From the IMG/VR virus record IMGVR_UViG_3300006803_000022: a DNA stretch of 20,000 nt, one strand, 5' to 3'. Under the pieces are notes generated by a model. The model made no database searches. It had not been told where the DNA came from and saw only the letters and a list, made by a program, of their open reading frames with translations. Origin of the DNA: an uncultured virus (IMG/VR IMGVR_UViG_3300006803_000022). Lineage: Duplodnaviria; Heunggongvirae; Uroviricota; Caudoviricetes. The position numbers and the translations under genes were made by a program. Positions 1-20,000 of the stretch are shown here, one piece after another. Each line of letters opens with the position of its first letter. The first letter of the stretch is position 1.

Positions 1-1800
1 TCATAGACCCATCCTTTCTTTCATCTTGTCGATTGATACAGCATCTGCTGCTTTGAATAGACTCTCTACACTTGCTACGGCTGTAGCAGATATAGCTTCT
101 AACCTTCTTGTTGTCTTGTTGAAGAATGAAGAACCAGCTTCACCAGTATTACCAGTGAATCGAGCTTTCAATACTCGGAATCTGATAGTGTTCTTACTAC
201 GTTCATCCTCTGCGATCATGTTCCTAGCAAATGCAACGATATCGAATGATACCTGCTTGATAGATCCTGATCCTTTGATGTCGTCTAGTGATGCCATGTG
301 ACCTTCTTCGAAGCTCTTGCCGCCAGCACCAGTCTTTCTCAGGTGTGAGATGACACCTAGCCACACAGGGAACTGCTTGACTAACTTGAGTAGGTCACTC
401 ATCATTTTGTCTACTGCTTCATTCCCAGTAAATCCCTCGTTGCCTTCGGAGACAGCGATAGTAATGTGGTCAAGTATAATGTGAGTACAACCCATTGCAG
501 ATAGTGCGCGGAGTTTGTTAATGAGACTTTCATCTCCAACAGATCCTTGGTGATCGAGCACAATGACTCTCTCAGATGCGAATAGAGTTTCATAGGCTTC
601 ACGTTGTCGTACTTCATCATTCTTACTTACTTCATCCTCTTGGAAGTTCGTGAGCATAGCCATCTCAATGAACTTCTCTACAGTCTCACCTACATCTTCT
701 TCAAGGCTTACGATACCTAGCTTAGTATCTGGTTGAGCGATGATGTGTAGCATGATCTCTTTTGTAACAGTTGACTTACCAGAACCAGTACCAGAGGTGA
801 ATAGAACAATCTCATTCAACCTCATACCCTTTAGGAGTGTGTTCAGTCCTGATAGGCAGTCTGGGTATGGTAGGCATACCTTGTCCTTACGGTCCTTGAA
901 TCTGTTCCAGAGTTCTTCTCCCTTCACAAATCCAGCTGGCATGAACGGTTGTGCATTGAAGATCTGATTGATTATGTACTCAGGCTTCTCTGCTCGTAGG
1001 GCGTCATTGGCATCCTTGTACTTAGTACATCCTACGATGACAGCCTTGGGTCCGATAGCCTTAGCATACCGCTCCATAGAGTCCAACCCTGCGCCTGTCT
1101 TATCACGGTCAGGCCACAGGATTACTTTCTCGAAGGACATGATCCAATCGAGGTTGTTCATGAAGATTTGATCTACGTTCACATTGAACAGGGATACTAC
1201 AGGGAATCGCTTACCCCCATACTTTAGGTGGTATGCTTGCTGTACTGCACAACAGTCATCTTCTCCCTCAGTGATTACCAGCATTCTACCACCAGCCTCG
1301 AACAAGTTCTGTCCGAATAGCTGGCAGTCTTTTCTATTCATGATCTGGGTGTCACCCTTCATGTAGAATGCTTTATTCTGGTCCTCAGAACCATCATGCT
1401 TTTCTTTGTAAGCATTCAGCTTCCCGTTACGATACCAAGGGTAGTATCTTGCACCCGGTGTACCATCCTCTTTTATTCTTGAATGAACACCATAGAACTC
1501 ATAGATGTAGTTGTAGATGCCTCTCGGCTTTGATCCACGTATCGGCAGTGTCTGGATCTGCTCTAGCTTCTCAATGATTTCTTCGAAGTCTACTTCTTCT
1601 ATCTCACGGCTTTTGAAGCCGCCCGGTGTGTCGCCATAGAACCATGTCTTGTTACAGGCTCCATAGCAGGTGTAGTGATCGTCATAGTACCCCATGCTAT
1701 CTGAGGAGCCACAAGTTTCACACTCATGTCTCCCCCTCAGTAGCTGCGGGTTCTTTATTGTCGGGTTGTCCATTATTTTTATTGTCTCGGCAATTATCAT
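1..1800 (-). CDS. T7 gp4-like DNA primase-helicase
   Basis: N-terminal Zn finger CETC...CYGAC, TOPRIM motifs ITEGEDD and PDRD, and DnaB/SF4 helicase motifs SGTGSGKST, LDHITI, SHLRK, DIKGSGSIKQ, LKARFTGNTG. Alternative start is ATG at 1773 (MDNPT). Confidence 0.95.
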   Translation of the reverse strand: MIIAETIKIMDNPTIKNPQLLRGRHECETCGSSDSMGYYDDHYTCYGACNKTWFYGDTPGGFKSREIEEVDFEEIIEKLEQIQTLPIRGSKPRGIYNYIYEFYGVHSRIKEDGTPGARYYPWYRNGKLNAYKEKHDGSEDQNKAFYMKGDTQIMNRKDCQLFGQNLFEAGGRMLVITEGEDDCCAVQQAYHLKYGGKRFPVVSLFNVNVDQIFMNNLDWIMSFEKVILWPDRDKTGAGLDSMERYAKAIGPKAVIVGCTKYKDANDALRAEKPEYIINQIFNAQPFMPAGFVKGEELWNRFKDRKDKVCLPYPDCLSGLNTLLKGMRLNEIVLFTSGTGSGKSTVTKEIMLHIIAQPDTKLGIVSLEEDVGETVEKFIEMAMLTNFQEDEVSKNDEVRQREAYETLFASERVIVLDHQGSVGDESLINKLRALSAMGCTHIILDHITIAVSEGNEGFTGNEAVDKMMSDLLKLVKQFPVWLGVISHLRKTGAGGKSFEEGHMASLDDIKGSGSIKQVSFDIVAFARNMIAEDERSKNTIRFRVLKARFTGNTGEAGSSFFNKTTRRLEAISATAVASVESLFKAADAVSIDKMKERMGL

Positions 1801-2338
1801 TATGCCAACGGGCGAGATTAGCTATATCACATTCAAATCCACAGTGTGCACATGGCAACCGTGGGAGATTGTAGGCTCTCTCTCTGAGCTTATCCCTTGT
1901 ACTCTGGGCTACGACCTTCGGTGGTAGGAACTTGATTGCTCCTATCGCCTTGTTGTAATACTTCCTATTCCCATCTGGTAGCACTTCTGTGAGTACATCC
2001 ATATCAAACTGAAGTTTTGTCTCTGTGTAGGTCAGTTCAGCTTGTGTTTCACATTCACATAGAACGATGAACTCAAACTTATCCTTTCCAGTCTTAGAGA
2101 TGTCTTCGTTGAGGTCAGCAGAAGAACCAGTATAGTCCCTCCACTTCATCTCTGTGAACTTCTTTCGCTTCCTCTTATACCCTTTAAGTGGTGGTAGAGT
2201 AGTTAATGAGAAGTACTTCTTCTTTCCTATGTATGCTCTCTGAGTTTCTTTATTAAGGATGAGGTATACAAATCCCTGATGTGTCTTAGGACTCATCTCT
2301 CTTTCGAAAGACCAGTGTCCATTATCAAACTGGCTCAT
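1724..2338 (-). CDS. GIY-YIG family endonuclease with C-terminal Cys/His Zn-binding module (homing-endonuclease-like)
   Basis: GFVY-x10-YIG motif, downstream YTGSS, a conserved Glu (YTE) and YYN; C-terminal CAHC-x8-ARWHNDNC module. Confidence 0.8.
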   Translation of the reverse strand: MSQFDNGHWSFEREMSPKTHQGFVYLILNKETQRAYIGKKKYFSLTTLPPLKGYKRKRKKFTEMKWRDYTGSSADLNEDISKTGKDKFEFIVLCECETQAELTYTETKLQFDMDVLTEVLPDGNRKYYNKAIGAIKFLPPKVVAQSTRDKLRERAYNLPRLPCAHCGFECDIANLARWHNDNCRDNKNNGQPDNKEPAATEGET

Positions 2339-3068
2339 CTTTCAGCCAAGTCGTGTATTGGAAGGTGTCATCAAGCCACCGTCGCATATAAATCAGGTTG
2401 CAGTTCTTATACAATTTGTCACTCCATAGTGTACCATACTCAGGCTTGTACAACTCGATGACTCTTTCCATCATCCGTTTCTTACTAAGTCCTAGTAGCT
2501 CTTTCTTTGCTTTCACAGGACCGATGCCTCTGATACCAAAGATATTATCAGTAGTGTCACCAGTCAGAAGTTGACAGGCAAATCTGTAGTCTCCTTCTTT
2601 CTGGTCTATAAACTTCCACTTCTTCTCTTCACTCAGTGGCTTATCTTTAGTGCCACCATAGTTGAAGTGAGTGCCGGGGAACTGTAGTAGGTCTTTATCG
2701 ATACCTGCTATGATCCATGGGATGCCTTCTTGTTGAGCTTCATAAGCCCAAGCAATCACCTGATCGTCAGCTTCCCATCCATGACAACTGATTGCACCTA
2801 GTTCCAGAGCGTACTCTGCTAGCATGTTCAGTCGTCTCTTTTGTTCTGGCTCAGGGGCTGGCCTGTTACCCTTATAGTCTGGGTCGATATCAAATCGGAA
2901 GTTACCGATACCCTTGATAGCTACGAAATCTTTGTCCGAGAACGTCTGGACTCTGATGTAATCCAGACGCTCCCTGTATCGATCCCGCATTGTTTTGTCA
3001 CTGACCTTACCGTAGGTTGCCCTGTACAGTAATGAGTCTGCGTCTATAAATACGTGTCTATCGTCCAT
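2325..3068 (-). CDS. 5'-3' exonuclease (T7 gp6 / FEN-like)
   Basis: FIDADS, NFR..IDPDYKGNR, EADD, DKDLLQ, and GDTTDNIFGIRGIGPVKA (H3TH) motifs. Confidence 0.93.
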   Translation of the reverse strand: MDDRHVFIDADSLLYRATYGKVSDKTMRDRYRERLDYIRVQTFSDKDFVAIKGIGNFRFDIDPDYKGNRPAPEPEQKRRLNMLAEYALELGAISCHGWEADDQVIAWAYEAQQEGIPWIIAGIDKDLLQFPGTHFNYGGTKDKPLSEEKKWKFIDQKEGDYRFACQLLTGDTTDNIFGIRGIGPVKAKKELLGLSKKRMMERVIELYKPEYGTLWSDKLYKNCNLIYMRRWLDDTFQYTTWLKDEPV

Positions 3069-3076
3069 GATTTCCT

Positions 3077-3280
3077 TTAGTTCAAATTACGTTGCTTGTA
3101 TTCAGCGTATTGGTAGTCTTTGAAGATTGTCCTAGCACCCTCTGGGTGTGTTAAGATCAGTGTCGAGTTACTCATCAATTCGATGTCATCTACTGCAGTG
3201 TACTCTACTGACCGTTCTGAATCTACGTGTACTACCACGTACTCATACTTGCTTTTTTCTGTTCTACTACTAGTGAACAT
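3077..3280 (-). CDS. hypothetical protein (67 aa)
   Basis: Fills the gap between the polymerase and the exonuclease; preceded by GGAAGGA; overlaps the polymerase stop. Confidence 0.7.
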   Translation of the reverse strand: MFTSSRTEKSKYEYVVVHVDSERSVEYTAVDDIELMSNSTLILTHPEGARTIFKDYQYAEYKQRNLN

Positions 3281-5120
3281 CTGCGTAAGTCCTTCCTATA
3301 CATGGATCGCCACCATCCATTATTGTTATGCCCATCATCTTAGGGCCTTCTTTGAAACCTTCTTTCAGGATCTCACCTGCACGTTTAGCTTGGTCTTCCT
3401 TCACAGCGAATGCATCTTCGTCATGGTAGAAGATAAGAGGATAAGCATCAATGCCTTCTTCTCTCATTTTCTTATCTGCGTAGTACATAGCTGATACACA
3501 TGAGGCTTTCTCAATGTCTTGTAGCAATGAGTTTAGCGCTTTCCGTGGTTCATCTACGAACAGGATGTTACCCATGATACCAAAGATAAATCCATTGTTC
3601 TCATTCCACTCTTGTTCAAGACGTTCATTGGTTTCTTGGAACTCTGGTAGCTTCTCACAGAAGTTGTCGATCATCTCCTGAGCATCCTTCTCTGGTATCT
3701 GGAACTCTTTGGCTAGGCCAAATGCTTTAGATCCAAATAGGATACGGTAGATGAATACCTTAGCCATCTTTCGAGTACATCCTACCATGTCGGCGTTGTA
3801 CTGGTGCATGTCTTTGTTGATAACGATCTCTGTGTATTCGTCGTTACCCATGACATGACAAGCTCCTCGTAGCTGGTTACCTGCTGAGTCACAGCCTACC
3901 ACTACACGGTCTTCTTCTACTGTCAGAGTTGATCGGATCTCTTTACCATAAGCTACCTTATCGTCATTGCTAGGTAGGTTAACAATACCAGTATGTCTTA
4001 CTCGGAATGTTGGTGTTCCGATAGTCCACATACCACCATTGATACGACCGTCCCCTCGCTTCTCTGCAAGTGTGTTGAAGCCTTCTAGGAAGCTCTTCCT
4101 GTGGCGTAGCATGTAGTATTCTGATACACCCTTACCAACTTCTCCCAATGCCTCTAGAGCAGGTCCCTCGAGCTTCGGAGATACATTCCTCCAGTAGCCC
4201 GATGCCTTACTTCTATTCCATTCATCAGGAACCCAACCTTCTTGATCCATCAGGTATTCTTTTACGTCTGCCATTTGACCCATAGTGACCTTCTCGGTCC
4301 TGAATCTTTGGAAGTGTTCGTTAGGTTTGATGGGTGGGTTAGGTAGTAGGGCGTCCTTGGTCTCGATCTTTACTCCAAGGTACTCTGTCAGCAGCCGGGC
4401 AGTGGTAGCGTTATACAGCCCTTTTGCAGTGTACTTGGGTGTCTTAGGAGCCTTGTCGATCCATACTCTTTTTGTTCCTAGCTTTGGCTCAATCATTCTC
4501 TCGACCTTCTTCATCTTCTTGTCGATGTCAGCGATTGTCTTATCTGCTAGTTCTTTGTCGTATACCCATCCCTTCTGCATATCCATATTCGCTCTACCGA
4601 TATACATCTCAAGCTCTATACGCTTAGAGTAGAGAGGGTTTCTTTTGATGAGTGCTAGAGCTTCTGCGTGGACCTTGTCGTACACCTTACGGTTTACTCG
4701 TACGTCCTGCTTACAGTAGCTAAGCATCTCTCTGTTGTAATGTGACCAATCATCATAATCACCCTTCTTGATACCGAGGTGTTCTCCCCAGCCTTTCAAT
4801 CCGTGAAGGTGTGATCTCTTGTAGCAATTCAATAAGGACAATAGCCATGTGTCGGTTACCTTAGCATTAGGGTCTAACTCAAATCCGTAGATCTTCTTTA
4901 GTGCTAGGAAGTCATAACCGAACAGGTTGTGTCCGATGTGGTTCTTTGTCTGGTAGAGTAGCTCCAACCCATAGTCCATATCTGGTAAGGACTTATCGTA
5001 GTCGGAGAATGCAAATTCTGTCTCTGTGTCGTGGTCAGTGGCACATAGCATCCATACATCTGTTAGGGTGTCTAGTAAGCCATTGCCTTCTATATCCCAT
5101 ACTAGGTTATTAATCTTCAT
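3270..5120 (-). CDS. polA: family A DNA polymerase with 3'-5' exonuclease domain (T7 gp5-like)
   Basis: ExoI WDIEGNG, ExoII HNLFGYD, ExoIII YCKQDV; motif A DSAGNQLR, motif B RKMAKVFIYRILFG, motif C YHDE; GGAGG RBS upstream. Confidence 0.95.
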   Translation of the reverse strand: MKINNLVWDIEGNGLLDTLTDVWMLCATDHDTETEFAFSDYDKSLPDMDYGLELLYQTKNHIGHNLFGYDFLALKKIYGFELDPNAKVTDTWLLSLLNCYKRSHLHGLKGWGEHLGIKKGDYDDWSHYNREMLSYCKQDVRVNRKVYDKVHAEALALIKRNPLYSKRIELEMYIGRANMDMQKGWVYDKELADKTIADIDKKMKKVERMIEPKLGTKRVWIDKAPKTPKYTAKGLYNATTARLLTEYLGVKIETKDALLPNPPIKPNEHFQRFRTEKVTMGQMADVKEYLMDQEGWVPDEWNRSKASGYWRNVSPKLEGPALEALGEVGKGVSEYYMLRHRKSFLEGFNTLAEKRGDGRINGGMWTIGTPTFRVRHTGIVNLPSNDDKVAYGKEIRSTLTVEEDRVVVGCDSAGNQLRGACHVMGNDEYTEIVINKDMHQYNADMVGCTRKMAKVFIYRILFGSKAFGLAKEFQIPEKDAQEMIDNFCEKLPEFQETNERLEQEWNENNGFIFGIMGNILFVDEPRKALNSLLQDIEKASCVSAMYYADKKMREEGIDAYPLIFYHDEDAFAVKEDQAKRAGEILKEGFKEGPKMMGITIMDGGDPCIGRTYADVH

Positions 5121-5235
5121 CTTTTCTGAATACCTCCACTAGTAGTTTGTGTGGTTCAAATACCATGATGAACATATAGGCCGCAAATATCATAGATACG
5201 ATTATGTGCGTCCCTACTTTGTCTTCTGATTCCAC
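5110..5235 (-). CDS. small predicted membrane protein (41 aa), not in ORF track
   Basis: Manual translation MESEDKVGTHIIVSMIFAAYMFIMVFEPHKLLVEVFRKDED; GTG start after AGAAAGGA, the RBS used by many genes in this window; one hydrophobic segment. Confidence 0.6.
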   Translation of the reverse strand: MESEDKVGTHIIVSMIFAAYMFIMVFEPHKLLVEVFRKDED

Positions 5236-5369
5236 TTGCTTTCCTTTCTATTGGAGCAAGGTGGGCATGTATCACATTCATCCTCAACGTCTGATAGACG
5301 GAGACGACTGTATACTTTCCCACAGGTTGTACACGCGTAGTGCACAAATCCATTTAGTTTTAATGTCAT
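5214..5369 (-). CDS. small zinc-ribbon protein (51 aa), not in ORF track
   Basis: Manual translation MTLKLNGFVHYACTTCGKVYSRLRLSDVEDECDTCPPCSNRKESKWNQKTK, with CxxC and CxxCxxC motifs. No clear RBS. Confidence 0.65.
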   Translation of the reverse strand: MTLKLNGFVHYACTTCGKVYSRLRLSDVEDECDTCPPCSNRKESKWNQKTK

Positions 5370-5379
5370 ATTGTTGGAT

Positions 5380-5401
5380 GGGCCAGCCCGTAGGCCAGCC
5401 C
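5380..5401 (-). other. 9-bp RNA hairpin with C(UACG)G tetraloop, no U-tract
   Basis: Minus strand GGGCUGGCC-UACG-GGCUGGCCC. The two central pairs are G-U wobbles only on the minus-strand RNA. Located just after the nrdJ stop. Confidence 0.65.
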
Positions 5402-5409
5402 TTCACTCT

Positions 5410-7323
5410 CTAGTTAATGTCAACGATCTCACAAGCACCAGCAGAACATGCCAGTGTCTGTGAACCAGAAGTGTTGTCCTCAAACTCAAACTGAGACAGT
5501 TCGCCCCAATTGATTGAGTGAGGCATCTTAGCTCTAGCTTCGTTATACTGTTCTTCTGTTATCTCCTGATAAGGAGCTTGTTCGTAGGTGTTGTCGTCTG
5601 TCGGTAGGAAAGATACACCTGACATCTCATCGAAGTTCTTGTAGACATAGGCACCTACCTCCATCCATTCATGGGATTTAACATCAATAGTAACAGAAGG
5701 TTTGTGTTCACACCAATTTCTTTGGTAGTGTGTCCAGAACTCTAGTTGTTCAATGGCAGTCATATCGTTCCTGAATACTGCATCCTTCGGTGCTATGATA
5801 GGGAAGGAGAATACAGTAGTCTGGTCTGGTTTCATTACACAAGGCTCCGATGGAACCCCGCTGTACTTCATGAACGCTGTGAGTGGATCTTTGTTATCAC
5901 CTCTGACAGTGCGGATATAGTACGGCGAATGTCTCCGGTGGATACCTGACGAGGAATCCGTGAGTTGAGAAACCGTCCCGGAAGGTTTAACGCAGGTAAT
6001 TGCGGCTGCTGCTGGAATTCCGAGTAGCTCTGCATACTGCTTGTTAACCTTCTCTGCGTGTAGTCGCAAGAGGTCAAGGTCGGTAGCAGTGGCGCTGCGA
6101 AGGTACGGACTGTCCATGATACCAGTGATGGAGACTCCAAGCAGGGATTCTTCTTGTGTGTTCTCTCTCCAAATGTCACGAAGGTAAGGAAAGTCAGTGA
6201 GCGAAGCTTGGACAGTGCCCAAGATTGCAGCGATCTCAACTTTCTTCTTGAGTGTTGAGAAGGTGTCTTCGTGTCGTGCAACGACTTCAGAGAGGTTGCA
6301 GAATTGATAAGGTCGTAGTATAATCTCGGAGCAGGGATTTGTTCCGAATGGGATGCATTGCACGTCTTCTGCAACGTATTTTGATTTTCTTTTTCCATAC
6401 TTTTCCACTTGTTTTACAGCAGCTTGGCGGTTAAAGATGCCTCTCTCTCCAGATTTGGATGCAACGAGTGCTTGCCATTCTGCAATGAAAGATTCCATGT
6501 CGGGTTTTTCTGTGTAGCATGTACTGTTGTTAGCTAATGCTCTTTGCTTGTTGTTCACATACCAAGCACCTGACTTAGCTTCACGCATACGACCATCTGA
6601 TAGGTTGCTGAGTGAGATCATGGCTGATCGTCTTACACCACCTACTACAACTACTTCACCGATCTTACACATCATGTCATGGCATTCTAGTGAGTTCAGC
6701 TTACGTCCTGCAGCTTCTTTAAAGGTGTGTATCACAAAGTTGAATAGCTCTACTAGTGGCGCTGGGCCTGATGCCCTGCCACCGAATGTCTTTAGTCTTG
6801 CTCCTGCTGGTCGTACTTTGGATACGTCCCACATTGGGATGGTACCTACATAGAGGCAATCAATAAGACTTCTCAGGGCGTCTGACCATCCTTCTTTAGA
6901 GTCTTCTACTTGGATCAGGCTTCCTGTCTGGTTGATATGTTCTGGGACTGTCGGTAGCTTTGTAATGTCTTGTCTTTCTACTGTGAATCCTACACCAGTA
7001 CCACAGAGTAGTATGAACATTGCTTCGTCGAATGAACGTGTGCTGTCGCAAGATATGTATGCACAATTGAATGCACATGTATTATCTCTGAGTAGAGCAG
7101 GTCCAGCGGTCATCATAGCTCGCATAGATGGCATAGTCTGTAGTGTGTAGATATACATCTCGACCTCTTCGATGATCTTAGGATCTACCAGATGCCCAAG
7201 TCGAGGAATCACTACATTCTCCATGTATCGCTTTACGGTTTCCCGCCAGTCTTCTCTCCTGTTTTCTTCTTCTATCCATCGTGCGTATCTGCTGATGGCA
7301 ATGAATTGTTGATAGTCGTCCAT
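5410..7323 (-). CDS. nrdJ: class II (adenosylcobalamin-dependent) ribonucleotide reductase
   Basis: PSMR, FNCAY, GTGVGF, VGGVRRSAMI, GTNPCSEI, KPSGT, WCEHKPS and C-terminal CSAGAC redox pair; no nrdB beta subunit nearby. Confidence 0.93.
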   Translation of the reverse strand: MDDYQQFIAISRYARWIEEENRREDWRETVKRYMENVVIPRLGHLVDPKIIEEVEMYIYTLQTMPSMRAMMTAGPALLRDNTCAFNCAYISCDSTRSFDEAMFILLCGTGVGFTVERQDITKLPTVPEHINQTGSLIQVEDSKEGWSDALRSLIDCLYVGTIPMWDVSKVRPAGARLKTFGGRASGPAPLVELFNFVIHTFKEAAGRKLNSLECHDMMCKIGEVVVVGGVRRSAMISLSNLSDGRMREAKSGAWYVNNKQRALANNSTCYTEKPDMESFIAEWQALVASKSGERGIFNRQAAVKQVEKYGKRKSKYVAEDVQCIPFGTNPCSEIILRPYQFCNLSEVVARHEDTFSTLKKKVEIAAILGTVQASLTDFPYLRDIWRENTQEESLLGVSITGIMDSPYLRSATATDLDLLRLHAEKVNKQYAELLGIPAAAAITCVKPSGTVSQLTDSSSGIHRRHSPYYIRTVRGDNKDPLTAFMKYSGVPSEPCVMKPDQTTVFSFPIIAPKDAVFRNDMTAIEQLEFWTHYQRNWCEHKPSVTIDVKSHEWMEVGAYVYKNFDEMSGVSFLPTDDNTYEQAPYQEITEEQYNEARAKMPHSINWGELSQFEFEDNTSGSQTLACSAGACEIVDIN

Positions 7324-7330
7324 TCTTTCT

Positions 7331-7588
7331 TTATGCCTCTGTTTTGGGTTCTTGTTTTTGTTTATTTTTGAAGTGTTTTACTGTGTCTTCGTATCCACCG
7401 ATCAGTTCTTTGTTCAGGAATACTTGTGGGACCGTGCTCAGTCCTTTCTTAGAGAGCAGTTCTAGCGCTTCTGGGTTACCTTTTATAGAAACCACGTCAA
7501 ACTCATACCCGTTGGTGGCTAGGAACTTGATTACCTTTACACACCACTGGCATTTTAATGCTGTGAATACTGTATATCTATTGCTCAT
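7331..7588 (-). CDS. glutaredoxin (NrdH/Grx-like)
   Basis: CQWC active site, TVPQVF and IGGYED motifs; adjacent to the RNR. Confidence 0.9.
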   Translation of the reverse strand: MSNRYTVFTALKCQWCVKVIKFLATNGYEFDVVSIKGNPEALELLSKKGLSTVPQVFLNKELIGGYEDTVKHFKNKQKQEPKTEA

Positions 7589-8322
7589 AGTTCCTCCATC
7601 ATTGGGAATATCTTTGTGAGAGCTTGTGCTACTGCCTTGGCTATCATCATGTGTTCTTTCTGAGTTCCGTTTCCTTTACGGAGATCTGCGTAGTGAATCC
7701 AACTGCGGATAGAACCATTGACGAACATAGTTGTCGTGGTCAGTCCTTCGGGAAGGATCTTTCTGGCCGTCTCTTTGGCCAATCCTTTATTGAGGGCTTT
7801 TTGGTAGGTGAATTCAGCGTAGTCAGCCACATCCTTTTGAGCATCTTCCCACCAAGACCTGAGTAGGATCCTTTCAGATGTTTCAAGATCTGATTCTGAA
7901 ATATCGATTGAGTTCTGACGGTTCTTTGGATCTTGTAACCTCGCTTCTGACAACACTAGTTGAATGCTTTGATCCTCTCCAGTAAGAGCAGCAGCATATC
8001 GCTGACTGAACTCTTGGAACCTGAATGTCGGGTGTCTGATTATCTGTCGGCCGATGTCTCTAGTTGTCTCAAGACGTAGTACTGCGTTCACCATTTCTAA
8101 TGGAGACCAGTGTGAGTGCTTCATCAGGTATCTGATCAGCTTTTCAGAGTTCTCTAGGTCTTCTTGTTTAGCAGAGGATGGGTTAGACACCTTTGCACAG
8201 TAGGCTATCAGGCTTTGTGCATCACACAGGTCTATCCCATAGTCTGGATCTACCTGCGTGTATGCCACTAGCTTAGCGTCTACTATTTCTTCGTATTTCT
8301 TTCTTTCAATAGGCTCAAACAT
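7585..8322 (-). CDS. thyX: flavin-dependent thymidylate synthase
   Basis: HWSPLEM, RQIIRHPTFRFQEFSQRY, KETARKILP, GSIRSWIHY..LR...GTQKEH. Confidence 0.93.
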   Translation of the reverse strand: MFEPIERKKYEEIVDAKLVAYTQVDPDYGIDLCDAQSLIAYCAKVSNPSSAKQEDLENSEKLIRYLMKHSHWSPLEMVNAVLRLETTRDIGRQIIRHPTFRFQEFSQRYAAALTGEDQSIQLVLSEARLQDPKNRQNSIDISESDLETSERILLRSWWEDAQKDVADYAEFTYQKALNKGLAKETARKILPEGLTTTTMFVNGSIRSWIHYADLRKGNGTQKEHMMIAKAVAQALTKIFPMMEEL

Positions 8323-8737
8323 TAGGTTCTACCTTATACTTGTACTTCCTAGCCAGCATCTTTAAGGTCTCGATGTCTTTCTTTTCGATCATGGCTTCAG
8401 TAAGGGATTGCCGTTCTTCAATAGCTTTAGCTAATTCCTTATCCCTCTTCATGAACTCCTCGTACTCTTTCTTTAGTCGGTTTTTCATAGCTTCTGCTGT
8501 TTCCTGATACTTTATCACTATGTCAAAGCCGAGGTCATGCTCGTAGTCTGAGGTGGAAAGGAATATACCTGTAGACTCAAATCCATGTTGTCTATCTTTA
8601 CTTCCATTGACTAGCGTCAAGTAGTGGAAGAATTCACCTATAGGCGTGTATTCTGATTCCGATGAGTACAGTACGTCTTCGTATGTATGCCTTGTCGCGT
8701 TAAGCTCCATGTACCAATCTAAGTCTCGGTCTATCAT
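8315..8737 (-). CDS. hypothetical protein with C-terminal coiled coil
   Basis: 140-aa ORF coupled to the upstream gene by a TAATG overlap; AGAAAGGA RBS. Confidence 0.8.
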   Translation of the reverse strand: MIDRDLDWYMELNATRHTYEDVLYSSESEYTPIGEFFHYLTLVNGSKDRQHGFESTGIFLSTSDYEHDLGFDIVIKYQETAEAMKNRLKKEYEEFMKRDKELAKAIEERQSLTEAMIEKKDIETLKMLARKYKYKVEPNV

Positions 8738-9279
8738 TAGTCTTCCTTTCTATCGAATAAGTTAAGGAACGTGTACGGGTGGAATAGCATTGTCATGTCG
8801 GCTGGTGAGAAGTTTGGTCCTTTGAGAACCTTTCCATCTTCACGTCGTAACACCAGTCCGTGCTGGTCTAGCTTAGACATGTTGCTTCTGTGTGTCTCCA
8901 TGAACGCCATGTAGATTTGGTTCTGTGTGAATACACACGTAGTTAATGGGATCACATACCGATTGATCATTTCGATGATGTCGCGCAGCTTATAGGTATC
9001 GAAGTCTAGTTCATCTTCTTCGATCATAGCCAACAGTCCTTCTAGGATGTAGATTACATCTGCTGTCTCTTTCAGGAGGTTGGGTGTTATACCGTGCTTT
9101 ACGATCTCTTCCATGAACTCGTATGCTTCTTCTGCCAATAGATCAACGTATAGAGGGATGTTCTTTTCGACTTCGTATGTCTTATGGAACTCTTCAATTC
9201 CCCATACTACTTCAAGGTAGTTCGTGTGTGACGTTACTAGGGTCCGGATAGTGTCTGAGATGTTGCTACGTGTAAGCAT
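8737..9279 (-). CDS. MazG-like / PRA-PH family nucleoside triphosphate pyrophosphohydrolase
   Basis: LLAEEAYE, KETADVIY and HRSNMSKL...RREDGKVLKGPNF..ADM motifs of the all-alpha NTP pyrophosphatase (DR2231-like) group. Confidence 0.85.
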   Translation of the reverse strand: MLTRSNISDTIRTLVTSHTNYLEVVWGIEEFHKTYEVEKNIPLYVDLLAEEAYEFMEEIVKHGITPNLLKETADVIYILEGLLAMIEEDELDFDTYKLRDIIEMINRYVIPLTTCVFTQNQIYMAFMETHRSNMSKLDQHGLVLRREDGKVLKGPNFSPADMTMLFHPYTFLNLFDRKED

Positions 9280-9778
9280 TTTCTGCTACCTTTCTATTGT
9301 TGATGAGTCTGGTGATCATCTTTACTTGATTTCGTGTTACTGCTAGGGACATTCCGTTGTCGATTACATAGTCGTGTCCGTATACAGCTAGGTTGCAGCT
9401 ATCTTCTGGCTCTTGTGGTAGCCCTCTTCCGGAAGCGTCTACCCAGATGGTTGCATCGAAGTGTTCTTTCGTTTGTTCGAACTCCCACCGTGACCTGTGT
9501 CCCACATACATATCACCTTCTGCAAGGCACATGTCTACAAAGTAGCTTGGACAGTACTTGGTCTCTCTTCGGATGAAGTCGAACCATACTTTCCTGTGGT
9601 TTACCCGGTCTTGATAGCACTCCTCAATGGAGTCATATGGTCCTAATACTTTTAGTTCCATAATCAGTCTCGCGTAGATGTGTGATGCACTCACTTTTAC
9701 TAGGTTGGCCTCTTCACAGAATAGATCTGCTACTGTGTCCTTGCCATGTTGTGCATAACCGTTAATGTTTAGTTTCAT
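9266..9778 (-). CDS. P-loop kinase, deoxynucleoside monophosphate kinase-like
   Basis: N-terminal INGYAQHGKDTVA Walker A, DRVNHR..WF, and C-terminal DYVIDNG; nucleotide-metabolism context. Confidence 0.75.
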   Translation of the reverse strand: MKLNINGYAQHGKDTVADLFCEEANLVKVSASHIYARLIMELKVLGPYDSIEECYQDRVNHRKVWFDFIRRETKYCPSYFVDMCLAEGDMYVGHRSRWEFEQTKEHFDATIWVDASGRGLPQEPEDSCNLAVYGHDYVIDNGMSLAVTRNQVKMITRLINNRKVAENAYT

Positions 9779-10083
9779 GCATCAGTCCTCATTAATTCTT
9801 TTACTTCCGGAGAAGTGTATCCTGTGTAGTATGTCTCTACCTTTCGGATACAGTAGATATCATGGTCAGCCCCTATTCGGGACATCCAAGACGCAATGTA
9901 AGCGAAGTCCTTTCGGATATCCTTTGATCGGTCCATGTGAACCGTGAACGTAAGCCCATCTGGCTCGAAGGAGAACTCTTCGATGTTGTTCATCTTTGAG
10001 TACTCCCCGAGCATGGCTAGTTCTACGTCGCTGAAGTCATCAACCATGACGATTTCGTAGTTTACTTTTTCATTATCTGTCAT
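9775..10083 (-). CDS. hypothetical protein (102 aa)
   Basis: AGGA RBS; ATGA overlap with the kinase gene; first gene of the leftward operon. Confidence 0.75.
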   Translation of the reverse strand: MTDNEKVNYEIVMVDDFSDVELAMLGEYSKMNNIEEFSFEPDGLTFTVHMDRSKDIRKDFAYIASWMSRIGADHDIYCIRKVETYYTGYTSPEVKELMRTDA

Positions 10084-10094
10084 GTTTTTCCTAA

Positions 10095-10110
10095 CGCCTA
10101 TATGGGGGCA
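10095..10110 (-). promoter_or_regulatory. putative phage-specific promoter driving the leftward replication operon
   Basis: Minus strand TGCCCCCATATAGGCG followed directly by TTAGGAAAAACATG; near-identical inverted copy at 10155-10171. Confidence 0.5.
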
Positions 10111-10154
10111 GTAAATGTAGTGTGTGTATTCTCTTCATGTACTATATGTAGCTA

Positions 10155-10171
10155 TGTCCCCTTATAGGGCG
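10155..10171 (+). promoter_or_regulatory. putative phage-specific promoter driving the plus-strand gene
   Basis: TGTCCCCTTATAGGGCG; the GGG after TATA starts a GGGC-GCAA-GCCC GNRA hairpin (10167-10178). Confidence 0.5.
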
Positions 10172-10220
10172 CAAGCCCCAATCAGAGTGTAATATGCATA
10201 ATATACTAGGAGAACGTAAT

Positions 10221-10634
10221 ATGAGTAATGGAATGGGAAAGCATCCAAACTCTTTGAAGAACCTTACACCTATTAAGGATTCTGAGAGAGCTAGAGAGAT
10301 GCAGCTTAAGTCAGCTGAATCCCGTAAGGCCAACAACACTATGGCAAAGAGGCTCAACAAGTCTATCAGGGATTGGAACAGGATGAAGGATCGGTTGGAT
10401 ATGTCCAATGCACCTTCTGCTCTTGAGTTCCTGAGATTTAGAATGTTTGAGTTGATGTCCGATGGTAAGTATGTAGAGGCCCAAGATCTTGCGAAAGAGC
10501 TAGTAGAGTTTGAAACTCCTAAGCTGTCTCGTGTAGATCAGACGAACCATAACTACGACATGTCAGAAATGTCTGACGAAGAACTAGAATCAGAATTGAT
10601 CAAGTTCGATGTGGTAGTTGGTGGAAAGAAGTAA
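10221..10634 (+). CDS. terS: probable terminase small subunit (137 aa)
   Basis: AGGAG RBS before ATG 10221. N-terminal HPNSLKNL and basic helix; C-terminal ELVEFETPKLSRVD...MSDEEL pattern recalled from phage small-terminase-like proteins. It is the only convincing plus-strand gene. Confidence 0.65.
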   Translation: MSNGMGKHPNSLKNLTPIKDSERAREMQLKSAESRKANNTMAKRLNKSIRDWNRMKDRLDMSNAPSALEFLRFRMFELMSDGKYVEAQDLAKELVEFETPKLSRVDQTNHNYDMSEMSDEELESELIKFDVVVGGKK

Positions 10635-10637
10635 TGA

Positions 10638-10667
10638 GAGCGACCCTATATGGGTCGTTCTTTTTTT
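10638..10667 (+). terminator. intrinsic terminator between convergent genes
   Basis: GAGCGACCC-TATAT-GGGTCGTTC followed by T7; lies between the terS stop and the stop of the convergent 10666-10863 ORF. Confidence 0.85.
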
Positions 10668-10863
10668 ATTTGATTACCACTTCGACGAACTTGTACTCTT
10701 CCATCTCTCCTTTCACGTCTTCCTTAGTCATAAATGGGAAGTCATCCTTGATGTGTTTCTTCACGGCTTTCCGTGCATCTTTGGTATTTGTATATACACC
10801 CCATACTTCGGTATCGTAGTCCACGACCACACATACCTTCAGCTCAATGTCCCATTTAGCCAT
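10666..10863 (-). CDS. hypothetical protein (65 aa)
   Basis: AAGGAGG RBS; overlaps the upstream ORF. Confidence 0.75.
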   Translation of the reverse strand: MAKWDIELKVCVVVDYDTEVWGVYTNTKDARKAVKKHIKDDFPFMTKEDVKGEMEEYKFVEVVIK

Positions 10864-11056
10864 CGATATCCTCCTTAATCTTTCTCACAGAGGTGAACAC
10901 TTTATGTCCACCCGTTAGTCCAAGTGATGCTTTTAAGACAGCGTCATCTTTGTCATCCAATGTAGGTCGAATCTCATATTTCTGCTTGAGAAGTACATCT
11001 GTGTGTACATCGTCAGGTCCGAGTACGACTTCTTGGTATACTGTTAGTTCATACAT
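10856..11056 (-). CDS. hypothetical protein (66 aa)
   Basis: TAATG coupling to the upstream gene. Confidence 0.75.
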   Translation of the reverse strand: MYELTVYQEVVLGPDDVHTDVLLKQKYEIRPTLDDKDDAVLKASLGLTGGHKVFTSVRKIKEDIDG

Positions 11057-11766
11057 TATGTGTCCACAACAAATCCAGAGCGATCTTTCTTTGCTGGTCC
11101 TTTTGCTTTTAGTCCTACGATTGATTTCTTTGGATCTAGGAAACGTAGGTCATCCTTGTCACCGTCAATTACTTTCCAGTTAAGGAACTTCTTTGGGAAC
11201 TTGTCATTTCTGAACACTACAGCGATGTTCATCCCGGCGGTCTTGGCTGCTCCAGCCATGTCACTGTACTTCTTGTCGGCGTTAGAATATGACCATGTGA
11301 GATGGTAATTCTTGATGTCTTTAGTTTTCCTATTCCCGATTTTTGTGTAATCGTAGAACGTGGTATCACTAAACTCATTGAAGATGTTTTTCTTTTCATT
11401 CTCCCACCTGATATCCGATGTTCCATTGAGTCTGATAGCTGGTGTCACACCATGCTTCTCACAGAACTTGTGGAACTTGTCGGCGTCTTTAAAGAGTTGA
11501 TCGAGGAAACCTTGTCGGTCTTCGAAGTACCACTTGGTTTTACGGATACGTGCCTTCTGGATATTAGAGAAGACACCACGTCCTGCTAGGTTGAGGCAGG
11601 GCGCGTGACACTTAGCTAGTTCAGCCATAGCACACACGTTCCCAACTCCACTCAGTTTGAATGGAGCTAGGTACATGATCGCTGTCAGGTATTCATCATC
11701 ACCCTTTACAGTCTTAGCATTCGATCCAGCGTTAATAGTCTTAGAAGAGAAAGTCAGTTTTGTCAT
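11056..11766 (-). CDS. phage Gp88-like protein (Cys-motif, radical-SAM-like)
   Basis: NAKTVKG, IMYLAP, CAMAELAKCHAPC..AGRG, IRLNGTSDIRWE, FYDYTK, and GDKDDLRFLDP..IVGLKAKG. Start placed at the TAATG overlap (11766). Confidence 0.75.
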   Translation of the reverse strand: MTKLTFSSKTINAGSNAKTVKGDDEYLTAIMYLAPFKLSGVGNVCAMAELAKCHAPCLNLAGRGVFSNIQKARIRKTKWYFEDRQGFLDQLFKDADKFHKFCEKHGVTPAIRLNGTSDIRWENEKKNIFNEFSDTTFYDYTKIGNRKTKDIKNYHLTWSYSNADKKYSDMAGAAKTAGMNIAVVFRNDKFPKKFLNWKVIDGDKDDLRFLDPKKSIVGLKAKGPAKKDRSGFVVDT

Positions 11767-11984
11767 TACCATGCCTTTACTTTTGAGACATCGACAGACA
11801 TACTAACTATCGGCCTATGACCACAGTCTGAGTCTAGAGAGAACACTAGCCAGTCCTCTACATTTTCACCTTCTTTGTAGGATTCTTCAAGGTATGCTTG
11901 CATCTTTTCATAATCTGTCCAGACGTATGCATCCGTAGTTTTGAATTGTTCGAGTTCAGTCATGTTAGGTATGGTAATGTACAT
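11766..11984 (-). CDS. hypothetical protein (72 aa)
   Basis: Start moved to ATG 11984, which follows AGAAAGGAAACCA. Confidence 0.75.
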   Translation of the reverse strand: MYITIPNMTELEQFKTTDAYVWTDYEKMQAYLEESYKEGENVEDWLVFSLDSDCGHRPIVSMSVDVSKVKAW

Positions 11985-12000
11985 TGGTTTCCTTTCTACC

Positions 12001-12036
12001 AAAATAAAGTGGAAGGAGCCGTTAAGCTCCCTCCGT
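12001..12036 (-). terminator. intrinsic terminator after rIIB
   Basis: Minus strand GGAGGGAGC-TTAACG-GCTCCTTCC followed by ACTTTATTTT. Confidence 0.75.
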
Positions 12037-12040
12037 TATT

Positions 12041-13267
12041 TTAAAGTTTACCGTATTCGTCTTGGATATGCTCCACGACATCTGTCAGCTGGTCCGAATC
12101 AGGCTCATACTTGGAGATGAAGTCAGTGAGTGACAGTTCACCAGTGCCAATCATCTTAGCAACACCAGCTGAGGTCCAGTGGAACGGAGTAGGCCGTTCT
12201 TCTCTTACCTCTGGTGTCGCGTGGGTGTTGATACCCTCGCAGTAGTATCCGTCCATGTATCCTTCTTTGAATACATCGTAGAATACAGATCCTACTTCGG
12301 TATTGAGGAATGCTTCTCCAACTTCTGCATAGAGTCCTGTGCAGCTATCAGACATACCAGCGCTGTAGCCCAAGTCGTAGGCGTCATCGCTTAGCTCTTC
12401 ATCCTCATCGAGTGATTCACAATCGGACAGCCAGTCCTCATCGAACCAGTCCCAATCAATGTCATCATCCCATTCGTGATCGAGATACTCATTGTCGTCA
12501 GTGACGTACAGGGTGTCAGGGAACGCGTGTTCACATTCTTCCTGTGGGATTTCACCGACGATCATGTATCCTTCTGCACGACCTTTAGCGTTGTTGTAGT
12601 CCGATGGAATGGATACAACATGAGCAGGATTGATCTCTACGATTACGACCTTACCTTGTGAACCCATATAGCTTGGCAGGTAGTCCCAAGAACAGAAGTG
12701 TAGTCCTTGTGAACAGGTACGGCTTCGGTCGTCATCTACCTTGTTACGAGGCATACTGACGTAGGTACCAATGTCGTTACGGAATGGTACACCACCGGGA
12801 GCAGGGTGATACGAGCAGTAGTCATCCTGTACCTTCTTATAGGCAAGGAAGTTACCACGTTCTGTGATGGGCATACGTCCACGCTCTAGCCACAGGAACA
12901 GTTCATCCACGGCATGCTTGGCCGGGTTGTTCTGCAGGTTCTCGACAAACATTGCCCAAGGGCGAATGTCTAGACCTTGCTCTAGCATTTGTAGCATACG
13001 GTCTGCCAGTAGTCCGTGTACTGCTTCACCCTTGTAGGTTACTCCCTCATCCCCTACAGATACGTTACCGTACTGCCTGAGTTGTTTACTGATACGACGA
13101 TTGGTATCGAGAAGCTCACGAATTTCCTTGGCAGTTAGTGTGCCTAGTCCGTCCACGATTTCAGTAAACGCCGGGTGAGTATCATCAACTTGGGTTGGAA
13201 CCCCGCCAATTACTACTGTTAGTGTAGCTTTCCCGGCAACTTCATTTAGAATAAATTGATATTGCAT
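12041..13267 (-). CDS. rIIB: rIIB-like protein with acidic C-terminal extension
   Basis: FVENLQNNP..HAVDELF.WL, ITERGNFLAYK, VSMPRNKVDDDRSRTCSQGLH, and VVSIPSDYNNAKGR; directly downstream of rIIA. Confidence 0.88.
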   Translation of the reverse strand: MQYQFILNEVAGKATLTVVIGGVPTQVDDTHPAFTEIVDGLGTLTAKEIRELLDTNRRISKQLRQYGNVSVGDEGVTYKGEAVHGLLADRMLQMLEQGLDIRPWAMFVENLQNNPAKHAVDELFLWLERGRMPITERGNFLAYKKVQDDYCSYHPAPGGVPFRNDIGTYVSMPRNKVDDDRSRTCSQGLHFCSWDYLPSYMGSQGKVVIVEINPAHVVSIPSDYNNAKGRAEGYMIVGEIPQEECEHAFPDTLYVTDDNEYLDHEWDDDIDWDWFDEDWLSDCESLDEDEELSDDAYDLGYSAGMSDSCTGLYAEVGEAFLNTEVGSVFYDVFKEGYMDGYYCEGINTHATPEVREERPTPFHWTSAGVAKMIGTGELSLTDFISKYEPDSDQLTDVVEHIQDEYGKL

Positions 13268-13277
13268 GTTGTTTCCT

Positions 13278-15632
13278 TTATGTATGTTTGTCAGCGATGT
13301 GCTGCTTTATGGCTGTGATAAGTAACTGAGAGTTGTGATAAGTGTTATACTCTTTGGTCAAGTAATGGAGTATAGGGTCTTTCTCTAAGTAATCTATTAC
13401 AGGTGTTTTACTAGCAGAAGTCTTAGCCAGCTTTTGTAGCCTTTCTACATCATTCTTCATCCATTTAGAGAGATCCATAGGAATGTTAGTTCTAGAACTA
13501 TAGTCATCTCTATTAGGTGAATCTTTAACAATGAGCGTCAGGCCTTTAGGTACGACAGTCTCCTTTTTCCATAACCCTTGAAGCTTACAATGAAGTGTAT
13601 ATTCTTCGTTAGCTGACTTATTGTCGTCTCCTGTTACTACAAGTTGTTCCCAGCCTTTGGTCTTCGTTTTCCACTCTTTGATCATGAAGTCCTTAGCTGA
13701 TTCTGTCCACTGGGGGTTGTCCTTTGCAAAGCTCAGAGTGGTTTGGTTGATTACGAAGATCGCCGTTTGACGACCTACCCACTCACATATTGTTCTGCAT
13801 ACTTGCTTGTAGCTCATTGGTTCTTCTTCTGCCAGCATCTCTTTCTCAGTCCAGTAGAAGTTATTACTCAATGAGTATACTACTGGCATGACTTGAGGTG
13901 CTACACTGAAGTCGATTACTCGGTACTTGTTAGATTCAGATGTGTAGGCATAGTTGTCCCCATAGATTACTCTCATTTTCTTTACAAGAGTATTAGGCTT
14001 TACTGACTTACCGTTAATGGATATTGCTTTAGCTAGCTCTTGCTTCTTAGCAGTATGTGCCCACGTTACATTATTAGGCTTGTCGTGATAGATACCTTTA
14101 AGGAACTTCTTGGCATCTTCTAGAGTCTTTACTTTTACCCAGATGAAGTTTTCTTCTCCGGCCATAGTGTTCTTCCAGAAGTACCTGATCTGCTTGGTAA
14201 CATTTTTGATACCAGCAGTTTCAAGCTCGTCTGCTACTTCTACGAATACTTTCTTCTCACCTACTTCATCACAAGGTAACACGAAGTCAAACTTAGCATT
14301 CTTGTTGTCTCTGTGTCTGAAGTTGAAGGATGTTTTCATAGTTCCGAACTTGTCTTGATAATAGCTATCAGACTCTAGTCTAACTTGACCATCTACAGTT
14401 TCTGAAGACATTACACCTTGCGTCTTGTTGTAGTAGTTACCACGTTTAGTACATTCACCGATGACCTCATCTGGAGTTTCTCGGATAATCATACGTCTTG
14501 ATATGACTTCACCTTTCCAATGACGCTCATTGATGTTCAATATACTATCTATCGAACGAGACCAGTTGTTGACGTTTTTGTCGGTGTTAACCCGAGAGTA
14601 AAGCATCCTAGCTTCTTTCAGGGATTTGCAGTTCTCGTAGGCTTTGTTAAGGTCTTCTTCAACCTTCCCTATCACTTCAACAGCTTTACTTACGATATTG
14701 TCACAAGTCATATCGTTGTACTGTAGTTCTTCCCTACTGGTTGTCATTGTAATCTCACCGATGTTGAACTTAATCAAGCAATCAGTACCAGTCAGTAGTC
14801 GTTCTACTTTACCCCTTAAATCTGTTGACCTATCAGAATCTAGTTTTCTGATTCGTCTAGCCATTGATGGGTCATTAAGGTCAATGGGATAAGCTACACT
14901 TCCTTGTATAGCCCATGACTTACCTACTTCGTAACCGAAGCTTTTAGACTTCTCTGTAGCAAAGATCTTCCAGCCATCACCTTCCATCAATAGATTAGCA
15001 TTGTCTATTGCTCTGTAGTCCTCAGTCTTTCGAATGACGTTAGGTTGTGGTTCGAAGCCTCTCAGTTGTCGGGATGCTTCCTTGTTGAAGCCGCCTACAT
15101 CTTCGAGCTTAACAGCGTATGATACTCGCATACCCCGCTCTTCTTTAGATGGTGTTGTAGAGACAAGAGAAGTCTTAGGTTTTCCTGCCTCTCCAATATA
15201 ACATACATAGTTTCTTTCTTCATCATGCAACCAACATGTCACATTAAATGTATTGGTATATGCAAATGCACTCTTTGATCCTAACCCGAGGCAACCTGTC
15301 TCTTCGTTAGTATCTCTCTTGGTAGATTCTCCTAGAACGGTGAACACCTCAAACACTTCTCTGTGTGAGAGAGATGATCCGTAGTCACGCACTTCGAAGA
15401 TAGGGTTAGCTCGTGTAGGTAGGCCAATGTCGAATGGCTTATCTAGGTTACCACGACGCGCATGTCCATCTCTGGCGTTAGTTGAGTACTCTCTGATACC
15501 TGCTCCCATCTTGTTGGAGTAGATACCGTTGATCAAGTTGTCGAACATTAGTCCGTCAAGCTTAGCGGTGAAATCAACAGTGTCCTTCATCCCGCTGGAT
15601 ATTACACTGACTTTCTTTTCTTCGAGTAGCAT
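13278..15632 (-). CDS. rIIA: rIIA-like protein (N-terminal GHKL/HATPase domain)
   Basis: IYSNK..IREYSTNARD, VRDYG, STKRDTNEETGCLGLGSKSAFAYT..F, and SREELQY. Confidence 0.88.
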   Translation of the reverse strand: MLLEEKKVSVISSGMKDTVDFTAKLDGLMFDNLINGIYSNKMGAGIREYSTNARDGHARRGNLDKPFDIGLPTRANPIFEVRDYGSSLSHREVFEVFTVLGESTKRDTNEETGCLGLGSKSAFAYTNTFNVTCWLHDEERNYVCYIGEAGKPKTSLVSTTPSKEERGMRVSYAVKLEDVGGFNKEASRQLRGFEPQPNVIRKTEDYRAIDNANLLMEGDGWKIFATEKSKSFGYEVGKSWAIQGSVAYPIDLNDPSMARRIRKLDSDRSTDLRGKVERLLTGTDCLIKFNIGEITMTTSREELQYNDMTCDNIVSKAVEVIGKVEEDLNKAYENCKSLKEARMLYSRVNTDKNVNNWSRSIDSILNINERHWKGEVISRRMIIRETPDEVIGECTKRGNYYNKTQGVMSSETVDGQVRLESDSYYQDKFGTMKTSFNFRHRDNKNAKFDFVLPCDEVGEKKVFVEVADELETAGIKNVTKQIRYFWKNTMAGEENFIWVKVKTLEDAKKFLKGIYHDKPNNVTWAHTAKKQELAKAISINGKSVKPNTLVKKMRVIYGDNYAYTSESNKYRVIDFSVAPQVMPVVYSLSNNFYWTEKEMLAEEEPMSYKQVCRTICEWVGRQTAIFVINQTTLSFAKDNPQWTESAKDFMIKEWKTKTKGWEQLVVTGDDNKSANEEYTLHCKLQGLWKKETVVPKGLTLIVKDSPNRDDYSSRTNIPMDLSKWMKNDVERLQKLAKTSASKTPVIDYLEKDPILHYLTKEYNTYHNSQLLITAIKQHIADKHT

Positions 15633-15658
15633 GATTACCCTTTCTAGGTTAAGTTAAA

Positions 15659-16048
15659 TTAAGCGTGTTGAAGATTAGGTGATACGAGTGCTTTCACACT
15701 GGACACCGTACGGTTCAACAGACCTTTGGTCTTGTTCTTAGCAGCACGTAGGCGGTAACGATGCATAGCATCTGTGTCACGCTGTACGTACACGTCGAAG
15801 AACTCACAGTTATCATCGTTCACAGAGTATGTGTTCTGAGGTCCACTAGCGATAGGGCTACGACCACGTCCACGAATGCGGAGATAGTGTGGTTCAAGTC
15901 CAGCAGCTTCGCGGTGCTTCTGATCGATGTTGTGACGCTTAACTGAGTCATTGAGCTTGATATACTCTGGGTCAGTCTTTGAGTCCACTGAGAAACGATA
16001 GTTGAGGACACGTTGGTCCTTGCGTGTTGTTACACGATATACACTCAT
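15659..16048 (-). CDS. hypothetical basic protein (129 aa)
   Basis: AGAAAAGGA RBS; clean ORF upstream of rIIA. Confidence 0.8.
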   Translation of the reverse strand: MSVYRVTTRKDQRVLNYRFSVDSKTDPEYIKLNDSVKRHNIDQKHREAAGLEPHYLRIRGRGRSPIASGPQNTYSVNDDNCEFFDVYVQRDTDAMHRYRLRAAKNKTKGLLNRTVSSVKALVSPNLQHA

Positions 16049-16065
16049 TGGTATTCCTTTTCTAT

Positions 16066-16104
16066 AAAAGTTGAAGGCGGTACACAGTTATCTATGCACC
16101 GCCT
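16066..16104 (-). terminator. intrinsic terminator after the SSB gene
   Basis: Minus strand AGGCGGTGCATAG-ATAA-CTGTGTACCGCCT followed by TCAACTTTT. Confidence 0.7.
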
Positions 16105-16111
16105 ATGGGTT

Positions 16112-16639
16112 TTAGAACAATTCTTCTTGTACTGCTTCACCGCCTGACGATTCTACAGTTCCAAGGTTCGCGAAATCAACGGTTTCCATTGATCCTTCGT
16201 ACCACTTGATAGTGGCTCGTGGGATCTGCAACGCTGTTAGCGATGTGGATACGCCAGATCCGTGAGTGTTGTTGTAATGTCCCTGCCACACAATAACATT
16301 GCCACGAGATTCGTTACCGATCTTGTTGCGCTCTTCTTGTGTATAGGCTTTGAGATTCTCATCAACTACACGTACTGGCTCTTGCTCTTCTCCGTCCTTC
16401 TTGTGAACTTTGCGGTTAAGTGATACCACCCATTCAGTAGGAAGTTTCGTAGAGGTTCCGTTGTGGCGAACCGAGAGATGTTCCCGCTCCCATTCTTCTG
16501 CCTTTGTAGGGTCGGTCGTCTTCATGGATACTTCCCACTGAAGTCGGTCCTTGTACATTACAGGCTTGTTCTTGAAGTAGTTAAGCTCCACGTCTTTGAA
16601 TAGGTATTGACGAGCGCCTTCGAATTGAGTCTTTTCCAT
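16112..16639 (-). CDS. ssb: single-stranded DNA-binding protein (T7 gp2.5-like)
   Basis: VRVVD...KIGNES.GNVIV...G.STSLTALQI pattern; acidic tail ending in Phe (EAVQEELF). Confidence 0.7.
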   Translation of the reverse strand: MEKTQFEGARQYLFKDVELNYFKNKPVMYKDRLQWEVSMKTTDPTKAEEWEREHLSVRHNGTSTKLPTEWVVSLNRKVHKKDGEEQEPVRVVDENLKAYTQEERNKIGNESRGNVIVWQGHYNNTHGSGVSTSLTALQIPRATIKWYEGSMETVDFANLGTVESSGGEAVQEELF

Positions 16640-16699
16640 TTGGTATTGCCTTCTTGATACGAGTGTTTGCTTATGCTGGCTACTCGAAGCCTGTTAAGT

Positions 16700-16936
16700 T
16701 TAGATTACCCATCCCATGATCATCCCGAGTGGGACAACGAAGATGCCAATAACCGATAGTCCATCAGCAATTGTAATCGGATCAGTGATCTGAAATACGT
16801 TGATGATATTCATGACCCAGCCTGAGGCGGCTAGTAAGAATAGAGTTATAAACGATAGTGATAGGATAAGCCCAAAGGTTTTTCCCAGTGATTCACCTAG
16901 GGATTTTGCCCATCTTTGGTTCTTTGATAATGTCAT
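16700..16936 (-). CDS. small membrane protein (two predicted TM segments)
   Basis: LILSLSFITLFLLAASGWVMNI and LSVIGIFVVPLGMIMGWVI. Confidence 0.8.
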   Translation of the reverse strand: MTLSKNQRWAKSLGESLGKTFGLILSLSFITLFLLAASGWVMNIINVFQITDPITIADGLSVIGIFVVPLGMIMGWVI

Positions 16937-17079
16937 TACATATCCTTTAGTTTTATTTGATTTACGATTACTTCGATGTTATACCGTAGGATTCCTAGAT
17001 CGTCTAGATCCTTGTCGGTTAGAGACATGAGTTCTCTTCGTGTTCGTTTCCGTGCTTTCCACAGTTTGTATAGTTTCAT
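16936..17079 (-). CDS. DUF1127 (YjiS-like) small basic protein (47 aa), not in ORF track
   Basis: Manual translation MKLYKLWKARKRTRRELMSLTDKDLDDLGILRYNIEVIVNQIKLKDM fits the DUF1127 pattern W..R.RTRREL..L.D..L.DIG..R.DI; coupled by ATGA upstream and TAATG downstream. Confidence 0.8.
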   Translation of the reverse strand: MKLYKLWKARKRTRRELMSLTDKDLDDLGILRYNIEVIVNQIKLKDM

Positions 17080-17207
17080 GTTACCTTGTCTAGTCCGAGC
17101 ATTATACTTTCGTACATTTCCCAGTCTTCCGCTATTGCTGCTTGATCTAGTAGTTCGTATAAGCTTTCGATATACTCTTCATCATCTAACAACTGCTCAT
17201 CATTCAT
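17076..17207 (-). CDS. small acidic protein (43 aa), not in ORF track
   Basis: MNDEQLLDDEEYIESLYELLDQAAIAEDWEMYESIMLGLDKVT; ATGA overlaps at both ends. Confidence 0.7.
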   Translation of the reverse strand: MNDEQLLDDEEYIESLYELLDQAAIAEDWEMYESIMLGLDKVT

Positions 17208-17398
17208 AGTGGGTTCCAATCTGGGTCTAGCCTGTTGTAAATTGTTTCTCTCGTTACTCTTACTACGGCTATATTTCTTACTTTCTTGTTACTGATACGT
17301 TCCATGGCCTCTTGTTCTGTCGGGATTCGATCAAAGAGGAGTGTCTGTTGTCCTGTCATGTCGATCAGGTACACTTGGTAGTATCGTTCATTCAGCAT
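17204..17398 (-). CDS. hypothetical protein (64 aa)
   Basis: Start moved to ATG 17398 (MLNERYY), after AGGGGAAG. Confidence 0.7.
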   Translation of the reverse strand: MLNERYYQVYLIDMTGQQTLLFDRIPTEQEAMERISNKKVRNIAVVRVTRETIYNRLDPDWNPL

Positions 17399-17600
17399 TG
17401 TCGGCTTCCCCTGTTCGGATTTCACGTTTGTGTATCTTGTCTAAGAGTTTCTGTCGGAAGTCATGGCAATCACAGCAGCCACATTGCATGCGCTTACTCT
17501 TCTTACCTTTCATCTTGACTCCCCCTGCGGATGGGTGAATTGGTCCTTTCGTGGAGCGGTGCTTTTGATTACGACCACTTCCGTATACTTGGGATTTCAT
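17388..17600 (-). CDS. basic Cys-containing hypothetical protein (70 aa)
   Basis: Start moved to ATG 17600, after AAAAGGAAG (the longer version overlaps the tRNA); CGCCDCH motif. Confidence 0.7.
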   Translation of the reverse strand: MKSQVYGSGRNQKHRSTKGPIHPSAGGVKMKGKKSKRMQCGCCDCHDFRQKLLDKIHKREIRTGEADNAE

Positions 17601-17615
17601 ATCACTTCCTTTTGT

Positions 17616-17691
17616 TGGCAGCATCGCTCGGATTCGAACCGAGGACCTAGGGCTTAGAAGGCACTTGCTCTATCCGCTGAGCTACGACGCT
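17616..17691 (-). tRNA. tRNA-Arg(UCU)
   Basis: 76 nt. Acceptor AGCGTCG/CGATGCT, D arm GCTC..GAGC, anticodon loop CTTCTAA, T arm CTCGG-TTCGAAT-CCGAG, encoded CCA. One T-C mismatch in the anticodon stem. Confidence 0.92.
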
Positions 17692-17699
17692 ATAGGTTA

Positions 17700-17804
17700 T
17701 GACGCGACTAGGATTTGAACCTAGACTCCGGACGGGTAAAAGAACTCAGTATACAATTGCTGCAGGTTTACCGTTCCCGGGTGCTACCGTTACACTACCG
17801 CGTC
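17700..17804 (-). ncRNA. tRNA-like RNA with anticodon loop replaced by a long structured insert
   Basis: Acceptor GACGCGG/TCGCGTC, D arm GTGT-AACGGTA-GCAC, T arm CTAGG-TTCAAAT-CCTAG. Between them CCGG-GA-ACGG-TAAA-(26 nt)-TTTA-C-CCGT-CCGG. No encoded CCA. Confidence 0.75.
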
Positions 17805-17811
17805 ATATTTC

Positions 17812-18033
17812 TTACTCGTAATATTCTAACTCAAGCCTACGAAATGCATCGTCAATTGATTTAGCAGGAATCTCAACGAATCCTTGTGGTGACCTGCGTC
17901 CTAAGAGTGGGATTACCATGTCGGCGTATAGTTGAAACACTTGAAAGCCTCCTGATCTTGTCTTACGCACTACATTAAGTGCTGGCTTCGGTGCTTTGTA
18001 CTCGAACTTCTTCTTTTTCATAGTCTTGTCCAT
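17812..18033 (-). CDS. hypothetical basic protein
   Basis: 73-aa ORF; the start could instead be ATG 18021. Confidence 0.7.
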   Translation of the reverse strand: MDKTMKKKKFEYKAPKPALNVVRKTRSGGFQVFQLYADMVIPLLGRRSPQGFVEIPAKSIDDAFRRLELEYYE

Positions 18034-18042
18034 ATATGGGAG

Positions 18043-18077
18043 AAATTAAGCGCAGCCCCCTCTACAGGGGACCACAC
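18043..18077 (-). terminator. probable intrinsic terminator
   Basis: Minus strand GTGTGGTCCCCT-GTAG-AGGGGGCTGCGC (12 bp with G-U pairs) followed by TTAATTT. Confidence 0.55.
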
Positions 18078-18104
18078 ACGCAATAACCCCAAGCGCGATA
18101 GCGC

Positions 18105-18431
18105 TCAGGTAGGGTCAGACGGTACGATTTGAACTGGGACGATTGTCAAGTTCTGTCCTTCAATGGCATGGCATTCAGAGTTATCATCCATAATGAAGTG
18201 TACCATGAAGTCTCCATTGTCTCGTGTGAAGATCTTAAGCAATGGTCGTTCATCATCACCAACAAGATATACATTGTTGTAGCCAGCTCGTGCTGAATCC
18301 TGTGTCATAACAATTGAACTTTGACATGGCCCAATAGTTACTTGTTGTGCTCCGTACTCAGGCTCAGCCACTTGAGCTACTGCTGGTGTACATAGTGAGA
18401 GTGCTAGGAGTGTTGTGTATAGTAGTTTCAT
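18105..18431 (-). CDS. secreted/periplasmic protein with Sec signal peptide
   Basis: MKLLYTTLLALSLCTPAVA|Q with an AxA cleavage site; two Cys in the mature part. Confidence 0.8.
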   Translation of the reverse strand: MKLLYTTLLALSLCTPAVAQVAEPEYGAQQVTIGPCQSSIVMTQDSARAGYNNVYLVGDDERPLLKIFTRDNGDFMVHFIMDDNSECHAIEGQNLTIVPVQIVPSDPT

Positions 18432-18826
18432 CGTCTTATCCTTTTATCTATTTCTGTTAAGTAAGCTATCTGCCTAAGCAAATATGTGTTGAGGCCGGGT
18501 GCTTTCTCCGGTAGTTGAGATAGTCCTGAACCTAGTCCGTTCAGCGGGATGATTACAGTACCACCCTTGGCGATCTTACCGAATACTGCAGAGAAGTCAT
18601 TAAATATGATCTTAGATTGTTCCAAGAACTTCTCGTCATTGAAGAATGCATTCGGGTGGTTGGATGGAGACACTTTAGTTGCGATACCATGAGCGTTAGG
18701 TTCACCTCGCATCTCCTTCGCTTGACCACCCCTGCCGATACGATCTACGTTGTCACCAAATAAGTACATGATGTCGGGGTTAGCCTGTAGATCATCTCTA
18801 TAGATCCATCTTTGATAGATAATCAA
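18428..18826 (-). CDS. conserved phage protein, possible macrodomain-like fold
   Basis: YLFGDN..R.G.GGQA.EMRGEPNA.GI.TK and IIP.NGLGSGL motifs; TTG start after AAAGGA. Confidence 0.65.
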   Translation of the reverse strand: MIIYQRWIYRDDLQANPDIMYLFGDNVDRIGRGGQAKEMRGEPNAHGIATKVSPSNHPNAFFNDEKFLEQSKIIFNDFSAVFGKIAKGGTVIIPLNGLGSGLSQLPEKAPGLNTYLLRQIAYLTEIDKRIRR

Positions 18827-19043
18827 TATTCCATTCCTTTATGATTTCTTTCAGTTTGTAAATCTCGGCCTCGGCTTTTTGCTGTGCTTCGTAAGCCTCT
18901 TGTGCTTGTCCAAGGTCAGCTAGAGATTGCATCTTGGCTTCTTTTAAGTCAGCTTCAAGCTCAGCGATGTATGCGAGAACTCTTGTTGAGGTGTAGAGTA
19001 AGTCAACCTCATCCTTGGTCATGACTTTATTAGCTTTTCCCAT
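18798..19043 (-). CDS. coiled-coil hypothetical protein (81 aa)
   Basis: Heptad-like A/E/Q-rich sequence; overlaps both neighbours. Confidence 0.7.
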   Translation of the reverse strand: MGKANKVMTKDEVDLLYTSTRVLAYIAELEADLKEAKMQSLADLGQAQEAYEAQQKAEAEIYKLKEIIKEWNIDYLSKMDL

Positions 19044-19207
19044 GACTTCTCATCGAAGTGAGGGCATTCAGGGAATGAAGTATAAGAGATGGGCAGTCCG
19101 AATTCGGATGCTGCCTGTTGAATATCATTGCTGCTGAACCTGTCACAATCAGTCATCTTACACTCTAGGTGACAGCAGTAGCTTCGATCTCTGTAACATA
19201 GTGCCAT
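19019..19207 (-). CDS. small Cys-rich protein (62 aa)
   Basis: Start moved to ATG 19207, after AGAAAAGGA; CYRDRSYCCHLECKMTDC...ECPH. Confidence 0.7.
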   Translation of the reverse strand: MALCYRDRSYCCHLECKMTDCDRFSSNDIQQAASEFGLPISYTSFPECPHFDEKSWEKLIKS

Positions 19208-19221
19208 TGTGTTATCCTTTT

Positions 19222-19281
19222 CTACTTTGTCGGACCGTAACAGATCCATGCGAAGATTATGAGTAGACAGATCCAGAGCAT
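19222..19281 (-). CDS. hydrophobic micropeptide (19 aa), not in ORF track
   Basis: MLWICLLIIFAWICYGPTK; start is coupled by TGATG, and the stop lies within the next gene's RBS region. Confidence 0.55.
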   Translation of the reverse strand: MLWICLLIIFAWICYGPTK

Positions 19282-19520
19282 CATGCTGTGGTGTTCCAAT
19301 CCTTCTTGATGGACAGTTCAAAGTTCATCTGTTCTGGCTTAGCTGAACATGAGACTTTGTAGATCTCCATGCTGATATCAGCAGAAGTGACGCCATTCTC
19401 GTCAGAACCGTTGTCTTCTGCTACGACTGACATGTGCATCTTCAGCGTTTCTAGTTCATTGAAGATCTCTACTGCGTGAGTCTCCCAGTCGATTGCTAGG
19501 TACCTTGTCTTATTAGCCAT
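19281..19520 (-). CDS. hypothetical protein (79 aa)
   Basis: AAAGGA RBS; part of the tightly packed minus-strand run. Confidence 0.75.
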   Translation of the reverse strand: MANKTRYLAIDWETHAVEIFNELETLKMHMSVVAEDNGSDENGVTSADISMEIYKVSCSAKPEQMNFELSIKKDWNTTA

Positions 19521-19559
19521 CTTTCTTTGTCCTTTATAAGTGCGTTCATGTCGAGTTCC

Positions 19560-19628
19560 TTAGATGAAGGGTGAGAGGAGAGCCAGCAGAACCAGCACTC
19601 CCCACATTATCCATACGATTACGTTCAT
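19560..19628 (-). CDS. hydrophobic micropeptide (22 aa), not in ORF track
   Basis: MNVIVWIMWGVLVLLALLSPFI; TAATG coupling to the upstream gene. Confidence 0.55.
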   Translation of the reverse strand: MNVIVWIMWGVLVLLALLSPFI

Positions 19629-19999
19629 TATGGCGAACGATTGCCGTGTGTACCCTTATCATTGTTCTTCGAGGTATCGCGGTCCTTACCACCCTTGCCG
19701 TCGTTGTTGTCAGCCTTCTCGCTTGCATGGTTAGATGCATTCGACTTAGGCTTCTTGTCACGCTTGGGCTTGTCATCTTTAGGATCATTGTCATCGCCGG
19801 GGTTGTCATCATCGTTATCGTCATCGTCTGTAGTTGTAGTAGTAGTGGTGGTTGTGCCGTCAGGGCTATCAGAACGGTCACGGGTGTACGGTGTGTCTGC
19901 TGTTGGGCAGCTGTACCATAGAGTGGTGTAGAGGATGCCCATAGGCGTACATAGTGGTCGTGTGATCTCAGGCTCGTCCCAAGGTGAGGACAGGGAGCC
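19628..19999 (-). CDS. low-complexity Thr/Asp/Lys-rich protein, probably 5'-truncated by the window edge
   Basis: The frame stays open beyond ATG 19942 to the edge (GSLSSPWDEPEITRPLCTP-MGIL...); T9 run, D/N/P tract, K/G/N tail. Confidence 0.7.
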   Translation of the reverse strand, partial: GSLSSPWDEPEITRPLCTPMGILYTTLWYSCPTADTPYTRDRSDSPDGTTTTTTTTTDDDDNDDDNPGDDNDPKDDKPKRDKKPKSNASNHASEKADNNDGKGGKDRDTSKNNDKGTHGNRSP

Positions 20000-20000
20000 A

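Follow-up and report, generated by a model that had tools for sequence, protein, structure and literature searches.

A tRNA-shaped phage RNA gene with a paired insert in place of the anticodon arm

The window analysed here is a stretch of 20,000 nucleotides from an uncultured podovirus-like phage (IMG/VR record IMGVR_UViG_3300006803_000022). At 17700..17804 on the minus strand it contains a predicted gene of 105 nt for a tRNA-shaped non-coding RNA with neither an anticodon loop nor an encoded CCA. Comparison with related phages indicates that the element is very probably a selected, non-decoding RNA. Its shape, the lack of any canonical spliced product and its synteny with compensatory change were established at the level of sequence. 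A fuller explanation, in which the gene specifies a stable tRNA-shaped RNA whose arm derives from a recurrent CAGCAA 'handle' module and which serves as a protein tether or decoy, is evenly balanced in our judgement.

Position and tRNA body of the element

Coordinates are those of the window, and all parts of the element lie on the minus strand. The element runs from 17804 to 17700 and ends 8 nt upstream of an ordinary tRNA-Arg(TCT) with an encoded CCA (17616..17691, minus strand). Its acceptor stem (5′ strand 17798..17804, partner 17701-17707; pair probability 0.55-1.0) comprises 7 bp, is extendable by three A-T pairs and is followed by a discriminator A at 17700, with no CCA in the DNA. U8-A9 and the D arm (4-bp stem, 7-nt loop with GG) occupy 17781..17797, and the T arm (5-bp stem, TTCAAAT loop) occupies 17708..17724. 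The elbow nucleotides are canonical: U8, A9, A14, an A15:U48 Levitt pair, the D-loop GG and the T loop. On the Rfam tRNA model RF00005 the element scored 41.1 bits (cut-off 29). An earlier sequence-only reading had described intact acceptor, D and T arms with no 7-nt anticodon loop and no encoded CCA; both descriptions were borne out, 56 nt lying between the D and T arms.

An Rfam scan of 901 nt around the element returned only the element and tRNA-Arg at E<=10. The element matched no family beyond tRNA, and no intron family was found, in agreement with the earlier statement that the insert is not a group I intron. A contig of freshwater run X2 spans the element with one change, a T-stem C-G to U.G wobble, and the element is therefore not an assembly artefact. 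The same wobble was present in L110 and L111. Promoter and terminator scans gave signals at chance level only. Assembled contigs from RNA runs X7 and X9, which are unable to show absence, had no depth over 17742-17875. The element and tRNA-Arg are probably co-transcribed.

The commonest arginine codon in 13 window ORFs was AGA (78/251), which is read by tRNA-Arg(TCT). This tRNA is retained in relatives L108, L115 and G010.

Folding of the insert and tests for splicing

The 56 nt between the D and T arms formed a twice-bulged helix of 12 bp that closes a 26-nt loop. The helix begins with an anticodon-stem stub, CCGG, followed by a 2-nt GA bulge and AC (17773..17780, partner 17728-17733), and continues as a handle-like 6-bp helix (5′ strand 17767..17772, partner 17735-17740). 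The loop consists of a 4-nt spacer ending in TG and a CAGCAA core (17757..17766), and then 16 nt of variable, dispensable cargo (17741..17756). The 3′ strand of the helix and a following CGT occupy 17732..17740. In the whole molecule, pair probabilities of the bulged helix were 0.34-0.95 and the fold was as first described.

Folding gain was modest. The whole RNA gave a z of -1.20, with 22/200 shuffles as good, and the 56-nt anticodon domain alone had no excess stability, 749/2000 shuffles being equally stable. It had been argued that a self-paired insert points to selection. Selection itself is upheld by the comparative data below; self-pairing is not by itself evidence of it, because the domain is no stabler than its shuffles. 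Alternative pairings of the insert were seen in the window, L115 and L116; a pseudoknot is not claimed, as the partner positions differ and X12 is without one of the strands.

A short intron within an otherwise ordinary tRNA would also account for a long insert, and the available part of PMC6784885 reports enigmatic introns in Lak phage tRNAs. ARAGORN in default mode, which looks for a 5-bp anticodon stem with a 7-nt loop, did not call the element; its intron mode proposed tRNA-Gly(ACC) with a 36-nt intron. Against this, every single excision that might leave a 4-5-bp stem with Y32-U33-R37 was considered in the window element, L115 and L116, with 0 canonical products and 0 bulge-helix-bulge motifs. 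The possibility of splicing to an ordinary tRNA, raised in the sequence-only reading as a ground for rejection, thus found no support in the sequence. The anticodons forced on the relatives differ (ACC, AGT, TCA), the close relative X12 removes a different 20 nt at the DNA level, and RtcB was found in 0/5 clade records. An intron is accordingly very improbable, and from its sequence the element is unable to read codons.

Source phage and gene neighbourhood

The window encodes a T7-type primase-helicase and exonuclease and a family A polymerase, together with a B12-dependent ribonucleotide reductase, thymidylate synthase and rIIA/rIIB. Among isolated phages the best matches were phages of the Roseobacter group, at 35% for the polymerase (CRP-7) and 66% for the reductase (Lentibacter ICBM2), so that an alphaproteobacterial host is likely on protein similarity. 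DNA of the phage was present in freshwater runs, and contigs of its relatives reach up to ~65 kb.

A clade-specific ORF of 73 aa (17812..18033, minus strand) ends 7 nt upstream of the element and marks the syntenic slot in L116 and L108, where tblastn identity was 55-60%. The protein has few homologs and belongs to no Pfam or PHROG family. Its model, a confident one, combined a beta-sheet and a helix (pLDDT 79.8), and Foldseek gave no match at E<=0.001. The best VIA match, HVO_2922 (Z 5.2, rmsd 1.8, 50 aligned), was too weak for naming a partner. At Z values of at most 5.2, the fold bore a weak likeness to HVO_2922/UPF0339 and to dsRBD-like domains. A DUF7831 protein (18428-18826, minus strand; E 4e-41) is also kept near the slot in L116 and L108.

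Conservation among relatives

Loci of relatives were fetched by alignment of SSB-like homologs, which gave 2 viral and 14 metagenome loci. Three were the same phage (99.6% over 230 nt), ten ended before the slot, and three distinct relatives reached it (L115, L116 and L108). All three carried a tRNA-shaped, anticodon-less element there. In L115 the order was a bL12-domain gene, the element (with encoded CCA) and, directly after it, tRNA-Arg. In L116 and L108 the 73-aa gene was followed by (a bL12-domain gene and) the element, which had no adjacent tRNA in L116 and lay ~2.3 kb from tRNA-Arg in L108. The bL12 C-terminal-like segment matched Pfam PF00542 at E 5e-6 in L115; the L116 match (3e-5) was below the cut-off, and the L108 gene adjacent to the element gave none. 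Genes with bL12 C-terminal-like segments were noted at L115:2-193, L116:2353-2736 and L108:1379-1579 and 5043-5375, and none at this slot in the window phage. A cytidine/dCMP deaminase-family gene (PF00383, E 9e-8) lies at L116:626-937 (+), ~1.8 kb upstream of the L116 element.

Helices were matched by position with a script, as MAFFT misaligns the insert. Relative to the window, 25 hand-matched pairs were kept in 24 cases by L115 and in 25 by L116, with both sides changed at 13 and 14 pairs, respectively. The 4-bp anticodon-stem stub was among those kept with both-side changes in the two relatives. Despite this kept pairing, blastn found no similarity of the relatives to the element itself. 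It had been said that an absence of expression and of homologues retaining the insert helix would mark a pseudogene; such homologues exist in L115 and L116. In L108 the acceptor and T arm were kept and the middle was of another design. The L116 element has a degenerate T loop. At L116:2742-2854 (+) the D loop is without GG and the T loop reads TGCAACC; speculatively, a swap of G18.U55 for A18.G55 may preserve the elbow.

Neither the acceptor sequence nor the discriminator is constant across the window, L115 and L116. The orthologs therefore have no fixed amino-acid identity, which argues against charging with one amino acid. The cargo loop was likewise replaced, by 16 nt of unrelated sequence in L115 and by 2 nt in L116. 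A closer relative from a sediment run, X12 (~94% identical), kept the body and helix and was missing 20 nt of the loop, including CAA and enclosing the 16-nt cargo. Its listed changes within the element fell in the D loop, at position 9 and at acceptor position 2 (3/25 differences of that piece were unlisted). G010, a more distant relative (89% complete), had only tRNA-Arg, with no element and no 73-aa homolog.

Wider searches were as follows. A viral scan with the SSB-like protein gave no match, nor did blastn of the element against 50,697 phage records; L115 likewise matched nothing among isolated phages, and a further search matched only the tRNA-Arg part. A scan for the window geometry gave 0/31 viral matches that were tRNA-shaped by the filter used. 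The same scan of genomes gave 7 tRNA-shaped cases among the at least 120 matches listed, of which six were ordinary Ser-type tRNAs and one was unclear.

These data bear on whether the element is a decaying pseudo-tRNA, or a processing spacer aiding release of the downstream tRNA-Arg. Either would suit the shuffle result for the anticodon domain, the large indels among relatives, the L116 T loop, the absence of the element from G010 and the lack of an RNA contig over the element, which contigs cannot establish as absence of the RNA. Decay is opposed by the pairs changed on both sides, 13-14 of 25. Retention is not accounted for by a spacer role, because L116 has no adjacent tRNA and in L108 tRNA-Arg is distant. 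We regard both readings as unlikely and favour a selected RNA: a fixed gene slot with nearly all of its sequence replaced is direct comparative evidence that shape is selected.

The CAGCAA motif in the insert

The insert of the window element reads stem GGTAAA, spacer CCTG, CAGCAA, 16 nt, TTTACC and CGT. A scan seeded by the D and T arms only gave 52 viral loci, from which 27 non-canonical long-armed tRNA bodies were obtained; nine contained RCAGCA(A/T). Free-standing modules of similar plan, here called handles, occur in the same phage tRNA arrays and consist of a G-start 6-bp stem, 3 nt, CAGCAA, a cargo, the closing stem and YGT. As cargo they carry either an anticodon-like hairpin or, in the topology of YrlA, a permuted T/acceptor/D core. 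A handle descriptor gave 123 matches against 1-5 in each of five shuffles, the loci having been partly fetched with CAGCA patterns.

A handle profile was built from 82 handles; 8/90 rows, among them every one of the 5 with a 4-nt spacer, had been set aside as chance, and a 3-bit penalty for a 4-nt spacer was set by hand. With this profile, nothing but the window element reached 8 bits across both strands (40 kb), and 0/3000 shuffles equalled its score. Its 15.2 bits lay under all 82 handles (leave-stem-out minimum 16.5, median ~40). The element has the G-start 6-bp stem, CAGCA(A/T), partner strand and YG of a handle, and once a 4-nt spacer was permitted it alone in the window fitted the descriptor; by its 4-nt rather than 3-nt spacer and its score (15.2 vs 16.5) it falls outside the family range. 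A covariance model (R1) of 34 handles, A-rich cargo included, did not find the window element at E<=10, nor the elements of L115, L116, L108 and L135 at E<=5.

The insert of L115 has 6 bp, AATG, CAGTAA, 16 nt, 6 bp and TGT, a spacing identical to that of the window. A strict descriptor (6 bp, NNTG, core, 13-19 nt, YG) matched L115 with a different stem and 0/20,000 shuffles. A looser one matched the window, L115 and L116 (5, 9 and 47 of 20,000 shuffles, respectively) and 0/76 other long-armed tRNA bodies. These descriptors were drawn up after the sequences had been seen. The L116 core reads TG-TAGCAT, X12 keeps only TG-CAG, and the L108 element is without the motif. The predicted MFE structure of L115 was another fold, with the handle fold 0.4 kcal/mol above it. 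CAGCAA, which the sequence-only reading had proposed to check for conservation, is the core of a recurrent phage RNA motif; the full loop is kept only in part, 20 nt being absent from X12.

If only the acceptor, D and T arms mattered, the RNA would be a functional mimic of a tRNA body whose insert merely removes the anticodon, and CAGCAA would be chance or a dying relic. The loop deletion in X12, the other design of L108 and the failure of both the covariance model and the Rfam model RF01414 to find the element are consistent with this, as are T5 RNA1 and RNA2 and T4 RNA C, whose long anticodon helices have no CAGCA(A/T) within one mismatch. Two observations argue the other way: the stem-spacer-core-16 nt-stem-YGT geometry is identical in the window and L115 on different stem sequences, and TG-YAG stands two bases past the helix in the window, X12, L115 and L116. 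A pure body mimic is therefore the less favoured reading, though the strongest of the rivals considered. Homology of the insert to the handle family is slightly favoured.

Several further RNAs were noted. In an unrelated phage with no polymerase match, L135:2494-2585 (+) has CAGCAT in an A-rich loop replacing the anticodon loop, with the topology of the window element. A prokaryotic genome contig, at L486:269-366 (+), carries a tRNA-shaped gene with a 48-nt anticodon domain containing TG-CAGCAT. Free-standing stem-CAGCAA RNAs occur several per tRNA array in L010, L018, L035, L040, L045, L046, L063, L276 and others. In tRNA bodies of L008, L010, L035, L045, L072, L107, L275, L284 and others the handle forms a side hairpin before an anticodon-like hairpin; the triplet of these bodies varies freely among close homologs, and their arrangement resembles the long free-standing form after circular permutation. 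In L132, L140, L142, L143 (about 2494-2600), L004, L009, L011/L016, L023, L028 and L036 the anticodon loop has given way to long hairpins or branched domains that have no CAGCAA. Anticodon-less tRNA bodies seem to be common in phages. In the literature searched, which covers older T4/T5 and subscription work thinly, neither the element nor a CAGCAA motif in phage tRNA arrays was described.

Proposed function

The element would share a transcript with tRNA-Arg and would be matured by the tRNA machinery of the host, through RNase P, 3′ trimming and CCA addition. Cleavage by RNase P and the adding of CCA form the processing pathway of ordinary tRNAs. Intact acceptor, D and T arms would confer stability and a tRNA elbow. 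In place of the anticodon arm there would be a bulged helix capped by a degenerate handle module, which elsewhere in phage tRNA arrays holds tRNA parts. On a Y-RNA-like principle, the RNA may bind a protein as a tether or decoy, presenting the surfaces of a tRNA but no anticodon to cleave, and so might tie up a host tRNA-directed factor, for example a tRNA-cleaving defence nuclease.

PrrC and PARIS are tRNA-targeting systems. A tether or decoy against tRNA-directed defence is a tentative proposal, which we would place somewhat short of even; it is preferred on two grounds, namely that tRNA parts are displayed by handles in other settings and that defences which cleave tRNA can be blunted by phage tRNAs. 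In the available part of PMC13096335, the role suggested for a phage tRNA is that of decoy or supplement in the face of the Septu nuclease. The search for a partner protein found none: RtcB and DUF1127 were each present in 0/5 incomplete clade records, and RRM in 0/5 phage records.

The element offers testable predictions from a single-copy gene, namely processed ends, a partner bound via TG-CAG and protection from tRNA nucleases.

Comparison with known RNAs

Like YrlA (RF02553), as described in the accessible parts of the sources, the element keeps the tRNA elbow, has no anticodon loop and extends the anticodon stem into a putative protein-binding module. The two differ in that YrlA is circularly permuted with a closed acceptor stem, whereas the topology of the element is normal and its free ends form the acceptor stem. 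The YrlA Ro60-binding motif GNCGAAN0-1G was absent on both strands, and assignment of the element to YrlA was rejected on that ground and on topology. The element might nonetheless be a re-wired Y RNA binding a host or phage Ro60: long handle RNAs have YrlA topology and reached 31.1 bits on RF02553 (cut-off 69), and the Ro60 stem of YrlA likewise extends from the anticodon stem in the portion of 10.1101/312249 available. YrlAs lie nearly always within 4 kb of Ro60, according to the available part of PMC4201824, whereas TROVE was found in 0/5 clade records (all incomplete, 28-89%), in 0/5 handle-rich records and in none of 25 window ORFs (PHROGs). Ro60 binding is thus highly doubtful, and the link to Ro60, RtcB or DUF1127 suggested in the sequence-only reading was not supported, each of the three proteins being found in 0/5 incomplete clade records.

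Class I RNAs of Dictyostelia have a 6-bp stem, an 11-nt motif, an AAG start and a CUGU end, as given in the accessible text of Kjellin et al. 2021 (PMC7919456). The element resembles this family (RF01414) in its 6-bp G-start stem, four bases, CAGCAA, variable loop, stem and (C/U)GU, and matches four of the five near-invariant positions of the 11-nt motif described there (T3, C6, C9, A10, A11), T3 being C. It differs in reading AAC-G for the AAG start and in that its stem is internal, grafted on a tRNA body. RF01414 (cut-off 41.5) gave no match to the element (63 nt) at E<=10, and free-standing phage handles reached up to 27 bits, below that cut-off. Class I RNAs bind the RRM protein Rnp1A, and an RRM_1 gene was present in 0/5 phage records.

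Handle RNAs, which are not in Rfam, share with the element the stem, short spacer, CAGCAA, cargo, closing stem, YGT and association with tRNA parts. The element differs in its 4-nt spacer, its short cargo that is not A-rich and its score below the family range. Its handle also takes the place of the anticodon arm and is directed outward from the tRNA core, whereas tRNA-embedded handles are side hairpins before an anticodon-like hairpin. A broader view would make the element a third topology of one modular CAGCAA-handle family, comprising phage tRNA arrays and social-amoeba Class I RNAs, grafted outward as an anticodon arm; on this view it would parallel Y RNAs without depending on Ro60, tethering a host protein to a tRNA-shaped surface and disarming tRNA-directed immunity. 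We consider this speculative and rather unlikely; if it held, the handle partner and the job of T5-type tRNA-like RNAs would be most simply sought in a small phage with a single gene of this kind. A set of 10,006 viral candidate RNAs listed elsewhere (PMC10690425, available part) may include the element.

The closest precedents are T5 RNA1 and RNA2 (GenBank AY543070), annotated as 'tRNA-like stable RNA with unknown functions', whose predicted layout is that of the element: the acceptor, D and T arms are there, and a long helix with bulges stands for the anticodon arm. T4 RNA C (rnaC, NC_000866) matches in part and lies next to tRNA-Arg; the T4 and T5 records give no function. These RNAs lie in tRNA transcription units, as the element adjoins tRNA-Arg, and a tRNA body with an extended anticodon helix in a tRNA unit is also what is predicted for the element. 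They differ in length (125-144 nt), in a variable-arm hairpin and in lacking the CAGCA(A/T) motif, and share no sequence with it; the window phage is podovirus-like, with one ordinary tRNA in the window. Because T5 RNA1 and RNA2 share its layout, the earlier description of the element as a candidate for an undescribed system was too strong. Its architecture is already known, and the element is a variant of the phage tRNA-like stable RNAs. T5 RNA1, RNA2 and T4 RNA C are annotated without a function; the element may also link such RNAs to a motif common to amoebal Class I RNAs.
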